Shown here: one piece after another, positions 1 to 64,000 of the stretch
Layout: every line of letters starts with the position of its first letter
Numbering within the stretch: the first letter of the stretch is position 1
Virus record (IMG/VR): IMGVR_UViG_3300014000_000001
Span: 96,001 to 160,000 of that record
Source: a virus
Taxonomy: Duplodnaviria; Caudoviricetes
Direction: 5' to 3' (one strand)
DNA length: 64,000 nucleotides
The notes under the pieces: model-generated
What the model saw: the letters and a program-made list of their open reading frames with translations, nothing else
What the model was told of the DNA's origin: nothing
The model's database searches: none
Made by a program: the position numbers and the translations under genes

Positions 1-2
1 AC

Positions 3-236
3 CCAATCATCGAGCAGGTCACTTATCAAGCCTTGAAGAACTTGATCGCGCTTGAAGAAAATACAGAAACTAAACCAGAGATTTGGTCATTGCCTGTTTC
101 TGATTTTTCAAAACGTGTTAAACTAGGTGAACAGATGGTGAATCGTTTCCAACTAATTCCTAAAGAGTTAATTGAAAATGATGCAGAACTCAATCAACGA
201 TGGCAAGATGTTATGCGTAATCTAATGTCAACATAA
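3..236 (+). CDS. hypothetical protein, 5'-truncated by the window edge
   Basis: The frame of ORF 33..236 stays open upstream to base 3 (PIIEQVTYQA...), so the TTG at 33 is probably internal; a terminator follows. Confidence 0.6.
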   Translation, partial: PIIEQVTYQALKNLIALEENTETKPEIWSLPVSDFSKRVKLGEQMVNRFQLIPKELIENDAELNQRWQDVMRNLMST

Positions 237-239
237 TTT

Positions 240-276
240 TAATGGAGGACCCTAGGGTTCTCCATTATTCTTTTTC
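240..276 (+). terminator. intrinsic terminator hairpin centred on CCTAGG
   Basis: TAATGGAGGACCCTAGGGTTCTCCATTA (one G-U pair) followed by a T-rich tract. Confidence 0.75.
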
Positions 277-305
277 AACTTAATCAATTTATAGAGGTTT
301 TAATC

Positions 306-638
306 ATGCAACTTACATCATATCGCACCACTGGTGACGCTGTTAGCCTTTTTGCTGAATTTAGTTCATTTAAAATGAATATCAATCATTTAATGAACCA
401 AACCAATAACAAAGAACTAGCTCAATGTGTTATTGATTTCTTCAATAATAAAAAGAGTTATCTAACCGCACTTGATGAAATAATTAGTATTTTAAAAGCA
501 GTTAAACAACAAGCAGCTTTAGAATACGATGAAGTTGTTTTAGCTAAAGTAGCTTTTCTTATTTTAGAAACTACGACTAATCACGATGAAGATGATGATC
601 AGCTTAAAGAACTTTACACCTTAGCTTTCACACATTGA
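306..638 (+). CDS. hypothetical protein, paralog of 649..1023
   Basis: 110 aa, AGAGGT RBS; shares Y.E..LAKV..L...L..LY.LA with the next ORF. Confidence 0.75.
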   Translation: MQLTSYRTTGDAVSLFAEFSSFKMNINHLMNQTNNKELAQCVIDFFNNKKSYLTALDEIISILKAVKQQAALEYDEVVLAKVAFLILETTTNHDEDDDQLKELYTLAFTH

Positions 639-648
639 GGAATGTCAA

Positions 649-1023
649 ATGAGCACTACAATACAATACGACACTACTCTGAAGGCATTTACAATTGCAT
701 CAAAAATTATCCAAGACAATCCGATTCGTAGTTTGACACATTTACTAGCAGCTAATCGCATTGTGGGTTATTTTCAAAATATCTTTCCTGATTTCAATTT
801 CGATGACCCTACCTTAATAAAAGTAAATCGAGTAATTATGGATAAAAGATTGCTAGAAATGGATACTGCATTAGATGGAGTAAATGACCTAATATATAAT
901 GAAATTCTTTTAGCTAAGGTATTAATTTTTCTCTTAAGTGATTACGATACCCATTATTTCGAAGGGGGATATTTTATTTATCCGTTCATTGAAAAACTTT
1001 ATAAGCTAGCATACCGAACATAA
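649..1023 (+). CDS. hypothetical protein, paralog of 306..638
   Basis: 124 aa, GAGGA RBS. Confidence 0.75.
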   Translation: MSTTIQYDTTLKAFTIASKIIQDNPIRSLTHLLAANRIVGYFQNIFPDFNFDDPTLIKVNRVIMDKRLLEMDTALDGVNDLIYNEILLAKVLIFLLSDYDTHYFEGGYFIYPFIEKLYKLAYRT

Positions 1024-1026
1024 ATA

Positions 1027-1058
1027 AAAAGATCAGGAGCCTAGGCTCCTGATCTTTT
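1027..1058. terminator. bidirectional terminator, perfect 32-bp palindrome
   Basis: AAAAGATCAGGAGCCTAGGCTCCTGATCTTTT between convergent genes. Confidence 0.85.
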
Positions 1059-1059
1059 G

Positions 1060-1869
1060 TTATAATCCAACCCGAGTAATCATGGATAGATGTTTTTTGC
1101 GCCTTGCTGGATCTGCCATGAACGAAACCTTTTTCCATTTCTCATTGAAGTATTCAGTGTATTGTTCGTACGCATCTTCATACCCTTCAACAATAGATGT
1201 AAATCGATTTAATTGATAACCGCCATCAATCTCTGCTTTATCCATTGTAACAATACGATTTGTCCAAATATAAGCTTTAGTTGCCTTCACACATAACTCA
1301 GCAAAAACATGATAAGCAGTTCGAGATAAAGTTGACATGTTTTCATCATACTCGACCATTACGGTTAAAAATAAGTTATTCGCAACCGTACCAGCACCAA
1401 CGACCATAATAGTGTTCTCACCAATCAGCTCAGTATCAATGGTTCCTGAGATTGTAGGGTTACGCACACTGTTAAGTAATTTATTGGTTGCTAAAGTCAC
1501 ATCACTGACCGCTTGAATGGTACCGTACGGCATCAGATAACCAGAAGATGGTAGATAGGTAGCATTTAAAACTTCAGTGATGGATCGATTTTGAGTATAA
1601 GTTTTTGGAACACGTACAATCATGTTATTGGAATCAATATTCTGACACCAACCAGAAAGTACTGGGATCTTCATCTCATTGGCACCGATGAGATTACAAT
1701 CAGTTAACACGATATCCCGAATCACCTTTTGTCGAATTAAACTATCCAAACTCACCGCTGAACGATAAGCTCTAAAACGATTGTTAGATTCAATAAAAGT
1801 TTTCTCTAAAATTTCTTTTGGAATATTGAGCTTGATTCGATTGATCGCGTGGTCAAGGGGTGTAAGCAT
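1060..1869 (-). CDS. conserved phiKZ-like protein (position of the phiKZ gp42 region; possibly virion)
   Basis: 269 aa with AGGAG RBS; assignment from synteny only. Confidence 0.6.
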   Translation of the reverse strand: MLTPLDHAINRIKLNIPKEILEKTFIESNNRFRAYRSAVSLDSLIRQKVIRDIVLTDCNLIGANEMKIPVLSGWCQNIDSNNMIVRVPKTYTQNRSITEVLNATYLPSSGYLMPYGTIQAVSDVTLATNKLLNSVRNPTISGTIDTELIGENTIMVVGAGTVANNLFLTVMVEYDENMSTLSRTAYHVFAELCVKATKAYIWTNRIVTMDKAEIDGGYQLNRFTSIVEGYEDAYEQYTEYFNEKWKKVSFMADPARRKKHLSMITRVGL

Positions 1870-1970
1870 TTTTTACTCCTTTTTTAAATCAAATAGCTAG
1901 GGGTATAGCCTTTAATAAAAAAACACGATATTCGAGCATTTATGAAGAAAAGCGATAAACCATTTTACAA

Positions 1971-1989
1971 ATATACATTATCTAAGTGA
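1971..1989 (+). promoter_or_regulatory. putative early (virion-RNAP) promoter motif, copy 1
   Basis: ATATACATTATCTAAGTGA, repeated 7 times in intergenic DNA, each time upstream of an AGAGG RBS. Confidence 0.7.
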
Positions 1990-2010
1990 TATACCCAGAG
2001 GTCATAAAAA

Positions 2011-2358
2011 ATGTTAACCGTCGCTACAGACTTGTTAGAGATTAAGGGTGGGTTTTTATCCACTCCATCTATCACTGGACACTGTTATTTGTCGGAACGA
2101 GATTTTCATAATTGGGTTATGGCTTCAATAGATTTTCTTGGATTATTGGTTGTGGACTTCGATCACATTAGTTACTGGTCTCAAGACTATTACGAGTTTA
2201 GTGAACCAGTGACTAATTATTCACAGATACATGATCTATATCAGCAGTTGGTGATATTGTTAGATTGCCCTCATATTCGTGGACGTGAAGTATTTCGATG
2301 CTTCGGTCAGTTTAAAGGAGATCTACTATGTTTCCACATGGAGTTTTTAAATGATTAA
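2011..2358 (+). CDS. hypothetical early protein
   Basis: 115 aa, AGAGGT RBS, first gene after the promoter motif. Confidence 0.7.
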   Translation: MLTVATDLLEIKGGFLSTPSITGHCYLSERDFHNWVMASIDFLGLLVVDFDHISYWSQDYYEFSEPVTNYSQIHDLYQQLVILLDCPHIRGREVFRCFGQFKGDLLCFHMEFLND

Positions 2359-3292
2359 TGCCACATATTCAATCGACATATTTGAATTGAAAGAAGAATA
2401 TAGTCAGTTCGTACACGAGATATGTAAGAAATACCGAGTGAACTGTCGGGCGACTGAACGTGTGTTTAATGAAACAATTAAGACCCATGTACTTGCATTA
2501 TTGAACGAACGAACTCATATGTTGTTTAATCCGATTTCTGATGACTGGGAAGCAGGTATTTTAGATATCTTATTCTCGAATGAGTTTAGTTTTGCCCAGT
2601 TTTACAATGCCCATTCTGAACGCAATCTACACCCTGACGAAATCGTTTCAGTGATTATTAACCACGACCCATTCCTGAAACAATTAAACACCACCATTCG
2701 TACATTGCTCAAACCATTGTTAAATAAAGTAGATCCCTTGTTTACAATTTGGGAGGTGGAGATTTACCCTGGGGCAATCTGCATTAATGCTGTTGGTGAT
2801 TATCGTATCGAGCAATGGCATGTTGATTACGGGGTATCTAAATCAACCACTCAAGAGACTTATACCTTACAGCTTGATGATCTAGGTTTCTATATCAAAA
2901 AGCTTATTGATTTCCGTAACCAACCCGCTAAAGTCAGAGGTCGACACAAATCAGAAATATTGAATAGTCTTATACAAAGTAGTGTAAGTTATTTTCTTTC
3001 CGATCAATTGCAACATTTAGACAACGCAAACATTTTACTGGAATATTTCGGATATGGTCAATCAACATTAATCCAAATACAACAGTTCTTTAACTTAGAG
3101 TATATGCCTGGTATTGAAAAGTCATCTAACTTCTCAAGCATTAGTCATTATACAGTATTTGAAAATTCATTAGTGATTCACTTTAACCCTAAGGTGAATC
3201 ATAACAACTACCGACAGTTATCTCGTGCCGAACGCGAAGCAATGGTTGCCGAGAATAACATGGATTATATCCCAAAAAGACAGAGGTTTTAA
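2351..3292 (+). CDS. hypothetical early protein
   Basis: 313 aa, GGAG RBS, overlaps the previous stop. Confidence 0.8.
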   Translation: MINATYSIDIFELKEEYSQFVHEICKKYRVNCRATERVFNETIKTHVLALLNERTHMLFNPISDDWEAGILDILFSNEFSFAQFYNAHSERNLHPDEIVSVIINHDPFLKQLNTTIRTLLKPLLNKVDPLFTIWEVEIYPGAICINAVGDYRIEQWHVDYGVSKSTTQETYTLQLDDLGFYIKKLIDFRNQPAKVRGRHKSEILNSLIQSSVSYFLSDQLQHLDNANILLEYFGYGQSTLIQIQQFFNLEYMPGIEKSSNFSSISHYTVFENSLVIHFNPKVNHNNYRQLSRAEREAMVAENNMDYIPKRQRF

Positions 3293-3294
3293 AA

Positions 3295-3876
3295 ATGCAA
3301 TCAACGAATATAGATTTAATGGATATAATGGGAGTTAACTCCCATCAGAATGTTTCTGATGAAAACTTGAGCGTGTTATCTGATTCATTAACGATAGTGG
3401 TTGAGGTTGATGATATTCTTGCAATCTTTGGTTCCACATTAGTATTTGCTGATATTAGTAAACAATTGGGAACCATCGATGAATTTTATAAACGCATAGT
3501 GCATCCAACTATAGCTGAACTTTATAACGGCACAGAAGATCAAGCCCGACTGCAAAACATCTACAAAGATGATAACATTGCGAATTTCATTTATGATTCG
3601 CTTGATAGCAAAGCATTCCTTTGGGTTGAAGGCATGTCTGCTAACAATCACATTACTGTACCGAATGAAGAAGTTATTCGTTTAGGTACCTCGATCATTG
3701 AGTTGCTAGTTACACACATTACCACATTGGTTAATGAACGTAATGGACATCATCCATCTACGGATGTGCCACATTCCATCAATATCGGTCAACGTGCTAA
3801 AGCGAGTGCGCTACCGAGTGGGAGAGATCCTCGGTTACTTGAAATCACACTTGAATATTTCTGGGTATATTGCTAA
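3295..3876 (+). CDS. hypothetical early protein
   Basis: 193 aa, AGAGGT RBS. Confidence 0.8.
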   Translation: MQSTNIDLMDIMGVNSHQNVSDENLSVLSDSLTIVVEVDDILAIFGSTLVFADISKQLGTIDEFYKRIVHPTIAELYNGTEDQARLQNIYKDDNIANFIYDSLDSKAFLWVEGMSANNHITVPNEEVIRLGTSIIELLVTHITTLVNERNGHHPSTDVPHSINIGQRAKASALPSGRDPRLLEITLEYFWVYC

Positions 3877-4640
3877 TGAAGGACTATCACGGGGACACCT
3901 ATCCACATTTTGTCTGGGTAACCCGTGAGTTCGATTTCGATGTTGTGAAACGTTTGATGGGTATGGAAAGAGAACAGGTCATTGATGCTATTACTTGTTT
4001 TGATGGTTATGTTGAAGTCAATAATCTACACGGATATATTGATGTTTCTGACATCTTAACTGATGCATTTAATATCACATTGGATAGTAATTTCATTTAT
4101 CAAGATGAAGTGATGTTAAATCGAATCAACTGGTGGAGAGACTATTTTGCATTGCTGTGGGACACCGTAAGCTCTAATGAAGATTTAGATGATAATGATG
4201 ATGTAACTTATGCTGACGCAATTACGGACGTTGGTGATTCGGCGCATAAACTCTTGAATATATTAGTTCTAGGTCTAGCTATTCATTTTGATGAAACCGA
4301 GAAGGAATATCTAGCAAATCATGTTGCATGGAAACAGGACATAGAACAATATAGTAGCTATGACCCATACCAAAACTCATATTTACACATGTGTGGAGAT
4401 TTAATCATCTTCCCTTGTTTAATAGGTGAAGACTGTGAAAGTGAAGACCAGCGACAAATACATTCTGTTTATAGGTCTGTCTGCGATAGAAAACTACCCT
4501 CTACTTCACAAAGAGATAGACGCCATCCGCACAGAACTATCGCCCATAATCAATCAGATCATGCAAGATGTTTATCAAAGGAAACTAACCGAGATAGACG
4601 AGGAAAAATTGATCCTTTTGATCGACTCAGAAATTTCTGA
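3870..4640 (+). CDS. acidic hypothetical early protein
   Basis: 256 aa; the last ~70 codons overlap the next gene. Confidence 0.7.
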   Translation: MLMKDYHGDTYPHFVWVTREFDFDVVKRLMGMEREQVIDAITCFDGYVEVNNLHGYIDVSDILTDAFNITLDSNFIYQDEVMLNRINWWRDYFALLWDTVSSNEDLDDNDDVTYADAITDVGDSAHKLLNILVLGLAIHFDETEKEYLANHVAWKQDIEQYSSYDPYQNSYLHMCGDLIIFPCLIGEDCESEDQRQIHSVYRSVCDRKLPSTSQRDRRHPHRTIAHNQSDHARCLSKETNRDRRGKIDPFDRLRNF

Positions 4641-4875
4641 ACAAACGTGGGTGAATCTAATCGAACATCACGGAGTAGAAGTCCAAACCTGGGTATTAAA
4701 TTCCATCATGGAATATCTTTACCATTTAAAGGATGAGACTTTAAACTTTACCCTCATTCATCAAGCTGAAAAGATAGCATTCCTAGGCAATGCGTCTTTT
4801 AAAATACCAATTCGCTTTTTAGTGAATTTGGATCAACCCAAACTTAACGATATTAATATCGAGGTAGGGATATGA
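4426..4875 (+). CDS. hypothetical early protein (start may be GTG 4435)
   Basis: 149 aa; AGGTGA RBS precedes GTG 4435; ATGA overlap with the next gene. Confidence 0.7.
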   Translation: MKTVKVKTSDKYILFIGLSAIENYPLLHKEIDAIRTELSPIINQIMQDVYQRKLTEIDEEKLILLIDSEISEQTWVNLIEHHGVEVQTWVLNSIMEYLYHLKDETLNFTLIHQAEKIAFLGNASFKIPIRFLVNLDQPKLNDINIEVGI

Positions 4876-5630
4876 ATATGAGATACTCAACCTCCCACAC
4901 GAGCAGTCGTGTGGGGGTGGACGCATATATGCGGTTCGAGGTTGAACCCGATTCGATCAATTATCCTTATTTTGATGACATTCATCATTTTGTGGATTAC
5001 AGGGAGTTAACAACTCCAGAGGAGGTTTTAGAAAAATATCTTTGGCATGGTCTCAAAATATCCATGCGTGAGATTGCCAATAATCTAGATTTTGATGATC
5101 GAAGTGATCCAGATAATCCGTTTGATCGGCATTGTTTCGGAGAACTAATACGGGTTTCAGCACTTGGTTTGGCGCTAGATTATATAGATGATTTAAATAG
5201 TTGCCCGCCTGAATGGGTGGATTTTATCAGCGAGCTTGATCAGCATGATATACAGCAAGATTTTGAAGATTCGGTAGATTATCTAATTAATTCAGCAGAA
5301 TTTGAAGTAATGTCTTATTTGTTTGGTAAACATTATGAAGAAGAAACAGGTAAAGATGATTCGGATGTTATCGATGATTTTATCATTACCGCCCAAGAGG
5401 TAATATGGTCAATCATCGTTCATTTAAAGAGCGTTATTCCAAATCTCATGGACATTATGGAAATATGTACCTTCACAGATGGTTATCTTACTGGTAAGTG
5501 GGAAAATGATCATTTGGATTTATATTTAATGACTGAGGGAAAACGCCCTTGGCCTGAAAGATTTAATAGAGGTTTTAAAGAAAATGAAATTCGATCAAGA
5601 CACGATAGTCCAAGTCGACGTAGGCGCTGA
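4872..5630 (+). CDS. highly acidic hypothetical early protein
   Basis: 252 aa, D/E-rich, GAGGT RBS. Confidence 0.8.
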   Translation: MNMRYSTSHTSSRVGVDAYMRFEVEPDSINYPYFDDIHHFVDYRELTTPEEVLEKYLWHGLKISMREIANNLDFDDRSDPDNPFDRHCFGELIRVSALGLALDYIDDLNSCPPEWVDFISELDQHDIQQDFEDSVDYLINSAEFEVMSYLFGKHYEEETGKDDSDVIDDFIITAQEVIWSIIVHLKSVIPNLMDIMEICTFTDGYLTGKWENDHLDLYLMTEGKRPWPERFNRGFKENEIRSRHDSPSRRRR

Positions 5631-6012
5631 TGTAGATAACTTTATTCATGTTCTTAGTATGTTTGGTTCATCACACTTACAATCTGAAGACATGGAACGT
5701 TATTTTATCGCCAAAGCACTAATGGCGGTTTCAGCACTCACACCAACCGACGCATTAGTGAATTCAGTTCATGATAAGATTCACGATTCCCTACGTCAAG
5801 AGTTTAACAAGGATGACTCAATTAAACAGAAAACCAAAATTATGCAAGAGTGGTTAGTTTTGGTGGATACCTTAAAAGCCTCACTGAATCAATATCTTTA
5901 TGAAGATGGTGGACGAAATCATTTAGTTGTGACATATCGAGATTATCTAGGGAATGGGGTACTTCAACTCATCCTCCACGATGGTCGTGATGATGTCTCA
6001 GAAGAGAGGTAA
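5584..6012 (+). CDS. hypothetical early protein
   Basis: 142 aa, AGAGGT RBS. Confidence 0.75.
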   Translation: MKFDQDTIVQVDVGADVDNFIHVLSMFGSSHLQSEDMERYFIAKALMAVSALTPTDALVNSVHDKIHDSLRQEFNKDDSIKQKTKIMQEWLVLVDTLKASLNQYLYEDGGRNHLVVTYRDYLGNGVLQLILHDGRDDVSEER

Positions 6013-6013
6013 T

Positions 6014-6376
6014 ATGGATGTCTATATTGAATCCCCCGTAACCAATGAATACGTGGAAAATATGACATGTTTATTGGAGAGTGCGATAGCTGTTTCTGAT
6101 GAACAAGCGTGGAATCCTAAACGACTGGCAAGTTCCTTAGTCAATCGTTTAGTGACGGATTTGATTAATCAACAAGATTCTGAGGCAATACAAGATCTAA
6201 AAGATTGCTATAAGGAAGATTTTAATTATCTAAGCATAATTGCCCAAGATATAAGGGATCAGTTGATTGATCACTTTTTATTGATGTCTATCGCGGCTTC
6301 ATCCGTTAAGGTGAAGAAGCTAACTATAACAGGCTCTTTAATTTATTTAAAGGTAGTACCAATTCATGAGTTATGA
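6014..6376 (+). CDS. hypothetical early protein (ORF track start 5954; likely start MDVYIE at 6014)
   Basis: AGAGGT RBS directly upstream of ATG 6014. Confidence 0.7.
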   Translation: MDVYIESPVTNEYVENMTCLLESAIAVSDEQAWNPKRLASSLVNRLVTDLINQQDSEAIQDLKDCYKEDFNYLSIIAQDIRDQLIDHFLLMSIAASSVKVKKLTITGSLIYLKVVPIHEL

Positions 6377-6767
6377 TCTATTACGTAAACCCAATCAAGT
6401 CATCTCTTTCCAAACCAAGCAATCCCCATACCTACCACTTAAATACACTAACGTAACAACTGAGGGTGTGGTGAGCTATGGGATTGCTTTATCTGTAGAA
6501 GACATTAGTGCTAAGTTCCAGCAAATGGTGACTTACTATCCAGAATTAAGTACTGATCCCACCAAAGCTGATTTCGTGATTATCCGTCATAACTCTGGTG
6601 AGCGAGAAGTATTAGCTTTACAATGGGTGGATGAAGACACAATCCAATCTACTCAACGTGTGAATAAACGTATTGATCTATATGGAGTTGATTCAACAAT
6701 CAATGAACGTTTAATCAAAATGCTAAAACTATTAAATGTTACTGACTTTAAAATCACAGATGTGTGA
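6366..6767 (+). CDS. conserved small protein upstream of the DNA polymerase (phiKZ gp49 position)
   Basis: 133 aa; synteny with phiKZ-like phages. Confidence 0.65.
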   Translation: MSYDLLRKPNQVISFQTKQSPYLPLKYTNVTTEGVVSYGIALSVEDISAKFQQMVTYYPELSTDPTKADFVIIRHNSGEREVLALQWVDEDTIQSTQRVNKRIDLYGVDSTINERLIKMLKLLNVTDFKITDV

Positions 6768-6769
6768 TA

Positions 6770-6809
6770 AATAGCTCCCTTCCAAGACGGAAGGGAGCTA
6801 TTATTTTTT
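6770..6809 (+). terminator. intrinsic terminator
   Basis: AATAGCTCCCTTCC-AAGAC-GGAAGGGAGCTATT plus T tract. Confidence 0.85.
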
Positions 6810-6852
6810 GCTTTTTTACAGTAAGCGCACATGTATGAGATAGGAGTATGAC

Positions 6853-9090
6853 ATGGGTATTCAAGTAATCAATCCTTTTGTCAAGGAACCAAATTATTAT
6901 AAAAGAGAGATGGATATTATCGGAGGATACGTAGATGCATCAGCACAATTCCTTCATTCTAAACATCCTCAATATTCTTTAGACTACTGTACAACTTACG
7001 TTAAAGATCAAATGAAAGAAGGAGGGTCTAATCAAATCAAAGATCCTCGTGTAATGTTCATCTCACAACGTAAGCGTGGTAATAGAAAAAAAGAAGTAGG
7101 TACCCTGACTTCTTTATTAGATGAGATCATTAATGATCAAAACCTGATCATGTCACCAGCGATGATCGCGTATCAACGTCCAGAAATTACCAAGTCTTTA
7201 TTATCGGAGTTCTTATTCGGTAACGTGAAGAAACGTAAGGACTATAAAGATTTAAAATTCAAATACGAACAAGAGGGTAATAAAACCCTACAAACCTTTT
7301 ATGATATTTTACAATCTTCAGTTAAAGAGTTAAACAACTCTCTTTCAGGAGCTGGGGTATCTAAATATAATGCGATTTATTGTAAATCATCCCATCTATC
7401 ATTGACTGCGGGTTGCCGTACTGCGACCAGTTATGCTAACGCATCAAATGAAAGATTCATTGCAGGTAACAGACATTATCATAAACCGAACGTAGTTCTT
7501 CAGGAGTTATCCAACGCTGTACTTTACGGACCTCATCGTGAGATCAAACAGGTTATTGAAAGATATAAACTCCGATACCCAACAGTAGAACAGACGATGG
7601 AATGTATCCTGAAGTCTAGTCGTAAATACTGGATTGATCAAGCTCGAGAAGATTTCATCCTAGATTACATCAACACCATGACTGATGTTGCGCGTGCAGC
7701 TTTTGTTTACACAGGTGATGCGTATCATTTATCTAAGTACAATCCTGGATTCGTTGAAGCGTTGTTCGAAGAGTTTACTGAAGTTGCTCGTGAATATCGA
7801 GAAGATGAAATTGTAAACGAAGACATCCTGAAAAAGATTGATGGTGATAAGGTTGTTACTGTATCATTATTTAAATCACAGAACTTAGTCGGCAAGAAAT
7901 TTAAGGAATTAAAAGAGAAATACCCTGAAGATTATAAGCAAGTAAATACATGCGCTCATAACTTTGAACTACTTATTCAAGAGCATGCTGACCTAATTGA
8001 CGCATTGTGGCGTCCACGTTACTTGGTATCTTCTATTGGTAAGTTTAGATCAATTATTCGTGAAGCAGTATTGACGTCAGATACAGATTCTACAATCTTC
8101 ACCACAATGTATTGGACTCATAAAGTTACAGGTAACTACGACTTTTCTAAGCAGTCTTACAATGTCGGTTATTTGGTGGTTTATTTCGCATCACAAATTG
8201 TATCTAACGCATTATCAATTATGTGTGCCAACATGGGTATTGGTGTTGAACAGTTAAATATGCTTCAGATGAAGAATGAATATTATTTCCCTGTTTACGG
8301 TTTAACCAATATTTCTAAACACTACTTCGCGTTACGCTCTGCTCAAGAGGGCGTGATCAAGATGAAGAAAGATAAAGAAACAGATTCGTGGATTGAAGCA
8401 CCAGAACTTGAGATGAAAGGGGTGCATTTGATTTCATCTAAAGCATCACTTAAGTTCATGACCGATTTCCAAGACTATGTTGAAAAACATGTGATGGCAT
8501 CTATCATGAATGATAAGAAGCTTTCTTGGAATGATATCATGGATCAACCAATTCAAGAAGAGTTACGTATCAGACATAACATCCGTACTGGTGGAATTGA
8601 TTATTACTCTCGTGAACAAATCAAGAATCCTGCCGATTATAAACAGGGCGAGGACAATAGTAACTATTTCCAATACTTAATGTGGCGTGAAGTGTTCGCA
8701 CAAAAATATGGCGATGTAGATAATCCTCCATTCTATGCGATGAAGATCCCAGTAGATTTAAATAAACCACGTAAGCTCAAACGTTGGATTGATTCAATGG
8801 AAGATAGAGCATTGGCAGATCGCTTGATGCGATTCTTGGGAGATAAGGATAAGGACAACTTTACATCTATCCTTATCCCACTACAAATCGTACAGATATC
8901 AGGGTTACCTGCAGAGCTATTGACAATTATCGATGAATCTAGAGCTGTGTCACAAATCATGACTCCATATTACCTAGCACTACAAACCTTTGGAATGTAT
9001 GTTGGTAATTCGAAAAACTCTAGATTACTCACTGATAATTATATTGATCGTTACATGGATAAACAGTTAAACTTGCAACAGGCTGCTTAA
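6853..9090 (+). CDS. split family-B DNA polymerase, polymerase (motif B/C) subunit, phiKZ gp50-like
   Basis: Motif B QSSVKELNNSLSG, motif C TSDTDSTIF, KHYF and EMKGV; no exonuclease motifs or motif A. Confidence 0.9.
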   Translation: MGIQVINPFVKEPNYYKREMDIIGGYVDASAQFLHSKHPQYSLDYCTTYVKDQMKEGGSNQIKDPRVMFISQRKRGNRKKEVGTLTSLLDEIINDQNLIMSPAMIAYQRPEITKSLLSEFLFGNVKKRKDYKDLKFKYEQEGNKTLQTFYDILQSSVKELNNSLSGAGVSKYNAIYCKSSHLSLTAGCRTATSYANASNERFIAGNRHYHKPNVVLQELSNAVLYGPHREIKQVIERYKLRYPTVEQTMECILKSSRKYWIDQAREDFILDYINTMTDVARAAFVYTGDAYHLSKYNPGFVEALFEEFTEVAREYREDEIVNEDILKKIDGDKVVTVSLFKSQNLVGKKFKELKEKYPEDYKQVNTCAHNFELLIQEHADLIDALWRPRYLVSSIGKFRSIIREAVLTSDTDSTIFTTMYWTHKVTGNYDFSKQSYNVGYLVVYFASQIVSNALSIMCANMGIGVEQLNMLQMKNEYYFPVYGLTNISKHYFALRSAQEGVIKMKKDKETDSWIEAPELEMKGVHLISSKASLKFMTDFQDYVEKHVMASIMNDKKLSWNDIMDQPIQEELRIRHNIRTGGIDYYSREQIKNPADYKQGEDNSNYFQYLMWREVFAQKYGDVDNPPFYAMKIPVDLNKPRKLKRWIDSMEDRALADRLMRFLGDKDKDNFTSILIPLQIVQISGLPAELLTIIDESRAVSQIMTPYYLALQTFGMYVGNSKNSRLLTDNYIDRYMDKQLNLQQAA

Positions 9091-10158
9091 TTTACCATAG
9101 GTAGTATCTACTCCAATCCCAATATTATCGTAGAACTCACGATCATTGCGTAATGTTTTGATTCGTCTTTTCATGAATTCAATGTCTTGACGATTCTTCT
9201 CATTACCGTGATCGTTTTGATATTGGGCTAGGAAGTTCAACCAACTTAACCTCGATGCATCGTACACCCAACGTACTGAACGAGTGTAAGTCATCTCAGG
9301 TAAGATGAGAGTTTGCGCAACATTACCCATGCTCAGTTGAGGGATTTGTTGGTTGATTTCATTAAAGGTAAAACTACCTGAACTTATAATTTTAACAGCG
9401 TGAAGTAAAGCTCTATCCACATAATGGCTAGTATTATTCACAACAACACCACCAACTCTAAGAGTTTTAAAAGCTGCAGGCTCAATTTGGTTATAATGTT
9501 GAATAAAACGATTACGAAGAACAATATCCATGTGGCTATTGATGATATTAAACAAAGGATAACGACTTAGAAACATATGTGGTGATTCAGGATCAATCCC
9601 GTTACGTTCAGCCTCATAATGTTGCCACAGTCGATATTGTAAAATTAATACAGGAATATTGATACATATGTAGGCTTTATTTCCAAATACATTCTCACCC
9701 GTATAACGACTATTTGGAATACCGAGGTTTAAATCGCAATAGGGGTGATCAAGAACTCTAATAGGTTCTAGTAACTTCCAATTGTATTTAATCTCGTTAC
9801 CTAACGGAATGGAATCATCCATAACAAGGTATTCATTAATGTTGTTTGGGTAAGCTATGTTATTTGGTACATTTGTCATTCTTCTATATGGTGTTGAGAT
9901 ACCAAACAACTCAGCATCTTCTAACCAACGATTACGAGCTACTTCTAAAGTAGTATCTGCATTTTGATAAAGGGGAGTGTTATCACTTTTTAAAAGTTTG
10001 ACTAAAGGATGTGTATTTAAAACCCATTCACTAGATTCTCTGAAATAACGAGCAAGCTTATTTAGTTCTTTATAGAGTGCTTCACGAGCATTATTCCACC
10101 CAGGTAGGTTCTGTGCTCCTAAATTGAACATACGCGGATTGTTAAAAAGAGTATGCAT
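9067..10158 (-). CDS. conserved Chimalliviridae protein (phiKZ gp52 position)
   Basis: 363 aa, antisense gene between the DNA polymerase and chimallin, as in phiKZ-like phages. Confidence 0.7.
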   Translation of the reverse strand: MHTLFNNPRMFNLGAQNLPGWNNAREALYKELNKLARYFRESSEWVLNTHPLVKLLKSDNTPLYQNADTTLEVARNRWLEDAELFGISTPYRRMTNVPNNIAYPNNINEYLVMDDSIPLGNEIKYNWKLLEPIRVLDHPYCDLNLGIPNSRYTGENVFGNKAYICINIPVLILQYRLWQHYEAERNGIDPESPHMFLSRYPLFNIINSHMDIVLRNRFIQHYNQIEPAAFKTLRVGGVVVNNTSHYVDRALLHAVKIISSGSFTFNEINQQIPQLSMGNVAQTLILPEMTYTRSVRWVYDASRLSWLNFLAQYQNDHGNEKNRQDIEFMKRRIKTLRNDREFYDNIGIGVDTTYGKLSSLLQV

Positions 10159-10282
10159 AATTTTTCTCTGTCGGTATTTATTTACTTCATATCATTTATT
10201 ATATAGAGGATAAGCATCATTTTGATGTTTGCCATAAGTGTGGATATGTTGCCGTTAATCCTTAATTTAAAAGAAATTTGGA

Positions 10283-10301
10283 TTATACATTATCTAAGTG
10301 A
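10283..10301 (+). promoter_or_regulatory. putative early promoter, copy 2 (chimallin)
   Basis: TTATACATTATCTAAGTGA. Confidence 0.7.
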
Positions 10302-10366
10302 ATATCGGACAGTATATTCAATTAACATGTTAATTGTAAGTAAAAATCTTTAAAGAGGTAATAAAA

Positions 10367-12334
10367 ATGGGTATGACTCAAATCGGCGGTGGTTCAAATA
10401 ACAACGACCGCAAAAATGATCGCGATAACAACAACTACGGTAATGACCGTGGTCGTGAGCGTTCTCAAGAAGATCGCGATCGTGCTGATCTTCGCGGCGC
10501 AAGTCAGAGCTTGCGCCAAACAGCAGCTAACCCATTCGGTACGGCTGTTTCAACTTCGCGCTCTCTAGGAGCACTCAACAACTACACTTCAAACTACGTT
10601 GCTGCAAAAACCCGTGGTAAATCAATCGATATGAAAACCTTCGTGGTTGAAGAAGGGGTTGCAGTTCCATCGGTAGTGATTGCAGCGATTGCAAGCAAAG
10701 ACAATCAAAAGTTTGTTATTTCGCACGCAATCATGTTGGTGAACAACGCCCAACCACCTGCTCCTTTATTGGATCAAAACATCCAAGGCATCATGTACCG
10801 TGACAACACCACATGGGCAGATGCTTACGATGATAAATACCAAGCTGCAATCATCGAAGTGGTTGAGCGTGATTTAGCGGAAAAGGTGGAATTCATTTCA
10901 GCAGGTGCGACTGCTGTAGATTATACCTTTATTCCAACTGAAAAGTTGTTGAATGAAAACAACTTCCAATCATTACAGTTGGACAACTTGATCTTAAACG
11001 TAATGAGTGGTATTGAAGCAGTTCGTGCAATCGAATCTGACGATACATCTCGTGACATTAAACCATCTAACTCAAACCTAGATGCACAAATCGTTGCTGA
11101 TGTATCATTACAACCATCAACTTCAACTCAGCCAAACGGTGATCCATTGGCAGAAGACTTCTTGATTAAGTTGTCAGAAGTACCGAATGATCGTCGCGAT
11201 CGTAAGCGTAACGAACCACGTTCATTAAACCAAACAGGTGAAAGCAACAACCGAGCTTATGGTGCGGTATCGGGCCGTATTGATTTTAAATATGTAGAAC
11301 CAGTTCAAGTAGCTCGTGGATGGCGTCCACAACCAGGTGATTCAGCTTGCTTTATCCCTGAGTTCATTATCGCTGGTTTCGATGTATTGGATATGCAACC
11401 AAGCTTAACACTGATGTTGCAATTGATTGCATCCGTTGGTATCTTGGATTCTCGTAATCCTCCGTTTTATCTTGATGCATTCTTACCTGCTAACTTAACC
11501 AATAACAGTTCTCGTAACTTAGGTGCGTTGCAGGCGGAAATGCAAGATCCTGAAAATGGTCAACGTTTGGAACGTCTGGAGTTAAAACCATCAACAGACA
11601 TGATCACTTTCCAAAAGTTCGTGACTGCCGCGATTCAGGAAAAAGTATCTATTGCAATCGAAATCCCAACTCAAGGTCCATTGGTTGGTTTGTTAAACAC
11701 CTTCGATCAAGCAGTAGATTACAATGGTCGTGAAGGTACTGAAGCCGCTTACTTCAATGGTTTAATTGTTGAAGCTGCTGATGTATTGACTGAAGGTGCA
11801 TTCAGTGACATGTGGACTCCTGGTACACCAGTAATGTTACGTAAACGTGCAATCATTCCAACTGGTTACTGGATTGATGGTCAACAAAACAAACGTGATT
11901 CACGTGAGTTTGGTTACCTTTACTATGCGAATGTGGATAACCCACAAGAAGCTTATGAGCTTTCAGTACAGTACGATAAGTCATTCGACATTGATGATCA
12001 ATTGATTGCAGCCGCTGAACGTCGTCGTTTAATCGAAGATGTACAAGGTAGCAATTTCGTACAAACTGATAACGTAAGCCGCGTGTATTTCAATCCAGAA
12101 TTCTTCGCATGTTTGCTTGATGCGATGAACAGCTCAGGCATGGCGCCAGCAATTGGTAACGCAGCTTATGCTGGTCGTGGTCAATCTCGTCGTCGTGTGG
12201 ATGACAGCAACTACCTTGACAGTGGTCGTCTGGAAAACTCTTACCAACGTTACAACGGTAATAGCCGTGATGATCGTGGTTACAACTATAACTCACGTGG
12301 TTACGGTGCTTCACGTAACTGGCGTATTCGTTAA
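10367..12334 (+). CDS. chmA: chimallin, major phage nuclear shell protein (phiKZ gp54-like)
   Basis: 655 aa, directly upstream of nvRNAP beta-prime; chimallin-type segments (IPTGYW.D...KRDSREFGYL, RVYFNPEF..CL..AM..SG); disordered N- and C-tails; highly expressed codon bias; own promoter and terminator. Confidence 0.85.
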   Translation: MGMTQIGGGSNNNDRKNDRDNNNYGNDRGRERSQEDRDRADLRGASQSLRQTAANPFGTAVSTSRSLGALNNYTSNYVAAKTRGKSIDMKTFVVEEGVAVPSVVIAAIASKDNQKFVISHAIMLVNNAQPPAPLLDQNIQGIMYRDNTTWADAYDDKYQAAIIEVVERDLAEKVEFISAGATAVDYTFIPTEKLLNENNFQSLQLDNLILNVMSGIEAVRAIESDDTSRDIKPSNSNLDAQIVADVSLQPSTSTQPNGDPLAEDFLIKLSEVPNDRRDRKRNEPRSLNQTGESNNRAYGAVSGRIDFKYVEPVQVARGWRPQPGDSACFIPEFIIAGFDVLDMQPSLTLMLQLIASVGILDSRNPPFYLDAFLPANLTNNSSRNLGALQAEMQDPENGQRLERLELKPSTDMITFQKFVTAAIQEKVSIAIEIPTQGPLVGLLNTFDQAVDYNGREGTEAAYFNGLIVEAADVLTEGAFSDMWTPGTPVMLRKRAIIPTGYWIDGQQNKRDSREFGYLYYANVDNPQEAYELSVQYDKSFDIDDQLIAAAERRRLIEDVQGSNFVQTDNVSRVYFNPEFFACLLDAMNSSGMAPAIGNAAYAGRGQSRRRVDDSNYLDSGRLENSYQRYNGNSRDDRGYNYNSRGYGASRNWRIR

Positions 12335-12351
12335 TACATAAGACATAATTT

Positions 12352-12383
12352 AAAGAAAGGAGCCTAGGCTCCTTTCTTTTTTC
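12352..12383 (+). terminator. terminator, perfect 28-bp palindrome
   Basis: AAAGAAAGGAGCCTAGGCTCCTTTCTTT plus T tract. Confidence 0.85.
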
Positions 12384-12411
12384 TATAAACTTTTTACCTG
12401 TGGAGTGATCA

Positions 12412-13687
12412 ATGTTTCAACGACATATCGATCCAGACTATCCTAATTTCACCTATGACCCAGCAGTTGTGGTGGCTTTAGATAACTTGGATGATTACTT
12501 TAAAGAGGACTCATCGGAACGCGAAGTGTTTATCGCAAACGACTTTCAGGTGGATACGGAAGACAAACGTGAACATCTTGTAGATATGTTAACCAAAACA
12601 TATAGTCGTGAATTTCTTGATGAACCAATCAATGGTGCAAATTCCTTGTTTGAGAAAGTTGCTCCGTCAATGTGGATACGTCCAGTGGGTAATGGTAAAT
12701 TTGTTCAACCTAAGTTTCTATCCATGCTCACTAAAGCACTCACTCGTGATCGAGTGAATATGGTGCAATATGCGATGGACCCAAGTTATAAACTACCCAT
12801 TACTAAAACTCCATCTGGATTACTTAAAACATTCTTAGATGCTGGGTTCCCACGTGGAATGAAAGCATTCCATGATCATTTCGATGAAATCATGGATATC
12901 CTAATCATGAATCAATATCGTAAGCGTGAAGCTCGTCGTAATGCAATAGGTGAAGGGCGTAGAACCTCTGCTCGTAACACGATGGATTACATTGCGATGT
13001 GTATTGAGAAATACCGAGATTCAATCTTTTGTGAACATTTACCTGTGCCGTCTAATCAGGTATTTATCATGGAAAAGCGTGGAAAGAATAAAGTCTCTGA
13101 AGTACCACTTATGCAGTACGCGTTTGATGCGGTACATACGGTGACTTCTATTTCATCACGTATCCGTGGTGTGTCTCCACGTGAAGCAGATCGACTTGAT
13201 TATAAAGTCAATGATCTGATGAGTGAGTTCTACGAGAAATACTCTCAAAATTATCTTACTTCTAAACCTGGAGTGTTCCGTAAAAACAGTTATGGTACTT
13301 CATCGTCGTTTAATGCACGAGCAGTAATTGTATCTCGTCAAGGGATTCAAAACTACGATGAGATCATCATCCCTTATTCATTAGGATTTAAAATATTCGA
13401 ACACCATATTGCGAAAATCTATATTGATGATAAGCAGTTTAGCCCAATTGATATTTTTGAAATGCGTGCTGAATATGCAAAACAGTTTAATAAAGGTATT
13501 CATAATGTGATGAACACCCTAGTCAGTGATTTCTGGGGTGGACGTGGATGGCCGAATAACTTCTTACGCCATCCATATTTATCAAAATTATCCTCTCAGT
13601 TCTTCTACATTCCAGAAGTAGGAACTGACCCTTTAGATACCACGATACAATTATCCCCAATGGTATTAAAAGGTCCCAACGCAGACT
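12412..13687 (+). CDS. nvRNAP beta-prime N-terminal subunit (phiKZ gp55-like), exon 1
   Basis: SKPGVFRKNSYG, NARAVIVS, LRHPYL, LKGPNAD; the exon ends GAC-T in the middle of NADFDGD. Confidence 0.9.
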
Positions 13688-14079
13688 CAACCATTTCGTT
13701 CAAATGTCGGGGTCCTTATCATGGTAACATGGTTCGAAAAACTTCGTTAATTGCTGGAACGTACCCTAAAGCCGCTTAGCTAGTATTAGCGTCGAAAGAC
13801 AGAAACAATAAAGCGGATGGTCTAAGCTTAAATGAAAGCTTATCTGTTTAGATAGGTGCTAAGGATCGTGTTTAATGGGCAATCAGCAGCCACGTTTGCA
13901 TAGGCTTCAAAAGAGTAATGGAAACAGGTTCGACGGTCGTGAGGGTTGCGCCTCTTAGCCGATTCATGGATGAACGGTGAAAATGAAGCGTCCTAGGATA
14001 AGTCCCACAAGGATAATGTTAGGATGGTGGTATGACCTATAGATTCTCGAAAGAGATGAACAAAAGGAACATTTAGTTT

Positions 14080-14106
14080 TAAAGATTACATAAAGTGTGG
14101 TTCAGT
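14080..14106 (+). repeat. left arm of a perfect 27-bp long-range inverted repeat
   Basis: TAAAGATTACATAAAGTGTGGTTCAGT is the exact reverse complement of 16028-16054. Confidence 0.95.
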
Positions 14107-14122
14107 AATGTGGAGAAAAAAG

Positions 14123-14881
14123 ATGTTAACCATTCTCGAACATATGGACTACGAACACCCAAACCCTGCAGTTATTAGCCATACTCAGGGTCGTTATGTC
14201 TTAGACAAAGACACTAAAATTGTCTATGATAACTATCTGAAAAAAGAAATTAATCCTGATCCGGATAGTGGGTTATATCCGATTAACGTCCTTGAACAAT
14301 ATAACATGACATACTGGGAATTATACATGTTGTCGTTCAAGGCAAATCATATCCCCACTCACGATTTCTTAAAAGCTCTAGGAAATGGCGCTATATTTGC
14401 TTATGTAGCACACCCCACTATCGATGCGGACGAGTTATCGATAGATCAGAATATACCTAGTCGGGATTTATCCTGGTTCATCGATGTGAAATGTTCAAAT
14501 ATAGCTGGAGCCCGGTATATTCCGACGTTTACTCGTTATGTGATGGATAACGATTTTAATATTTATCAATTAGGTGATGGGTCTTTTAAAAAGATTAATG
14601 AACCAATCCCTTGGGAAGCTGAAAATGTGGAGGAACAGCTTAATGATATAATTGTATTTCTTCAGAGAGATGATAATGTTTGGGAAGAAGTTTATTGGAT
14701 TGACCTTGTTGGGATAATGTTTCTAGAACCCAAAGATGATCCAATATTTGTAGATCATCTATTTACATCAAGACAGTATATATTTAATCAAATACCTCTG
14801 AAATTAGAAGATGTCGAAAGCGGTGATTGGTTATCACAAAATATCGATATGATTTTAGATGAAAGAGACGATGAGGATTAA
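14123..14881 (+). CDS. intron ORF1: degenerate, apparently nuclease-dead paralog of the adjacent HNH endonuclease
   Basis: GGAG RBS before ATG 14123 (track start 14108); YMLSFKANHIPTHDFLKAL ~ WMLTHKPLNIPAWDFIRAW; RYIPTFTRYV ~ YYIPGYTNYV; FVDHL lacks the GN..N..NL residues. Confidence 0.75.
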   Translation: MLTILEHMDYEHPNPAVISHTQGRYVLDKDTKIVYDNYLKKEINPDPDSGLYPINVLEQYNMTYWELYMLSFKANHIPTHDFLKALGNGAIFAYVAHPTIDADELSIDQNIPSRDLSWFIDVKCSNIAGARYIPTFTRYVMDNDFNIYQLGDGSFKKINEPIPWEAENVEEQLNDIIVFLQRDDNVWEEVYWIDLVGIMFLEPKDDPIFVDHLFTSRQYIFNQIPLKLEDVESGDWLSQNIDMILDERDDED

Positions 14882-14883
14882 AT

Positions 14884-16017
14884 ATGTCTAGCAAAAACAC
14901 TAACCGACCAATTCATCGCTGGCACCACAAAAACAAAGCGATATCCTATACTTTAAACCGTTTTGAATATGATCGATTGTTAGGTGTTGTAACAGATGTC
15001 GCCAATGGAGATATTATTCAGTTAATTGATGGGTATTTTCATTTAAATGATTTTATCTTTAATAAATTGACTGAAGCCGAAGCCTGGATGTTAACTCATA
15101 AACCCTTAAACATACCTGCTTGGGATTTTATCAGGGCTTGGAAGAATAACGAAATTAAGATCATAGGTAATTCAAGAAACCCTTCTAAAGATACTACGTT
15201 CTGGAAGTTTAAAATAGAATCTAGCTATTATCCTGGTTTCTATTACATTCCTGGTTACACGAACTACGTTGTTAACGAGAGTGGTCGAGTTATATCATTA
15301 TTTAAAGGGATTGAATTACGATTTCATTCTAACGGTGATGGTTATCTAACAGCGAATATGGTTTCGGATGACTCATTGAACGGCGTAGTTCCTATCCACC
15401 CGTTAGTTGCTTTTACTTTTAAGGATTGGAGTTTAGAGGATGTTATCAATAATGAAATAGATCATATTGATGGTAATACTGAAAATACTCATGAAAGTAA
15501 TTTAGAATTCGTATCTCAAGCAGAAAATATTAAGAGGATAGCTAGAAATAACTACTACGGTAAGAGAACTCACCATTGCGATATCTATTATCGGGATCTT
15601 AAAACAGGAGAAAAAGGTATTGTTAAAACCCAACGAGAACTAGCTAACCGAATTAGTGATTTAGGTGCGAGTACGATACAGAACCATCTAAGTAAATCCA
15701 AACCCAACGCGACCCTAAAGTCAAGATATGTAATCGCATATGTGAAAGATGAATCAGATATACAATACCTAGATGGTTTAGATGCTAAGTATTTTGATCT
15801 GCGTTCTGGTTCCCAGGCTAGAGCGACGCTGATAAAGAATATAAGCACTGGTGAAATCAAGCGTTTCGATAAAATGAGAGATGCTTTTAATTACATCAGT
15901 AGTATTATTAATATTACATTTAAACCATTTAGTGATAGGTTGGCGAAAGGTATTCAAAAAGATTTTGATGGTTATATCTTTAAATACGAAGATATAACAG
16001 ACGATTGGATTTTATAA
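14884..16017 (+). CDS. intron ORF2: NUMOD4-HNH homing endonuclease with C-terminal NUMOD1-like repeats
   Basis: IPGYTNYVVNESGRV (NUMOD4-like); IHPLVA..F...EIDHIDGNTENTHESNLEFVSQAEN (HNH); two (D/N)xxTGE repeats. Confidence 0.9.
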   Translation: MSSKNTNRPIHRWHHKNKAISYTLNRFEYDRLLGVVTDVANGDIIQLIDGYFHLNDFIFNKLTEAEAWMLTHKPLNIPAWDFIRAWKNNEIKIIGNSRNPSKDTTFWKFKIESSYYPGFYYIPGYTNYVVNESGRVISLFKGIELRFHSNGDGYLTANMVSDDSLNGVVPIHPLVAFTFKDWSLEDVINNEIDHIDGNTENTHESNLEFVSQAENIKRIARNNYYGKRTHHCDIYYRDLKTGEKGIVKTQRELANRISDLGASTIQNHLSKSKPNATLKSRYVIAYVKDESDIQYLDGLDAKYFDLRSGSQARATLIKNISTGEIKRFDKMRDAFNYISSIINITFKPFSDRLAKGIQKDFDGYIFKYEDITDDWIL

Positions 16018-16027
16018 CTATAAACCA

Positions 16028-16054
16028 ACTGAACCACACTTTATGTAATCTTTA
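16028..16054 (+). repeat. right arm of the 27-bp long-range inverted repeat
   Basis: ACTGAACCACACTTTATGTAATCTTTA. Confidence 0.95.
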
Positions 16055-16118
16055 GGCTAAAAAGATTTAAACTGTTCTTATGATTAGATACAAACTAATC
16101 ACTTAGGATACAAACCGG

Positions 16119-16303
16119 TCGACGGAGATGAGATGGTCTTGTCTCTTCATTTAGATAAATACACAGCAGATCTGTGGAGTTCAACTCGTCCTTCCGAGGG
16201 CGCATTGGATCAAAACAAAGCATTATCGTATTCAGGAGATTTAGATCTCTCTAAACCGATGATCCTTCAATTCTATCGATACCTAAGTCTCGATAAGAAG
16301 TAA
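16119..16303 (+). CDS. nvRNAP beta-prime subunit, exon 2 (spliced product 486 aa)
   Basis: TC-GAC-GGA-GAT-GAG-ATG... reads (F)DGDEMVLSLHLDKYTADLWSSTRPSEG...YLSLDKK*; not in the ORF track. Confidence 0.92.
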
Positions 16304-16325
16304 ATTTAATAATCTAGAGGTTAAA

Positions 16326-16961
16326 ATGAGAATCATTGAATTAGATGACGATTCAGATCGTGCATTAATCAGTGGTTATGTGGCACGAGAGGAAACCAGG
16401 CAGCGATTTGATCGTGATCGGGAGAACTTTCGAGAACGAGTAGGTCGTTACCGCGGTCGAGAATATCTTGACCGTTTTAGTGATTTCTCACGTTCGTTAG
16501 ATATTGATTACTTAGCCAGACGATCAATTGCAATTGGTCGTAAAATGCAATCTACATTTCGTGATGATACTATTTACGATATGCATACGGTTGCTGATTT
16601 CCAACATGCGTCTTCAAGAATGCAAAACTATATGTTGGCTGATTTAGAACTCAATTATCGTGCACGTAACCAACGAATGCAGGCTTGGTCTCGTCCAGTT
16701 GCTGATTACGCCTATCAGGAGAATGAAGATCCTAGAAATAATCCATATTATCGTGCGATGAATGATGGATACTTAAGAGTGTGTGAGGATGATAATAAGT
16801 CCATGTACGCTGAGAGTTTCCTAGGTCAAACTGAGCGAGATATGGACATCTTAAGTCATGATGAGAAGATGAGCTTACATCGTTCCGCTGCATTGCTTAA
16901 AGATCTTCTAGGTGAATACGGAGCAGAAGATCCAACATCTCCAGAAAACAATAGCCTTTAA
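16326..16961 (+). CDS. conserved Chimalliviridae protein (phiKZ gp59 / Imp3 position)
   Basis: 211 aa, AGAGGT RBS, C-terminal EDPTSPENNSL; synteny. Confidence 0.6.
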   Translation: MRIIELDDDSDRALISGYVAREETRQRFDRDRENFRERVGRYRGREYLDRFSDFSRSLDIDYLARRSIAIGRKMQSTFRDDTIYDMHTVADFQHASSRMQNYMLADLELNYRARNQRMQAWSRPVADYAYQENEDPRNNPYYRAMNDGYLRVCEDDNKSMYAESFLGQTERDMDILSHDEKMSLHRSAALLKDLLGEYGAEDPTSPENNSL

Positions 16962-16968
16962 TATATAA

Positions 16969-16999
16969 GTGAGCACTTCGGTGCTCATTTTTTATTTTT
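16969..16999 (+). terminator. terminator with cUUCGg tetraloop
   Basis: GTGAGCAC-TTCG-GTGCTCAT plus T tract. Confidence 0.85.
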
Positions 17000-17015
17000 A
17001 TTTATAGAGGTAATT

Positions 17016-17294
17016 ATGTTGGCGCTACCTAGAATTGTTTGTGCTGCAGTAATGAATAAAGATGGAATTATTATTCCATCTCCTAGGCATTTTGATGAAA
17101 CCTTCTGGAAACTCTTTGAAAGAATGGGATTGAAAGAAGAAGACAACCATGAATGGATTCAGGGGTTTATTGATCAGTTTGGTAAATTCTTTGATCGTGA
17201 AGAAGCTTTGATTATTGCAAAGCGAGAAAACCAAATTTATCGTGAATCTCCAAATGTTGATACCACTGAATTGTTTAGTGAGAATCTTTATTAA
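17016..17294 (+). CDS. small widespread phage protein of unknown function
   Basis: RIVCAA...QGFIDQFGKFFDREEA..IA...LFSENLY, a pattern recalled from many phages. Confidence 0.75.
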   Translation: MLALPRIVCAAVMNKDGIIIPSPRHFDETFWKLFERMGLKEEDNHEWIQGFIDQFGKFFDREEALIIAKRENQIYRESPNVDTTELFSENLY

Positions 17295-17324
17295 CAATTG
17301 CTATGAATGCAGGAGATTAATAAG

Positions 17325-17717
17325 ATGCCATCCAATCCATATCCTTCCATGGGTCCACAAGGTTATATTTACGATGCAGCGCAAAAGGCAGAATTTATTT
17401 TTGCAGATTACATCGCGGCTAAGAATTCACAAAGTACCTTGTTTTACGGACAAATCCAATCATTGTCCTTTGATGAGTTTAAAGGACAATACGAACCCAT
17501 TCTATCGGGTGAGGTGATTAAAGCTTCTTTAGAGAAGATTTATGATGCGTACTTTGATAGCGTGGATATTCAGGTGAGTGATAACCTCAATGAGGACACA
17601 CAAGTCACCAGAATTGAAATCACAGCAGATCTTAATGATAAAGGGGTTCAGTACCGTTTAAATGAGATCTTATCTGTGAATAACCAACGCATAAAACGAT
17701 TAGCGTCGTTTAACTAG
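17325..17717 (+). CDS. conserved protein (phiKZ gp62 position), possibly gp25/TssE-like baseplate wedge
   Basis: AGGAG RBS before MPSNPYPS; SQSTLFYGQIQSL; the fold is an inference. Confidence 0.55.
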   Translation: MPSNPYPSMGPQGYIYDAAQKAEFIFADYIAAKNSQSTLFYGQIQSLSFDEFKGQYEPILSGEVIKASLEKIYDAYFDSVDIQVSDNLNEDTQVTRIEITADLNDKGVQYRLNEILSVNNQRIKRLASFN

Positions 17718-17729
17718 AGGTCAATAATT

Positions 17730-18020
17730 ATGTCTAAATCAATAGGGTCAGACGATGGTCAAATTGCAATTAAAGTACACGCTGTTAATTTTACCAGTAT
17801 TGCTGATTTAAAACAAGGTGATGTTTACGTAAAGGTATCCCGTGAAGGTTTTGCTGAAATCAAAAACGGAGTGTTAGTAGATATTCCAATTGAACAAGTC
17901 CCGAAACCTTTAGTAGATTGTGCTCTTAGTTTTGAAAACCAACCTGAGAACAATCTTAAGTATCCATATGCTTTATATTTGGAGAGTATCAATGACACAG
18001 CAATCAAACCCAAAATCTAA
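17730..18020 (+). CDS. hypothetical protein
   Basis: 96 aa, AGAGGT RBS. Confidence 0.7.
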   Translation: MSKSIGSDDGQIAIKVHAVNFTSIADLKQGDVYVKVSREGFAEIKNGVLVDIPIEQVPKPLVDCALSFENQPENNLKYPYALYLESINDTAIKPKI

Positions 18021-18678
18021 TTACGATACTGCCCCAGAAGAAAATCTACCACCCAATTCCATTTTGTCTAAGGTGAAGATCTCATCTAAGATCAAACCAC
18101 CACCACATTTAATGCGTATTTTTAATACCTATTTGGAAAATGAAAAGAACTACCCAAATTGTGAAGAAATAGATTTTGCTGAATTTGGAACGAAGTGGTT
18201 ACCGTTATTTAACTATGGCGCACACGACGATCAAAAAGATATTCCAATTATGGATTGGGTGGAACAAGTATCGCTCAATCCATATCGTCCAGTGAAACTC
18301 ATGAATTGGGTAGATGGTCAGTATGTTTGTGTGGCTATCATTCCACCGATCTTTGATAACAATGTTCAGTTATTACGTGAGGATGAGCGAGACTACTTCA
18401 TGCAGTTGGCTACTCGTGAAGCTCATAAGCTTCAAGGTGTTCATCGTACTAGTCAGGCAAATGGATATATTTCACGAAACATCACTGATCGAATCGAAGT
18501 ACGTCGTCGGGTTCTTACTGATCATTTCCACAAAATGAATGAGATCTTTAAACTCTACGGAGTGGAACGTGAAATCCCTCAGTGGCTAGTAGATAATTCA
18601 AATGGCGAATTAGCTCCAGTAGTTAAAGATGAAACCACCCCAAGTACTTTTAGTTCAGGGATGATTGAAGAAGATTAA
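17992..18678 (+). CDS. conserved hypothetical protein (start MTQQ at 17992)
   Basis: GGAG RBS; WLPLF...W.......PYRPV....IPPIF pattern. Confidence 0.7.
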   Translation: MTQQSNPKSNYDTAPEENLPPNSILSKVKISSKIKPPPHLMRIFNTYLENEKNYPNCEEIDFAEFGTKWLPLFNYGAHDDQKDIPIMDWVEQVSLNPYRPVKLMNWVDGQYVCVAIIPPIFDNNVQLLREDERDYFMQLATREAHKLQGVHRTSQANGYISRNITDRIEVRRRVLTDHFHKMNEIFKLYGVEREIPQWLVDNSNGELAPVVKDETTPSTFSSGMIEED

Positions 18679-18726
18679 TCTTTACATATTTTTCTTATCG
18701 TATAGAGATATATGAGATAAAGAATT

Positions 18727-19875
18727 ATGGAGATGTTAGCTTCGGATTATAGTGTGGGGTGGAGTCAAGATCAACACACTTTCCATAAACGTCTAGGAGT
18801 AGATCGAGTACTTGATGCGCTTCGTCGTGCATTTCCAGATAGTGAGCGTACAGGTGAGTTGACTTGTTTATTTTATGGTGGAGATTTTTGGGATCATGAA
18901 GTATCGAACGCTCACCCAGAACTACATAAAGTCCATGATTATATCGCATGGCGTTTAAAATCAGCACGTAAGCGTAATTATTCTGTTCGAGTATTAGAGG
19001 GAACTGCATCACATGACCGTGGTCAATGTAGGGTGTGGGAAACCATTAATAACTTACTAGACGAGCCTGCTGATTTAAAATACGTAGATACCGTATCAAT
19101 TGAGAGTCATCCAATATTAGGTGATATCCTTTACGTCCCTGATAATTGGAAACCAACTACAGATGAAGTCTGGGAAGATGTCTGTGCTGTAATGAAAGCC
19201 AAGAACCTTACTATGGTAGATTGGATAATCATGCATGGCGCATTTAAACACCAACTCCCAGAACATCTGCATGGGAAAGTACAATTACATGACTCCGATC
19301 GTTACTCAGCAATTACTCGAAAATATGTTTTAGTTGGACACGTCCATCTAAAATCACAATACAAGAATATCATTAGCATTGGTTCAATTGAACGCTTATC
19401 TCATAATGAGGAAGAACCGAAAGGTACGCTTAGAATCAATTGTTCAGAACACGGTGATGAGATTCTTTTTCAAGAAAACACCTTAGCCAGAATTGCGACA
19501 ACTCTGGATTTAGAAGGTCTGCCAGCCGAGCAAGCCTATGAACGAATTAGAGAAGAGATTGAAAAATATCACACTGGTTTAGATGGTATCTCTATTCGTA
19601 TCAAAGCAAAGAAAACTGATCACGCTCATTTAATGATAGCGCGGTTAACACGTGAGTATCCTCAGATTGATTGGGGATTTAAAGATGCAGATGAGAAAAC
19701 CAAACTTCATCTGGTTCGGTTAGAACGTCAAGAAATGCCTGCGATTGTTTATGATCTTTCGCACCACGCGGTAAAAGAGAAGCTGCTCCAGCGTATCGGA
19801 GATGAGAAAACCACTGGTTTAGTTGAAAAAGTAGATTCCTTATTTAAAGGTTATCAGATTGAAGTTAATAGTTAA
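18727..19875 (+). CDS. Mre11/SbcD-like metallophosphoesterase nuclease (phiKZ gp65-like)
   Basis: Motifs DQH, GGDFWD, EGTASHD, MHG, GHVH. Confidence 0.88.
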   Translation: MEMLASDYSVGWSQDQHTFHKRLGVDRVLDALRRAFPDSERTGELTCLFYGGDFWDHEVSNAHPELHKVHDYIAWRLKSARKRNYSVRVLEGTASHDRGQCRVWETINNLLDEPADLKYVDTVSIESHPILGDILYVPDNWKPTTDEVWEDVCAVMKAKNLTMVDWIIMHGAFKHQLPEHLHGKVQLHDSDRYSAITRKYVLVGHVHLKSQYKNIISIGSIERLSHNEEEPKGTLRINCSEHGDEILFQENTLARIATTLDLEGLPAEQAYERIREEIEKYHTGLDGISIRIKAKKTDHAHLMIARLTREYPQIDWGFKDADEKTKLHLVRLERQEMPAIVYDLSHHAVKEKLLQRIGDEKTTGLVEKVDSLFKGYQIEVNS

Positions 19876-19942
19876 AGAAGCTTTTGCGTATCGATATATT
19901 CAGTTAAAATTTATTCACAATGCACGATAATAGGTAACCAAA

Positions 19943-20791
19943 TTGAGTAGAATACTCGACGATAGGGAGATGGGTAATATACCCATCTCCATAGCTACTG
20001 CTTTGGCGCTGGACGGTTTATACAACCGCCACCCAGAGCTAAAACCTGCACGTAAATTGCCTGCATTGATGGCGAATATTATCTATATCAATGCAAGAAC
20101 ATTGTTTCGCAACATCATGGGAGCTATTGGCGACAATGATAAAGCGCTGAGTGTTTCAGCAAAAGATTATGCAGTGACATTATTAAAAGAGATGGATGAG
20201 ATCCGTTCCCATCTGTCTCAAGAAGAACATCCATTGGAAGTAGTCTATTATTTTCCAACGTATCATTCTTTGCAAAAGTATATGGGTAATGGTGAGCTAA
20301 GACCGTTATCTACGGAAATACAACAGAAACGAAATCAGTTGGAAAACGATTGCTTGCAATATATTTTCGACCAATATAAAGATCAACCTAACCCACCATT
20401 TATGAATGTGGATGTGGAGATCAAAGCACAGACTTACCAAAATATTTTCATTATTACCCATCTACCAATTGACCTGTTACACTTAGAACATGTAGCTGAG
20501 GTTTATTTGGTGGAATCCCATACAGGTAAAGTTAAACCTAAGGATCTGTGGTTTACCAAGTTTGCCACAGATCGAGATCCAAAAATTCCTTTTAATAAAG
20601 GAACCTTATTGTTCTTTGGTGATTCAGGACATTTATTTAAACCTCAACCGATTAAAGCGAGACGTCGTTTCTTAGAAGTTGCGGAGAAAAGAAAATGGAA
20701 TGCACACACAACTAAGGATCGTTTGATGCTTGGTTTTCAATTAGAACAAGAACCTTTCATCTTAAAAACATTGAAAGAATTATTCAAGTAA
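19943..20791 (+). CDS. conserved protein (phiKZ gp66 position), possible PIN/5'-nuclease-like fold
   Basis: 282 aa; IYINARTLFRN, ITHLPIDLL, ESHTG, FFGD; fold inferred. Confidence 0.6.
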   Translation: MSRILDDREMGNIPISIATALALDGLYNRHPELKPARKLPALMANIIYINARTLFRNIMGAIGDNDKALSVSAKDYAVTLLKEMDEIRSHLSQEEHPLEVVYYFPTYHSLQKYMGNGELRPLSTEIQQKRNQLENDCLQYIFDQYKDQPNPPFMNVDVEIKAQTYQNIFIITHLPIDLLHLEHVAEVYLVESHTGKVKPKDLWFTKFATDRDPKIPFNKGTLLFFGDSGHLFKPQPIKARRRFLEVAEKRKWNAHTTKDRLMLGFQLEQEPFILKTLKELFK

Positions 20792-20842
20792 GAGAATACA
20801 TAATTCTCTAGTTATATGCTAGCAACCAAGGAGACATTGATC

Positions 20843-21616
20843 ATGTCTGATGAAAAACAAGTTTACATTCCAAAGTCATCTCTAGACTCATTCGGTAATG
20901 CTTTATTTGCTGAACGTTTAGAGTTAGGTAGTCGCGAACCTACTTTGATGGTCAGTGTAAACATTAACCAAAAGAACCCACAATGGTCAACAGTGGATGT
21001 TCAAGTACGACACCATTTACGTGGTGAAGAAAAGAATAAAACCTTTGATGCGCCAACTAAACCACAAGTTGTGCAAGCGGCATTAGCGAAGCTGAAAGAA
21101 TACGCTAAAATTCCATATAGTTCAGATGAAAAATTCACCACCGCTTGGGACATTCTTGCGCCTAAAATCGTTAATGGTAAAATGACCTCCGAACGCATTA
21201 CCAAAGCCAAACTGGTGGTGGGACGTAATAAGAAAGGTCCTTTTATGTCAGTGGTGCATTGGAATAATAGTTATCCACAAATTCCATTCTATGCAGGTTT
21301 GCACGACGAAAACAACTATCGTTCAACAGTTAGTGACGATCCTGAAAAGCTGTACGACTATGTATGTGCTAATGCAATCGGTTGGGCTGAACATATTTCA
21401 GGTTTAATCACCAGCGAATGGCAATTCCAAACCAATAAAGTTTTAGATAACATGCGTAAAAACCAAAACAATAATGGTGGTGGTTCTTACGGTGGCGGTA
21501 ATAGCTACGGCAATAACAATCGTCAAGGTGGCGGTAGCTATGGGGGTAACAGTGGTGGCGGTCACTATGAGACCTCTTCACCAAGTTCTTCGAATGGTGA
21601 AGAATTCAGTTTTTAA
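20843..21616 (+). CDS. chmC: ChmC-like nucleic-acid-binding nucleus protein (phiKZ gp67 position)
   Basis: Directly upstream of the gp68-like gene; folded domain plus G/N/S/Y-rich disordered tail; AGGAG RBS at MSDEK (track start 20816). Confidence 0.65.
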   Translation: MSDEKQVYIPKSSLDSFGNALFAERLELGSREPTLMVSVNINQKNPQWSTVDVQVRHHLRGEEKNKTFDAPTKPQVVQAALAKLKEYAKIPYSSDEKFTTAWDILAPKIVNGKMTSERITKAKLVVGRNKKGPFMSVVHWNNSYPQIPFYAGLHDENNYRSTVSDDPEKLYDYVCANAIGWAEHISGLITSEWQFQTNKVLDNMRKNQNNNGGGSYGGGNSYGNNNRQGGGSYGGNSGGGHYETSSPSSSNGEEFSF

Positions 21617-21631
21617 AACAGCATAAATACT

Positions 21632-21661
21632 AATAGCGGAGAGATTAATCTCTCCGCTATT
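21632..21661. terminator. perfect 30-bp palindromic hairpin
   Basis: AATAGCGGAGAGATTAATCTCTCCGCTATT. Confidence 0.8.
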
Positions 21662-21678
21662 GCTTTAAATATTTTAAG

Positions 21679-21697
21679 ATATACATTATCTAAGTGA
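21679..21697 (+). promoter_or_regulatory. putative early promoter, copy 3
   Basis: ATATACATTATCTAAGTGA; 26 nt identical to copy 4 including the upstream TAAATATTTTAAG. Confidence 0.72.
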
Positions 21698-21722
21698 ATT
21701 ATTCTTTCAGAGGTTTAAACAA

Positions 21723-23285
21723 ATGCGATTGAGCATCATTGATGTGAACACGATGAAGATCGAACACCCACATCAACAAACCCGCGTTGCATCTATACGT
21801 GAATTCTCTAAGACACGTTTTGTTAAAGATCGGGATGATGGTACTGGTCTTTTAGATCCGTTTAAAGAGATTAACTTATTTATTCACCAAAAGGTGAGTC
21901 AGGAAAATCAACTCAAACTTTATAATGCTTATGCTACCATTTTTGCTGAATTCTTAGATGGTTGTTACGATGTTGATATCGTCATGAATGTTGTAAATGA
22001 GCAATTTAAAATCATTTACGATATTATTAAAGTTCAAGATGTGCAAGACTTTATGGAACGTAACAATCTTTTCGATATTCCTCCAGATATCGAAAAGAAC
22101 TATACAGGTGAGTATAGTGAAGATCGTACTTACATTGAGCCTAAGTATAAGGGTTTGATTGCGCTTGCAATAGCTGCACGAATGGCAATTCCAGTATGGG
22201 GTGAGTTCTCCCCGATTCGTAAAGGGTCTGTTGGGTCAAAACGTATCCCGATCTTACTCATCCAAATGTTAAAAGGTTCTTCTATTTTAGATTCAGAGCA
22301 ATTTAAAGATTTGGAACGTTATTCAGATGCAACCGTGGAAGCAGGTAAATTCGACCCAGGGCGTGTGGTTGCAGGGTTTGGTTCTGAATACAATAAAGAA
22401 TTAAATCTAGCCTCTAACTTTGTTAAGAAAGTGGCTATTGCACCGAATTCAAGACATAACCCATTAGCTCAAGATATCTACAACTATATTGCAAATAGCG
22501 GCGCGTATAATGATGCTTCTTCTGGAGATATTGTCTGGAGTAAGAAGGACCCTAACCAAGAGGAAGAGAAATCCAAATGGGAAAAATACAACCTTCGTGA
22601 ACAAATGTCGCAAGGTGACATTTGCATGATTGAACATTACCTAAGCGATCCTTATCGTGGTATTCATCGTATTTTATCTGATGTTGATTCTGAAACTATT
22701 GATGCTTATACCCGTGAAGCAAATATCATAGCAGAACATTTAGATGCTGAGAATTTCATCCCTGAAATCGAGAACATTCGAATCGCACAATGGGTTCTAT
22801 CTTCAATTGTTCCTGCAAAAACACTGACATACGTGGGTTACTATTATCAACGTCGTGCATTGGTGGTTGCATTAACAGTATTAAAACATCTTAATTATCC
22901 GCTGCTATCTGCATTACTTGTCGCGAAGATCGCACAGTCAGCAGATGGCTTCATGATTTCATTTAAGGTTACTCGCAAACAAATGCCAGAAGACCTAGAG
23001 GAAAAACTTGAGAAATTTTATCCTGCATTTAAGAAGACTCGTGATCGTGATCGCGAATCAGGCAATATGTGTAAGAATGCGATTAACCGCTTCTACACAG
23101 AAATCAACAATTCAGTGATGTTGGTGGTAGCTCCACAGAGTTACATCAACTACCTAGTTGAACATAAGGTGTTGAATAAACACTTGCGTTTTAGTGTTCG
23201 GCCAGAAACCCCAATTGAGTTAGCGCAAATGTTAGTTGATTTATCAGAACTACAAATGCGTCAACACAAATTAACATTAATGTAA
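21723..23285 (+). CDS. nvRNAP promoter-specificity subunit (phiKZ gp68-like)
   Basis: 520 aa; TYIEPKY.GL.ALAIAAR..IPVWGEF; position between ChmC and PicA. Confidence 0.75.
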   Translation: MRLSIIDVNTMKIEHPHQQTRVASIREFSKTRFVKDRDDGTGLLDPFKEINLFIHQKVSQENQLKLYNAYATIFAEFLDGCYDVDIVMNVVNEQFKIIYDIIKVQDVQDFMERNNLFDIPPDIEKNYTGEYSEDRTYIEPKYKGLIALAIAARMAIPVWGEFSPIRKGSVGSKRIPILLIQMLKGSSILDSEQFKDLERYSDATVEAGKFDPGRVVAGFGSEYNKELNLASNFVKKVAIAPNSRHNPLAQDIYNYIANSGAYNDASSGDIVWSKKDPNQEEEKSKWEKYNLREQMSQGDICMIEHYLSDPYRGIHRILSDVDSETIDAYTREANIIAEHLDAENFIPEIENIRIAQWVLSSIVPAKTLTYVGYYYQRRALVVALTVLKHLNYPLLSALLVAKIAQSADGFMISFKVTRKQMPEDLEEKLEKFYPAFKKTRDRDRESGNMCKNAINRFYTEINNSVMLVVAPQSYINYLVEHKVLNKHLRFSVRPETPIELAQMLVDLSELQMRQHKLTLM

Positions 23286-23308
23286 TAGTAGATCACAGAG
23301 GTTTTAAA

Positions 23309-24940
23309 ATGGATATTCTTTCAAACTTAATGGGTGGAAGTGGGAACTTTGGTAATCGTGGGTATGATGATCATCGTGGTAATACCTACGAAAAATTTGA
23401 TTACGAAGAACCAGTAACAATTGATGGTTATCGTGTATGTGCGATTATGCTCACTGAAACAGGAACGTATAACCCAGAGTTTCTTCGCCCATATACTGTA
23501 TCAGTAGATCGTGGTGATGTTTATAACATCGCTGATATTGCGAGTGAAAACGGCCAAGCATTGTTACGCCCTGAAAATATTGCAGGTGTTGCTGGTCGTA
23601 TTTTGCGATATTCTTCTCAGGTTGACAAACATGATTTGGTAGATATTGAAAATGGTTGGGACGTACGTCGTTTATCATTCTTGATTGAAGTAGTGGAAGA
23701 ATCCCGCACGGATTTTGATCTACGTGGTGATATGGAAACAGTTACCTACATCTCAGGGTTTACCGATCGTTTAGATGTGGTGGAAACACGTAATGGTCGT
23801 TATGGTGATTTTGCCCCAGCACCTGATCTTAAGTTTTATGTTACCAATATATATCGTATTGAACGTGAAACACGTCGTATTCACTCCAACTTCCAATTAC
23901 TCGTACCATCTCATCATGGTGTGGGTCGTTATGATCGTCAACGTGATAACCTTTACACTATCCGACCTCGCGATGTGTTTAATGATGGTGTTGTTCGTGA
24001 GAAAACCCCAATTGGTTCAAAGAGTTTTAATCAATCAAATCAATTGGTTGGAACATTGCCGAAATCATCACGTACATCTAACCTAAGTCCAAGTACTTAT
24101 ATGGCATCTTCAATCAATGCCTTGATCTCTTCTGAAACTCAGCGAGGTTCAGGTTCTGATGAGTATGGTAGTTACGATCCAACTCGTCGTCGAGGTGCAG
24201 ATGTGGTATATAGTACTGCGGCAGGTAAACTCAATGAAGAACCACCACTTCCTTATAATTCATTTACTTACTTGTTAAAGAGTAAAACAAATGAGTTTGG
24301 TTCACGATCGATCTTTAGTTGGGCTGATCTTGAAGATATCTTCGGGCCTGAGATTGCGCGAGTAACGTCTCTTTATAAACGTAAAACAGTTGAACGTAAT
24401 CGACGTAATAGTCGATGGGCCGCTGCTGGTGAAAGTTCTAATTGGGACAATAATGAAAACGAAGGTTATAATGCTGTATTCGCTACGGCATTAAAACAAA
24501 CATTACCAGGGTATGCTTTAGAATCCATGATCTATTCATGTCGTATTGAAGCTACTAATATCGTAGATCATTCCGATAGTTTTGATACAATCGCAGGTGC
24601 TTTAATTACGATATCTAATGTTGTCTTTATTGCACGAATGCCTTCAGCTCAACAAGAAGAATTTCTGATCGATGAATTTCGTCAGAAAATTGCTAACTAT
24701 GTTCTTCGTGACACATCATTAAACAATCAAGTACCTTACGATGTTGTTGTTGAATTGGACTGGCGTGGCGATAGTTTTATCTGGGTAGGGATTGATGGCG
24801 GGGAAATGATCGATTTCTCCACAGCTTCATTCTCAAATGCATTAACACCACCGATCATTACCACTAACCAAGATTTCTCAGAAGATATGATGACAGATCT
24901 TAAACAGGTAGTTGGTGAAATATTGGCAAGAGGTTATTAA
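23309..24940 (+). CDS. picA: nuclear protein import factor PicA/Imp1 (phiKZ gp69-like)
   Basis: 543 aa; ETGTYNPEFLRPY, IENGWD.RRL.F, YISGFTD, TIRPRDVF; synteny gp68-gp69-gp70. Confidence 0.72.
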   Translation: MDILSNLMGGSGNFGNRGYDDHRGNTYEKFDYEEPVTIDGYRVCAIMLTETGTYNPEFLRPYTVSVDRGDVYNIADIASENGQALLRPENIAGVAGRILRYSSQVDKHDLVDIENGWDVRRLSFLIEVVEESRTDFDLRGDMETVTYISGFTDRLDVVETRNGRYGDFAPAPDLKFYVTNIYRIERETRRIHSNFQLLVPSHHGVGRYDRQRDNLYTIRPRDVFNDGVVREKTPIGSKSFNQSNQLVGTLPKSSRTSNLSPSTYMASSINALISSETQRGSGSDEYGSYDPTRRRGADVVYSTAAGKLNEEPPLPYNSFTYLLKSKTNEFGSRSIFSWADLEDIFGPEIARVTSLYKRKTVERNRRNSRWAAAGESSNWDNNENEGYNAVFATALKQTLPGYALESMIYSCRIEATNIVDHSDSFDTIAGALITISNVVFIARMPSAQQEEFLIDEFRQKIANYVLRDTSLNNQVPYDVVVELDWRGDSFIWVGIDGGEMIDFSTASFSNALTPPIITTNQDFSEDMMTDLKQVVGEILARGY

Positions 24941-26325
24941 TGAGTAAGTTAACAGGGTTTTATGAAAATTTAATCGAAATCTGTGGTGTGAAACTTGGCG
25001 AGTTTGGACGACTCGTCATTCCTGCAGAGGAAGATATTTATCTTAAGTTAGATGATAAACATATTGTTTTTCCAGAAAAGCAATATTTAAACCATGTGGA
25101 GAATCCAGCAATCGATACGGTGGTGTTCCATCCGTTATCTGAATCCAGTGTACGTAATGTGTCTGAAGTTCAGGAGATTTTACGTCGGGCTGCAATTCTA
25201 CGCATTAATCAGATTGGGCGAGTGCTTTTAAACAAAGCAATTGAAATCAATCGTAATGCTACGGCTGACTCATCTTACAAACTTAACCATAAGCAAAGTA
25301 AACTCTTTGCAACGATCGGAGAGATCGATGAGAAGTTTGTAAAATGGTGGTTGAAAGTCGATAACCGTATGACTGAAGATTCCAAGTGTCGTTTGTTCGA
25401 TGTGTATTTAAAAATGCATGGTGAATTTGATAACAAACGTTACGATCGCGTTTGTACAATTGCTTCACCTCTTTGGGATCAGGTGACGTTTACCACTGAT
25501 TCTAAAATATTTGGAGTAACTGTTGAGCGTAAGAAAGACGTTAATACCTTAAAGGAATTATTGAAAACATTATTCCCTCGTTTGGAAACTGGTGGTTACA
25601 TCTTTGGTTCTTCTGAAAATGTAGCTCCGTTCTTAAGCGTGTTCATTGATTCAGTGGTTGAGATCGAAACCCGCTTTAATGAAATTCTTAATATCTATGG
25701 ACGTGAAGCAAGCGACACTGAAGGTCTATACAGTAACGGTTTAGATATCAAACGTGATGCGGACTTTTCCAAGTTACGTAACTTGATTCCTGCTGATAAA
25801 GCGTATAACGTTGGAACCAGTAAGGATAAAGAGGATATCTCTGAGAAGAAACTTACTTCTCGTGAAAAACCAGTTGAACAACAGCGTATGAACGATGTTC
25901 GTGTTCCGCGTGGGATGACTGATTCTTTACAGATGACCAGTGCGCCAGCCCAACAACCAGAACCCGCATCAACTACCTCTGAGCGTCCTGTAGAGGAACG
26001 CCCACATCGCGATAGTATCTCATCACAAAACTCTCAACCATTCTGGAATCGCGATAGTCGTGATGATCGTTATTATGGTAACCGCGATGATTATCGTCGC
26101 GATGACCGCGGTTACGATCGAGGATATGATAACGGTTACGATCGTGGTCGTGGGTATGATAATCGTCGTGATGATCGTCGAGATTACCGTGGTTCACGTT
26201 ATGAAGATCGTCGCCCTAATGTAGAGCGTTATCCAAGTGATCGTGGTTACTCACGGCAATCTGAACAACGTAATGATTATTTCTGGAATCGTGATGGTCA
26301 CGATGACCGTTATTATCGTCGATAG
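24940..26325 (+). CDS. conserved Chimalliviridae protein (phiKZ gp70 position) with an R/D/Y/G-rich disordered tail
   Basis: VFHPLSES..R..SEV, YIFGS...APF; low-complexity C-terminus. Confidence 0.7.
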   Translation: MSKLTGFYENLIEICGVKLGEFGRLVIPAEEDIYLKLDDKHIVFPEKQYLNHVENPAIDTVVFHPLSESSVRNVSEVQEILRRAAILRINQIGRVLLNKAIEINRNATADSSYKLNHKQSKLFATIGEIDEKFVKWWLKVDNRMTEDSKCRLFDVYLKMHGEFDNKRYDRVCTIASPLWDQVTFTTDSKIFGVTVERKKDVNTLKELLKTLFPRLETGGYIFGSSENVAPFLSVFIDSVVEIETRFNEILNIYGREASDTEGLYSNGLDIKRDADFSKLRNLIPADKAYNVGTSKDKEDISEKKLTSREKPVEQQRMNDVRVPRGMTDSLQMTSAPAQQPEPASTTSERPVEERPHRDSISSQNSQPFWNRDSRDDRYYGNRDDYRRDDRGYDRGYDNGYDRGRGYDNRRDDRRDYRGSRYEDRRPNVERYPSDRGYSRQSEQRNDYFWNRDGHDDRYYRR

Positions 26326-26334
26326 CATATAGTG

Positions 26335-26369
26335 AAGAATAAGGAGCCTAGGCTCCTTATTCTTTTTTT
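26335..26369. terminator. bidirectional terminator, perfect 30-bp palindrome
   Basis: AAGAATAAGGAGCCTAGGCTCCTTATTCTT. Confidence 0.85.
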
Positions 26370-26390
26370 ACGCTGTTATATTTAACCCAA

Positions 26391-26738
26391 TTAATTATTA
26401 GTTTGACTCTCATCGTAACGTAGTTTTAACATCGCAAGATAATTTAAATCAACTTGATAGAGTGGCCCATCTTTAGAACGAAATTCGCTGTATTCTTTAT
26501 AGTTATTAACACGCAATGTTACCCAATGTAAGTGGAAAGGAATACCTGCAATGTTACATAAAAGGTTGAAATTTTGATCAGCACGCGCTTTTTCAGTATC
26601 GGTGAGTTGAATCTCACCACCTTTAGCCATACTGCTCTGGCGTAGACCAGCTAAATTCATTTCAAAGAAGTCAATAAAGTTAGGATTATAAAGGTAATCA
26701 TAATCAGCTTGTCTTAATTTGGTAACTAATGAATCCAT
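26391..26738 (-). CDS. small protein, possibly LysM-like / tail-X baseplate component
   Basis: 115 aa, AGGAG RBS; IPFHLHWVTLRVN resembles the W.I...N of LysM-like tail proteins (weak). Confidence 0.55.
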   Translation of the reverse strand: MDSLVTKLRQADYDYLYNPNFIDFFEMNLAGLRQSSMAKGGEIQLTDTEKARADQNFNLLCNIAGIPFHLHWVTLRVNNYKEYSEFRSKDGPLYQVDLNYLAMLKLRYDESQTNN

Positions 26739-26761
26739 ACGGTTCTCCTAAATATTTTAAG

Positions 26762-26780
26762 ATATACATTATCTTAATGT
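26762..26780 (+). promoter_or_regulatory. putative early promoter, copy 4
   Basis: ATATACATTATCTTAATGT. Confidence 0.68.
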
Positions 26781-26801
26781 AGTTCTATATAATAGAGGTT
26801 A

Positions 26802-28931
26802 ATGATGAACAAGTATGATAAGGATAGAGTCAAGTTCTATCGTTATGTTCAAATCCATCCTGAAGCAACAGGGACGGCAGGATTAAACTTCGCCCCTTAT
26901 AAAGTTTCTTCACCCAGACTACATATGTTGGCATCCCATATGGGGCAAAAACCTGCAATCATTCATGGTGAACCTCCTCTAGTTTACACAACTGTGGAAC
27001 GAGCTTATGCTGAAAGATTACATGTTATTGAAACACCAGCAAAGATCATTGTGCGAGAGGTTATTAGCAAATATTCATCGCTTACACCTTATGATCAAAA
27101 CCCACCTCTCACTTTAGTTATCTTCGAAAGAGCTGATACAGGTGAGATCGATGTCTTAGAGATTCCTCAAAATTACTGCAACCATCAAACATTCGGTTTC
27201 CGTTACATTCGAACTGCAGTGATGGAATCTATTTATCCAGGTCAGGTGATTGATGAGGGAGTTATTTTAGCAAAACCTGACACTCTAAATGATGATGGTG
27301 ATTGGTGCTTTGGACGTAATGTTCGAATGGGTTTCTTACCTTCAGAACCAGGGATTGAAGATGGCCTTTGTATCTCCGAATCTACGGCACGTAATTTTGC
27401 CATGTACGGTTACGGCACTGTGGAGATGTCGTTCGGTAAAAACAAAATCCCATTAAACACTTATGGCGATGATGATAATTATATTCCTTTTCCAAGTATT
27501 GGGGATATTATCAAACCTTCAGGCATCATCATGTCTGGTCGGGAATTTGATCCTAATCTCGCCCCAGGTAACATGACTAAGAAGTCCCTACAGAATACTA
27601 ACCAAACTGATGAGTCAGTATATGGCATTCCAGGGGCAAGAGTTGTTGGGATTCGAATCATCCGTGGTACGAATCAGTCCAATAACTTACCTCAAGAAGT
27701 TGATGATTATGTTGGAATCTTCACAAACAAAGATCAAGCATATCATAACTCAATCCTGAAACTCCACAATAACTTGAAGAAACAATATCAGTCAGAACAA
27801 TATACTGATACCAATGCTTGGCGTTGGCTTGTAACTGATGCGATGTTTGCATTAAACAAGAAAACAGGAATCAAAAAGGAAGCGTATCGTGGCGTTCCTT
27901 TAGATGATCTTCAAGTTATCATTCAATACGAATATATTTATATTCCAAACAAAGGAGCAAAATTCACAGGTCGTCAAGGTGATAAGGCGGTTGTTACCCG
28001 AATCAAACCTGACCATCTGATGCCGCGAGATGCGCGTGGTAATTATCTAGACGCATACATGGATGATTCATCAACCTCGAACCGAATGAATCCAGTGCGC
28101 TTGGATGAAATGGCAATTAATAGTTGTATGGAAACAGCTTTAATTGAGATTCGCGAAGCTTACGAACGTGATAATAATTTAGATCGTGCTTGGGCAATAT
28201 TGCGTGAAGCAATGGATTTCTTAAGTCCACTTACTGTGGATGCAATGGACGCTATTCAGTCACGCGATGCAATGCGTGAAGACATTGAATTCATGTTGTT
28301 ATCCCGCGAAGAAATTCCACCGCATTATGTTCCAGGAATTCGGGTAGCTTTACCGCCTGATAATCCAGTAGACTATCTTGCGGCTTTGGCAGCGTTGAAG
28401 AAACGTTTCCCACCGTTGAAGGATTATTTGTGGATTACTAACGATGACGGTACTGTAGTTCCAACATTAGAACCTACCCTCACAGGTTTTACCTACATGA
28501 TCCCGTTAGAACGTCAAGCGAATAAGTTCTCAGCAGCTTCGTCTCCTAAACGTCAACATCACGGTATTCCAGTAAAACCTTCTAAACGTGCGCGATTATC
28601 TGCACCAATTAACGACTCACCAACGCGCGATAAGGGCGAGGATGAAACTCGTGGAGGTATTTCAATTATGGGCGGTAATGTAATGGCTGAAAGTTTCGAC
28701 CGCAGCTTGAACCCATATGCACACCAGCAAGAATGTCGTTCAATTTATGCTGCAAGAAATCCAGCAAGAATCACAAACACTGTTCCAAGACATGATTATC
28801 AAATTGATCCAACGGTTGCAAGGCAAAAGGTGATCCCAATCACTGGTGGTCGAGTAGTTGAAATTCGAGATCATGTGTTACGTTGCGGCGGTGTAGTCTT
28901 CACTATGGGTGAGGATGGGGATCGGGTGTGA
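26802..28931 (+). CDS. nvRNAP beta C-terminal subunit (phiKZ gp71-73-like), uninterrupted
   Basis: SSPRLHMLASHMGQ, GIEDG, GAKFTGRQGDKAVV, SNRMN, KGEDETR. Confidence 0.9.
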   Translation: MMNKYDKDRVKFYRYVQIHPEATGTAGLNFAPYKVSSPRLHMLASHMGQKPAIIHGEPPLVYTTVERAYAERLHVIETPAKIIVREVISKYSSLTPYDQNPPLTLVIFERADTGEIDVLEIPQNYCNHQTFGFRYIRTAVMESIYPGQVIDEGVILAKPDTLNDDGDWCFGRNVRMGFLPSEPGIEDGLCISESTARNFAMYGYGTVEMSFGKNKIPLNTYGDDDNYIPFPSIGDIIKPSGIIMSGREFDPNLAPGNMTKKSLQNTNQTDESVYGIPGARVVGIRIIRGTNQSNNLPQEVDDYVGIFTNKDQAYHNSILKLHNNLKKQYQSEQYTDTNAWRWLVTDAMFALNKKTGIKKEAYRGVPLDDLQVIIQYEYIYIPNKGAKFTGRQGDKAVVTRIKPDHLMPRDARGNYLDAYMDDSSTSNRMNPVRLDEMAINSCMETALIEIREAYERDNNLDRAWAILREAMDFLSPLTVDAMDAIQSRDAMREDIEFMLLSREEIPPHYVPGIRVALPPDNPVDYLAALAALKKRFPPLKDYLWITNDDGTVVPTLEPTLTGFTYMIPLERQANKFSAASSPKRQHHGIPVKPSKRARLSAPINDSPTRDKGEDETRGGISIMGGNVMAESFDRSLNPYAHQQECRSIYAARNPARITNTVPRHDYQIDPTVARQKVIPITGGRVVEIRDHVLRCGGVVFTMGEDGDRV

Positions 28932-28961
28932 AAACACCCTCTTTTAATACAGAGGTGAGAT

Positions 28962-31064
28962 ATGCTGATTTCAATTCATGAGATCATGGGAAAATCAATA
29001 CAGGATGTCATTGATGAATTCCATGAACGTAAGGAAGAGTTCCAAATACAATTTGATGATGGGATTTTAGCTTGTGATGGTTGCATGATCGTGTGGGATC
29101 GCTTCATCTGGGAATATTACATACATTTACCTGTTAGGATTCCAGCATTAATGAAATACTCTTTAGCAGGAGGAAAAGTTAAATTCAGTCCACATGCACC
29201 GCTAGATCAATGTACTCTGATGTATCGTGATTATTTAGACTTATACGAGTTTACTGAAAACGATTTAGATGATAGTTACATGAACCGCATCGTCTATAAG
29301 AATGTTATTAATGGATTGTATAACTTCTGTGTGGAATATCTAGACGCATACGTGCAAGGTGCAGACACCTTCGATTTAATTGACATCATGAATCATCCTC
29401 CGATTCGTGAAGCTAACGAGAAGATCAAGAACCAAAGCTATGATCCAACTCCAGAAGAAATCAACGCTGTGCACGATATCGTGGAATATGAGCTTTTAAA
29501 TTCTAAAGAATTGAATCGTAACCCTTGGGCGATTGCTTTGCGTTGTAAAGCAATCAAAATGCCACAGTTCCAAATGATGGTAAGTTCAGTAGGTTATTGT
29601 ACTGATATTAACTCGTCATTATTCCCAAGACCATTAAGATGTGGGTTCTACGAAGGTAATGCTAAATTATGGGAGTTTGCGATAGAATCGCGTAACGCAT
29701 CGATTGCATCATTGTATAATGAATTGATCATGCCAATCTCTCAGTATGCTAACCGACGTTATCAGTTGATCTGTCAGCCAATGCGTTGGGTGGTGAGGGC
29801 GGATTGTGGTGCTCGGCGTTATAAAGAAACTTTAATTACTGATCAACGTAAACTTAACCGAATGGAAGGTTTATGGCGGTATGATGAGGTGACCAATAGC
29901 TTGCAACCACTGAAACCTACAGATACACACTTGATCGGGAAATTAATAAAACACAGAAGTTCTATATACTGTGATTGGAATGGTTCTCGCTCAGAAGTAT
30001 GTGCTGTATGTCATGGGCGTTTGTACCGATCAGTGATGAAGTTTGCCCCAGATTCACAATCTAGTGCTAAAGGTAATAATGTTGGACACATTGCTGCAAT
30101 CTCTGTTGGTGAGAAAAACTCATCGATTGTATTATCGAGAAAGCATCAAAACTCAACATCTGTAGCATCGAAGATGGTGTTAAGTATCGAGCAGAGTACT
30201 TATCTTGATGTGAGTGAAGATGGTCGTTATTTGTTGTTACATACCAAGTATCGTCCAATGAACAAACTGAAGATTCTCCTGCATAAAGATCAAGTGGAAA
30301 AACTACATGATGTGAGTGCTGGTATCATTGATACTACTTCACCTTCCTCTATTTCCCAAATTGAAAACTTTGTTATCATTGATGAAACCTTAGATGATGT
30401 GAATAACCGATTACCAATTACAATCGGTTCGAAACAACGTACGGGTTATTTGTCGGTAGATGCACTGGAATATATTAAGGATAAAGGTTGGGAATTTGAT
30501 GAACAACAGAACTTAATTATCGATTTAAAAGATTGGGATAAACGACACCCATTCTTTAATGTACCTCAAATTGAGTTCTCTCCTCCCGAATTTATTGAGG
30601 AGCTGACCAGTTTTATGCTTGGACCTTCGAAGCCTGCGAAAGAAGGTAAGAAAGGGGACAAGTTTAAAAAGGACACAATTGAAATACGTAGACTTGATAG
30701 TTATAAAACCCCTGATAAGGCGGTGGATGCGTTATATGAGGAAATCCAAGAACATCTGGATGTACACTATTCACATCTATCTATCATCGTGATTGCGTTA
30801 TCTGCAAACGATCCAATCAATGATGACTATCGTCTACCTTACCCGCGTTATAAAGGAACTATTGTCACTGAAACTCCATTGGTTGACAATAACTCTGCAG
30901 GGATGTCAATGGCTTACGAAAAACAGCATAAGATCTTATCTTCGCCAGCTACGTATGTCTTACACCGTCGCCGAGGACATCCTTTAGATGCATTATTGTT
31001 GAGTAGGGTGTATGGTAACATTAAGAAAGTACTCCCACCACTTCATGGTTGTAACGAACGATAG
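28962..31064 (+). CDS. nvRNAP beta-prime C-terminal subunit (phiKZ gp74-like)
   Basis: Bridge helix SQYANRRYQ, DCG...YC...CAVCHG Zn site, trigger loop GHIAAISVGEKNSSIVLSRKH. Confidence 0.9.
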   Translation: MLISIHEIMGKSIQDVIDEFHERKEEFQIQFDDGILACDGCMIVWDRFIWEYYIHLPVRIPALMKYSLAGGKVKFSPHAPLDQCTLMYRDYLDLYEFTENDLDDSYMNRIVYKNVINGLYNFCVEYLDAYVQGADTFDLIDIMNHPPIREANEKIKNQSYDPTPEEINAVHDIVEYELLNSKELNRNPWAIALRCKAIKMPQFQMMVSSVGYCTDINSSLFPRPLRCGFYEGNAKLWEFAIESRNASIASLYNELIMPISQYANRRYQLICQPMRWVVRADCGARRYKETLITDQRKLNRMEGLWRYDEVTNSLQPLKPTDTHLIGKLIKHRSSIYCDWNGSRSEVCAVCHGRLYRSVMKFAPDSQSSAKGNNVGHIAAISVGEKNSSIVLSRKHQNSTSVASKMVLSIEQSTYLDVSEDGRYLLLHTKYRPMNKLKILLHKDQVEKLHDVSAGIIDTTSPSSISQIENFVIIDETLDDVNNRLPITIGSKQRTGYLSVDALEYIKDKGWEFDEQQNLIIDLKDWDKRHPFFNVPQIEFSPPEFIEELTSFMLGPSKPAKEGKKGDKFKKDTIEIRRLDSYKTPDKAVDALYEEIQEHLDVHYSHLSIIVIALSANDPINDDYRLPYPRYKGTIVTETPLVDNNSAGMSMAYEKQHKILSSPATYVLHRRRGHPLDALLLSRVYGNIKKVLPPLHGCNER

Positions 31065-32619
31065 GAAAATCATTCAGCCGATATATGACTATTATCGTAA
31101 TCAACTTTCGGTCTTCAAGTTTGGTCGTAGTAAAAACAACAGAGGACCGAAGGAAATCGATAAGACGTTTGCATCAGCAAATAAGGAACGAACGCATTTT
31201 CGGATGCACATTAACTCGTTCCAAGATTTCATTCGTTATATGGCACATCGCGGTATTCCCGAGGCAACCTGGGATATCGAAGAAGTGGAGATGTACAAGC
31301 CAAAACCTGCAAAGTTTAAGTGTACGTTTCCACATCCACTTAGACCCAAACAGGTTGAAATTAAAGACTTCATCTTTACAAACAAAGATGGAACCGTTCC
31401 ATTAACAGACATACCACGACCCGCGTTAGATATATTGAGGATGCATCCAACGCGAGTCATCCCATTACAAATGGGGGGTGGTAAAACATTGATCGCTTTA
31501 TATTGCGCTGCGTTGTTGGGCGTACGCACAATGATTGAGATCGCCCCGCGGTATCGTGAGAACTGGGTGAAGAATGTATATGGGGATGAAAGAAAACTAG
31601 ACGTCGATGAAAAAGATGTGTTAGTGATTCAATCTACCCCTGACTTAATTCGAGCTATTCGTAAGGCGAAATCCAAATACGAGAAGTTTGATTATAAGAT
31701 CATTATTTGCCATAAGACCACGATTTCTAATTTTATCAAAGCTTATGTGAGAGGTGAACCACAGTTTAAGGACTATGGTATTAAGGTAGAGGACTTATAT
31801 AAAGTACTCGGTGTAGGGTTGATTATCCGTGATGAAGTACATGAAGAACTTCACGCGAATGCCAACCAAGACTTACATAGACATGTACCGATGGTGATTA
31901 ATCTTTCAGCAACACTGGAATTTGATGATCCTAAAGTAGATGATATGTGTAGAATTGTATTCCCTATTGTTGATCGTTTTAATGCGGGGGAATGGAATAA
32001 ATACATCGATGTTCGTGCTTTACTCTTTGCTTTAGAGTTTCCAACGAAACTCAAATGGCAAGTGTTTAAGAACGGCCCTTACTCCCAAGCCGAGTTCGAA
32101 AAATCAATTCTTAAGGACAAGCGAAAAAGATCGATGTATGCACAGATGTTAATTAGTTTTATTTCTGACTACTATGAACAAATAGCGGAAGGAAATGACA
32201 AATTAGCAATATATGCATCGACGGTCGATATGTGTACATTTCTCACTGATCAATTCCAAGATCACTTTTCACATCGTATTGTGAATCGTTATGTTGGGGA
32301 AGATGAATATGATAATTTAATGAGTAGTGATATTGTTGTCACCACCCCCGGTTCTGCTGGTACTGGTGTCGATATTAAAGGTTTGCGTCGAGTTATCATG
32401 ACGCTTGCACAAAAATCATCACAGCGTAATTTCCAAATCAAAGGTCGATTACGTGAACTCTTTGAATTGTCATCAACAGGAGAGGTTAAAGATACGGTCT
32501 TCTACTACTTGGTATGTACTGATATTCAACAACATCTTGACTATCACCATTTCAAGAAGAAGAAGTTCAGAGGACGTGTCAAATCTCACGAAGAAATCCA
32601 AACTGACTTTATGTTATAG
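31012..32619 (+). CDS. superfamily 2 DNA helicase (phiKZ gp75 / UvsW-like)
   Basis: LRPKQ, QMGGGKT, RDEVH, LSAT, GTGVDIKGL, QIKGRLR. Confidence 0.9.
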   Translation: MVTLRKYSHHFMVVTNDRKIIQPIYDYYRNQLSVFKFGRSKNNRGPKEIDKTFASANKERTHFRMHINSFQDFIRYMAHRGIPEATWDIEEVEMYKPKPAKFKCTFPHPLRPKQVEIKDFIFTNKDGTVPLTDIPRPALDILRMHPTRVIPLQMGGGKTLIALYCAALLGVRTMIEIAPRYRENWVKNVYGDERKLDVDEKDVLVIQSTPDLIRAIRKAKSKYEKFDYKIIICHKTTISNFIKAYVRGEPQFKDYGIKVEDLYKVLGVGLIIRDEVHEELHANANQDLHRHVPMVINLSATLEFDDPKVDDMCRIVFPIVDRFNAGEWNKYIDVRALLFALEFPTKLKWQVFKNGPYSQAEFEKSILKDKRKRSMYAQMLISFISDYYEQIAEGNDKLAIYASTVDMCTFLTDQFQDHFSHRIVNRYVGEDEYDNLMSSDIVVTTPGSAGTGVDIKGLRRVIMTLAQKSSQRNFQIKGRLRELFELSSTGEVKDTVFYYLVCTDIQQHLDYHHFKKKKFRGRVKSHEEIQTDFML

Positions 32620-32886
32620 GTGGGTATTATGAGAAAAGATGCATTAAGGCAAAACGTCGAATCCGATGAATTCAACCGTCAATTCACTTCCGATGGAAAG
32701 ATTGACTTTAAGGCTCGTGTGGGTCTGACTAAAGATCAAGATCCATTTAAGCAGTTCAACTATCCAGCTGATTCTGCAGAACAGGTCGCATTCGATGAAC
32801 ATCGTTCTTTCCAAGAAACCTCATTTGATCATCAAGCTCGTAACTTTGGCGATGATGACGATGCGGGATTTAGTGAACGTTGGTAA
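32620..32886 (+). CDS. hypothetical protein (start may be ATG 32629)
   Basis: ~85-88 aa, acidic C-terminus, followed by a hairpin. Confidence 0.65.
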   Translation: MGIMRKDALRQNVESDEFNRQFTSDGKIDFKARVGLTKDQDPFKQFNYPADSAEQVAFDEHRSFQETSFDHQARNFGDDDDAGFSERW

Positions 32887-32892
32887 TCCAAA

Positions 32893-32922
32893 CTAACCAC
32901 AATCATTCGTGGTTGTGGTTAG
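32893..32922 (+). terminator. hairpin with TTCG loop
   Basis: CTAACCACAATCA-TTCG-TGGTTGTGGTTAG. Confidence 0.7.
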
Positions 32923-32975
32923 GTCTTATGCTGAAATTCTCAAAAACTTGATTAAACAAAACAGAGGTAATAAAC

Positions 32976-33467
32976 ATGAATGAACTTGAACCTTTTGAAT
33001 TAACACCTATTGAAAAATTTAACTATCTTATCGAAACCGAATTAGATTGCCCTGGATGTGTTACTAGACCTAAGGTGAATCCAAATTATGCGGATGAGTT
33101 CAAAGACTATTTTCTTCATGAATGTCTATATCCGTTCTATAGAAGTTTCATGGAAGCATTTAGTGAAAGTAATTTTGAGCAGTATTCTAAAGAAGAACGT
33201 AAGAATATTCTTCTGCAAGTCCGTGACTTTTCATCGTGGGTAAAACGGGAAGAGGATGAAAGTAAACACACGATTACCATGTTAAGACACAATGAAGATG
33301 GAGTTTTAGAGCCTGTACAAGCTATGTTTGAATATTGGAAAGAAGGGGGTGGGTTTATGTTATCTGAGTTTTATATCGGTGGACGAGGTACAATTGGTTC
33401 TTTAGCAATGGTATCTTTTTGCCAAACCAAAGGGATAGCTTTAGTCGATCTAATGTATGGGAATTAA
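32976..33467 (+). CDS. hypothetical protein
   Basis: 163 aa, AGAGGT RBS. Confidence 0.75.
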   Translation: MNELEPFELTPIEKFNYLIETELDCPGCVTRPKVNPNYADEFKDYFLHECLYPFYRSFMEAFSESNFEQYSKEERKNILLQVRDFSSWVKREEDESKHTITMLRHNEDGVLEPVQAMFEYWKEGGGFMLSEFYIGGRGTIGSLAMVSFCQTKGIALVDLMYGN

Positions 33468-33519
33468 GGTAAGTTCTTTTTCCTTTAATTCTATGACAAC
33501 ACATTAGAGATTAATCCTC

Positions 33520-33999
33520 ATGAACAAAGCAATCACTCGAGGATCACCAATTAACTTCGCTAAGAAGCTCAAGCAATTTATTGTTGATCCCAATCCTGAT
33601 CTTGATTATCTTGAATTCGATCACATGGAATACACTCGCGTTCCACATGGACAATTCAAAAAAGTAACGGATTCAACAAAGTTAAATTTTGAATGTCGTA
33701 TTTCAATGATCTATCAAACCCAAGATGGTCAACAACAGAAAATGAATCTGTATTACATCACAACAGATCATCAGTCGCTCAGTTTAACAATGTTGGATCT
33801 AGACGCTTTGGCACGCTGTTATAGCAATGGTGTAGAAGCTAAACTAGTCTATGCTAGATCAATTGTTAAACCTCTTCTCACACGTCGTTTGAATGATTTA
33901 ATCGAACGTAAAGAAGTAGATACAAGTAAACATAATGTTCGGGTAGAGTTTATCGATGGTGAAAACCAACATGTCTTAAGTAAAATGAGTTTTGATTGA
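33520..33999 (+). CDS. hypothetical protein
   Basis: 159 aa ORF. Confidence 0.7.
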   Translation: MNKAITRGSPINFAKKLKQFIVDPNPDLDYLEFDHMEYTRVPHGQFKKVTDSTKLNFECRISMIYQTQDGQQQKMNLYYITTDHQSLSLTMLDLDALARCYSNGVEAKLVYARSIVKPLLTRRLNDLIERKEVDTSKHNVRVEFIDGENQHVLSKMSFD

Positions 34000-34011
34000 A
34001 ACTGCATAAAT

Positions 34012-34041
34012 AGATCATCCATCCCAAGGGATGGATGATCT
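34012..34041. terminator. bidirectional terminator
   Basis: AGATCATCCATCCC-AA-GGGATGGATGATCT, flanked by GCATAA and TTATGC. Confidence 0.85.
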
Positions 34042-34052
34042 TATGCTATCTA

Positions 34053-34583
34053 TCAATATTGTCTAAATGGGTCAACGTTCTCTTGCCTTAGTTTTTTTTC
34101 GTTCGCTCGAATCTCCTTCTCTAAAGCTTCATCTAATACGTTCTTATCTCCACGACGTAGAAGTTTCACCCAGTCTTTAATTAACCAATCGCACATCCAG
34201 TTAGGAAGCTTGATGAATTCATTAAAGCTCATGTTTGCACTTTCAGCAAGTCCTGAGTTACAAAAGTCAGCGAAGACCTTAGCAATACCTTTATAATCTT
34301 CAAGGTGCTCACTATCGTTATATGCAATGACTTCGTAAGGGTCTTCAGGCTTTTGCTCTAAAAACGTCATGTGAAAGAGTTGGCGTTTGATCATCGAGAG
34401 TTCAAACCCATTTAACTTACCATCATAACCTTTTTTGATGCGACCAATATTATCAACGATTAAACCCCAAAGGTCTTGAGTGTAAGCAGGGTGCTCAAGG
34501 TTAAAAATATGAGTACCCCACTTTTGTTTAAACTTGGCTTGATAATCGTCATCGAACCCTACGGGTTGCGGGCCGCTAGGATA
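34053..34583 (-). CDS. -1 frameshift extension (T-like domain) of the 34559..36271 protein
   Basis: The frame is open for 63 codons upstream of ATG 34394, back to the slippery site; ATG 34394 has no RBS; MSFNEFIKLPNW resembles GT / T4 gp51-type domains. Confidence 0.7.
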   Translation of the reverse strand, partial: YPSGPQPVGFDDDYQAKFKQKWGTHIFNLEHPAYTQDLWGLIVDNIGRIKKGYDGKLNGFELSMIKRQLFHMTFLEQKPEDPYEVIAYNDSEHLEDYKGIAKVFADFCNSGLAESANMSFNEFIKLPNWMCDWLIKDWVKLLRRGDKNVLDEALEKEIRANEKKLRQENVDPFRQY

Positions 34584-34589
34584 AAAAAA
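34553..34589 (-). promoter_or_regulatory. putative programmed -1 ribosomal frameshift signal
   Basis: mRNA CGU UUU UUU AUC gives an in-frame U_UUU_UUU, immediately followed by the GC-rich stem AUCCUA(G)CGG-loop-CCGUAGGGU. Confidence 0.72.
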
Positions 34590-36271
34590 CGACTCACCGC
34601 ATCAATTGGAGTATAAATTGCGGTGCCGTTGTTATTGATCACATTGGATAATTCACCGCAACTTGGGCAAGTGTTGGTGGGTACTGCAAGTACTGCTGCC
34701 AAACGCGATGCAGTTACTCGGCGAATATCATCGTAAATTTTATTACGAATCTCTTCGTTATTACTTAATGTATGGAAAGTTTTACGAATCGCTTCTTCAT
34801 CACGGATTTCTTCCCCATCAATTAAGAACCCATCCACCCAATGCGATACATCAAGCGCTGCAGTGGCCGCCATCTGACGTTGAATCATTTCATTACGGGT
34901 TTCTTCATCCACATTAGTTGTGATTGCATCATCCACTGAATCGATGACAGCTTCAATCCACTTTTCCCCGATTTCAATATGTTTTGCCGCGTTGGGAGCT
35001 TTAAGGATTAAACTAACCCCATTAGCCACTTCAATTATATCTCGTTCATGCATACGTCCTAAACGTTGATACTTTTGAATATCTTCAACGGTTGCTTTAT
35101 CTGCAGACAATGGTTTTGCAATGAATGACTTTTGCCAATCGTTAAACATAGATGAATCAATTTGTGGCAGTAGCATTAAATCAATTAAAGATTCATGACG
35201 ATGACCACATAATCCTTTCTTCGGTTTTCCATCTTCATCTAAGATTGGTTTTTTATCAGCATCCAATCGTGTTTTAAGACCACCACAAGTTTCAACATAA
35301 TTATAACCACGTTGGAATCCAGACGCCATTAACGCCCACGCCATGATTTGAATATCACGATGATCGATATATTGGAAGATATCAGCCCACAAAGATTTAT
35401 CTACGTTACTATCTACCACTTGATTCATGAATTCTTTCATGATGATGCGGTTAGCATAATAAGCAGATGACCCATGAATAATTCCATTAGTACTGCGTAG
35501 GATATCTAAATGGGCGTTATTAACCTTATCCACCATAGCGACTCGTGCAGCTTTAGATAAAGGTTCTATTGCGAACACTAGACCTGAATGCCATAAACGC
35601 ACTAATAAAGAAGAACCAATATCTAAACGACGGAACAATACAGTAATAAGTTGCTCGTGATTTTCTTTATTGGCTAAAGTGTTACCTTGTGCTTTGGTTG
35701 CGAAGTTAATCTTATTGGCACGTAATTTACGTCCATCAACATTTAAATGATCATCCCAACTTGCACCTTCACGAGCACAGAAGGAGAACATATGTCGATC
35801 CATGACGACTTTATTTTGCTCGGCATAATCAATCATCCGTATATCGGTTTCACTACCGCGACCATTTTCTAAACGATCTACGCTGATGTTTGCGGTAATC
35901 TCCATAGTGTTTGGATTACGTGCCCAAACAGCCAATGGATAATACGTGAGCTTTTCATCAGTTGCTTTTTTAATAGCGTCTAAACTTGTACCAATGGAGT
36001 AATCAGAGCTACCATATTTTTTACTCTTTGCTTCTTGTTCGACTGCAACTTCGACCACAGTCTGATCATCACTGTGATAGTCTTCATTTTCTTCTTTAGT
36101 GAGTTCAACCGTTTCAAATTCCGATTCAGTTTCATTCTTTGCAGGTTGTTGAACTTCAGTAGTTTCCTGAGTAGTTTCAGGAATATCTTTAGCTACCTTT
36201 TTAGTTGAAGTGCGTACGCGTGGTTTACGTACAGGTTTGGTTTCATCAACTTTGTTTTCTTGATCGCTCAT
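34559..36271 (-). CDS. putative tail/baseplate-hub assembly chaperone (phiKZ gp77 position; T4 gp26 / G-like)
   Basis: 570 aa; LWHSG, ETC...CGH, TCPSCG; ends ...SRFF at the slippery site. Confidence 0.65.
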   Translation of the reverse strand: MSDQENKVDETKPVRKPRVRTSTKKVAKDIPETTQETTEVQQPAKNETESEFETVELTKEENEDYHSDDQTVVEVAVEQEAKSKKYGSSDYSIGTSLDAIKKATDEKLTYYPLAVWARNPNTMEITANISVDRLENGRGSETDIRMIDYAEQNKVVMDRHMFSFCAREGASWDDHLNVDGRKLRANKINFATKAQGNTLANKENHEQLITVLFRRLDIGSSLLVRLWHSGLVFAIEPLSKAARVAMVDKVNNAHLDILRSTNGIIHGSSAYYANRIIMKEFMNQVVDSNVDKSLWADIFQYIDHRDIQIMAWALMASGFQRGYNYVETCGGLKTRLDADKKPILDEDGKPKKGLCGHRHESLIDLMLLPQIDSSMFNDWQKSFIAKPLSADKATVEDIQKYQRLGRMHERDIIEVANGVSLILKAPNAAKHIEIGEKWIEAVIDSVDDAITTNVDEETRNEMIQRQMAATAALDVSHWVDGFLIDGEEIRDEEAIRKTFHTLSNNEEIRNKIYDDIRRVTASRLAAVLAVPTNTCPSCGELSNVINNNGTAIYTPIDAVSRFFILAARNP

Positions 36272-36273
36272 GA

Positions 36274-36843
36274 TTAAGCTCCTTCAACCATATTTACTTC
36301 TGTGAATTGCTGTGCCTCATTGAGGCAAGTTAATAAACTCTTAATAACTAACATGAGGTCATGAGCAGCTTCTTGGATCAAGGATTGTAATTCGGTATAG
36401 CCTTCAATCAACCCCATGCACTCTGCCCAATGCTCAACCACTAAAACTGTACCTAAAGAGGTCATGTGTTCGATGTTGTCGTTATACAGTTTAGTTGTTG
36501 CGGTTTCAAATGCGGTGAGAGTTTGCACTGCGTCAACTACATTTGTATAAACCTGTGGCCATGCTTGTTTGAATGCTGCCTCAAATTCAGGTTGAGATAC
36601 AAAGTTTTCATTAGTATCCTGAATTAACTTAAAGTGTTCAAGAATTGCTAAGGTGTCAGCGTGCACCTCATCTAAAAATTGCTTAGGGGTTTTCTTGTCT
36701 TTCACAGCTTTTAAGTAGAATTTGGTTTCCTTGGCACTCATAGTGCTGTTGCCTAACATTCCCCGAACACGATTAAGGCGTTTGGTTTCTTCACGTTTGC
36801 GTGCATTATCTTTCACACGACGTTTGCTTTTTGATACAGGCAT
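36274..36843 (-). CDS. hypothetical protein with a basic N-terminus
   Basis: 189 aa, coupled to the downstream gene. Confidence 0.75.
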   Translation of the reverse strand: MPVSKSKRRVKDNARKREETKRLNRVRGMLGNSTMSAKETKFYLKAVKDKKTPKQFLDEVHADTLAILEHFKLIQDTNENFVSQPEFEAAFKQAWPQVYTNVVDAVQTLTAFETATTKLYNDNIEHMTSLGTVLVVEHWAECMGLIEGYTELQSLIQEAAHDLMLVIKSLLTCLNEAQQFTEVNMVEGA

Positions 36844-36921
36844 ATTACTTATCCTTATTTGCTTAGATGATCAACTGTTCATATGGAATAGCATAGAAGT
36901 AAAAAGATAAGGTAATTTTTT

Positions 36922-37806
36922 ATGTTTGATGAATTATTTACGGAATATCTCTTTCGGGTATTCCCCGAAGAATATGCAGCTATGATCATGAGTGCACGGG
37001 AAGCGTTAATGGTTTATGAGTATGCGCTTTGTGAAGCTAACCTTTATAAAACCATGCCTGAAGATTCTGATATTGATTTAGCGACATCTAAAATCTTAAT
37101 TCAACAATGTTTGAAAGATGGTTTTAATCAAGTCTTTGCGGTGATTGGAATTCGTTCCCGTTTGGATTTAAGTGATATCCATGCAATGGATCAACTACTT
37201 CGTTCATTGAAGAACTTAGAAGAATCATCAGATCACGAAGCAATTGTTAATATCGTGATTAATGATCAATACTCCCAAGCTGAAATTATTGAAGAACTCT
37301 TTAAATTAGTAGTGTTAGATGATAATTTCATTAATATTTTGTTAGAGTTTGATTTAACTGATACCAATGATTTTATTAATCGTCTTTATGACTTACATAG
37401 TCGCGCATTATTGAATCGTGTTGGTGAGGCTACTGAAGACCGTCCTGATCGTACTTACCTAGATCGCATTCGGTCATTTGTGGATAAATACCCACAAACC
37501 ATTGTGGCGCGAAAGTTTGAGGCTAAGCAAATTCTGTTTGGTCAAAACTATCAACATTATATTGCTGAAAATATGGCAGAGTTACAGCAACTTTATCCAA
37601 ACTACCCTGATCGTACTCCGATTGAGTTTTTAGGATTAGCGTTCTTTGCCAATATTCAACGTCATGATTTATCAGGTCACGTTAAAACAGCGATTGCTAA
37701 GTTTTATAATGATCTTAAATTTACAACCCAAACCAATATGATGGTGGATAAACTTATCGAGGAGATTGAGAGAGATGGCATCAGTCAACCTGATCGAATG
37801 GTTTAA
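36922..37806 (+). CDS. conserved protein (phiKZ gp79 position)
   Basis: 294 aa, upstream of the vRNAP subunit. Confidence 0.65.
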   Translation: MFDELFTEYLFRVFPEEYAAMIMSAREALMVYEYALCEANLYKTMPEDSDIDLATSKILIQQCLKDGFNQVFAVIGIRSRLDLSDIHAMDQLLRSLKNLEESSDHEAIVNIVINDQYSQAEIIEELFKLVVLDDNFINILLEFDLTDTNDFINRLYDLHSRALLNRVGEATEDRPDRTYLDRIRSFVDKYPQTIVARKFEAKQILFGQNYQHYIAENMAELQQLYPNYPDRTPIEFLGLAFFANIQRHDLSGHVKTAIAKFYNDLKFTTQTNMMVDKLIEEIERDGISQPDRMV

Positions 37807-39094
37807 ACAAGCCATTAAGAAAGATCGCTGGAAAGAACCAGGTTGGGTTACTCAAATTTTCTGTGTGACTGAACTTGAAAACATGAAAGATGTAGTGGTC
37901 GATGTAAATAAACCCATTGCGCCTTTTGAGTTATTTGTGTTTATGGATGATAAAACTTATTGTTATTGGGATGCCGATGAGAATGAGTTTATTCAAATCA
38001 ACAATACTTTAGTTACTGAACCTTTGTTTAAAGTTGAAGATAAAATCAAACTAAACCCGGGAGATATCGCTAATGTTAAAGAGTCTGTCGACAGCACGCT
38101 TGGCTGTGTCATTATCAACCTCTATATGTGCGTCTACGCCTTTGGAGATAAAGTGCCTTACTTTAACGGTCAAACAAAAGGAGGCGATATTGAAAAATAC
38201 ATTGTCTCAAAAAGTCAAGAGCGTACAAAAGATGCTCCTATTGACGCGATCTTCCCGGATGAAATTGTTCAGTACAAAAAAGCGACCATGGCCTTAGCCC
38301 CTTTTGCAATGATCTGTTGTGCTTCTGCAGATAAGGCTTCTTTAACGATTAACCCTAAAGTGTTAGAGTTAAGAGATAGTTTATTTGCTAAACATAAAGA
38401 TGAATTATCTAATCCTGCGGTTGTTGCAGATATTGAAAAACAATGCGTGGATTTGGATATTGAATTACGTAAAGGATCGATTTCAGATGGATTCTTTATG
38501 GGTGATCGTAAGTTACAAGCCGTGGGTCGTAAGAAAGCATTTATCTCTTATGGGCTAGAAGGCGGTTTAGGTGGAGAGCTTTCCCTAGTAAAGAACTCCT
38601 TATCCGAAGGAATCAATTACCAAGACCTTCCTTTATATGCTGATGCTATTACTGCAGCATCTCAATCACGTGGTCTTCTCACCGCACAAGGTGGGGAATT
38701 GGTGAAATATAACTTACGTATGTTTCAGAATGCTTCAATCTCGATGGATGACTGTGGTACAACAGGTTATATTGATTTCTTAGTCACTGCAAGTAATGTA
38801 AAAATGCTACCTACACGGTATATGTTTATGGGTAAAGAAACGGTAATGATTACCAGTGATCAAACTAAGTCATTAATTGGTACCCGAATTAAGTTACGTT
38901 CCCCTGGTTATTGTTTGGCTTCTGGACGTAACTTTTGTAAACACTGTGTCGATGTTAACATCGCAGCGCGACCAAACGGTATTGCAACCACCACATCAAA
39001 AGGTTCAAGCGTTATTATGAACGTGGCAATGAAAAAAATGCACGGTACTGTACTTGAAGCATTTGATTTTATCATTGCTGACCACATTAGTTAA
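37775..39094 (+). CDS. virion RNAP beta-prime subunit fragment (phiKZ gp80-like)
   Basis: NSLSEG, SQSRGLLTAQGGELVK (bridge helix), DDCGT, LRSPGYC..SGRNFCKHC, MKKMHG (trigger loop). Confidence 0.88.
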   Translation: MASVNLIEWFKQAIKKDRWKEPGWVTQIFCVTELENMKDVVVDVNKPIAPFELFVFMDDKTYCYWDADENEFIQINNTLVTEPLFKVEDKIKLNPGDIANVKESVDSTLGCVIINLYMCVYAFGDKVPYFNGQTKGGDIEKYIVSKSQERTKDAPIDAIFPDEIVQYKKATMALAPFAMICCASADKASLTINPKVLELRDSLFAKHKDELSNPAVVADIEKQCVDLDIELRKGSISDGFFMGDRKLQAVGRKKAFISYGLEGGLGGELSLVKNSLSEGINYQDLPLYADAITAASQSRGLLTAQGGELVKYNLRMFQNASISMDDCGTTGYIDFLVTASNVKMLPTRYMFMGKETVMITSDQTKSLIGTRIKLRSPGYCLASGRNFCKHCVDVNIAARPNGIATTTSKGSSVIMNVAMKKMHGTVLEAFDFIIADHIS

Positions 39095-39105
39095 TGGAGT
39101 AAACC

Positions 39106-39762
39106 ATGAGTAACAAACAAACAGCTCGTCAACGCAATCAAGCTCAAGCTGCTCAAACTTCTAAACCCACTAGCACCCAAGCAACGGATGCTGATGAACT
39201 TTATAGAATTGCTCAAAGCATGAATGAAAATGAAGTTCAAGGTTTAACTGTTGAAGCGGTTGAAGAGATTAGTCCAATTGATGCTTTCACCTTAGCAGCT
39301 TACGGAACTAAACTTGTAGATCAATCAGCTAACGTGAATAAGATCGTTGAACGTATGAATGTTTACATGGGTAAAATGAATTCTCGTACACCGATCTCTT
39401 CAGCAAAAGAAGGGGCTGAGAATCAAGTCTATTTACTCAACACCTTTATGCGTGCGTTAAGTTATGAGGGAAGTGATATGCTTCGTTCAGTGGACTTAAT
39501 CTTGTTCTTGATTCACGCTAACCGCAATGACAGTTTCCGTGATGATATGGTGTATCGTTTTATCCCATTCATTCAACGTCAAGCAACTGATGTTAATACC
39601 TTCACTAAAGTGTTAGAGATCTTCTTAAAGTTATCTAACCCAGCAACCCGTGCAATTCAAGCGGGTGACGGTTCAATTAAAAAAGCTTTAACATTAATTG
39701 ACCCAAGTTATAAACAGGTAACTTTTGCACTGGTTACCTATTTATCACAATATACAACATAA
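39106..39762 (+). CDS. conserved hypothetical protein
   Basis: 218 aa, GGAG RBS. Confidence 0.75.
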   Translation: MSNKQTARQRNQAQAAQTSKPTSTQATDADELYRIAQSMNENEVQGLTVEAVEEISPIDAFTLAAYGTKLVDQSANVNKIVERMNVYMGKMNSRTPISSAKEGAENQVYLLNTFMRALSYEGSDMLRSVDLILFLIHANRNDSFRDDMVYRFIPFIQRQATDVNTFTKVLEIFLKLSNPATRAIQAGDGSIKKALTLIDPSYKQVTFALVTYLSQYTT

Positions 39763-39766
39763 CGGC

Positions 39767-39800
39767 TAGATGGGGGAATCCTTTAGGATTCCCCCATCTA
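39767..39800. terminator. bidirectional terminator
   Basis: TAGATGGGGGAATCCT-TT-AGGATTCCCCCATCTA. Confidence 0.85.
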
Positions 39801-39809
39801 TTATGCAGT

Positions 39810-41624
39810 TTACACCGCATCTAGTATCCGTTGTGATCTTTTAGCTGCTTCACGCGCACGCTGTTTCTTCTCAATCCTCTCTTGTTCCCACGCTTCGATA
39901 CGCTTACCTTTAGAACTCTCTAAACCATGAGCTTTTTCAAAATCTTCCAATTGATCTTCAAATCCTTTTAAACCAAACACTTCTTCAGCAATTACCATAG
40001 AGTTTGCTTTACCTGCAGTGAGATTTACTCCAAACTCACGGTATTCATGATACCCTAAACCTTCGATCTTACAAGTTTCAAAGAGCGCACATTCACGAGA
40101 AATATTAAATACCATACCCAAAATAGGATAGGTAGATACAATATCCAAGTCGGCGTTGTGAATAAAGATTTTAGATCGCTTAACCCCTTGACTAATTCGA
40201 TTACGTTTAAACCCAGCCCTGTCAAGTAACATGAGTCCAAAGTCTTCAATGATCGGAGCCTCAAGAGTAACAATCCAATCTTTAGATGCGGGTATGTGTT
40301 TATCAAGAGGTGATTCCATCTCTTGACCAGTTGAGCCTACTACTGCACCTTTGGTTAAGAAGAACTCATGTAACTGATCACATAAACGTCTAGGGTTAGA
40401 GTTAAAGTCTTTAAAGTGCGAACCCATCGATAAGGTAGGTACTTTTTGAGAAATATCTCCTAACTTACGATCCATCAGTACAGGTTGAATTACATCTACC
40501 AATGCATAGGCAATATACCAAAGCTGATAATGCTTTTGCATCTGATAGTGCCATTTGAGTGTACCTTCGATTTGAACTAGATCTTCGAATGGAGGTTTAA
40601 GCTTACCAGCGCCTACAACCTTAGTGGTGATATATTCTAAACCATAACTCGGTTCAGATTTCTGACGACGCAGACAGCGATATACTGATGCTGGGTCAAT
40701 GAAATAAAATGAGGCTGGGGCAAGTACACTATGCCACTGCTGTGATGGAGCGAGTGGCATGTATTTGCCTGAGTCGGTAAGTTTAGTAGTTTGTCCCTCT
40801 TTGTATTTAAAGTACTTAAATTCTTTAGGAACAGAGGGGTCAGTAAAGATATCCGCTGGATCGTGCCCTTCTTTTTGTAAGGTCTTAATCAACAAAGGCA
40901 TATCGAAGTTGATGTTCCAAAACCCAACGATGTCAGGTTTAAGCTCATGCGCTCGATTAATAACATGAATCACACATTCAGCTGCTGATTCACAAATCTT
41001 TACTTCAACATTTATTCCATGTTCTTTAACTTCAGGAACATTTGCAACTACGAAATCGCGGATGACTTCTTCAGTGTGTCTTGAGTCATGTAACCATTCA
41101 CCATGTACCGCAATAACTCCCACATTACCATGGTAAAATGACATGATAATTAAATCATTGGTCCCATTTACAACATTGGTCTCGGTATCCATACATCCCA
41201 CTTCTAAGTCGAAAGGTTGTACTTCTGGATATTGTTTCTTGTACATGTCATTAACAATGCAAGTAATGTCTTTATCCACACCGTAGATAAAAGGAGAATT
41301 ACACAATTGCCTAAGACTAGTTCTACTATTTGGGATCAAACCTAATTTTTGTTGAATGTTTCTCACCAGTTTACGTTGGGTAGATCGATGATGAGTTACT
41401 CGATCTAAATATTCATATTCAAGCTTACCTTCTTGGTGCTGTCGATAAGCAGGTTTGGTAATCCAGTAATCACGATGGACGTTCTTATGGACTTTCATCT
41501 CAGGAACACGTGTTCCGTCTGGATGGATTGCGTAACGCTTTACAACGACTGCATCGTCCTCATCATTGTTTAATGAGTTACTATAACAGGCGTGTACAAA
41601 TGCGTATTGTATTTTGTCGGCCAT
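39810..41624 (-). CDS. split family-B DNA polymerase, 3'-5' exonuclease / motif A subunit (phiKZ gp82-like)
   Basis: ExoI MDTET, ExoII WNINFDMP, ExoIII YALVD, polymerase motif A DLDIVSTYP. Confidence 0.9.
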   Translation of the reverse strand: MADKIQYAFVHACYSNSLNNDEDDAVVVKRYAIHPDGTRVPEMKVHKNVHRDYWITKPAYRQHQEGKLEYEYLDRVTHHRSTQRKLVRNIQQKLGLIPNSRTSLRQLCNSPFIYGVDKDITCIVNDMYKKQYPEVQPFDLEVGCMDTETNVVNGTNDLIIMSFYHGNVGVIAVHGEWLHDSRHTEEVIRDFVVANVPEVKEHGINVEVKICESAAECVIHVINRAHELKPDIVGFWNINFDMPLLIKTLQKEGHDPADIFTDPSVPKEFKYFKYKEGQTTKLTDSGKYMPLAPSQQWHSVLAPASFYFIDPASVYRCLRRQKSEPSYGLEYITTKVVGAGKLKPPFEDLVQIEGTLKWHYQMQKHYQLWYIAYALVDVIQPVLMDRKLGDISQKVPTLSMGSHFKDFNSNPRRLCDQLHEFFLTKGAVVGSTGQEMESPLDKHIPASKDWIVTLEAPIIEDFGLMLLDRAGFKRNRISQGVKRSKIFIHNADLDIVSTYPILGMVFNISRECALFETCKIEGLGYHEYREFGVNLTAGKANSMVIAEEVFGLKGFEDQLEDFEKAHGLESSKGKRIEAWEQERIEKKQRAREAAKRSQRILDAV

Positions 41625-41689
41625 TTTTCTATCCCCTTCTCAATACGATTCCTATGTGATGTAATTTATAAAAAAGAGCGAGCAGACTT

Positions 41690-42952
41690 ATGAACCGATA
41701 TGGTGGCTTTTTAAAGATGGAAGGGTATGCGAATATCAGCTCGCGTCTAATCCCATCTTTAGTCGAAGAAGTAGCAAGAATTCGTAAAGAAGGTGATTAT
41801 TCTCAAGAAGCGATTGAGAAATCAAAACTCTCTGAAATCGTTAAAGCATTTGTTGGTATTCGTGCGGTGTTTTTTATCAGTCCGAATATTAATCGTAATG
41901 CTTTTTTCAAAATCCCTTCACTGGATAACAACCATCCCTTCTTCACTCAAGCAGGGTTTCAAAATTGGTTTGGCTCTGAATCAGGAGTGATTGTCGTTGA
42001 TCGCAATACACCGCTTGAAGGTTCAGTGGATATTAAAAATTATAAAGTCAGTGGAATCTTTTCTGAAATTGAAATCAGTATTGTGATTGGTCATTCTTGG
42101 ATGAAAGATCGTAAATATACTGATGAAGAAATTGCTGAAGTGTTAGCTCATGAAATTGGTCACGCTTATGATTACTTCCGTTTGCTAGGTAATGTTATTC
42201 GTGACAGTTGGTTGATCTCTAATGCTTCTAAAGTTGCAATTAGTGATGCTCCTCCAGAAGTTAAAGAGAAGTTATTGGTCCGCACTAAAGAACAACTAGG
42301 TGTGGACGAACTTAACTATAAAGATCTATTACAAACTGCAGATGTGAATCGAAAAGATGCTGTGGAGTTAGTATTAGTTACCAACTCTTTAATCAAAGGT
42401 GCAACCCAATCGAAAACCCCACTTTATGATGCACGAACTGTAGAGCAATCTGCAGATGCATTTGTTGCCTATCATGGCGGTGGTCGTGCCCTTGCTTCTG
42501 CTTTGGTAAAAATGAATAAAGAGAACTGGGATGTTTCTACTCGTTCTCCTGTGTCTTATATTGTGGTTGAATTAATGAAGACTTTAATCACTTTATGGAT
42601 GTTCTATGGTTCACCAATCTCAACCATCATTTGGTTATGTTACATGATCCCAAGTAACAAACTCTATGATTCTCCTGAAGCACGCGTAGAAACATTAAAG
42701 CAGAACTGTGTAAACGCATTGCGTCAGACCAAAGACCCAGAAGAGAAAAAGCAATTGCTTGAAGAAATCGCAGCAATTGATGTTTCTTTAAAAGAGTTGA
42801 AAGATCGTCGCACATTCTACGAGCTGATTTACGACACCATTACCCCGCTTGGACGTAAACGCTATCAGCAAGAGCAACATCAACAAGCGGTAAAAACCTT
42901 ATTGTTTAACGAATTGCAAGCAAAAGCAATGACTTGGAGAGATAACAAATGA
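41690..42952 (+). CDS. putative virion head protein with an M48-like zinc metalloprotease motif
   Basis: LAHEIGH, EQSADAF, LASALVKM; hydrophobic segment; short N-terminal propeptide ending FLKME. Confidence 0.7.
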   Translation: MNRYGGFLKMEGYANISSRLIPSLVEEVARIRKEGDYSQEAIEKSKLSEIVKAFVGIRAVFFISPNINRNAFFKIPSLDNNHPFFTQAGFQNWFGSESGVIVVDRNTPLEGSVDIKNYKVSGIFSEIEISIVIGHSWMKDRKYTDEEIAEVLAHEIGHAYDYFRLLGNVIRDSWLISNASKVAISDAPPEVKEKLLVRTKEQLGVDELNYKDLLQTADVNRKDAVELVLVTNSLIKGATQSKTPLYDARTVEQSADAFVAYHGGGRALASALVKMNKENWDVSTRSPVSYIVVELMKTLITLWMFYGSPISTIIWLCYMIPSNKLYDSPEARVETLKQNCVNALRQTKDPEEKKQLLEEIAAIDVSLKELKDRRTFYELIYDTITPLGRKRYQQEQHQQAVKTLLFNELQAKAMTWRDNK

Positions 42953-43377
42953 GTGACAACAAATTACTCTTGAGTTTACAACGTTTAAATCAACATGATT
43001 TATCAGGTTATGTAACAGCCGAAAAACGCGATGTGCTTGGTATTATTACTGGGGTATTGGTTGCCATGCGCTTACCTTTACCAACTACACCAGTAACTGA
43101 AGTAGTGAACTACTACGTCTCTACTCATGAACCTGTGGCTGCAAAGATGTTCGATCAAGTGAACTCACAGTTATTCATCAATACATTAAAAGCTGCTGAA
43201 GTTGCGCGTAATGTATATATGTTCCGTTATCGTGCAGTTTATGATGATGAGTTCGTATTGAAGTTTATGCCTTTGATTTTTAATAATTCAATTGCAGCTC
43301 TTCCAGCAGGTGTAAATGAACTGATTGGAAAAGTTACCCCAGAAGTAATGGCAAAAGCAACTGAATATTATTTTTAA
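42949..43377 (+). CDS. putative virion protein (phiKZ gp83-86 region)
   Basis: 142 aa, ATGA-coupled. Confidence 0.65.
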   Translation: MSDNKLLLSLQRLNQHDLSGYVTAEKRDVLGIITGVLVAMRLPLPTTPVTEVVNYYVSTHEPVAAKMFDQVNSQLFINTLKAAEVARNVYMFRYRAVYDDEFVLKFMPLIFNNSIAALPAGVNELIGKVTPEVMAKATEYYF

Positions 43378-43407
43378 AAGAAAGGGGTTCGCGCCCCTTT
43401 CTTGTTT
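43378..43407 (+). terminator. terminator hairpin
   Basis: AAGAAAGGGG-TTCGCG-CCCCTTTCTT. Confidence 0.75.
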
Positions 43408-43424
43408 ATGAAAGGTTCTAAAAA

Positions 43425-44936
43425 ATGACAAACTTTATTAGTATCGAACATGCTGCGAGCCGTCAGTTGTTAAAGCTTAAACGGCTAACATTACAAGAGT
43501 CTATCTCCCAAGCTCTAAAGCAAGAAGCTTACGATGATTCAGGGATTGACAATACTTGGGTGAGTAATTTAGAAAAAGAAGCTCCAGGGATTATTACTGC
43601 GTATTCTGGAGATCATAACTTCACTACAGCAACACCTGAAGAGAATCGTCGAGTAGTGATGGAAGCTGTTAATTCTGGAACTGCTTTAAAGGCAGGGATT
43701 GTAGCTGCAGTAATCTTATTGATTTTTAAAGTCTATCGGGTTTTAACGAACAATAAAGAATTCAATATGGGCGGGAGTGGCGGTCGTGGTACCAGTTCTT
43801 ACAATGCTCAACAGTTAGAAGAAGTACGCGCTAAAGGCAAACAAGCTTTAGAAGAACTTGAAAAAGCCAAAGAAGTTATTAATCAGGTTAAGAGCAATCC
43901 TCTGAATCGAGAAGATGACTCACCAGTTTATAAAGCCGTTGAACAAATGAACAAAGCCGCAGCAGGTAATGTCCCAGCAGATGAGCAGAAGACAAATAAA
44001 AACCCGCTAGATGAAGCTGTTAATCTTAAGTTTGAATTTTTAACTCGAGTGTTTCACTTGCTTCCATTTTATTTTATAACAAGTAGTGATGAGGCTTTTG
44101 AAACAGCATTAACGTTTTACGAGCTTTTGGTAAATTTCAACACTGGTAAAATGTCGAAGGTCTTTGACTTCCGTGTATTCATTACAAGTATGTTGAATAT
44201 GGTGGAAGATTTATCCAGTATGGATTTAATCCAGATGAGTGATAATTTGGTAAGTCCAAAATACCAAGATGTTTGGATTACTATCTGTCAAGGTATCTTT
44301 ACTGAATTTGGTAAGTTGGTTCCAGAGATTCAACAAGCAGCTTCGACGCTACAAGGAGCTAAACTTCCAGAATATGTAGAAGCGCTACAAAAAACTGTTA
44401 AACCATTTACAGCTATGGCATCTGAAATGATGGCACCGAACACCGAATCGCTAACGTCTCCAGATGGTGAAACCTTCGGAATATTTACAGATGATGAACT
44501 CTATAAACAAGCAATCGCTTATTTTGAGTCCAGTGGCCAAACAACTACAGGTTCTATTTTCTCCCGCATTGAAAAGATAGGCTCAGCAAACGAGCACTTT
44601 AAAGAATTTGTTACGTTGTATGAACGCGAGTTTGAATCATCGGACGGTAGTGGAGCAATGCAGCAAATCTATAGTAGGCTCGATCAAATCATTGCTCGAA
44701 TAAAAGAGTCAGGTGAATTAGAACCAGATGCTAAATCGGTTATGATGGCACACATCACATCTTACAAATCATTGTTCGATATAGTGATAACCCAACTATT
44801 AAAAACCCTCTTTAATTTCCGTACATCTGCTGATAAAGCTAATGTCATGTTAAAACGAATGAACTCGGATCTAGACATGATGTTGAAGAAAATCGTAGCA
44901 AGTATAGATACTGTTAAGAAAAACGAAGGAGCTTAA
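43425..44936 (+). CDS. putative internal head/ejection protein
   Basis: 503 aa; propeptide with LQE/KQE/VME sites followed by a hydrophobic helix. Confidence 0.65.
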   Translation: MTNFISIEHAASRQLLKLKRLTLQESISQALKQEAYDDSGIDNTWVSNLEKEAPGIITAYSGDHNFTTATPEENRRVVMEAVNSGTALKAGIVAAVILLIFKVYRVLTNNKEFNMGGSGGRGTSSYNAQQLEEVRAKGKQALEELEKAKEVINQVKSNPLNREDDSPVYKAVEQMNKAAAGNVPADEQKTNKNPLDEAVNLKFEFLTRVFHLLPFYFITSSDEAFETALTFYELLVNFNTGKMSKVFDFRVFITSMLNMVEDLSSMDLIQMSDNLVSPKYQDVWITICQGIFTEFGKLVPEIQQAASTLQGAKLPEYVEALQKTVKPFTAMASEMMAPNTESLTSPDGETFGIFTDDELYKQAIAYFESSGQTTTGSIFSRIEKIGSANEHFKEFVTLYEREFESSDGSGAMQQIYSRLDQIIARIKESGELEPDAKSVMMAHITSYKSLFDIVITQLLKTLFNFRTSADKANVMLKRMNSDLDMMLKKIVASIDTVKKNEGA

Positions 44937-44938
44937 TC

Positions 44939-46570
44939 ATGGCATCGTTATTACATATCGTGGATACAGACTCCTTAGAGAAAGATCCCAATTTAAAATT
45001 TGACCCCCAAAATGCATCAGCATTTTTAAATAATGACCATCCGAAATTTCAGGAATTAAAAGAAGGTCTTACTCCTGAACAGATCGAAATTCTCGAGAAC
45101 GTGACTCAGGTGGATGGATTTGAACTTAAAGACCATGATGAGAAAATTCTCAATGGAGATGAGGAGTTTATTGATCCTGACACAGGAGAGAAGATCAAAC
45201 TCGATGATACTGATCTCACCTTAGATGATCTAGGGTTTGTTGATCCGTCTAAGTTACGCACGCTTACCCTTGAAGCGTTCTATCATTTTGAAGCCTACGA
45301 GCTCCAACAGAAGATTTCAGGAGCTTATGGTGAGTTATCTACCTTAAGTAAAGAACTTGCTCGTACAGGCTATGTATCGCGCTTACAAGCGGATAACATC
45401 AATGGTTTACTCGGTGGTGGATTATACGACAATGTGGTGATGGAATCATTTACTAAACTTCCAACTAAAACTAATTTTAATTTAGTGATGGAGGAAGTTG
45501 ATCACGCCAAAGCTGCATTAGCTGCAGGTGCTGGTGTTGTAGGTGCAGCAGTGCTTTATAAGTTAATCAAATGGTTCTTAAACTCCTGGAACAAGAATGC
45601 AGTCGCGTCAGGTTCTATTGCAGGTAACATCAAAAATATGCAAGAACGTGCTGAGCGTTTGAAGAATTCAACTGATATTATTAATACTGCCAATACTGCA
45701 CTCGCTCAAACCATCCAAGATCTTAAAAACTCTGGAGAGTTAAACAACTCTTTAAAACCATTCCTTACAAAACTTCAAGGGATGCAGAATGTTTCAGATC
45801 AAAATCAAGCAATGCAGCTAATGGGTGAGCTTGAAAAAGCAGTTTCGATTAAAGCATTGAAACCTTATTATTCAAATATGTGGTTATCAATCTCTACAGG
45901 ACAACAGGTTCAAGTTGGTAGTGGTTCATTCATTGCCAATCAAGCTTTCTTTGCTGCAATTCCATTGGTGATCGGAGCGTGTAAGGAACTGCAGAATATT
46001 GTTAACTCTCAAGTTGAAAATATTCGAACCACTGGTGCTGATAAAGCGATTCAGGATAAGGATACTGAATATAAAAAAGCTTTAGATTCTTTCAAACAGT
46101 TTGGTGGAATTGTGGGTTATACCCAACAAAGTGATAACGTGTTTGAATATTGCAATGGGATGATGAATCACATTCTACAAAATATTGTTGCTCCGTTAAG
46201 TGATAGCTTTATCATTAAAGATGTTCCAAATGCCCAGAAGATGCAGGTAGTCAATGCAGAGGCATGGAATAATGTTGATGATGACTATGAAAAAGAAGTG
46301 AGTGATTTCCAAGAGAGTATCACTTCTTTAAATGGTAAAGAAGGTAAAGCTGGGGTATTTGGTATTGGTGCAAAAGCAGCTCAACCTGATAAAGTGCAGC
46401 AAGGTAATGATGTACAAAAAGATTCACGTATTGCTGAGTATGAAAAGATTACTCAAGCATTCCGTGGTTCGATGTGTGTGATGCGCGCATTACTTGCTGT
46501 TCGAAATAATTTAGGTAAAGGTTTATCTGCACTCAATAAAGAAACTGAAAAACTCTACGGTGGCAAGTAA
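44939..46570 (+). CDS. putative internal head/ejection protein
   Basis: 543 aa; acidic propeptide, ESFTKLPTKTNF..VMEE then a hydrophobic helix; paralogous to the previous gene (FTT.T...N...VMEA). Confidence 0.68.
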   Translation: MASLLHIVDTDSLEKDPNLKFDPQNASAFLNNDHPKFQELKEGLTPEQIEILENVTQVDGFELKDHDEKILNGDEEFIDPDTGEKIKLDDTDLTLDDLGFVDPSKLRTLTLEAFYHFEAYELQQKISGAYGELSTLSKELARTGYVSRLQADNINGLLGGGLYDNVVMESFTKLPTKTNFNLVMEEVDHAKAALAAGAGVVGAAVLYKLIKWFLNSWNKNAVASGSIAGNIKNMQERAERLKNSTDIINTANTALAQTIQDLKNSGELNNSLKPFLTKLQGMQNVSDQNQAMQLMGELEKAVSIKALKPYYSNMWLSISTGQQVQVGSGSFIANQAFFAAIPLVIGACKELQNIVNSQVENIRTTGADKAIQDKDTEYKKALDSFKQFGGIVGYTQQSDNVFEYCNGMMNHILQNIVAPLSDSFIIKDVPNAQKMQVVNAEAWNNVDDDYEKEVSDFQESITSLNGKEGKAGVFGIGAKAAQPDKVQQGNDVQKDSRIAEYEKITQAFRGSMCVMRALLAVRNNLGKGLSALNKETEKLYGGK

Positions 46571-46575
46571 AGACG

Positions 46576-46601
46576 ATGATCCCTACCTAGGTAGGGATCA
46601 T
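46576..46601. terminator. perfect 26-bp palindromic terminator
   Basis: ATGATCCCTACCTAGGTAGGGATCAT. Confidence 0.8.
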
Positions 46602-46639
46602 TCTCCTATGCTCAAATCATTAATCTCAATTTATTTCAG

Positions 46640-46658
46640 ATATATATTATCTAGGTGA
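46640..46658 (+). promoter_or_regulatory. putative early promoter, copy 5
   Basis: ATATATATTATCTAGGTGA. Confidence 0.7.
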
Positions 46659-46708
46659 ATCAAGTCGTTCTTAATACGACCATCTTATTTAATCTAGAGG
46701 TAATTAAA

Positions 46709-47107
46709 ATGAATATTGAAGTTATGAATGTAGTCAAAAATGCAATGATTAAAGACATCAAAGAAAACCCAACTAAAATTGCTGAGTTAGAAACTAACCC
46801 AGCTATAGCTGTAAGCTATAGTGATATTGAAGGTTTCTGTGCACTTTATCCGAATAAAGAAGCAGCTTTAGTTGCTTTAGAAGAAGTCAAAAATCTTCCA
46901 GACGTAGATGATTTATCCCTATCCTCTAACGGGTTAGTGGTGTCATGTACATTCCTAATTCCTAACGAAGCTCAAGGATTTGAGTTAGAATTGTACTGTG
47001 GTTGTGCTCAAGCGGTTGCAGAATTAAGTGGTACTGAGTTCATTTCAAATTGGGTGGACTTACATCATCGCGCTAACCAAATGTGGATGGCTGATACATC
47101 GTTCTAA
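46709..47107 (+). CDS. hypothetical early protein
   Basis: AGAGGT RBS before MNIEVM; the track start 46655 lies inside the promoter. Confidence 0.75.
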   Translation: MNIEVMNVVKNAMIKDIKENPTKIAELETNPAIAVSYSDIEGFCALYPNKEAALVALEEVKNLPDVDDLSLSSNGLVVSCTFLIPNEAQGFELELYCGCAQAVAELSGTEFISNWVDLHHRANQMWMADTSF

Positions 47108-47216
47108 AAATGATTTACCCGTATTGGATGTTTGGGGTTATAAAACGTCCTGCCAGTCATGGTGAAAATATGAATAACTTAATATCAGAATCATTCTATG
47201 TACAGGTAATTAAAAT

Positions 47217-47492
47217 ATGAAAAATTCACAAGTAACAATGGCGATCGTAATTACAATCATCGTAGGTATTGTTAGCTACTACTTTGCAGCTAACAAGGAG
47301 AATGTAACCATGGCAAACGCCATGGTTAAAGCTGGTCTATCTGCGCCAGAATACGTGGATATTGAATATTCCACAGAAAAGAAAGATCTATATATCGTCA
47401 AGTACGGTCTGGGCGGCCGTACCTGTAAATCTTTCATTAAAATGGAAGATGGTGTAATTACCGAGGAATTCGGTAAGAAGTGCTGGGGGTAA
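47217..47492 (+). CDS. small membrane-anchored/exported protein
   Basis: N-terminal TM MAIVITIIVGIVSYYFAA; two C-terminal Cys. Confidence 0.75.
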   Translation: MKNSQVTMAIVITIIVGIVSYYFAANKENVTMANAMVKAGLSAPEYVDIEYSTEKKDLYIVKYGLGGRTCKSFIKMEDGVITEEFGKKCWG

Positions 47493-47494
47493 AT

Positions 47495-47578
47495 ATGCAA
47501 GCATTTCTATATTCTTCTGGAGCATTAGGCTTGTTAGGCTTAATGCTCATTCTCTCAACTATTGTTCATGGAGTTTAA
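47495..47578 (+). CDS. putative 27-aa membrane microprotein
   Basis: MQAFLYSSGALGLLGLMLILSTIVHGV; GGGGGT RBS; starts 2 nt after the previous stop. Confidence 0.5.
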   Translation: MQAFLYSSGALGLLGLMLILSTIVHGV

Positions 47579-47583
47579 TTAAA

Positions 47584-47661
47584 ATGAACACACCTCTCCC
47601 TTTCGACATTATCATTCCAAACAATCCTTATAAAGATTGTCCTTGGAAAGACTGTCGATAA
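47584..47661 (+). CDS. putative 25-aa microprotein
   Basis: MNTPLPFDIIIPNNPYKDCPWKDCR; GGAG RBS; ends just before the terminator. Confidence 0.4.
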   Translation: MNTPLPFDIIIPNNPYKDCPWKDCR

Positions 47662-47665
47662 ACAT

Positions 47666-47697
47666 AAAAGAAGAGTACCCTAGGGTACTCTTCTTTT
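47666..47697. terminator. bidirectional terminator, perfect 32-bp palindrome
   Basis: AAAAGAAGAGTACCCTAGGGTACTCTTCTTTT. Confidence 0.85.
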
Positions 47698-47710
47698 TTT
47701 ATGCTATTAA

Positions 47711-50662
47711 TCAATTTTCACGTTTAGAATGCCACACAAATTCAATCTCTACATCATCTTCAATCACAAGTTCAAGCTTAGAGTTGACGCTTAATCGCTT
47801 ACCGATAGATGGTGTAGTCAATGCATCAACTACAGTGATGGTGTTATATTCGTCATTCATGAAACCTTTTAAATCAATCCCAAGAATATTTTCACCTAAG
47901 TTATCGCTTACCGCTTTAGTTAGATCGGATACTGACATAGTTTGTTTGGTTTGTAATACAGTTTGAATCACTGTCTTAGTAGTTAACTCTAAACTATTTC
48001 TTAAGTCAATGTTGTTATAAACTGCATCACCTACAAATAAACGAATGTATAACTGCTGATCAGATTTCACTAAAGCTTTAATGCCGTTCTCTACATAAAC
48101 TTCAATTGAACCCACAGTTGATTTAGGATGATACAACACAGAAGTACGTTGTAGCAATTCTGGAGTGACTTGATCTCTTAGGATATCAAATACCCAACTA
48201 TCGATAGTATTCAACACAGTTTTCACATAACTAATGGTTGCACTGTGGGTAGTTAAGTAATATAGACCATCCATTACCACTAAATCATATTGGCATTTAA
48301 GTCCACGTAACCCCTCTTTAAGAACAGGCTCTCCATTCTCAAGAACAATATCACCCACTTTATGTTTGTATTGAATCACCCCATCAATCACAACCGTCTC
48401 ACCTTTACGATGTAAATAGATCGGCTCTAATTTTTTGGTTTCAGGATTATACCAAAGTTCAATCACACCATTACTATCACGTTGATAAACATCTTCTGAG
48501 TAAACCGCAGGGATATCTTCTTCATAAAGTTTATAGTCGTTGATGTCAATTGTGGTTCGTGCACGATTCCAAATATTAGACATGTAACTACCAAGTTTCA
48601 AACTGATTCGTTCTTGAATCAATGCAGCTTGAATGGTTTGTCCATCATAGTTGGTTAATGAGAATAGGTTAATCACATTATCCATCGTAGTTGGTGTGAA
48701 TCCAACAGGCTGATAGCCTTTAACAATGATAAATACATCCATATCACATTCAAGCGGAACAGGAATGAATGAATCACTTAAAATTAACTGATGATCTGAG
48801 TTTATATCCCAATTGGTATTTAGGTCGAAACGATAAACATAAGAGTCGTTCAAGGGTCGTCCTGTATTAACATCTACAGGGGTATCGAGTACTCCATTAA
48901 GATAGTAACGATTCTCCCCACTCTCATCAGTATAACTAATTTGTAAACTGATATCGCTTAAGGGAATCTCTTTAAAGTTATCCCCTACAGCAATACCTAG
49001 ATACAATGTATAACCACTCATGTCAGTGTTCATAACCAATTGATAGTTATAAACCCCTGCATCTAACTGCAACGTTGGGTTTTCATCCACGGTGTATTTG
49101 TTAGAGATTTTAGGATCATCTAAACGGTACGGACGAACTGCGTATTCGTTGTTACTCACATCATGTACGTAGAAGTACGGAGTGTAAACCAATTCATTAG
49201 CATTAGCCCAAGTCGCTAAAGATTCAGGTGCAGTGATGGCTGGGTCAGTCATTGTAGCAACAGTATCATTGTCCACTACATTTAGCACCCCATTCACCAC
49301 ATTGTAAAGTGTGTTAGGGAGTACGGTGACACGACTACCGTTGTCACGAGAGGTGACTAATCCCGCTAAAATCTCCATGGTGGTTTGGTGGGATTGTACA
49401 TTACAGCCCATTCCCGTCACGGTTAAATTCACATCTGGAGTAGGTAATAACTTAGAAGCAGCAAAGATACGATCCGTGACGTTATCAATTACCAAAGTAG
49501 AACTCATTCCATAATCCATGAGTTTGTTATTTAATTCCAATTCAGTAATTGGAATGCCTTCGCTAATTGATGAACGATTGATGACTCTATTTTTTGCTTC
49601 ATTGAAACTTAAACGATTACGACCACCGATAATAGTATCTGTAGAATAAACTCGAAGAATAGAGAAACTCCCGAGCAATCCTGCATACTTGTTATTAGGA
49701 TTGTTATAATCAAAATACTGTAACTTGTAAGCGGCTTCACTGTAGTTAACTAGAGGGTGTTCAATTTCGCCTTTAGTGGTGTAGATATCCAAACGTACTT
49801 CTGAACCCATCATTCCATTAATCAGATAAAATGGAGGAATACATAAGGTAATTTCTCCATCTCCTTCAATTAACTGAATCGTAGTTTTGTTACGGTTTAA
49901 TGCTTTTAAGCGACGAGTAACATCAATTTCAATCCAACTTGAAGATTGGCTAAAACGGGTGTAAGCTTTGAGCCTAAATAAATTATCATTGATTTTAATA
50001 CTGCGTCTAAACCCTGAACTTTGTGATACAGGTATTACACTAGATTTAAGTGCAACTTGTACCACTTCTAATGGGAACATAATTACATCTACATCATTGT
50101 AACGCAGATATTTAAATTCGATCAATGCGTTAGTGATGGTGCCTAGTGTATCATCTCCTGAAAGATTATACTTAATACTGATGTTACCGTGACGATTGAT
50201 CCGAATAGTGAACGGATACTTAAACATCAAAGTATAATCACCCACAGTGATTTGAGTATGTCTGGGAAACTCAACCATCTTAATATCAGAATCATCACTA
50301 ATTGGCAAGGCTTTTTGTTTTAACTCACCCACTGCCATAAAGATGTTAATCGTAGCTTCCCCAGGTTGAGAAACCATTTCTTCTAAATCGTCATCTTGCT
50401 GGTGTAGATAAAGCTCATCCCACTTATCGACTGCAGGTGCGTATAAACTACGGGTTAAGGTTCTAAATTCTTGCAACACTGAAGTGCTGGTGAGGATACC
50501 AGCCTCAATTGGACCCATCATTGGATTTGATGGGTTGAATAAGGTTACGGTCCCTTCGGTATTTTGTTGAATTCCATTTAAGATAATTCGATGAATTTCA
50601 GATGGGTTAAAATTGAGTTGTTGGATTTGATCAACAATATCTCTAGATGTAATATCAGCCAT
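47711..50662 (-). CDS. baseplate wedge protein (phiKZ gp87 position; T4 gp6 / baseplate J-like)
   Basis: 983 aa; NPSNPM, LY...V..WDELY.H, IYTTKG, GGRN, IDNVTDRIF; synteny. Confidence 0.7.
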   Translation of the reverse strand: MADITSRDIVDQIQQLNFNPSEIHRIILNGIQQNTEGTVTLFNPSNPMMGPIEAGILTSTSVLQEFRTLTRSLYAPAVDKWDELYLHQQDDDLEEMVSQPGEATINIFMAVGELKQKALPISDDSDIKMVEFPRHTQITVGDYTLMFKYPFTIRINRHGNISIKYNLSGDDTLGTITNALIEFKYLRYNDVDVIMFPLEVVQVALKSSVIPVSQSSGFRRSIKINDNLFRLKAYTRFSQSSSWIEIDVTRRLKALNRNKTTIQLIEGDGEITLCIPPFYLINGMMGSEVRLDIYTTKGEIEHPLVNYSEAAYKLQYFDYNNPNNKYAGLLGSFSILRVYSTDTIIGGRNRLSFNEAKNRVINRSSISEGIPITELELNNKLMDYGMSSTLVIDNVTDRIFAASKLLPTPDVNLTVTGMGCNVQSHQTTMEILAGLVTSRDNGSRVTVLPNTLYNVVNGVLNVVDNDTVATMTDPAITAPESLATWANANELVYTPYFYVHDVSNNEYAVRPYRLDDPKISNKYTVDENPTLQLDAGVYNYQLVMNTDMSGYTLYLGIAVGDNFKEIPLSDISLQISYTDESGENRYYLNGVLDTPVDVNTGRPLNDSYVYRFDLNTNWDINSDHQLILSDSFIPVPLECDMDVFIIVKGYQPVGFTPTTMDNVINLFSLTNYDGQTIQAALIQERISLKLGSYMSNIWNRARTTIDINDYKLYEEDIPAVYSEDVYQRDSNGVIELWYNPETKKLEPIYLHRKGETVVIDGVIQYKHKVGDIVLENGEPVLKEGLRGLKCQYDLVVMDGLYYLTTHSATISYVKTVLNTIDSWVFDILRDQVTPELLQRTSVLYHPKSTVGSIEVYVENGIKALVKSDQQLYIRLFVGDAVYNNIDLRNSLELTTKTVIQTVLQTKQTMSVSDLTKAVSDNLGENILGIDLKGFMNDEYNTITVVDALTTPSIGKRLSVNSKLELVIEDDVEIEFVWHSKREN

Positions 50663-51782
50663 TACTTACACTCTCCATAACTTCTTTATAGCGATCATTC
50701 GGTACATACCACTCAAGTTCACTGGTGGCAAGGTTAATCCAAGGGTAACCTTCATCGCGAAAATACTTACGATAAAACGCAGGAATCTTGGTGTATAAAC
50801 GACTTCGATTCGTTGGGAACATATTGGGGTTAAAATCAACTACAGTAATATTAAAAGCAACCGCAGTATAAGGATCATAATACATTGCTCCTTGACACTT
50901 CCAAGACATACTGATGGTGTCTTGTCTTTGGTTTACAGGTTTAGTAGAATCGTAGTCGAACGATGCACCTGTATTTGACGCGGTGGGGAAAGACGCACCA
51001 GTACATGCAATCTTTTGCACGAAGGTTTTAGTTTGATCCATTACTAACCGATATATACGAGTTTCAAAATCTTTCTCCATATCCATAATGGAGTCGATCC
51101 AAGGAATCCATTGTTCGTCAGTTTTAGCCAAGGTAGCGCCCGTTACCCAACTATGGAACATTAACCCCAAAGGATCACCACGCATATTAACGTGGCTACT
51201 GTTTAAATCAAATGTACCAAAATACTTCGAAATGCCATCGTACATCGACCATTGCTCACGCATAATCCCTTCTTGTGAGGTGTAAGTATCAACATTGATA
51301 TCTGGCCATCCTGTTAAAGAAATCAAGCTGTTTGACAATATTGATATGAACGGAAATAGAGGATCTACGAGAGGGCATGAATATTTTGGCGATGGTAAGG
51401 CGTCGGGTACTGTGAAACCCACTGGGCTCCCTGAGCCTATTGGATCTAAATATGCCCGCACTGCCCTTGGGATGGTCAATGCATCATCATTTAATAAATA
51501 AAGTAATGAGCGGTCAGTTAAACAATTTTTATCACTAAACTTCATTCGAGGTCGAGTGAAAAAAGTATAACCATGTTGATCGTAATTCGCTGGAAAAGCA
51601 CCACCTGTGTTGAAATGATTAATCCCCCTGAATGCACGAGTCATTGCAGTGTAGACTGCACCTGGACCTTCAGCAAACAAAGCATCAATCATATCACGGG
51701 TGACCCCAACTAAGGTACCATCAGTAAATCCATTTTGTTCTAATGTTGCTCGGATATCTGAGTTAAAATTAAATTCTTGCAT
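50655..51782 (-). CDS. virion baseplate/tail protein (phiKZ gp88 position)
   Basis: 375 aa; GYTFFTRP, SLTGWPD, RIYRLVMD. Confidence 0.68.
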   Translation of the reverse strand: MQEFNFNSDIRATLEQNGFTDGTLVGVTRDMIDALFAEGPGAVYTAMTRAFRGINHFNTGGAFPANYDQHGYTFFTRPRMKFSDKNCLTDRSLLYLLNDDALTIPRAVRAYLDPIGSGSPVGFTVPDALPSPKYSCPLVDPLFPFISILSNSLISLTGWPDINVDTYTSQEGIMREQWSMYDGISKYFGTFDLNSSHVNMRGDPLGLMFHSWVTGATLAKTDEQWIPWIDSIMDMEKDFETRIYRLVMDQTKTFVQKIACTGASFPTASNTGASFDYDSTKPVNQRQDTISMSWKCQGAMYYDPYTAVAFNITVVDFNPNMFPTNRSRLYTKIPAFYRKYFRDEGYPWINLATSELEWYVPNDRYKEVMESVSNG

Positions 51783-51811
51783 TTCACAAACCTTCTAGTG
51801 AGGAAAAGTTA

Positions 51812-52936
51812 ATGATTGATAAATTGGGAGAATCCCTCTTAAGTGTCACGGGTAAACTCGGTGACCTAATTCGGGCAGGTAACGCCAATTCCTTAACTGA
51901 ATTTACCCAATCAGCACATATCTTACCCGTTTTCCTAATGGACTCCAGCGTTGCGCTTATGACAGAAGCTGAAGCAATCATTGGTGGGGTACTTAACTAT
52001 TATGCGGCATGTTATTTAATGGCTGCACAAATGAGTGTTAATATCGGCGATATCAATGTTACTCGTCAATTAGAACGATTGAATACTCGTCGTTCACCGT
52101 TGAATGCTGGTATCGGTATGGCAAACACATTACTCCACATGGAAAGCTATACCAATGGCTTACCTAACCCTAAACAAGCTAAACTTGTTGAAAACCTAGA
52201 GGGTATAAAATTCGAATCAAAAGATTCAGAAACGGGTATGGGTGCGCAGGATGAAACCACAGCACAAACTGCACGTGGGGTAATTGATCGTATTGAAGCC
52301 AACTCAAAACTTTCAATTGGGAAAACATTAGAAGTCAATTGGGAATCCAATGGTCATCGCGGTACAGTGGTCGTGTCTTTACGTCCATCTATTCAAACCA
52401 CATCTGATGCTTCAATGACCAATATCTTATCCATTGGTACGAAGAATCTGGAATTCAAAGAACGGATGCACGGAATCAAGTCTGGAACACTACATTGGTT
52501 CTACGACGGTGTACTTGCCATGGATGTTATTAAAGAAATGCGTAAAGCGCGCATTCAAGATAACACAGGGTATTACGCTGATGCACTGGCTCGTCACCGT
52601 AAAAACAAAATCTCTTCAATCATTTCCTTAAACCCATCTGTAGCTCAGCTATCTTCAGTATTCATCATCAGTGCTGAAACCGCTCGTGATCTTGAAGTAC
52701 GCACTAATTTAAACTTGAAGAAGTTTAAAGATCGTCAGAAGATGTTTGAGAACTCTTTTGGTATGGTGTTGGTCGTAGTAGATAAAGCTTGGAAGAATTG
52801 CAAGATTTATTCTCACGGTATTCAAGATTACACTACAGTATCATTCAGTCAACTTGATGGCGTGAGTAAAGGTAAAGGCGGTGACATTAAAGAGATGTTA
52901 AACGCTTTGATGCTCTCAGATGCTCCACGTTTCTAA
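51812..52936 (+). CDS. internal head (inner body) protein (phiKZ gp89 position)
   Basis: 374 aa; NSLTEFT, YYAACYL.A, LERLNT.R, HME/KFE putative cleavage sites. Confidence 0.7.
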   Translation: MIDKLGESLLSVTGKLGDLIRAGNANSLTEFTQSAHILPVFLMDSSVALMTEAEAIIGGVLNYYAACYLMAAQMSVNIGDINVTRQLERLNTRRSPLNAGIGMANTLLHMESYTNGLPNPKQAKLVENLEGIKFESKDSETGMGAQDETTAQTARGVIDRIEANSKLSIGKTLEVNWESNGHRGTVVVSLRPSIQTTSDASMTNILSIGTKNLEFKERMHGIKSGTLHWFYDGVLAMDVIKEMRKARIQDNTGYYADALARHRKNKISSIISLNPSVAQLSSVFIISAETARDLEVRTNLNLKKFKDRQKMFENSFGMVLVVVDKAWKNCKIYSHGIQDYTTVSFSQLDGVSKGKGGDIKEMLNALMLSDAPRF

Positions 52937-52951
52937 AAGGTAAAAACGATA

Positions 52952-53857
52952 ATGAAACTCACTGCACTTATGGCGTCCTTGATGCCTACGTTCACCAAAG
53001 GCACTTTAGAAGATGAATTCGAAGAAGTGCAAAAGATCGTAAACCAGATCAATATTCCGTTTTTAGAAGCTGGTGTAAAGCAACTTGGTAAATATAAGTT
53101 CAAAACTGAATTTGTAGATACCATGGAAACCCAGTTGGTTGATTCAGCGAAGATGAAGAAGTTCCCTAACTTCTTAGGTTCGTTCTTAGAAATCAATAAA
53201 CGGATGCGTGATCAATTCCCTGTAATTCAACGTTTGATTGATGAGTATTTTGAAGAAGACATCAGTGTACATGCGCTGAACTTACAACGTGTTAACCTTT
53301 TGCAATACATTCCAATCATGATGTTTATTGCACGTTACATCCGTACCTTCACCAATTATGCTTTAGGTTTAGAGATCAACATTGCATCTGAATCACCAGA
53401 AGCAACCTTTGAACTTATTCCAGCAGAGCGTGATTGGTTAAAAGCGAACCGTAGTACATTCTTAGATTCAGTGAATGTAGTTATGCATCGTGGCGATAAG
53501 CTTGAAAAAATCTTTGAGCAACTCCCTGATATGGGTATCGATCCAAGTAATGCAAAGATCGTTGAACAAACCCAAGGTTTAAAAGCTGATCCAATGGGTT
53601 TAGGTTTTATTCCGCTTTCAGTCAACCCATTCTTCTGGGCAGGTAAGTTCTTAGTCAATTACCAAACTGAACGTTATCACTTAGCTAAAGATGAACTCGA
53701 TATGCTCGAGCGTAAACTTTACAACTTAAAGATCATCAATGATGGGCGTAATGATGCGAAGCTTCAAAAAGAGATTAAATATCTCGAAGAGAATCGTGTT
53801 AAGCCTCTTAAAGAAAAGATCATGAATTGGGAAGAGGAATATGTCCATAACTCTTAA
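52952..53857 (+). CDS. internal head (inner body) protein (phiKZ gp90 position)
   Basis: 301 aa; ASLMPTFTK, DPMGLGFIP...NPF, C-terminal coiled coil. Confidence 0.7.
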   Translation: MKLTALMASLMPTFTKGTLEDEFEEVQKIVNQINIPFLEAGVKQLGKYKFKTEFVDTMETQLVDSAKMKKFPNFLGSFLEINKRMRDQFPVIQRLIDEYFEEDISVHALNLQRVNLLQYIPIMMFIARYIRTFTNYALGLEINIASESPEATFELIPAERDWLKANRSTFLDSVNVVMHRGDKLEKIFEQLPDMGIDPSNAKIVEQTQGLKADPMGLGFIPLSVNPFFWAGKFLVNYQTERYHLAKDELDMLERKLYNLKIINDGRNDAKLQKEIKYLEENRVKPLKEKIMNWEEEYVHNS

Positions 53858-54386
53858 ACAATATCCATCTGGGTTACGTACCCTAGAAGGTAAGTATAAC
53901 CCAGCAGTTGACTTTCGTACCTACCGTGTTGAAAGTATTAAAGACGGTGATCCCCTTCTCAATCAGTTAGTTCATCGTGTTCAATTAGATCGCTTAGCTA
54001 ATCTTTCATCTTTAGATAAGTTAGCTTTTGTTGATTGCGCTAAACGTTTGTTTGGAAACTTCGATGAGTTTGTGAAATACAACATCCAGAACAATCAACT
54101 GTGTAATGGAAAAGATCTAGATTTCCTCATCGATACTGTACAGTTTGTGAATGGTGGTGTTCGTTCAATGAACATCAATACTTGGATGAGTTATTTGGAT
54201 CAAAAACCAAAGAAACCTGAAAGTCTACCTACTCATCAAAACCTCACGTTAAATTTTACGGGAGCTAATTATATAGGTAAGTGGCTACGTCAGCCTGATG
54301 GTATGGCGGATTTAATTGCCACCCTTATTCTCATGTTTGGGTTGAAGTTAACCGACCCAAAAAACATCAAAAATGGTCTAATCTAG
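53841..54386 (+). CDS. putative virion protein (phiKZ gp91 position)
   Basis: 181 aa; YPSG, FLIDTV.F, KWL.QPDG..DL. Confidence 0.62.
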   Translation: MSITLKQYPSGLRTLEGKYNPAVDFRTYRVESIKDGDPLLNQLVHRVQLDRLANLSSLDKLAFVDCAKRLFGNFDEFVKYNIQNNQLCNGKDLDFLIDTVQFVNGGVRSMNINTWMSYLDQKPKKPESLPTHQNLTLNFTGANYIGKWLRQPDGMADLIATLILMFGLKLTDPKNIKNGLI

Positions 54387-54402
54387 ATTGGAGCTATAAG
54401 CC

Positions 54403-55773
54403 ATGGCTAATTTATTTGCACACCTTCACATGGAAGATCGTACTGCAGACTTTCCTGAAGGTGCTTTAATCACTGAAGGCGACGAAGGTGAATCAGTAGC
54501 TGCTGCGATTGCAGAAGCAACAGAAGAAGAAGCGGGTGTTGTTGAAGCTGAAAACGAGATGGATGATCTTGTTGAAGGTGAAGAAACAGCAAGTGATCTT
54601 GTTGATGCGGTTGAAGAAGCGCCAAAAACTGAATCTGCTGGTCTTACAACTACTAATGCACGTTTGCTTTCTAAAGTGTTGAAACACTTAGGTGGTGCGG
54701 CTACCGCTAAATCACTCATGCCGAAAATGGAACACTTTGATGGTCGCGCAAGTCGTCGCGATGCAACCCAGTTGGTAATGGAAGGTATCAAAGATTCTTT
54801 GAAAAACTTCTGGGAAGCATTGAAACGTCAATTCCAAAAAGTTTGGGCAAAGCTTAAAACTTGGTATGTGAAAACATTCTCTGCTGCTAAACGTATCGCT
54901 GATCGCGCGAAAACCATTCGTGATCGTGCTGAAGGTATGTCAGCCACAATCGATAAAAAATCGTTTCAATTCGGTCAAGCTAAACAACTGGTTGTTGGTG
55001 GTAATTTAAAATCAGCTTCGGCATTTGAATCCGCGTTTAATCGGGTTATTGCATTGGTGGAAGGTGTTACTGATGTCCCAACTGACGCACAATTGGACAA
55101 CCTTGCGGATTCGTTGGATGGTTACGGTAAAACTGATAACAAATTAGAATCGATTGCAGCAGTTGCAATGGAAGAAGTTTTCGGTAAACTTGGGAATAAA
55201 ATTGGTGGCGGTGCAGCTGGAACACTGGATTCTAAAGTAGCTGCTTCTTTGGGTGAAGGTGATGGCGGTAATGCTCAAACAGCGGCGTCAGATGTATTAC
55301 CTGGAGACAAACAACTCGTATTTGTAACATCTAAAGATAATAAAGATACGAATGCTATTCTTCGCATGTGTCGTATTGTTTTTGTTAACACCAAAGACAA
55401 ACCGAAAGAAATCGATGGTAACGTTGATGTAGTTACCTTAAATGCATCTCAAGTAGCCAATTTCTGCGATCAAATTACAAGTGCTGCTGGTTCAATTGCG
55501 GACTATGAAGCTAAATGGCAAAAAGTAGATAAGGCTCAAGAGCATGTTCTTCGTAAACTTGATGAATTAACTCGTGATGCTTTAAATGATGTTAAAGATA
55601 ATGACAATGCGGACAGCAAAGATGAGCGTGCAGTTCGCACATTATGTACTAATGTAACTAATTTTACTAAGCGTGTAGCTAATATGCCTGGTCAAATTAA
55701 CAGTTATGCAATGGGTATCTTTGGTGCAACTTTGAACTGGTGTGAAGGTTCAATGCGTAATTACAAAAAGTAA
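54403..55773 (+). CDS. internal head protein, phiKZ gp93-97 paralog family
   Basis: Acidic propeptide; VME-GIKDSLKNFWEALK...KTWY amphipathic helix; LPGDK. Confidence 0.78.
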   Translation: MANLFAHLHMEDRTADFPEGALITEGDEGESVAAAIAEATEEEAGVVEAENEMDDLVEGEETASDLVDAVEEAPKTESAGLTTTNARLLSKVLKHLGGAATAKSLMPKMEHFDGRASRRDATQLVMEGIKDSLKNFWEALKRQFQKVWAKLKTWYVKTFSAAKRIADRAKTIRDRAEGMSATIDKKSFQFGQAKQLVVGGNLKSASAFESAFNRVIALVEGVTDVPTDAQLDNLADSLDGYGKTDNKLESIAAVAMEEVFGKLGNKIGGGAAGTLDSKVAASLGEGDGGNAQTAASDVLPGDKQLVFVTSKDNKDTNAILRMCRIVFVNTKDKPKEIDGNVDVVTLNASQVANFCDQITSAAGSIADYEAKWQKVDKAQEHVLRKLDELTRDALNDVKDNDNADSKDERAVRTLCTNVTNFTKRVANMPGQINSYAMGIFGATLNWCEGSMRNYKK

Positions 55774-55789
55774 TTCTCTAAACCATCAA

Positions 55790-55813
55790 CTCTAGCGGAT
55801 TAATCCGCTAGAG
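55790..55813. terminator. perfect 24-bp palindromic hairpin
   Basis: CTCTAGCGGATTAATCCGCTAGAG. Confidence 0.7.
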
Positions 55814-55884
55814 CTTGCTTTCCACGTAATATTTTATGATAGTAATTATCATAACAGAATAATCTCATTTTGGAGCTGTAATCC

Positions 55885-57264
55885 ATGGCTAATTTATTTG
55901 TAAAATTGGAAGATGCATCTGAAGAACAACGCTTAGGTGATGATCTTCCTGCAGGTGGTTTAGACGAATCTGAAACTGCAACTGCTGAAATTGCTGATCT
56001 CCGTGCTGAAGAAGCGGAAGTTGTTGAAGCTGAGCGTGAAGCTGACGATCTTGATGACCGTGTTGAACTTGCTGAAGATGTAGCTGAAGAAGTTGAACCA
56101 GTTGTAACTGAAGGTAAAGGTCTTGACAAAGCAGGTATGGCAATTGCACTTGCTGCACTTCGTCGTATTGCTGGTAAACAAGCGAAACATCTTGTTGGTA
56201 AAAACATTCGTATGGAAGCAATCGATGCAGGTGCTTCTGGTCGTGCTGAACAAACCAAAATTGTTTTTGAAGATCTTAAAGATACTTTGAAATCTGCTTG
56301 GGCTGCGATTAAAGCTGCGTTCAAAAAAGCATGGGCAAAAATCAAAACTTGGTACATCAAAACTTTTGATGCTTCTAAGAAGTTGAAAAAGCGTGCTGAA
56401 AACATCCGTACTAAAGCCGAAAATACTTCAGCAACCATTGACAAGAAAACGTTCTCTTTCTCTGGCGCTAAGTCTATTTATACTGGCGCTAAGTTACAAC
56501 CGGGTGAATTGAATACAGCATTGGCTGCAGCAAAAAATCTTGCTGATAAATACTTAGATACAGTAAAATCTGATGACGTAGGTAATAAAGCTACTGAATT
56601 AGGTACTCTTCTAGGTGAAGTTGGAAAGGATGAAGCTGCTATCAATAGTGCCATTTCCGCTATTTATGAAAAAGTTATCAATGTTCAAGATCCGGCGAAT
56701 CTTAACTCTGACAACGTGGTTGAATCAAAAGTAAAAGACTCTTTTGGTGCGAATAATGAAGTAAATGTAAAAACATCTGTTGAATTGCCTGGTGCTCGTG
56801 CGGTTGCCTATGTTAAAGGTACTGCTGGTAAAAATGCCGACATCAATAGTAAAATTGCTGCGGTTCGTCGCACTCGTTTGACTATGACTAATACAAAAGA
56901 CAAGCCAAAAGAAATTACAGGTGATGTTACAACAGCATCAACTTCACAAGTCTCTACGCTTTGTGATCATGTAATCGAAATTGCTGAACTCATTTTTGAT
57001 TTCAAGAAAGGCTGGGAAAATCGTGACCGCGATCAAGAAAAATTGATCAAAGCTATCGATGATGCCTTCAAAGACGTATCCAGCGAAAAAGATGAAAATG
57101 TTACTTCTCCAATTCGTCGTCACGCTCGTGGCCTAGCTTCTGCTGCTACCGGACTACTACGTCGAGATTCTGCGTTCAAAGCATCTTTCGTTGGTTATCT
57201 GATGACTACTTGTAACGTTGCATTGTCTTACGCTGAAGGTTCTTTGCGTCAGCACAAAAAGTAA
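55885..57264 (+). CDS. internal head protein, phiKZ gp93-97 paralog family
   Basis: MANLF start shared with the previous gene; AWAKIKTWY, SATIDKK.F.F, LPG, NTKDKPKEI. Confidence 0.78.
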   Translation: MANLFVKLEDASEEQRLGDDLPAGGLDESETATAEIADLRAEEAEVVEAEREADDLDDRVELAEDVAEEVEPVVTEGKGLDKAGMAIALAALRRIAGKQAKHLVGKNIRMEAIDAGASGRAEQTKIVFEDLKDTLKSAWAAIKAAFKKAWAKIKTWYIKTFDASKKLKKRAENIRTKAENTSATIDKKTFSFSGAKSIYTGAKLQPGELNTALAAAKNLADKYLDTVKSDDVGNKATELGTLLGEVGKDEAAINSAISAIYEKVINVQDPANLNSDNVVESKVKDSFGANNEVNVKTSVELPGARAVAYVKGTAGKNADINSKIAAVRRTRLTMTNTKDKPKEITGDVTTASTSQVSTLCDHVIEIAELIFDFKKGWENRDRDQEKLIKAIDDAFKDVSSEKDENVTSPIRRHARGLASAATGLLRRDSAFKASFVGYLMTTCNVALSYAEGSLRQHKK

Positions 57265-57285
57265 TTGATTTACTTTGATTGCTTT

Positions 57286-57311
57286 AGATAGGCTGCTTAA
57301 GCAGCCTATCT
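57286..57311. terminator. perfect 26-bp palindromic terminator
   Basis: AGATAGGCTGCTTAAGCAGCCTATCT. Confidence 0.8.
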
Positions 57312-57350
57312 TCATTTATGCAGCTTTTCATTAATCTCAATAAATTTCAG

Positions 57351-57369
57351 ATATATATTATCTAACTGA
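57351..57369 (+). promoter_or_regulatory. putative early promoter, copy 6
   Basis: ATATATATTATCTAACTGA; ~50 bp nearly identical to copy 5. Confidence 0.7.
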
Positions 57370-57419
57370 ATCAAGTAGATCTATCTTCTACTTAAACTTA
57401 TATCCCAGAGGTAATTATC

Positions 57420-57683
57420 ATGTTAACAGTATTAAATGCAACTCAATCTTTTGAAGCTATGATGTTCAACGTTAAACTAGCACCATTGTGTTCTCAAGCT
57501 GATTTGAAGAAAGAAGAAGTTATAAATCTTCTAAAAGGTAAACTTACTCCTGATGAGTATCAGGAAGCTTCAAAGAAAATTATCGCAGTTAGCGATATGG
57601 GTTATCGTGAAGTTTATCAAATGTTAAATACTATTACTACCTATTTCCAAAAAGGAAATGGACGTTACGCACAATTTGCATAA
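57420..57683 (+). CDS. small hypothetical early protein
   Basis: 87 aa, AGAGGT RBS, own promoter and terminator. Confidence 0.75.
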   Translation: MLTVLNATQSFEAMMFNVKLAPLCSQADLKKEEVINLLKGKLTPDEYQEASKKIIAVSDMGYREVYQMLNTITTYFQKGNGRYAQFA

Positions 57684-57709
57684 AAGAAACCTAGGTTTCT
57701 TTTTTTTTT
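57682..57709 (+). terminator. palindromic terminator with a long T tract
   Basis: AAAAGAAACCTAGGTTTCTTTT plus poly-T. Confidence 0.75.
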
Positions 57710-57751
57710 GGCATTCACTTGAATTTTATGGTAAGATAGGAGTTTATAACA

Positions 57752-59275
57752 ATGTCTTTTGAAGATGATTTAATTGATCTTCCTGCACGGATTAATCGTT
57801 ATCGTGATGCAGGATATGATCGAGCTGAAGCCGCACGTATGGCTCGCTCAGATGCAGTTGGGGTAGCGAAGCAAGTTTTAATGGAAGACTACGCTGACCC
57901 AGTTGCAGTTGAAATTGAAAACCTTGATCAAATTCCAGTGGAATCAGTGGAAGATGATATTATTCATGAGCGCTTAGAAACAGCTGTTGAAGTTGCTGCG
58001 ATCACCAATGCTTGTGTGCGCCACCGCATTGGAATGAGTGATACTAATTACAAACTCCTCGCAGCATTACAAAACCATTTACTTTCAAAAGGGATTGGTT
58101 CAGCAGCTGTGATGCCTAAACTTGAATCCATCCATGCTGAAGCTATTTCCCCAATGCAGCTTACAATTCACATGGAAGATACTTCTAAGTTCTCCATGAA
58201 AGAAATGTGGCAGAAGCTTAAGCAGTCATTTATCAATGCGTTTAACCGTATTAAGAGCTGGTATATTAAAGCTTTTGATGCGACCAATCGTTTGGGTAAA
58301 AAAGCAGCAGCGGTGAAACAAACTGCTGAAAACAAACAAGGTACCATGAATAATAATACCTTTGAATTCAGTGGCATGAAACAACTTGCTATGAATAATA
58401 AAGCTCCTGATCCAGCGCAGTTTGCTCAGTCCATTCAAAGCATGTCTGGAATGACCATGAACATTCTGGGTAAGAATGCTGAGTATTATAACAAGTTGAC
58501 TGAGAACATGGATAAGGCTCTGCAAGAGTTAATTAAACAAGTTCCAAAACAAGCCCCAGCACAGCAAGGTAATAACACCACTCAACAGCAACAGCCGACA
58601 GGTAATCAAGCTGACTTCACTACCGCAACTGCAAATAACAATGTCATGACCGCAATCATGGCAGAAGTGGGTAATGTGCAAAAAGCATTGGGTGGTGATC
58701 AGAATCTTGAACCTTGGACAAATGCTGGGCAAGATGAACGCTTTAAAGATCTTGCAAGCTCTGGTAATGCCACTTTCTACAAATCTAAAGCCATTCTCCC
58801 AGGAGATAAAATGGCGGTGATCTCTGTACCTAATGTTGCTTCAGCTAACGGTGGTCAATCAGGTGCTTCTGACTTTAAAGACATGAAGCTTGCGTTTGGT
58901 TGTACAGTTGAACCAATTAATCCTAAACCGCGTGAGATGGAAGACAATGGACAATTCCGTACATTGAACACTTCTCAAATTATCTCGATCTGTGATTCAG
59001 TCATGGAAGCGTGTAAGGTTGGTTTAGATTATAAACTTCTTTTTGCACAGCGCGATAAAGCTTTCCAAACTTTAGGGAAACAACTTGAACAAACTGTCAA
59101 CCAAGCCGAAAACTTACATGGCCCATCCTTAACCTTTGCTCGTGCTAACATCTCTGCATGTACCGCGATCTTTAATAAGATCAACTCAGGTGAAGGTCGT
59201 TGGTTCCGCTATGCGATGGGGGTGTTCTCCAAAGCGGTAGATTATTCTCAACAATCACTGAATCAAATTCAATAA
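57752..59275 (+). CDS. internal head protein, phiKZ gp93-97 paralog family
   Basis: HME-D...MWQKLKQSF...IKSWY, LPGDK, TLNTSQI..ICD. Confidence 0.78.
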   Translation: MSFEDDLIDLPARINRYRDAGYDRAEAARMARSDAVGVAKQVLMEDYADPVAVEIENLDQIPVESVEDDIIHERLETAVEVAAITNACVRHRIGMSDTNYKLLAALQNHLLSKGIGSAAVMPKLESIHAEAISPMQLTIHMEDTSKFSMKEMWQKLKQSFINAFNRIKSWYIKAFDATNRLGKKAAAVKQTAENKQGTMNNNTFEFSGMKQLAMNNKAPDPAQFAQSIQSMSGMTMNILGKNAEYYNKLTENMDKALQELIKQVPKQAPAQQGNNTTQQQQPTGNQADFTTATANNNVMTAIMAEVGNVQKALGGDQNLEPWTNAGQDERFKDLASSGNATFYKSKAILPGDKMAVISVPNVASANGGQSGASDFKDMKLAFGCTVEPINPKPREMEDNGQFRTLNTSQIISICDSVMEACKVGLDYKLLFAQRDKAFQTLGKQLEQTVNQAENLHGPSLTFARANISACTAIFNKINSGEGRWFRYAMGVFSKAVDYSQQSLNQIQ

Positions 59276-59287
59276 GGGAGATCCAAG

Positions 59288-60550
59288 ATGAGTGATCTTA
59301 ATGTTTCTGATGTATTATCAGAAGCCAGTGACATTTATCAGCAGATCACCCAAACCAGTGATCAAAATGATAATATCGACAATGCATTAGAACTCGTTGA
59401 AGAAGTGGGCGACAGTGCAGGTGGGTTAGTTCAAGAAGGTTTTAGTTCAGTCAACACCAAACTGTTAAAAATCGTACTTGAAGATATTGTGGGTGTGGAT
59501 CTACTTACCACTTATTCAGTTAAACTTGAAGATGGTATGAATCCTACCCAAACCAAATTGGTGATGGAATCAGTTAAACAAGTGGTGCGAGATTTCTGGC
59601 AAGCCTTAAAGAACTCTTTCAATGCGATTTGGGCAAAGCTTAAGAGCTGGTACATTACAGTAACATCAGCATCAGAGTCTCTGGTGAAAAAAGCCAATAA
59701 GATTAAATCTCGTGCTGAAACTTTATCTACTACTCCAACTGAACGTAAGTTTGAATTTAAACATCCTGAAAACATTCAGATTCAACGTAAAGTAAATTCT
59801 GCTTCGTTACAAGCTGGGCTTAAAACCGTTAATACTGTACTTGAACAAACGCTTAATACTCGTTCAACCAATGAAGTGGAAAACTTCATTGAAGCTGCAG
59901 AAGATGCGCTTGATAACTTCATTAAGAACTCATCAGCGTCGAATCCTGATTCATCTTGGGCGAATCGTTTCTCTGATCTTTATAAACCATCAGTGAATGT
60001 AAAAACTTCACCATTATCGGATGTGAAGATCAAAGAGCAAATCATCTATGATGATAAGAATGCTGAGTATGACATCACTGATGTTATGCCTGGTGATACT
60101 TCGATTGTTTATTCTAAACTCAAAGCCGAATCAACTTTACCTCTTTCTGAGAAGCTAGGTTTGATTTCTGCACGCTTAGTGAAGACCACTCAAAAAGAAG
60201 CCGAATCAACAGTACAGGCTGATACACTCTATCCTGAGCAGGTATCTGCAATTTGTGATTTAGTGGTTGAATTGAATGAACAGATCACCTTCTATGAAAA
60301 AGCATGGCAACGTCGTGACAAATTCATGAACAAAGTGCTTTCATCTTTAGATAAGTCAATTGAAAAGATTGACAATGAAGAAGTTGCGGAAGGTCACGAC
60401 AAGGTGTACAAGAAGACGACGCGTGCTATTCTTTCAGCGATCAAACGCTCAAATACCTTTAACGCCTCTCTTATCAACTATGTTGTTAAAACCAGTGCTG
60501 GAGCATTAGCGTATTGCGAAGCTTCCATTTCTTTCTACAAGAACGCATAA
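59288..60550 (+). CDS. internal head protein, phiKZ gp93-97 paralog family
   Basis: VME-SVKQVVRDFWQALK...KSWY, MPGD, TL.PEQVSAICD. Confidence 0.78.
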   Translation: MSDLNVSDVLSEASDIYQQITQTSDQNDNIDNALELVEEVGDSAGGLVQEGFSSVNTKLLKIVLEDIVGVDLLTTYSVKLEDGMNPTQTKLVMESVKQVVRDFWQALKNSFNAIWAKLKSWYITVTSASESLVKKANKIKSRAETLSTTPTERKFEFKHPENIQIQRKVNSASLQAGLKTVNTVLEQTLNTRSTNEVENFIEAAEDALDNFIKNSSASNPDSSWANRFSDLYKPSVNVKTSPLSDVKIKEQIIYDDKNAEYDITDVMPGDTSIVYSKLKAESTLPLSEKLGLISARLVKTTQKEAESTVQADTLYPEQVSAICDLVVELNEQITFYEKAWQRRDKFMNKVLSSLDKSIEKIDNEEVAEGHDKVYKKTTRAILSAIKRSNTFNASLINYVVKTSAGALAYCEASISFYKNA

Positions 60551-60551
60551 C

Positions 60552-60579
60552 AAGATAGGGTGCCTAGGCACCCTATCTT
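60552..60579. terminator. perfect 28-bp palindromic terminator
   Basis: AAGATAGGGTGCCTAGGCACCCTATCTT. Confidence 0.8.
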
Positions 60580-60625
60580 AATTTACGATGTTATCTGTTT
60601 ATGTGATGAAAAAGAGGATAATCAA

Positions 60626-61582
60626 ATGTACATGTATAAGTTTACTCGCGAAGATCTCCAACAACTAGGATTGTTGAGTGATCCAGATGCAGAACCTCGT
60701 CTCATGGGGATTCAGATGTGTGTTGTTGCTAACGAAACATTAGAAGGTGTGCTGGGGTTTCACGGCTATGATCAAATCAAAGAAGTTAATTTAATTGAAC
60801 TTTCTGCTAACGCTGAAGTGTGTTTAAAAGCAACTGGTCAGGGTTCGGCATTCATTCGTACTGGGGAAGATGGTAAATGGGAAGTTATCTCACAACCTGC
60901 GTCATGGTGCACTTCAAACCAGTATACTGTAACCACGTTCATGATTCCCCTTCTCCCTCCATATGTAACGTTGAAGTTCACAGATGAACAATATCAACAA
61001 TACTTAAAAGGAGGCTCGTTCCTCTCTGTAGTGACCTATCATAAACTTGAAGAATATCCAGTTCCTTACACTCGCTTAATCCCAATGTTTGATCAACCCG
61101 CTGCTGCTGGATTTATTCCATATACAGGTAATGGTTTTGAATTTAAAATCCTCTATGGGACCATCTTTGGTTTTGTAAATCATCTTGGATTAGTGGAAGG
61201 TACTCTATCACGCGTAACTGCTGATGGATATGAACCTGTGGATATCAACCTAGACGATTATCCGGTGGATGTGCGTAATGGGGTAGTGAATGTCATTCCC
61301 GATTATTCAAATCAAGATGGTCGTCGTTTTACTTACGAACGTAAAGATCCAGCACAGTATTGGATGATTAAGCGTAAAGAGGTAAAACCTCAATACGTGG
61401 TGAGTGTAAAACCAGAACCGTTTGAAACCATTTTGATTCAAGCTCCAATTGGTGCAGTCATTCTAATTCGTGAAGCATACAGTCAAAAAGCATTGGTGGT
61501 GACCAAAGACTCAACCTTTGAAGTAGATCCAGAGATCTATTTAAATGATCCACGTTTTGAACTCATGCCAATTCCAGCATAA
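60626..61582 (+). CDS. hypothetical protein (start MYMYK at 60626)
   Basis: AGAGGA RBS; the track start 60560 lies inside the terminator. Confidence 0.75.
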   Translation: MYMYKFTREDLQQLGLLSDPDAEPRLMGIQMCVVANETLEGVLGFHGYDQIKEVNLIELSANAEVCLKATGQGSAFIRTGEDGKWEVISQPASWCTSNQYTVTTFMIPLLPPYVTLKFTDEQYQQYLKGGSFLSVVTYHKLEEYPVPYTRLIPMFDQPAAAGFIPYTGNGFEFKILYGTIFGFVNHLGLVEGTLSRVTADGYEPVDINLDDYPVDVRNGVVNVIPDYSNQDGRRFTYERKDPAQYWMIKRKEVKPQYVVSVKPEPFETILIQAPIGAVILIREAYSQKALVVTKDSTFEVDPEIYLNDPRFELMPIPA

Positions 61583-61588
61583 GTAGAT

Positions 61589-61618
61589 GATAGAGGGCAT
61601 TACGCCCTCTATCGTTTT
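61589..61618 (+). terminator. terminator hairpin
   Basis: GATAGAGGGC-ATTAC-GCCCTCTATC. Confidence 0.75.
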
Positions 61619-61641
61619 ATGATGTTCTCAATAAATTTCAG

Positions 61642-61660
61642 ATATATACTATCTAGGTGA
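61642..61660 (+). promoter_or_regulatory. putative early promoter, copy 7
   Basis: ATATATACTATCTAGGTGA with upstream TCTCAATAAATTTCAG as in copy 6. Confidence 0.68.
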
Positions 61661-61697
61661 AATAAATATTACTTTTCTAATAATAGAGGGTTTCACC

Positions 61698-61976
61698 ATG
61701 CATACATTATTAAACTTCAATGAGCTTCGCCAACACATCCATGAATTGATTGGTGGCGCTCACCCACACGCAGTCGATAACTTCACTCAAGATGCGATTG
61801 ACTTCATCATCAACAATAAACATGTGATTCACGATGGCTTAGATCAAATTACCGTTCTTGGTAAGATCTCGCGCGCAGTAGTGAAGATCGGAGCAACTCA
61901 TGCCATCATCGTGATCAACGGGAATAAATCAATATTCCCGTTGAGCGTGGTGGGGAAGTTCTCTGAAGCAGCCTAA
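61698..61976 (+). CDS. small hypothetical early protein
   Basis: 92 aa, AGAGGG RBS, own promoter and terminator. Confidence 0.72.
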   Translation: MHTLLNFNELRQHIHELIGGAHPHAVDNFTQDAIDFIINNKHVIHDGLDQITVLGKISRAVVKIGATHAIIVINGNKSIFPLSVVGKFSEAA

Positions 61977-61993
61977 GGGTTGCTTCTTTTTTT
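61965..61993 (+). terminator. terminator hairpin
   Basis: GAAGCAGCCT-AA-GGGTTGCTTC plus T7. Confidence 0.75.
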
Positions 61994-62026
61994 GCTCGAT
62001 TTTATGAATAGTAATGGGAGGCTACC

Positions 62027-63601
62027 ATGCCACAGTTTCGAGCAGAGATCCCAGAGATCCATACACGTATCACAAGACCAATTATAAAACAGATTTTAGA
62101 TGATGTGTTGTCTCGGTTTAAAGAGATTCCTTTTCGAGAGTTTCGTTTTCCTGGAGATTCAGAAGCAATCCTAACCCCAGGCTCAGCGATTGATGGGGGT
62201 ATCTTATTTAACCGTGAACTTGTCAGTAACTATGTCGATGTGGAAGTTGAAGATCTACCTGATGACGAATATGGTCGTTCATTCCAAGCAACGAATCAGG
62301 TTAATCACTTTATCTTTCGGTGTGAGAAAACCAAATTAGATTTGTTCCCAGTTTATCAAAATCGTAAACTCACGATTAACTTTAAAGTGGTGTGTTCTTC
62401 AAGAGTGAGACTAAATGGGTTAATTACCCGCATGACTGAATCAATGCGTCAATCTCAGACCCTATTCACTCATTTGATTAGTTACAATTACGATATCCCT
62501 ACTCCATGTGTAGCCTTAATCAATAAAGTGTACGATATGATGCAGGCGAACTATCCTTATCCTGATCTTCCACCAAACAAGTGGTTCGAACAATCGAAGG
62601 TAGATAATCTTCAAATTGCCTATCGTCAAGATGGTAAAGGGGATACCTTGGTTTATAAAGAGAATGCAGTCAATGTACTCTCTAATCTTACCGAGCATGA
62701 GGAAGAGCCAAGAAAGAATAAAGATGCAGAAGTCGGGGTTTGGAATATTGAATTTGATTTAGAAGTTCGTTATCAAAGACCATCTTCGATTCGTGTCTCT
62801 TATCCACCAATCATCCATAATCAGTTTCTTGATGAAAGTTGGTTTAATAAACCGAAGACTTATGATTATACCAAATTTGCCGCAACTTCATCTTTAGGTA
62901 ATATGGCAATTGAGCGCTTCAAATGGAACATTGGTTATGGCGTTCCAGGTCGTGGGGATATCGGCTGTAAGGAACCTTACTTCGATGACTGGGGAAAAGA
63001 CATTGGCACACCTTCATCAGTTACTTTACTGACCGCACTGTCAGTTGTAGATGAAGCAGATCTACGTTACTTCTTTAATCCGTTTACTGATTTAACCGAT
63101 TATCAATTCCCAGAAGAAATTCAAAAACTCATGAAGATTGTACCAGAAGCAATGCTTTATTCGGGGAAACATTTTATTGGAATCAAAGCTTACTCTTGGA
63201 ACGATAATATCCGTCCAGAACATTTAAGTTTTGAAGGATCAGGAAAGATCATTACTGACTTTGATCTTAACCCACGTAACTACTATCATATCGTGTTTTC
63301 ATTTAATGCTGATCCTACCAATATTCATGGAAGTGTTTGGGACGAAGCCCTATGTGAGTTAGATGGATTGATTACTTATTTTGGAGTGTTTGGAGATAAA
63401 TACTCGGATAAGCTTAAAGCCATTATTGCTGAACTTAAAGAAGATCACGGTACTGATGAAGTGTGTCTTACTCGTGGGGTGATTGATGAGGTTATTCGTG
63501 ATCTAATCGAAGACGGCAATGAATTTGAAAACGGAAAATTGTATTGGGATCTTTATCCTGTGAGAACCCGTTTAGATTATCGCGTGATTGGAGAGATTTA
63601 A
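62027..63601 (+). CDS. virion structural protein (phiKZ gp98 position)
   Basis: 524 aa; ITRPI, PVY, H.ISYNY.IP, YQRP....VSYPPIIHNQ, PYFDDW. Confidence 0.68.
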   Translation: MPQFRAEIPEIHTRITRPIIKQILDDVLSRFKEIPFREFRFPGDSEAILTPGSAIDGGILFNRELVSNYVDVEVEDLPDDEYGRSFQATNQVNHFIFRCEKTKLDLFPVYQNRKLTINFKVVCSSRVRLNGLITRMTESMRQSQTLFTHLISYNYDIPTPCVALINKVYDMMQANYPYPDLPPNKWFEQSKVDNLQIAYRQDGKGDTLVYKENAVNVLSNLTEHEEEPRKNKDAEVGVWNIEFDLEVRYQRPSSIRVSYPPIIHNQFLDESWFNKPKTYDYTKFAATSSLGNMAIERFKWNIGYGVPGRGDIGCKEPYFDDWGKDIGTPSSVTLLTALSVVDEADLRYFFNPFTDLTDYQFPEEIQKLMKIVPEAMLYSGKHFIGIKAYSWNDNIRPEHLSFEGSGKIITDFDLNPRNYYHIVFSFNADPTNIHGSVWDEALCELDGLITYFGVFGDKYSDKLKAIIAELKEDHGTDEVCLTRGVIDEVIRDLIEDGNEFENGKLYWDLYPVRTRLDYRVIGEI

Positions 63602-63602
63602 A

Positions 63603-64000
63603 ATGCCAGGTTATAAAACCCCTTTCAACCTAAATGCTGATTTAAACGTCAAAGAGCCCGTTAAAAGCGTTGTAGAGGAAAGAGCTAGGGAATATAAGCA
63701 TTCCATTGTAACATCGCAGGAAGCGCCAATAGGAGCCATTCTAGCACACATAGAAGGATCTTCTTGGGTGGTTGATTATTACGCCCAAATGAAAGCAGCT
63801 AATGAAGAACCAAAAGAGTATGATTCTAACCAGTCTAAGCTCAATCAACAATACCATCTCATTTACAATCTAGAACTAAAATCTCAATCCCAAGATCCTG
63901 AAACTGAAGATGTAACCAATCGAGTTAACATGAATGGTACTGCCGTAGTTTATGCTGGGGTGATTCCTAATGTCGGGGATGTGATTATTTCAGATATTGG
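63603..64000 (+). CDS. virion structural protein (phiKZ gp99 position), 3'-truncated
   Basis: Open frame MPGYKTPF...HIEGSSWVVDYY...NQQYHLI...IPNVGDVIISDIG runs to the window end; GGAG RBS. Confidence 0.72.
   Translation, partial: MPGYKTPFNLNADLNVKEPVKSVVEERAREYKHSIVTSQEAPIGAILAHIEGSSWVVDYYAQMKAANEEPKEYDSNQSKLNQQYHLIYNLELKSQSQDPETEDVTNRVNMNGTAVVYAGVIPNVGDVIISDI

Follow-up and report, generated by a model that had tools for sequence, protein, structure and literature searches.

A perfect 27-bp inverted repeat as the probable P9.1 helix enclosing a two-gene cargo in a group I intron of a jumbo-phage RNA polymerase gene

In the T4 nrdD (sunY) group I intron, the I-TevII ORF is located close to the 3' terminus of the intron (PMC2988022, PMC3984707). 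In the T4 td intron, the I-TevI ORF lies in the P6 loop, and both "core creep" and a hairpin sequestering the ribosome-binding site have been described (PMC3073962, PMC2988022). IStrons combine a group I intron with an IS200/IS605 element at the intron 3' end (PMC4227781). In the case of phage PhiPA3, the HNH homing endonuclease gp210 is encoded in a group I intron of the virion RNA polymerase gene gp211/209, and intron endonucleases of chimallin phages mediate competition between co-infecting phages (PMC11620839); intron stems are not discussed in that account of PhiPA3. Moreover, similar introns with divergent ORFs in the Bacillus HMU phages and beta22 are ascribed to Goodrich-Blair and Shub (1994) and Bechhofer et al. 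(1994), as these works are cited in PMC11620839. The HMU and beta22 introns have near-identical cores and strongly diverged endonuclease ORFs, and independent histories of intron and cargo therefore follow. The intron described here lies in the window, the whole 64,000-nucleotide stretch of viral DNA that was analyzed; positions refer to this stretch, and all features are on the plus strand.

The intron (13688..16118; 2,431 nt) interrupts the non-virion RNA polymerase beta' gene of a chimallin phage within its NADFDGD motif; this gene adjoins the chimallin gene. Exon 1 (12412..13687), the N-terminal part of beta', matched PHROG 2987, an RNA polymerase beta subunit, with an E value of 4e-74, and its tblastn matches were jumbo-phage nvRNAP beta' genes. 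It was also aligned with Noxifer gp51, in which the counterpart of the split site reads ...KAPNADFDGD.... The 3' end of exon 1, AAC GCA GAC T, encodes N-A-D and the first base of Phe, and exon 2 (16119..16303) begins with TC GAC GGA GAT GAG, completing F-D-G-D-E; joining 13687 to 16119 restores NADFDGDEM. The same insertion site is occupied by seven homologous introns. Two annotations were corrected accordingly, as exon 2 had been called an orphan 56-aa ORF and the exon-1 ORF reads about 30 codons into the intron. Proteins of 513-514 aa that clustered with the exon-2 mini-ORF were considered as intron-less alleles and rejected; they are terminase-like and unrelated, and their clustering was an artefact. 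No intron-less allele of this beta' gene was found among the relatives retrieved, and no spliced joint was seen in contigs from RNA-type sequencing runs. Searches of deposited phages with megablast and blastn gave no DNA match, and scans of IMG/VR with exon 1, ORF1 and ORF2 yielded no useful relative, the L004 match being a distant HNH only.

The inferred splice sites fit pairing with the internal guide, which spans 13705-13714. U is the last base of the 5' exon, and P1 is formed by GACU/C with GGGUC at 13710-13714. The first six bases of exon 2, UCGACG, pair with 13705-13710 as P10, and this pairing covaries, with UCGACG/UGUCGG in the window and UUGACG/UGUCAG in L008, both sides being altered. 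In L009 and L012, CUAU/GUAG is used and the site is shifted by 2 nt. The final intron base is omega-G in the window, as it is in each of the six relatives whose 3' splice site was mapped.

The ribozyme core, P1-P9 (13688..14056), was modeled by hand, checked helix by helix on a seven-intron alignment and evaluated with RNAalifold. It comprises P1 (13684-13688/13710-13714), P2 with a GUAA loop (13718-13723/13728-13733), P3 (13742-13748/13982-13988), P4 (13752-13757/13883-13888), P5 with extensions, P6 (13889-13891/13903-13905), P7 (13935-13940/14032-14037) together with P7.1 and P7.2, P8 (13990-13995/14020-14025) and P9 with a GAAA loop (14045-14048/14053-14056). RNAalifold returned 88 consensus pairs for the seven introns, and 50 of these showed compensatory change; on the alignment, compensatory changes fell in P2, P3, P5a-e, P7, P7.1, P7.2, P8 and P9. 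Rfam gave no match for 12000-18000 at E<=1 or for the whole window at the gathering score; the homologous core of L009 aligned with the full RF00028 model at 30.1 bits (E 4e-4), the gathering score being 50. Beyond the core, P9.2 (16081..16101) is a hairpin of 7 bp with a 7-nt loop and a fold z-score of -3.2. An A>G change at 16086 in L016 retains a G.U pair in this hairpin, and L034 has a different hairpin instead. From the sequence, the covarying core, the P1/P10 pairing and the omega-G identify the element as a group I (IA-like) intron, which is predicted to be self-splicing.

The inverted repeat consists of the arms 14080-14106 and 16028-16054, found by repeat search to be 27 nt long, 100% complementary and spaced by 1921 nt. 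Among all perfect long-range inverted repeats with spacings of 100-6000 nt, enumerated exhaustively, this pair ranked first, and the sole other one longer than 15 nt was a self-palindromic 22-mer hairpin, present twice. When up to three mismatches were allowed, just two copies of the 27-nt arm were present in the window and none in any of 100 shuffled windows. A whole-genome search of the 232,790-bp phage genome returned the same two copies and no others. The arms are extended outward by imperfect pairing of 14065-14071 with 16073-16079 and of 14072-14078 with 16055-16061, G.U pairs included. The left extension (14065..14079) and the right extension (16055..16079), the latter around an 11-nt bulge, were obtained in the MFE structure, the full-intron ensemble and the cofold. 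Including the 27-bp perfect center, the helix totals approximately 41 bp, with a cofold energy of -50.5 kcal/mol and 38 Watson-Crick and three G.U pairs, and the mean probability of the 27 central pairs was 0.98 in the full-intron ensemble, calculated for a 2.45-kb RNA. The left arm ends at 14106, 5 nt upstream of the GGAG Shine-Dalgarno sequence (14112-14115), and the right arm begins 10 nt downstream of the ORF2 stop, which ends at 16017. The preliminary description, which had reported exact arms about 1.9 kb apart, further imperfect pairing outside them and this placement relative to the genes, was correct on all three points.

The cargo between the arms is 1.92 kb long. ORF1 with its ribosome-binding site (14112..14881) likely starts at the ATG at 14123 and encodes 252 aa; it had no family match in Pfam or PHROG and no HNH motif. 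Over roughly its first 145 aa, it is a paralog of the ORF2 N-terminus, and homologs of ORF1 at the same position show 86% and 55% identity. ORF2 (14884..16017) begins 2 nt past the ORF1 stop and encodes a 377-aa protein of the HNH homing-endonuclease type (PHROG 59 and 959, E 1e-18; Pfam HNH_3 below cut-off), whose homologs are the sole ORF of the same intron in other phages. A 238-nt metatranscriptome contig is identical to a segment inside ORF1, which is not proof of transcription. When the cargo flanks were compared by eye with the exon junction for a trace of sunY-type invasion, no similarity was apparent.

The stem begins 9 nt past the GAAA-capped P9 hairpin, and the order of elements is P9 (14045-14056), the arms with their extensions (14065-14106 and 16028-16079) and P9.2 (16081-16101), the ORFs (14123-16017) being wholly within the loop. 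As the repeat is located after P9 and before P9.2 and the terminal G, it would correspond to P9.1 with both ORFs in its loop. In an ORF-less paralogous intron (L017:3091-3555), P9, P9.1 and P9.2 are three short serial hairpins, P9.1 having 5 bp. Judged on sequence and predicted folding, with a probability of roughly 0.75, the inverted repeat is P9.1 of the group I intron and loops out the two-gene cargo so that the 3' splice site reaches the core. In such a mechanism, the core P1-P9 would be transcribed first and the cargo, ORF1 and ORF2, next. On emerging, the right arm would pair with the left arm, and the resulting helix would confine the cargo to a giant terminal loop. The 3'-terminal 64 nt of the intron, with P9.2 and G 16118, would then be returned to the catalytic core together with exon 2 and its P10 strand. 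The second splicing step would be possible because P9.2, the terminal G and exon 2 are brought to the core by the helix. The unusual length of the stem most likely reflects the need of a long, two-gene, translated insert to fold reliably, and we infer that splicing depends on the stem and that the stem has been matched in length to its cargo.

Comparison with related introns bears directly on this P9.1 assignment. L016 is a phage 86% related to the window, with an arm identity of 88.9% and a core identity of 97.4%. Its left-arm changes at 14093, 14094 and 14104 are each matched at the partners 16041, 16040 and 16030, with no uncompensated change, and the single change 14070 C>T retains a wobble pair; the L016-type right arm is present on four further contigs. 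In a third lineage (L022/L034), the outer 12 bp are identical to those of the window, and the inner arm is unrelated and still forms 23-25 bp of perfect duplex, the stem totaling approximately 38 bp. The right arm of this lineage was forecast from its left arm and was subsequently found in L034. Between 14092 and the 3' splice site, the third lineage shows only 61-69% identity to the window, while the ribozyme cores are approximately 98% identical. The swapped segment starts halfway along the left arm (14091/14092) and stops at the 3' splice site (16118), yet within it the outermost 12 nt of the right arm, the partners of the unswapped left arm, are 12/12 identical between the third lineage and the window. 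In the 5' strand of P9.1 (14080..14106), the outer 12 nt are common to the three two-ORF lineages and the inner 15 nt are lineage-specific, and the 3' strand (16028..16054) is its perfect complement. An exact-pattern scan of IMG/VR with the third-lineage arm found nothing, and L021 and L014, from the same sample, did not overlap. The single JGI metagenome match to this arm, L030, was rejected as a chance match to an unrelated GC-rich contig.

In single-ORF homologs, the helix that brackets the cargo has 8-18 bp, is unrelated in sequence and includes mismatches and G.U pairs. Unrelated stems surround the ORF in L009, L013, L015, L008 and L012, and in L005 and L008 the ORF abuts the splice site with little or no bracketing stem. 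A long stem is therefore not obligatory in this intron family. When long flanks were paired with RNAduplex, the predicted duplexes were over-extended and uninformative. Across the family, the closing stem ranges from 5 bp without an ORF to approximately 41 bp with two ORFs. It is a plausible inference that the long stem enables the two-gene cargo, the trend being drawn from about four non-independent lineage groups. As far as the aligned introns tell, selection is on pairing and not on sequence. The RNA clamp of the preliminary description, in which a P9-region helix extrudes the cargo and sets the 3' splice site beside the core, is supported by this covariation and by the replaced-but-paired stem; the conservation check in homologous introns, drawn from the L016 double changes, the third-lineage stem and the single-ORF stems, did not refute it.

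The long duplex might instead serve mainly RNA handling, either as an RNase III-type site that frees the endonuclease mRNA or by controlling cargo translation together with a local hairpin. RNase III substrates are typically perfect duplexes of at least 22 bp, and the 27 perfect Watson-Crick pairs form a regular duplex of about two helical turns or more, whose ends, moreover, lie close to the Shine-Dalgarno sequence and the stop codon. The local hairpin (16047..16067), in which AATCTTT (16047-16053), the last 7 nt of the right arm, pairs with AAAGATT (16061-16067), recurs in all three lineages; it was obtained in the MFE structure of the isolated tail in the window, L016, L027 and, with another loop, L034. 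In each of the three lineages, the Shine-Dalgarno sequence of ORF1 can also be covered by a weak local hairpin. However, the local hairpin has only -2.8 kcal/mol on its own, against about -50 kcal/mol for the long stem, its pair probability in the full-intron ensemble is approximately 0 compared with 0.98 for the long stem, and the ribosome-binding site is not covered by the long stem. Consequently, RNA handling as the main function appears quite unlikely. The competing hairpin itself had been anticipated correctly, although it is negligible thermodynamically, and the splicing or translation switch proposed for it is unproven. A combined function may also be imagined, in which nucleus-forming jumbo phages would have lengthened the closing helix to at least 23-27 perfect bp and given it an additional role. 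Through this helix, the excised intron would be singled out for processing or handling specific to double strands, releasing a translatable two-gene endonuclease mRNA, stem length would co-evolve with cargo size, and splicing would occur without ribosomes before the RNA is exported. This scenario is speculative, and we consider it unlikely.

The perfection of the arms requires separate consideration. The central 23-27 bp contain no G.U pair and no mismatch in any of the three two-ORF lineages, and pairing is thus more perfect than RNA function normally needs. The adjacent changes at 14093-14094 are exactly mirrored, and one of them is a transversion pair without a neutral wobble intermediate; such an A-U to C-G transversion beside another change hints at patch-wise copying between the arms and not at stepwise selection. 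Accordingly, the stem might be P9.1 with RNA pairing only loosely required, its perfection being maintained at the DNA level, for instance by template switching or gene conversion between the arms (quasipalindrome correction), and its length and perfection being a mutational by-product. However, short arms separated by 1.9 kb are unfavorable for copying of this kind, and the corresponding stems of distant homologs are imperfect. The stem extensions also contain strand-specific G.U pairs, with 3-4 in the sense strand vs 0-1 in the antisense strand, and the stem is 5-10 kcal/mol more stable in the sense RNA than in the antisense RNA. In addition, the right outer arm is conserved across the recombination boundary, which fits selection. 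Taken together, these points render the by-product explanation improbable. Less probable still is a DNA-level element, with the arms as terminal inverted repeats of a gene cassette, mobile or swappable, that entered the intron and moves or inverts as DNA, since the perfect, wobble-free repeat, the left breakpoint inside an arm and the clear exchange of cargo between introns with cores approximately 98% identical are outweighed by the lack of a transposase or recombinase (Pfam and PHROG gave HNH alone for ORF2 and nothing for ORF1), by flanks that are complementary and not directly repeated and so show no target duplication, by one arm pair per genome, by arm sequences that differ between lineages with compensatory changes, and by an exchanged block that stops at the 3' splice site and not at the right arm. 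The cassette proposed in the preliminary description was not borne out on these grounds, and the inverted or excised forms of the cargo that were sought at contig level were found neither in the complete contigs L016 and L023 nor in the other contigs examined.

With the repeat read as P9.1, the no-ORF paralog, the one-ORF members and the two-ORF members of one family represent a natural experiment on the tolerance of a ribozyme for a large insert. In this family, exact compensatory changes occur, and pairing was kept across a recombination breakpoint. The naturally selected clamp lengths may serve as a guide in engineering group I introns with large inserts. Moreover, the non-virion beta' gene is the second RNA polymerase gene targeted by intron endonucleases in chimallin phages.

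Among the known systems, IStrons resemble this intron in that a DNA cargo module occupies the 3' portion of the group I intron; here, in contrast, there is no transposase gene and there are no multiple genomic copies, and the arms act as an RNA helix. As in T4 td, an ORF is tolerated in a terminal loop and a small local hairpin can cover the ribosome-binding site, in this case that of ORF1, and the relatives L005 and L008, in which the ORF enters 3' structural elements, recall core creep. Unlike in td, the cargo is in L9.1 and not in L6, and the long stem does not sequester the ribosome-binding site. The mosaic of the window and the third lineage is like that of the HMU and beta22 introns, whereas the breakpoint was mapped here within the closing helix, with pairing kept across it. 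The PhiPA3 gp210 intron shares the chimallin-type jumbo phage, the multisubunit RNA polymerase gene split at conserved aspartates and the HNH enzyme; it has a single ORF in the virion RNA polymerase gene, whereas the present intron has two ORFs in the non-virion beta' gene. The ORF of sunY is reportedly located in the P9.1 region, a placement said to go back to Michel et al. in 1992. The present intron is, like T4 nrdD (sunY), of the phage group IA type, with an endonuclease ORF between the core on one side and the 3' terminal domain and the splice site on the other, and in both introns long-range pairing is required because the ORF separates the core from the 3' domain. Unlike sunY, it has two ORFs (1.9 kb) and an HNH instead of a GIY-YIG enzyme, its closing helix has 27 perfect bp within approximately 41 bp, and its host gene is the RNA polymerase of a nucleus-forming phage. 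The closing stem is a known architecture in extreme form.

A repeat search of the window recovered 14080–14106 and 16028–16054, the positions given in the preliminary description, as a perfect 27-nt inverted repeat with arms 1,921 nt apart. With up to three mismatches allowed, no further copies of the arms were found in the window, and no shuffle of the sequence produced one. The 232,790-bp virus record holds these two arm copies only, and in an exhaustive scan of the whole genome the pair ranked first among perfect inverted repeats spaced 100–6000 nt. The only other member longer than 15 nt was a 22-nt self-palindromic hairpin (AGAAGCTCCCTAGGGAGCTTCT), identical at G000:C1:198387–198408 and 201869–201890, outside the window; the two copies lie 3.5 kb apart and are possibly a repeated terminator. 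As described, the left arm lies just before the ORF1 ribosome-binding site, with GGAG (14112–14115) beginning after a 5-nt gap and followed by the ATG at 14123, and the right arm starts 10 nt past the ORF2 stop. Pairing outside the arms was also confirmed; it includes wobble pairs and a single 11-nt bulge and brings the helix to ~41 bp.

The ORF at 12412–13779 was identified by family and homology searches as a beta/beta' subunit of the RNA polymerase found in nucleus-forming jumbo phages, and the gene upstream encodes chimallin (Pfam PF25677, PHROG 4795). The homolog alignment ends at residue 425, where the window ORF reads ...KGPNAD and Noxifer gp51 reads ...KAPNADFDGD, and one frame of the downstream sequence contains ...DGDEMVLSL.... 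Joining T13687 and T16119 gives AAC GCA GAC TTC GAC GGA GAT (NADFDGD); the intervening sequence of 2,431 nt is preceded by U and ends in G. The exon-1 ORF was called ~30 codons too long, into the intron (13688–13779), and exon 2 was called as a separate 56-aa protein (16133–16303); both miscalls recur in all related contigs. Contigs from the sequencing runs showed no spliced joints and no RNA ends.

Relatives were collected through ORF2 and ORF1 homologs in a large protein collection, leading to syntenic contigs (chimallin, exon 1, intron, exon 2, and a 211-aa gene). On comparative sequence grounds, the 2,431-nt intervening sequence is assigned to the group I introns. The classical P, Q, R, and S elements were visible in an alignment of seven intron cores, and each helix of a hand-drawn P1–P9 structure was backed in turn by compensatory changes, such as P7 (GGUCGU/AUGACC in the window versus GACUAU/AUAGUC in the single-ORF homologs L009 and L012). 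RNAalifold independently gave 88 pairs, with double changes in 50. Moreover, P7.1 and P7.2 were placed between P7 and P3', resembling subgroup IA, and the second base of exon 2 covaries with its P10 partner (C-G in the window, U-A in the single-ORF homolog L008). An Rfam search of the window gave no match; RF00028 matched the aligned core of L009 across the whole model (E 4e-4). The P5 extension (13819–13867) contains a CUAAG / UA(A/U)G motif similar to the 11-nt GAAA-tetraloop receptor, and GAAA loops occur at the tips of P9 (14049–14052) and of a P5 sub-hairpin (13794–13797); a tertiary contact between such a loop and this motif is possible.

In the 3' domain, P7' (14032–14037) is followed by the GAAA-capped P9 hairpin (14045–14056), the left strand of the long helix (14065–14106), the cargo (ORF1, 14123–14881; ORF2, 14884–16017), the right strand (16028–16079), the 7-bp P9.2 hairpin (16081–16101, z -3.2), and a 17-nt tail with omega-G as its final base. 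Because of this order, the repeat corresponds to P9.1, with both ORFs inside its loop. In an ORF-less paralogous intron of contig L017, the equivalent domain is made up of three short hairpins, of which P9.1 has 5 bp. This second group I intron (L017:3091–3555, 465 nt, also in L018–L020) is inserted between AAT (N) and GCA (A) of the NADFDGD motif, and a 7-nt micro-exon (GCAGACT) separates it from the main intron; thus, L017 carries two tandem introns within the motif.

The pairing was supported by the homologs. In L016, a 238-kb contig with an ORF1 86% identical to that of the window, the left arm differs at 14093 (A>G), 14094 (A>C), and 14104 (A>G), and the right arm differs exactly at the partners, 16041 (T>C), 16040 (T>G), and 16030 (T>C). 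Since each change is matched at its partner position, the stem again has 27 perfect pairs. Identity between the window and L016 was 97.4% in the core and 88.9% in the arms. Other contigs carry one arm type or the other, with no mixture where both arms are visible. In the case of the third lineage (L017–L022; ORF1 55% identical), the left arm has its outer 12 nt in common with the window and the remainder is wholly different, a breakpoint (14091/14092) seen again in an independent run. Its right arm was forecast from the left arm and later located in L034, which shares its sample with L022; this stem counts 23 perfect pairs (25 if the L021 variant is used) and ~38 in all. The covariation check was therefore positive, with three exact compensatory doubles in L016 and an inner stem replaced yet paired in L034. 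Single-ORF homologs have 8–18 bp helices at the equivalent place, with unrelated sequences, mismatches, and wobbles. The extensions contain 3–4 G·U pairs in the sense and 0–1 in the antisense orientation, the latter being 5–10 kcal/mol weaker.

In the best-supported reading, the helix would close off the 1.9-kb insert and bring exon 2, together with P9.2 and omega-G, back to the core. The RNA clamp proposed earlier, holding the cargo out of the P9 region, agrees with the conserved and covarying pairing, and we infer that splicing depends on the long helix. Thermodynamic ensemble folding of the complete 2.45-kb RNA gave the 27 pairs a mean probability of 0.98. The closing helix measures 5 bp without an ORF, 8–18 bp with one, and 38–41 bp with two, and these few related lineages suggest that its length increases with insert length in this intron family. 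Terminal loops of group I introns are known to accommodate large inserts, and ORFs can creep into the intron core (PMC3073962, PMC2988022). In L008 (6101–6125) and L005 (6128–6136), the endonuclease ORF reaches the 3' splice site, an example of such core creep; in L008, the G of its TAG stop doubles as the intron terminal G, and the closing helix has its right strand within the ORF.

RNA function does not usually call for pairing as perfect as that of the central duplex, and one compensated pair in L016 is a transversion next to another change. This perfection may derive partly from concerted copying between the arms; being recognized as a regular duplex, by RNase III for instance, may also contribute. 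The local hairpin competing with the right arm (16047–16067) is present and recurs in all lineages, but the switch suggested for it was not upheld, its ensemble probability being ~0 at only -2.8 kcal/mol; it may have a kinetic role. Endonuclease translation is regulated by small hairpins in known introns (PMC3073962, PMC2988022). The ORF1 Shine-Dalgarno sequence can pair with ORF1 codons 4–6 (14108–14143), with similar weak hairpins in L016 and L017, possibly sequestering the site in the manner known for T4 endonuclease genes.

The window and the third lineage are 98% identical in exon 1 and the core and 97.5% in exon 2 and the next gene; from 14092 to the 3' splice site, identity is 61–69% throughout. 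The outer segment of the right arm (12 nt) falls within this block and matches at 12/12 positions, an outcome expected by chance in <1% of cases at ~67% identity. The arms had also been viewed as terminal inverted repeats of a swappable DNA cassette; a block was exchanged, but it runs from the middle of the left arm to the 3' splice site, and with no transposase found, target duplication absent, the repeat pair single-copy in the genome, and arm sequences unconserved and covarying between lineages, this view was set aside in favor of the RNA helix. The mosaic is an instance of similar introns with divergent ORFs, a pattern already known from references in PMC11620839, and would fit recombination between co-infecting intron-bearing phages. 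Differences between the window and L016 at codon positions 1/2/3 were 25/18/47 in ORF1 and 9/4/66 in ORF2; the ORF1 protein evolves much faster than ORF2, yet remains open in three lineages (252, 252, and 256 aa). The N-terminal ~145 aa of ORF1 are paralogous to the ORF2 N-terminus.

Several competing intron types apparently use the catalytic motif as a hotspot. In L009 (2217–2229) and L012 (4049–4061), the homologous intron is sited 2 nt further downstream, after GAC TAT (NADYDGD), and its guide sequence is altered to match (CUAU/GUAG). Contigs L031, L032, L036, and L037 come from phages whose exon-2 protein is the same but whose intron and cargo differ; the insertion site is displaced by 2 nt, the 3' splice site lies between ...CTCTCCG and GACGGGG, the cargo is a 418–420-aa HNH ORF, and the tail is unrelated. 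The nearest described parallels are two phage introns: that of T4 nrdD (sunY), whose ORF precedes the 3' terminal domain, and that of PhiPA3 gp210, which interrupts a jumbo-phage RNA polymerase gene at its conserved aspartates. The present locus is of the same kind and stands out for its extreme closing helix, its cargo of two ORFs, and how clear the comparative record is.

Follow-up and report, generated by a model that had tools for sequence, protein, structure and literature searches.

In a nucleus-forming jumbo phage (chimallivirus), the source of the 64,000-nt stretch of DNA analysed here (the window), a group I intron predicted to be self-splicing carries two adjacent genes in place of one. 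ORF2 is, by its sequence, a complete I-HmuI-type HNH homing endonuclease and a predicted cutter, and ORF1 is a catalytically dead, acidic paralog of that lineage which is retained by selection. The best explanation, held tentatively, is that ORF1 serves as a protein-level partner or regulator of the coupled ORF2. Mobile group I introns are one-gene parasites consisting of one ribozyme and one endonuclease, and inactivated endonuclease genes usually decay. That a dead acidic copy is kept beside an active enzyme argues for a second function of the homing module, exerted by a protein (regulation, escort or inhibition), and suggests that selfish endonucleases may have a helper or brake not described so far. 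The features of the locus are as follows.

12412-13687, plus strand: exon 1, N-terminal piece of the non-virion RNA polymerase β′ gene (phrog_2987, 4e-74)
13688-16118, plus strand: predicted group I intron, 2431 nt (after U, last base G)
13691-14059, plus strand: candidate ribozyme core (P3-P9 region; Rfam RF00028), all of it 5′ of the ORFs
14080-14106, plus strand: 5′ arm of a 27-bp long-range helix (inverted repeat I1, 100% complementary)
14112-14115, plus strand: putative Shine-Dalgarno GGAG of ORF1, 7 nt 5′ of its ATG
14123-14881, plus strand: ORF1, 252 aa, acidic non-catalytic paralog (N-domain and I-HmuI-type first β-sheet, without the HNH finger)
14873-14877, plus strand: putative Shine-Dalgarno GAGGA of ORF2, within the last codons of ORF1 and 6 nt 5′ of the ORF2 ATG
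14884-16017, plus strand: ORF2, 377 aa, I-HmuI-like HNH homing endonuclease (phrog_59, 1e-18)
16028-16054, plus strand: 3′ arm of the helix, pairing with 14080-14106
16119-16303, plus strand: exon 2 of β′, reading (T)TC GAC GGA GAT, FDGDEMVLSLHLDKY... through the stop codon

The intron and its two-gene cassette

The exon boundaries were defined by homology. Exon 1 ends in ...KGPNAD plus a T, the first base of a Phe codon, and by tblastn its homology to jumbo-phage β′ subunits reaches no further than the D of NAD, residue 425; the boundary is identical in the loci of relatives. When 13687 was joined to 16119, KGPNADFDGDEMV and an open frame were restored, and the spliced β′ piece of 486 aa showed homology to the β′ of RTH11 and Noxifer up to residues 474-481, beyond residue 425. 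The insertion site splits a catalytic motif of β′ between NAD and FDGD, and the same site is occupied in four related phages (L008, L015, L018 and L019). The splice-site letters are ...GCAGACT/CAACC... and ...AAACCGG/TCGACGG..., the exon ending in U and the intron in G. These results indicate that a group I intron splits the β′ gene at this motif; self-splicing is predicted.

When 13650-14107 was searched alone, RF00028 was matched over model positions 1-253 of 253 with 19.9 bits and E 0.0073, under the gathering score of 50, and an Rfam search of the whole intron including the 1.9-kb cassette gave no match. The conserved elements AAUUGCUGGAA and AAUCAGCAGCC are visible in the alignment. The core is approximately 94-100% identical per 100-nt bin to those of L008 and L009, the two other loci with an ORF1 allele, and 61-79% identical to those of the single-ORF relatives. 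The two-ORF cassette is looped out by the perfect 27-bp helix, and the 3′ splice site lies 2 kb from the core. Three base pairs differ on both arms in L008, and because these changes compensate each other, the pairing is kept.

The translation signals are arranged alike in the three alleles. The Shine-Dalgarno sequence of ORF1 is GGAG or GGGGAG in L008 and L009. In the window the ORF1 stop is 2 nt upstream of the ORF2 ATG, and in L009 the two frames overlap by 11 nt with GAGGA upstream. This layout for coupled translation is common to all three alleles, the coupling itself being predicted. A fusion of ORF1 and ORF2 by read-through or frameshift was rejected because ORF2 is not in the same frame relative to ORF1 in every allele (-1 in the window, +1 in L009). 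A preliminary description of this DNA had given both ORFs within 14123-16017, an intron setting, a ribosome-binding site for ORF1 and one for ORF2 inside ORF1, and all of these were recovered, the intron by the restored junction and the two sites as listed above.

Sequence collections were also searched for the locus. Megablast against phages gave no match. One metatranscriptome run contained a 238-nt contig identical to 14621-14858, possibly from DNA carry-over, and the RNA-library contigs found do not span the splice junction. Among the sequencing runs, whose patchy cover is silent on absence, there were no contigs spanning the intron and no intron-less or ORF1-less forms.

ORF1, a diverged paralog of the endonuclease lineage

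The homology of ORF1 to ORF2 was supported by both pairwise and profile searches. BLASTP aligned the two proteins over 145 aa with 28% identity (E 2e-7), spanning the N-terminal domain and the GARYIPTFTRYV / GFYYIPGYTNYV stretch. A family HMM of ORF2-type proteins matched the three ORF1 alleles with E 3e-22 to 3e-21 over profile positions 2-134, and in the most diverged allele the match extends to position 178, just short of the HNH motif. In the MAFFT alignment, ORF1 is missing the whole DH..N..N segment and the next ~175 columns, up to its last ~30 residues; the central DNA-binding helices and the helix-turn-helix of its parent are gone. Pfam HNH_3 matched none of the three ORF1 proteins. 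Since no His-Me finger is present, ORF1 is a homolog of the N-terminal part and not an HNH enzyme. Taken together, these alignments show ORF1 as a true, catalytically dead paralog of the ORF2-lineage endonuclease. The colinearity and the loss of catalytic residues had both been proposed in the preliminary description and hold. Its pairing of the two proteins at the HNH entry was borne out for WIDLVGIMF / IHPLVAFTF, which MAFFT also aligned, but not for VDH / IDH, which lie at the edge of the deletion and are not conserved in the 55% identical allele.

The retained parts of ORF1 have changed considerably. Many family-conserved residues are gone from its β-sheet region, and its tail is new or diverged sequence in which HMMER found no second domain. 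Homology of this tail to the C-terminus of ORF2 (S.Q..F...ED..W) is no more than suggestive: 2/1000, 13/1000 and 694/1000 shuffles reached the real score for the three alleles. The structural model of ORF1 is poor (pLDDT 58), and its sole suggestive match was I-HmuI, with E 0.47 over 79 columns; this match is consistent with the homology and is no evidence by itself. A candidate third paralog at 53330-53509 of the window (E 0.02) lies within an unrelated 301-aa helical protein and was set aside as a chance match.

ORF1 is narrowly distributed. Three alleles are known (100, 86 and 55% identity), all intact and each followed by the ORF2 frame; two of the loci are complete and the third was pieced together from two contigs. 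ORF1 forms one 50%-identity cluster among 1.84 billion representatives, the remaining matches being ORF2-type proteins. It had no matches in Pfam, PHROGs or NCBIfam, including defence and anti-defence families, and none was found by tblastn of 50,697 phage records, in IMG/VR or in JGI metagenome contigs.

The same intron site was compared in the single-ORF relatives L015, L018 and L019, which have a 5′ segment of 435-453 nt (435 nt here) and one HNH gene. ORF1 begins with ML.., as do the HNH genes of these relatives, and sequence comparison places it at the ancestral gene-start position. Because the same intron in related phages holds one HNH gene, ORF1 is a derived, lineage-specific addition to an otherwise single-HNH intron. 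In the tree it falls on a very long branch apart from its neighbour ORF2; an in-place duplication, with ORF1 beside ORF2, was not rejected by the AU test (p 0.135). Bounded by the helix, the cassette stands out as an island of divergence: each 100-nt bin is 53-97% identical, the flanks are mostly 99-100% identical, and dS in the cassette ranges from 0.4 to above 1 in genomes with 98-100% identity elsewhere. The pattern indicates that the cassette is exchanged as one unit.

The acidic tail noted in the preliminary description is present, and the acidity was found to extend over the whole protein. The net charge of the window's ORF1 is -29 (pI 4.3); the three alleles range from -26 to -31, all with pI 4.3 and with acidity over all segments. 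The net charge of ORF2-type proteins is -8 to +5. Such strong acidity argues against DNA or RNA binding, and the charge of every allele makes a role as DNA-specificity subunit less likely. It argues for the same reason against ORF1 being a maturase or RNA chaperone that assists folding and splicing of this unusually long intron, which we consider very improbable. A need for such help would be understandable in a 2.4 kb intron that depends on a long-range helix to bring in its remote 3′ splice site, and degenerate LAGLIDADG endonucleases act as maturases in organelles. However, the charge of ORF1 is ill suited to RNA binding, its parent's modules for binding nucleic acids are gone, the single-ORF relatives have the same core without any ORF1, and we know of no HNH-derived maturase.

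The selection on ORF1 was estimated from the three alleles, which belong to one phage species-level group, and gave dN/dS of 0.17 (95% CI 0.11-0.27), 0.36 (0.23-0.51) and 0.39 (0.27-0.57), with none of 1000 bootstraps reaching 1. The N-domain is the most constrained part (0.07-0.25) and the C-terminal half evolves fast (omega 0.4-0.6). None of the three alleles is disrupted, at dS values reaching about 1. These ratios indicate that ORF1 is under purifying selection and not decaying, in agreement with the preliminary description, which had called it intact, diverged and selected.

These values also bear on the reading that ORF1 is a leftover of intron turnover, that is, the 5′ part of an older HNH gene that was truncated upon the arrival or duplication of ORF2 and whose frame stays open only for ribosome transit. 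The homing cycle, which Goddard and Burt reportedly described as invasion, degeneration and loss, normally passes through a stage with degenerate endonuclease genes. ORF1 resembles the defective I-TevIII of T4 in being truncated and non-catalytic in a mobile intron, it holds the ancestral start position and the ribosome-binding site of ORF2, it is narrowly distributed, and its omega is more relaxed than that of ORF2 (0.036). However, if nothing but an open frame were selected, dN/dS should lie near 1, well away from the upper limits of 0.27-0.57 and the values of the N-domain, and no antisense ORF of at least 40 aa overlaps ORF1 to account for its constraint. Moreover, unlike degenerate endonuclease genes, ORF1 has stayed intact in three alleles, has been acidified directionally and consistently over the whole protein in every one of them, and shares its intron with an intact paralog. 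We therefore regard a turnover leftover as improbable.

ORF2 and its extra N-domain

ORF2 has a recognizable catalytic core between two extra domains (N-terminal 1-116 and C-terminal about 310-377). In the ORF2 model (pLDDT 82.5), residues 117-290 matched I-HmuI (1u3e) with Foldseek E 4.8e-9, and VIA aligned 161 of these 174 residues with Z 13.9 and rmsd 11.6. D193, H194, N206 and N215 are invariant in 10 members of the ORF2 family. Pfam HNH_3 matched all 11 ORF2-type proteins (best E 2.2e-8), the window's ORF2 scoring 20.2 bits, under the 24.8 cut-off. Among named sequences, ORF2 is closest to the HNH genes of the phiKZ-like phages PA7 and OMKO1 and phiKZ gp56, with 24-30% identity over residues 95/122-375. 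Nearly all residues conserved in the single-ORF enzymes are kept by ORF2, and therefore nothing indicates a need for ORF1. Since ORF2 is complete by itself, the two proteins are not a split enzyme; complementary degeneration (sub-functionalisation) of ORF1 and ORF2 was not supported, as ORF2 retains almost all family-conserved residues.

Residues 117-290 superpose on I-HmuI of Bacillus phage SPO1 over its whole length; I-BasI, I-PfoP3I and the HNH genes of phiKZ gp56/PA7 type belong with I-HmuI among the related phage nicking enzymes. I-HmuI-type enzymes are monomeric nickases, and ORF2 is like them in being encoded by an intron that interrupts an essential polymerase gene at a conserved codon of the catalytic site. 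It differs in having a second, non-catalytic paralog in its intron, none being reported for those systems, and in its extra N-domain of 116 aa, which has no known fold and sequence matches in its own small family of chimallivirus intron endonucleases only. Compared with the genes of the single-ORF relatives, the N-terminus of ORF2 is a new basic extension. The N-domain had no match among PDB sequences and no convincing one in a fold search, where the VIA rows span only residues 109-377; its Atlas structural rows had TM below 0.45, and a feature search of the ESM Atlas gave either nothing or values below 0.8. A profile search over longer proteins returned the same HNH family alone, and a scan of IMG/VR with the ORF2 family profile gave generic HNH cores (~97-290) only, with no N-domains and no new intron loci.

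Possible action of ORF1 on ORF2 or on a third party

If ORF1 is a partner or regulator of ORF2, the mechanism may be as follows. Because the ORF1 stop and the ORF2 start either overlap or have 2 nt between them, ribosomes would start at ORF1 and re-initiate on ORF2, so that ORF1 would be produced along with ORF2 and in no smaller amount. ORF1 would be unable to cut DNA and very probably unable to bind it, and would most likely act by protein contact, pairing with ORF2 via their shared parts. It would then tune ORF2, probably restraining it as an inactive-paralog partner or an antitoxin-like brake, and ORF2 would nick or cut the intron-less β′ alleles of co-infecting relatives.

The co-folding of ORF1 with ORF2, a check named in the preliminary description, gave a weak pass. 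The mark is passed by 58/80 solved complexes and 2/110 mismatched pairs. The score was 0.56 (median of three runs) against 0.02 for the best of three controls, in a class (scores of at most 0.60) which holds only 7 of the 80 solved complexes and both passing mismatches and in which a pass is wrong more often than not. At least 88% of contacts are shared between the runs and the partner pLDDT is at least 65, with no interface reported. Custom alignments were used, for which the calibration counts hold roughly, and as the two proteins are paralogs with overlapping alignments, the score may be inflated. The co-fold model thus gives a weak indication that ORF1 and ORF2 pair. The purifying selection on ORF1, its charge, the exchange of the cassette as a unit and the layout for coupled translation speak for the partner reading; against it stand the nearly complete set of conserved residues in ORF2, the monomeric state of I-HmuI-type nickases, the residues lost from the β-sheet region of ORF1, its fast-evolving C-terminal half and its place in the tree. 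By analogy only, XPF-ERCC1 and Mus81-Eme1 also set a dead paralog beside an active nuclease, with pairing via shared domains proposed for ORF1 as well. However, their fold and family are unrelated, the pairing of ORF1 stands at a weak co-fold pass, and ORF2-type enzymes occur without a partner in related phages.

Chimallivirus biology offers a context for such a module. The HNH endonuclease gp210 of PhiPA3, encoded by a group I intron of the virion RNAP β-like gene gp211/209, has to gain access to the phage nucleus and is capable of harming a relative that co-infects (Birkholz et al., Science 2024; PMC11620839). Its active-site histidine is residue 82 (PMC11620839), and it is therefore without a long N-domain. 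Intron endonucleases of nucleus-forming jumbo phages were recently shown to be weapons between co-infecting phages, nuclear entry deciding the target. Those of chimalliviruses need import into the phage nucleus, which is selective between related phages (PMC11620839, PMC12908238). In both phages, a chimallivirus group I intron with an HNH gene interrupts the catalytic aspartate codons of a multisubunit RNAP gene. The preliminary description had invoked gp210 as a precedent, and this stands for an intron HNH enzyme that acts on co-infecting relatives; it does not extend to the gene, which is the virion RNAP β-like gene there and the non-virion β′ NADFDGD site here, nor to the intron, which has a single ORF and no described accessory protein there and two ORFs here (PMC11620839).

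Given this biology, ORF1 could act on a third party instead of ORF2, with its N-domain as a decoy or adaptor for the binding target of that domain in the full enzymes, for instance the phage-nucleus import machinery or a related endonuclease of a rival phage, or it could play an unrelated part in the phage of the kind known for very acidic proteins, such as that of a DNA mimic or anti-defence factor. We consider this rather unlikely. The N-domain is both the most constrained part of ORF1 and confined to intron endonucleases of chimalliviruses, which need an import that is selective between relatives (PMC11620839, PMC12908238); acidity would suit a mimic or decoy, and the allelic diversity of the cassette in near-identical genomes fits conflict between co-infecting relatives. 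However, the N-domain has no fold or family match, the searches of Pfam, PHROGs and NCBIfam gave no defence or anti-defence match, and a joint function is the simpler explanation of why ORF1 is tightly coupled to ORF2 and strictly inherited with it.

The reading of ORF1 as a partner of ORF2 would have further consequences. If ORF1 is a brake, this would be the first case in a bacterial virus of a homing endonuclease that gave rise to its own accessory protein, and a specific modulator of an HNH nickase could help to control such enzymes. The single-gene introns of relatives, the three two-gene alleles and one allele that has a second intron 7 nt away provide a ready comparative series on the origin of accessory functions in selfish elements.

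An acidic protein that adjoins an HNH nuclease and is translationally linked to it also recalls, by analogy only, the colicin HNH DNase/immunity pairs and toxin-antitoxin systems, as do the several diverged alleles of the cassette among near-identical genomes. In contrast to the Im-type four-helix proteins, ORF1 is a paralog of the nuclease and lies upstream of it, and both inhibition and a need for self-protection are hypothetical. A more specific and unlikely version is that the cassette is an intron-borne nuclease-plus-brake (immunity-like) module for phage-phage conflict, in which ORF2 would attack the RNAP active-site codons of co-infecting relatives in shared phage nuclei and ORF1 would restrain or escort ORF2 until it is in the right compartment. 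Matched pairs would then diversify like colicin-immunity pairs, which would explain why three cassette alleles, whose dS ranges from 0.4 to above 1, are found in genomes that are 98-100% identical.

The interrupted polymerase gene and its intron

The viral record containing the window is 232,790 bp long. Features of the locus are as follows.

10367-12334: chimallin gene
12412-13779: N-terminal piece of the non-virion RNA polymerase beta′ gene
13688-16118: group I intron
14080-14106 and 16028-16054: paired arms of a perfect 27-bp helix
14123-14881: ORF1, acidic non-catalytic paralog
14884-16017: ORF2, HNH homing endonuclease

Chimallin is the nuclear-shell protein (phrog_4795, 1e-41; Pfam Chimallin was matched on orthologs), and its presence places this phage among the nucleus-forming jumbo phages. 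By sequence its kinship to named phages is only distant; its beta′ subunit is less than 30% identical to that of Xanthomonas, Erwinia and Pseudomonas chimalliviruses, and megablast of the locus against phages gave no match. The beta′ piece (phrog_2987, 4e-74) follows directly after chimallin. The D of KGPNAD, residue 425, is the precise end of its homology to other beta′ subunits; the Noxifer and RTH11 proteins continue there as NADFDGD. The rest of beta′ (...VDGDEMVLSLHLDKY...) was found in frame 2, 3′ of ORF2. Joining base 13687 (T) to 16119 restored KGPNADFDGDEMV and gave a 486-aa product, with homology to RTH11 and Noxifer extending to residues 474-481.

The intron is preceded by U and its last base is G. 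An Rfam search of the whole stretch including the ORFs gave no match; without them, 13691-14059 matched the entire RF00028 model at 19.9 bits (E 0.0073), which is under the gathering score. Three more distant relatives (L015, L018, L019), each with a single HNH gene, have the intron at this site too, with a 5′ segment homologous to that of the window (61-79% nucleotide identity, 435-453 nt), indicating that the intron is old in this clade. The 27-bp helix brackets the ORF1-ORF2 cassette. In L008, a contig with another ORF1 allele, three of its base pairs are altered on both strands, so that pairing is kept. Both the helix and the 101-nt 3′ segment of the window are missing from L018 and L015, thus the 3′ architecture of the two-gene lineage also differs. 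In these single-ORF relatives the HNH gene extends to the 3′ splice site: in L018 the final base of the intron seems to be the G of the TAG stop codon (L018:6123-6140), and in L015 the gene stops 8 nt before exon 2 (L015:6126-6145).

Several smaller features were observed. In comparisons of the window with L008 or with L009, a contig with the third ORF1 allele, identity is only 88-93% in the final ~190 nt of exon 1 (window:13501-13687), versus 95-100% per 100-nt bin in the rest of the gene; co-conversion tracts or target variation at the homing site would leave such a patch beside the insertion site. A further insertion, 461 nt long and devoid of ORFs, is present in L009 (6095-6562) and L010-L013; it interrupts the same run of codons and lies only 7 nt 5′ of the main intron. 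The order in L009 is the exon 1 end ...GGACCTAAT, the insert ending ...CATGCG, a 7-nt mini-exon GCAGACT and the main intron, and NAD is readable only after removal of the insert. Core-like motifs (AATTGCTGGGAAC, GTCGAAAGACAGAAA, GGTGCTAAGG) are common to the insert and the main intron, and the insert resembles a tandem paralogous group I intron, although Rfam gave no match to it. Moreover, the 20 nt around the ORF1 start (window:14117-14136, AAAAAGATGTTAACCATTCT) recur with 80% identity just after the 3′ helix arm (16059-16078, AAAAAGATTTAAACTGTTCT), which may be left over from an earlier gene start or be due to chance.

ORF2 and its non-catalytic paralog ORF1

ORF2 (377 aa; phrog_59, 1e-18) belongs to the I-HmuI-type intron nickases. 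In its AlphaFold model (pLDDT 82.5), residues 117-290 superpose on the entire I-HmuI (Foldseek E 4.8e-9; VIA Z 13.9, rmsd 11.6, 161 residues aligned), and D193, H194, N206 and N215 are invariant among ten family members. Residues 1-116 form a confidently modelled domain for which neither sequence nor fold comparison gave a counterpart in PDB or Pfam; by sequence, this N-domain is limited to the small intron-endonuclease family. The dN/dS of ORF2 between the window and L008 was 0.036.

ORF1 encodes 252 aa from ATG 14123, a start that is conserved in every allele, with GGAG or GGGGAG in front of it. The preliminary description had taken it for a dead but selected paralog, translationally coupled to ORF2, and both the paralogy and the selection were borne out. 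BLASTP aligned ORF1 with ORF2 over 145 aa (28% identity, E 2e-7), and the ORF2-type family profile matched the three ORF1 alleles at positions 2-134 (E 3e-22 to 3e-21), reaching position 178 in the L009 allele. The match covers the N-domain and the sheet equivalent to the I-HmuI N-terminal beta-sheet, and stops just short of the HNH motif. In the multiple alignment ORF1 lacks ~175 columns, comprising the HNH finger, the linker helices and the helix-turn-helix; Pfam HNH_3 matched 11 of 11 ORF2-type proteins and none of the three ORF1 proteins. An alignment of the final ~30 residues with the family C-terminal motif S.Q..F...YED..DW is possible and was significant for two alleles only (shuffles reached the real score in 2/1000, 13/1000 and 694/1000).

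The dN/dS of ORF1 was 0.17 (95% CI 0.11-0.27) for window versus L008, 0.36 (0.23-0.51) for window versus L009 and 0.39 for L008 versus L009, with 0 of 1000 bootstraps reaching 1. The N-domain was most constrained (0.07-0.25) and the C-terminal half least (0.4-0.6). The frame is open in every allele despite synonymous divergence up to ~1, and no antisense ORF of at least 40 aa overlaps ORF1. ORF1 is thus maintained rather than decaying. That it is a remnant whose frame stays open solely for coupling is improbable, because such selection by itself would not reduce dN/dS.

All three ORF1 alleles are strongly acidic (net charge -26 to -31, pI 4.3), the charge being spread across N-domain, sheet and tail, versus -8 to +5 for ORF2-type proteins. 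This acidity and the loss of the central nucleic-acid-binding modules make binding of a DNA target or of RNA unlikely, and a role of ORF1 as maturase is therefore very improbable indeed. Charge and module loss point instead to protein contacts or mimicry.

A 238-nt contig from a wastewater metatranscriptome run is identical to window:14621-14858, part of ORF1. It is no more than a hint of transcription of this region, since DNA carry-over could also yield it.

Alleles, exchange and origin of the cassette

Exhaustive searches recovered ORF1 as three alleles only, that of the window and the two below. All remaining matches were ORF2-type enzymes.

ORF1 alleles related to that of the window
P0002: 86% identical; 238-kb contig L008
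P0003: 55% identical; seven contigs from different samples (L009-L014)

When the window is compared with L008 or L009, flanking genes are 98-100% identical (dS 0.02-0.08) and the ribozyme core ~94-100% per 100-nt bin. Over the segment reaching from the helix's inner half to the other arm, identity falls to 81-97% versus L008 and 53-84% versus L009, with dS from 0.42 to ~1.0 in ORF1 and from 0.37 to saturated in ORF2. Such a divergent island in near-identical flanks indicates that the two ORFs are swapped jointly between near-identical phages, from a much older allele pool. ORF1 is intact in 3/3 alleles; the window and L008 also have the whole of ORF2. The L009 copy of ORF2 is broken off at the contig end; its continuation was assigned by a matching peptide overlap to P0005, in which the HNH motif is intact. 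Two nucleotides separate the ORF1 stop from the ORF2 start in the window and in L008; in L009 there is an 11-nt overlap. All three have GAGGA upstream. A wastewater contig spans this junction at ~91% identity, and a surface-metagenome contig carries the L009-type boundary.

The contigs with the 55% allele (L009-L014, several samples) all end ~100-370 nt into ORF2 (~L009:8126), where identity to the window-type allele climbs back to 84%; the remainder of ORF2 lies on a separate 1,074-nt contig (P0005). The shared break suggests that co-occurring or recombinant cassette alleles broke the assemblies.

In relatives whose chimallin is 42-64% identical, this intron contains a single HNH gene. The gene start lies 435 nt from the 5′ splice site for ORF1 and 435-453 nt from it for these single genes, and both begin alike (ML..), whereas ORF2 has a new basic N-terminal extension instead. 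ORF1 is therefore the positional heir of the 5′ half of the ancestral gene, and the two-gene state is derived. In the tree, ORF1 was on a long branch apart from its neighbour ORF2, but the AU test did not reject placement beside ORF2 (p 0.135). The second copy may have been duplicated where it stands or may have been acquired from another intron lineage.

ORF1 as a candidate partner of ORF2

The two-ORF intron with a dead paralog is real and selected, its distribution is narrow, and this descriptive account is very probably correct. The closest biological precedent is PhiPA3 gp210 (PMC11620839), which differs in that it lies in another RNAP gene, in a one-ORF intron, and lacks the N-domain. 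No two-gene intron is described in the recent chimallivirus reviews consulted (PMC12908238). XPF-ERCC1 dead-paralog partners and HNH DNase-immunity pairs resemble ORF1/ORF2 by analogy of mechanism, not by membership.

The pre-mRNA or excised intron would be translated in the cytoplasm, with ribosomes initiating at ORF1 and re-initiating at ORF2. Inside the phage nucleus, ORF2 would then nick or cut intron-less beta′ alleles at the NADFDGD codons. ORF1, neither cutting nor binding DNA, would pair with ORF2 through their common N-terminal parts and tune it, probably as a restraint. This partner step, the likeliest of the readings considered, is put forward tentatively. A complementary motif loss that would make ORF2 dependent on ORF1 was looked for in both proteins and none was found. 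The co-folding proposed in the preliminary description lent the pairing weak support: in one job, ORF1 with ORF2 scored 0.56 (median of three runs) versus 0.02 for the best of three controls, with at least 88% of contacts agreeing between runs and partner pLDDT of at least 65. Of 80 solved complexes, 58 attained this mark, as did 2 of 110 mismatched pairs; at scores of 0.60 or below it was attained by no more than 7 of the complexes and by both false passes. The chains are paralogs and were run with custom alignments, and the output came without an interface. The prediction raises the odds of ORF1-ORF2 contact a little and no more. ORF1 might, on the other hand, serve as a decoy or adaptor that acts on some other component, for instance the import machinery, which we consider rather unlikely.

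In the two-gene lineage ORF2 starts with a basic, His-rich extension (window:14884-14940, MSSKNTNRPIHRWHHKNK; L009 version, MSSKSKARPLTRLHHKNK), which is missing from the single-gene enzymes. Because it is present only alongside the acidic ORF1, it is a possible contact site or import signal.

Follow-up and report, generated by a model that had tools for sequence, protein, structure and literature searches.

The window analyzed in this work is a 64,000-nt stretch of a Caudoviricetes virus record (IMGVR_UViG_3300014000_000001, positions 96,001 to 160,000). On its minus strand, an ORF of 570 amino acids (36271..34559) encodes a homolog of phiKZ gp77 and matches PHROG 4585 (phrog_4585, E 3.6e-62). 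The corresponding gene family is cg18 of the Chimalliviridae core genes (table entries phiKZ gp077 and Goslar gp081), which is still catalogued as "hypothetical" among the 68–72 core genes of phiKZ-like phages. A tblastn search with the 570-aa protein matched 140 jumbo-phage records, phiKZ gp77 among them. The gene order around the ORF is identical to that of phiKZ gp75–gp80. The flanking genes are a gp75-like helicase gene, gp78- and gp79-like genes, and a virion RNA polymerase beta gene, and the gp77 homologs in the window, phiKZ, FLC9, and Noxifer share these neighbours. The homology over the protein body and the synteny place this ORF in the phiKZ gp77 family. The label "gp77" refers to other genes in the papers on Goslar, PhiPA3, and PCH45. 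A megablast search of the locus against phage records gave no match, and searches for related loci in viral contigs, with either protein or an alignment as the query, found nothing. A metagenome scan for related loci provided one useful locus, L005.

The 3' end of the 570-aa ORF reads ...AGT CGT TTT TTT ATC CTA GCG GCC CGC AAC CCG TAG and contains an in-frame heptamer T_TTT_TTT (cgT TTT TTT; 34589..34583, minus strand), which is followed by the stop codon seven codons later. The two TTT codons encode F562 (34588–34586) and F563 (34585–34583), and the position of the heptamer in the zero frame would allow both tRNAs to re-pair in the -1 frame. From 34583, the -1 frame is free of stops for 176 codons (P0001). 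It opens with YPSGPQPVGFDDDYQAKFKQKWGTHIF, spans the 164-nt gap behind the 570-aa ORF, and enters a 113-aa ORF (34394..34053), such that the predicted fusion has 563 + 176 = 739 aa and a junction peptide of ...SRFFYPSGPQPVGFDDDYQAK. For mass spectrometry, the predicted fusion junctions are ...STFFYFGGLEVKPDGVVNDLR in phiKZ and ...FFYPSGPQPVGFDDDYQAK in the window. Within the dual-coding overlap (34559..34582, minus strand), the zero frame encodes ILAARNP followed by TAG (34561..34559) and the -1 frame encodes YPSGPQPV. The entire extension, including its stop codon, occupies 34053..34583 of the minus strand and would form the C-terminal part of the 739-aa product, with a Pro/Gly-rich linker followed by a predicted helical domain. 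The 113-aa ORF as listed by the ORF finder is the C-terminal two thirds of this extension. A terminator-like hairpin with a T tail (34016..34033, minus strand) is located directly past the stop codon of the extension, and a search for promoters and terminators between the two ORFs on the same strand gave no match. No ATG, GTG, or TTG is present in the -1 frame before extension codon 64, and the 15 nt before the ATG at this codon contain no Shine-Dalgarno (SD)-like motif. The 113-aa ORF is no gene of its own but merely part of the extension. These results reproduce the core of an initial annotation made from the sequence alone, which had proposed the in-frame U_UUU_UUU at the end of the 570-aa gene, the open -1 frame that fills the gap to a 739-aa fusion, and a small ORF without a ribosome-binding site.

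For comparisons across the family, 25 homologous loci were collected, including those of phiKZ, 201phi2-1, PhiPA3, Goslar, PCH45, a Bacillus phage, and one metagenome contig. These loci have about 20% protein identity and GC contents of 35–58%. An in-frame TTT_TTN was found at the homologous place in 24 of the 25 loci, 7–44 codons ahead of the stop codon. The -1 frame is open at the site in all 25 loci and in 24 it extends through the whole downstream ORF (154–178 codons). This recurrence greatly exceeds chance. The initial annotation had proposed a check of phiKZ gp77 homologs, and these do keep both the T run and an open -1 frame. Except for that of RVTF4, all of the 24 annotated downstream ORFs are in the -1 frame. 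The heptamers at the 24 sites are mostly T_TTT_TTT (13 loci), followed by T_TTT_TTC (four), G_TTT_TTT (two), and A_TTT_TTT (two), while G_TTT_TTC (Noxifer), T_TTT_TTG, and T_TTT_TTA (Bacillus phage AgentSmith) occur once each. In total, 19 of the 25 loci have the canonical T_TTT_TTN, five begin with G or A, and pVa-21 has the non-canonical A_CTT_TTT. The pVa-21 site and the six loci that carry only T5 or start the heptamer with G or A were counted against a shift at this site. In 24 of the 25 loci, TTT is the first of the two Phe codons, though TTC dominates in many of these genes; elsewhere in the gene, the TTT/TTC counts are 0/17 in FLC4-4C, 1/16 in DT01, and 1/20 in RVTF4. When multiplied, the gene-specific TTT frequencies give 10^-14.3, which speaks for selection on the nucleotides themselves. 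Beyond the shift site, none of the 25 genes contains a further run of six or more T. The length of the run varies from T5 to T8, and the in-frame TTT_TTN register is constant.

At the protein level, six residues are invariant in the 25 relatives, namely C329, C355, C535, C538, F562, and F563. As the FF is an invariant pair in a helix, the conservation of the register could partly reflect protein constraint. Among the 22 closest relatives (42–58% identity), which were judged from the protein C-termini, exactly seven residues follow the FF in 21 and six in the remaining one. These 22 homologs are 559–682 aa in length, and none is a single-ORF fusion. For the extension, relatives at 45–59% identity cover 86–88% of the length, and the L005 homolog aligns from residue 1. 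A profile of the extension searched against 1.84 billion representatives found only proteins of 52–169 aa and no fused ORF. Family-wide, conservation extends to the zero-frame tail (TL..Q[RK][VI]..) as well as to the -1 peptide (YP.G.PE..), suggesting that both products matter. None of the genome records examined has slippage annotated.

One alternative would be that the genome truly has T8 with a continuous 739-aa ORF, or that the locus is a recent pseudogene. Homopolymers are error-prone, and two public records have likely homopolymer problems at or near the locus. In RTH11, the T run is one T short of the frame requirement, which may stem from a sequencing error or else hint at slippage of the polymerase. 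In RVTF4, a G4 run is affected, and an indel places the downstream ORF out of the -1 frame. For the window, Logan contigs of three separate studies (X2, X8, and X10) cross the T7 site with no gaps, indicating that the run is not an assembly error and settling a check of the A7/T7 homopolymer that the initial annotation had called for. Among 10 SNPs from other samples, nine are at third codon positions of the 113-aa ORF frame. The Logan contigs of runs labelled "RNA-Seq" probably derive from DNA and are thus uninformative on U8 transcripts or transcriptional slippage. For phiKZ, a 131-nt probe over the site matches 47 Phikzvirus records at full length, and among the matches listed the matching segment is exactly 131 nt in 10 of 10 Phikzvirus records. 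The frame break is common to 24 other loci, including the Sanger-sequenced phiKZ, and to these 47 records. Together with the conserved zero-frame stop and tail, and with the lack of a fused ORF among the 22 close homologs and in the extension profile search, these observations effectively refute a sequencing artefact or gene decay.

Another explanation is a pair of ordinary genes. The downstream ORF would then be translated on its own, beginning at an internal or non-canonical codon or by termination-reinitiation, and the T run would exist only to encode FF. Some loci have features compatible with such expression. A canonical start lies 24–63 nt past the site in 201phi2-1, L005, Psa21, Noxifer, Yong, and C-ZP2022, and close relatives (P0003–P0007) have an ATG at extension codon 24 or 14. 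The window has an ATT at codon 26 preceded by AAGTGGGGT, such that a free small protein may be made additionally. However, the codons ahead of every start show conservation and purifying selection. For the first 14 extension codons, pN/pS between the window and L005 is 0.20, compared with 1.8 and 2.5 in the other frames; for the first 18 codons between Psa21 and RVTF4, it is 0.13, compared with values above 1.6. This calculation was limited to these two close pairs because more distant pairs are saturated, and in both pairs it indicates that the -1 frame is under purifying selection already ahead of any initiation codon. The first ATG, GTG, or TTG is scattered from extension codon 9 to codon 88 across the 25 loci, is preceded by an SD-like motif in only four, and is usually downstream of conserved motifs (YP.G.PE.. 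and H[VI]....FG). Moreover, the downstream ORFs are in the -1 frame and stop-free back to the T run despite about 80% protein divergence, and a requirement for FF leaves the preference of TTT over TTC unexplained. Separate expression of two genes is therefore improbable as the main explanation of this locus.

The elements considered as possible stimulators of a shift were a structure 5–9 nt downstream of the site and an upstream SD-like sequence. The initial annotation had described an unusually GC-rich stem after the site, and this part did not hold up: the 50 nt past the site fold no better than shuffled sequences (z -0.25), the 70-nt segment gives z +0.18, and no structure is conserved there. 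The GC richness is attributable to the Gly/Pro codons in the -1 frame. Across the 25 loci, minimum free energy (MFE) folding of 50–70 nt identified no conserved downstream hairpin, with z below -2 in only four, and no consistent upstream SD-like element is present, with such sequences in seven loci. In E. coli, shifting is weaker on U-rich heptamers than on A_AAA_AAG (PMC5009743).

Given these patterns, the shift could occur either during translation or during transcription. In the latter case, the phage RNA polymerase would stutter on the A7 template and add one U to some transcripts, in which the 739-aa ..FFYPSG.. product is encoded in one frame and the ribosome behaves normally. A ribosomal -1 shift would give exactly this product. 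The T7–T8 runs in 16 of the 25 loci and the failure to find a conserved RNA stimulator are in line with this explanation, and all of these phages have their own multisubunit RNA polymerases, such that a polymerase property could be conserved across differing hosts. The one-T-short run of RTH11 would also be tolerable with a transcript pool of heterogeneous length. Furthermore, E. coli genes avoid UUUUUUU in all frames, possibly due to slippage (PMC4066793). On the other hand, eight of the 25 loci have only T5–T6 and one has CTTTTT. Known slippage by bacterial or phage polymerases generally involves longer runs than T5–T6. The constant feature is the in-frame TTT_TTN register and not the run length; in seven loci the second codon is TTC, TTG, or TTA, which shortens the run and keeps the heptamer rule. 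A constant register with variable run length is easier to reconcile with a ribosomal shift than with stuttering of the polymerase, and slippage of the polymerase appears to be a rather unlikely, if plausible, source of the long form.

Taken together, these findings favour a programmed -1 recoding event that produces isoforms of 570 and 739 aa, and this event is most likely ribosomal, a reading that we hold with some confidence. We infer from the family comparison that the ribosome rather than the RNA polymerase is the place of the shift, and its efficiency is likewise a matter of inference. Under this model, most ribosomes would read TTT TTT as F562 and F563, add seven more codons, and terminate to release the short form, in which the final residues would complete the C-terminal helix. 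Some ribosomes would move one base back on T_TTT_TTT (34589..34583) with tRNA-Phe re-pairing on UUU, and then continue with YPSGPQP... through 176 codons of the -1 frame. The resulting long form would consist of the same body, a flexible linker of Pro and Gly, and a helical domain at the C-terminus. Based on the conserved slippery site and the long open -1 frame that overlaps the zero-frame end in the relatives, this two-way decoding is probably kept by selection throughout the nucleus-forming jumbo phages.

The initial annotation stated that it knew of no description of this feature in Chimalliviridae, and the literature searched is consistent with that statement. No mention of frameshifting in gp77 or in homologous genes was found there; the works covered included the core-genome paper, the Goslar structure, the virion atlas of phiKZ, two reviews on jumbo phages, and the Atkins 2016 review on recoding. 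PhiKZ and its relatives are model nucleus-forming phages and phage-therapy candidates, and their core genes are intensively studied. If the recoding is true, the locus is mis-annotated in every public genome record examined, with a truncated small ORF (e.g., phiKZ gp076.4) listed instead of a C-terminal domain of 160–180 residues. The proteome of the family would also gain an isoform of about 690–740 aa, which would have escaped genetic screens, localisation studies, and mass-spectrometry searches. In addition, the family would provide a natural series of U-rich shift sites (T5–T8, with four kinds of third codon) that extends from Pseudomonas to Bacillus hosts with no obvious stimulator. Such a series would serve as a test bed for the mechanism of the site, including ribosomal vs. 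polymerase slippage in phages with transcription and translation in different compartments.

No function emerged from the family and structure searches. The AF2 model of the 570-aa form has a pLDDT of 80.8 and a pTM of 0.81, with residues 1–67 disordered and a C-terminal helix at 558–568. The extension is predicted as all-helical (pLDDT 75.6), and its first 10 residues have a pLDDT of 53. Pfam searches found nothing above the cut-off, and the PHROGs matches are of unknown function. Foldseek against PDB gave E values of at least 0.28 for the body and at least 1.9 for the extension, and the best hit of a wide VIA search had a Z of 3.6. A working guess, weakly supported, is that the gp77 family may act as a non-virion assembly factor.

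The initial annotation noted a resemblance to T4 gp26/gp51, and two GenBank records label the gp77 homolog as "putative baseplate hub assembly protein." In favour of the resemblance, both families end with AVP..CxxCG ... FFxL and have an earlier Cys pair. ESM-Atlas neighbours also point in this direction, with clusters in which 16% of members have PF12322 (score 0.92, 203/256 features). The profile evidence is less favourable. T4 gp26 and gp51 match PF12322 (T4_baseplate) with 216 and 178 bits, whereas none of 25 family members does so at E <= 1. The whole 232,790-bp phage record likewise has no PF12322 match at E <= 10, a result that does not imply absence of the family since the controls were also silent. 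In hhalign comparisons with T4 gp26/gp51 profiles, the probabilities were 28.7%, 3.2%, 2.3%, and 1.6%, with colinear local matches on the two Cys pairs. Moreover, the gp77-family protein is 2.7 times longer, and T4 gp26 has an internal in-frame start (26') rather than a frameshift. It is a tentative and rather doubtful suggestion that the gp77 family represents a giant distant relative of the T4 gp26/gp51 hub-assembly chaperones, with short and long forms that would make a fixed-ratio pair to build the very large phiKZ-type baseplate or tail.

The tail assembly chaperone genes of long-tailed phages have a conserved -1 frameshift, as in lambda gpG/gpGT. The gp77 family resembles this system in that one gene with a heptanucleotide site near its 3' end would give short and C-terminally extended forms sharing an N-terminal body, and in that very divergent phages keep the feature. 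A further likeness is that the product is not seen in the virion: the 40-protein virion atlas does not list phiKZ gp77. However, the body is 570 aa rather than about 100–150 aa, the site is T_TTT_TTT rather than G_GGA_AAG, and the gene lies between helicase and head/virion-RNA-polymerase genes rather than between tail tube and tape measure genes. Searches in Pfam and PHROG found no match to a tail-assembly-chaperone family. The HK97 chaperone 2ob9 gave only a noise-level fold match (Foldseek E 0.82, VIA Z 2.8), and the ESM-Atlas neighbours Phage_TAC_19 and Phage_TAC_11 (0.83 and 0.79) are below the lead threshold. The proposal of a G/GT-like chaperone pair is supported as a formal analogy of arrangement and not beyond that. 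Should the suggested kinship with the T4 gp26/gp51 chaperones hold, tailed phages would have evolved, independently and for a second time, an assembly chaperone that a -1 shift makes in two forms. Jumbo phages of hosts from Pseudomonas to Bacillus would share this system, which would work with no recognisable RNA stimulator and possibly use the phage polymerase or the conserved nascent peptide instead.

Three other systems share the type of site or the use of two isoforms. The -1 frameshift of phage T7 gene 10A/10B, reportedly described by Condron et al. in 1991, likewise has tRNA-Phe slipping at a U-rich site of the G_GUU_UUC type, close to where the ORF ends, and yields a C-terminal extension. 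The T7 shift adds about 50 residues onto a capsid protein (10B), whereas the shift proposed here would add a predicted separately folded domain of about 175 residues onto a non-virion core protein, and the gp77 site is conserved at the family level. For HIV-1 gag-pol, the shift site is U_UUU_UUA (PMC4373837). The gp77 family shares X_XXY_YYZ tandem slippage with this system and with E. coli dnaX, and the AgentSmith site is exactly T_TTT_TTA. HIV-1 and dnaX need defined stimulators (a stem-loop in the former, an SD-like element plus a hairpin in the latter), whereas none is detectable in the gp77 family. Finally, dnaX also makes two isoforms, tau and gamma, from one gene, but the dnaX shift shortens the protein, whereas that of the gp77 family would lengthen it.

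The gp77-family gene of this phage probably undergoes ribosomal -1 frameshifting at a T run close to its 3' end. In the 232,790-bp IMG/VR viral record that contains the window, the 570-aa ORF (36271..34559, minus strand) ends with AGT CGT TTT TTT ATC CTA GCG GCC CGC AAC CCG TAG, where the T7 run (T_TTT_TTT; 34589..34583, minus strand) encodes F562 and F563. The -1 frame from 34583 has 176 stop-free codons, beginning YPSGPQPVGFDDDYQAKFKQKWGTHIF and finishing with a 113-aa ORF (34394..34053, minus strand) located 3' of the 570-aa ORF. A -1 shift therefore predicts a protein of 563 + 176 = 739 aa, the fusion length given in the initial annotation. The 164-nt interval between the two ORFs, in which no ORF is listed, contains no promoter- or terminator-like sequence on the minus strand, and a terminator-like hairpin (34033..34016, minus strand) lies 3' of the extension. 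The locus appears to be an operon of a gp78-like gene, the gp77-like gene with its extension, and then a terminator. The upstream 189-aa ORF (36274-36843, minus strand), whose stop is 2 nt ahead of the 570-aa gene start, occupies the position of phiKZ gp78 and has no match in Pfam or PHROG.

The 570-aa protein matches 140 jumbo-phage records, including phiKZ gp77, at approximately 20-24% identity (tblastn), as well as PHROG 4585 (E 3.6e-62), and the gene order here is that of phiKZ gp75-gp80. The Chimalliviridae core-genome paper lists phiKZ gp077 and Goslar gp081, in its supplement, as core gene cg18, a "hypothetical protein". Because the C-termini of the phiKZ, FLC9, and Noxifer homologs extend 8-10 residues at most past the alignment end, the 570-aa form is a full-length family member.

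Among the closest relatives, free-standing ORFs of 154-165 aa share 45-59% identity with the extension at 86-88% coverage, indicating that the 164-nt "gap" is coding; their first Met aligns with T24 or Y14 of the window extension. All 22 homologs of the 570-aa protein with 42-58% identity end in RFF[TI][LQ]...., with seven residues after FF in 21 and six in one. None of these 22 is a fusion, which would measure about 740 aa, and a profile search with the extension against 1.84 billion representatives returned matches of 52-169 aa only. The DNA-level comparison among these relatives is with a single 1,052-bp metagenome contig (L005), in which the site reads cgT TTT TTT acc, the zero frame stops seven codons on, and the -1 frame reads YPNGPQPIGVDEEF ahead of its first ATG. 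Over the first 14 codons past the run, pN/pS between the window and this contig is 0.20 in the -1 frame versus 1.8 and 2.5 for the remaining two frames. Similarly, Psa21 and RVTF4 give 0.13 over 18 codons of the -1 frame.

For the family-wide survey, 24 annotated loci were taken from phages of Pseudomonas, Erwinia, Serratia, Salmonella, Klebsiella, Escherichia, Vibrio, Ralstonia, Burkholderia, Xanthomonas, and Bacillus. The scripted analysis covered 25 loci (23 annotated loci, the window, and L005), and RTH11 was read separately. At 24 of the 25 loci, TTT_TTN is in frame 7-44 codons ahead of the stop. Past the site, 154-178 codons of the -1 frame are free of stops up to the point where the annotated downstream ORF ends, likewise in 24/25, such that both features noted initially in the window are conserved in phiKZ gp77 homologs. 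The heptamers are T_TTT_TTT (13 loci), T_TTT_TTC (four), G_TTT_TTT and A_TTT_TTT (two each), G_TTT_TTC, T_TTT_TTG, and T_TTT_TTA (one each), and A_CTT_TTT in pVa-21. TTT serves as the first Phe codon even in TTC-dominated genes (TTT/TTC elsewhere 0/17, 1/16, and 1/20). Multiplying the gene-specific TTT frequencies gives 10^-14.3; relatedness among the phages makes this figure overstate the bias, but the direction is clear. No second run of T6 or longer occurs in any of the 25 genes. The extensions align across the family at YP.G.PE.., H[VI]....FG, Y..D.GI, and M[ST]F.EF..LP, and the zero-frame tail past FF (TL..Q[RK][VI]..) is likewise conserved; both ends are thus under selection. Recoding in the gp77/cg18 family is not annotated in the 24 records, none of which carries a join or slippage feature, and is not mentioned in the literature searched.

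Several loci deserve individual description. In phiKZ (L001), the -1 frame (3641-4143) begins at the gp77 T7 run and continues for 165 codons. No ATG, GTG, or TTG lies between this run and the ATG (3901) of the 80-aa RefSeq PHIKZ076.4, and gp076.4 is thus only the tail of this frame. The run in Xanthomonas phage RTH11 (L016, ~2345-2560) is T7, one T short of the T8 that the frames require and that is present in its relative LucasX; the annotated 627-aa CDS of RTH11 therefore proceeds in a third frame that is not homologous, and the usual tail (FFTLLGQRT..) and extension (YPSRPAHQ..) need one shift each. In Pseudomonas phage RVTF4 (L028, ~2450-2510), the -1 extension is only 58 codons long. This locus has a G4 run at a place where G5 would reopen the frame as in Psa21, and what is left of the extension, now out of frame, is annotated as the downstream ORF (2528-2848). 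Both runs look like homopolymer errors, although that of RTH11, likely an error, may instead hint at polymerase slippage. In Erwinia phage Desertfox (L019, 2232-2780), the annotated start of the downstream gene gp268 lies inside gp269, 84 nt 5' of the T run; the gene caller apparently went 5' through the open -1 frame until it met a start codon.

An assembly artefact in the window is extremely improbable, given that three separate studies have Logan contigs (X2, X8, and X10) crossing the T7 run without gaps. The run is not an error, which settles the homopolymer concern raised initially. In other samples, nine of 10 SNPs within the downstream ORF are at third codon positions (computed from coordinates). 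For phiKZ, a 131-nt probe over the site matches 47 Phikzvirus records at full length, and 10/10 of the matches listed span exactly 131 nt. Near-identical phage DNA, searched with a 601-nt probe (34300-34900), is present in wastewater and 'surface' metagenomes, with 20 runs from 12 studies holding at least part of the probe among the matches listed; SNP clusters in these copies lie at 34071-34136 and 34272-34278.

As for mechanism, ribosomal shifting is favored because the in-frame TTT_TTN is constant while the run itself can be anything between T5 and T8 over the 25 loci, and because the T5-T6 runs at eight loci are short for polymerase slippage. Transcriptional slippage at the T run is a less probable but still credible explanation, and polymerase stuttering would also tolerate the T7 of RTH11. 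Counting against a ribosomal shift, no conserved stimulator (downstream fold or upstream SD-like sequence) was found over the 25 loci. The GC-rich stem noted initially is not supported as a stimulator: the small window hairpin CCUA..UAGG, which takes in the stop codon, has z -0.25 versus shuffles, and folding of the 70 nt 3' of the site beats that of shuffled sequences (z < -2) at no more than 4/25 loci. Upstream SD-like sequences occur in 7/25. Moreover, A_AAA_AAG is a stronger shift heptamer than U-rich ones in E. coli (PMC5009743).

Independent initiation of the downstream ORF as the sole route is improbable. Relatives do have an ATG at extension codon 24 (MHVFN). In the window, the extension frame has no ATG, GTG, or TTG before codon 64, and no SD-like motif precedes the ATG there. 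Over the 25 loci, the first canonical start is scattered from codon 9 to codon 88, mostly downstream of the conserved motifs, and is preceded by an SD-like motif in only four. In addition to the product of the ribosomal shift, some relatives may produce a free small protein, and in the window the ATT at codon 26 is a possible internal start, of a non-AUG type, for such a protein; T4 gene 26 has an internal AUU start. The window (34506-34520, minus strand) reads ACT CAT ATT at extension codons 24-26, with AAGTGGGGT ahead of ATT.

The AlphaFold2 model of the 570-aa body is confident (pLDDT 80.8, pTM 0.81), except for the Lys/Glu/Thr-rich residues 1-67 (36070-36271, minus strand), which are predicted to be disordered (pLDDT 30-49). 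In the 682-aa homolog P0030, this N-terminal region is approximately 100 residues longer. The FF pair is inside the last helix (558-568), so the shift would replace the end of this helix. In the extension model (pLDDT 75.6, pTM 0.37), a low-confidence Pro/Gly stretch comes first and the remainder is helical, residues 128-168 forming a long helix. PDB searches gave no meaningful match for either model, and the phiKZ virion atlas (PMC13250141), which comprises 40 proteins, does not include phiKZ gp77.

Two GenBank records, citing T4 gp26, annotate the gp77 homolog as "putative baseplate hub assembly protein". PF12322 includes both T4 gp26 and gp51, and an ESM-Atlas feature search gave a score of 0.92 to clusters with PF12322 in 16% of members. 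However, PF12322 has no match in the 570-aa protein or its relatives, nor in the whole phage record, although in the scan of the record the controls gave no match either, so that scan does not show the family to be absent; hhalign against T4 gp26/gp51 profiles gave probabilities of 1.6-29%. The link between the gp77 family and T4 gp26/gp51 is a lead rather than a result, and the C-terminus of the T4 gp26 family (..AVP..CxxCG..FFxL) resembles that of the gp77 family. The mechanism is of a known kind, and the locus has a formal likeness to G/GT, which is the sole basis of the putative tail-assembly-chaperone label of the initial annotation.
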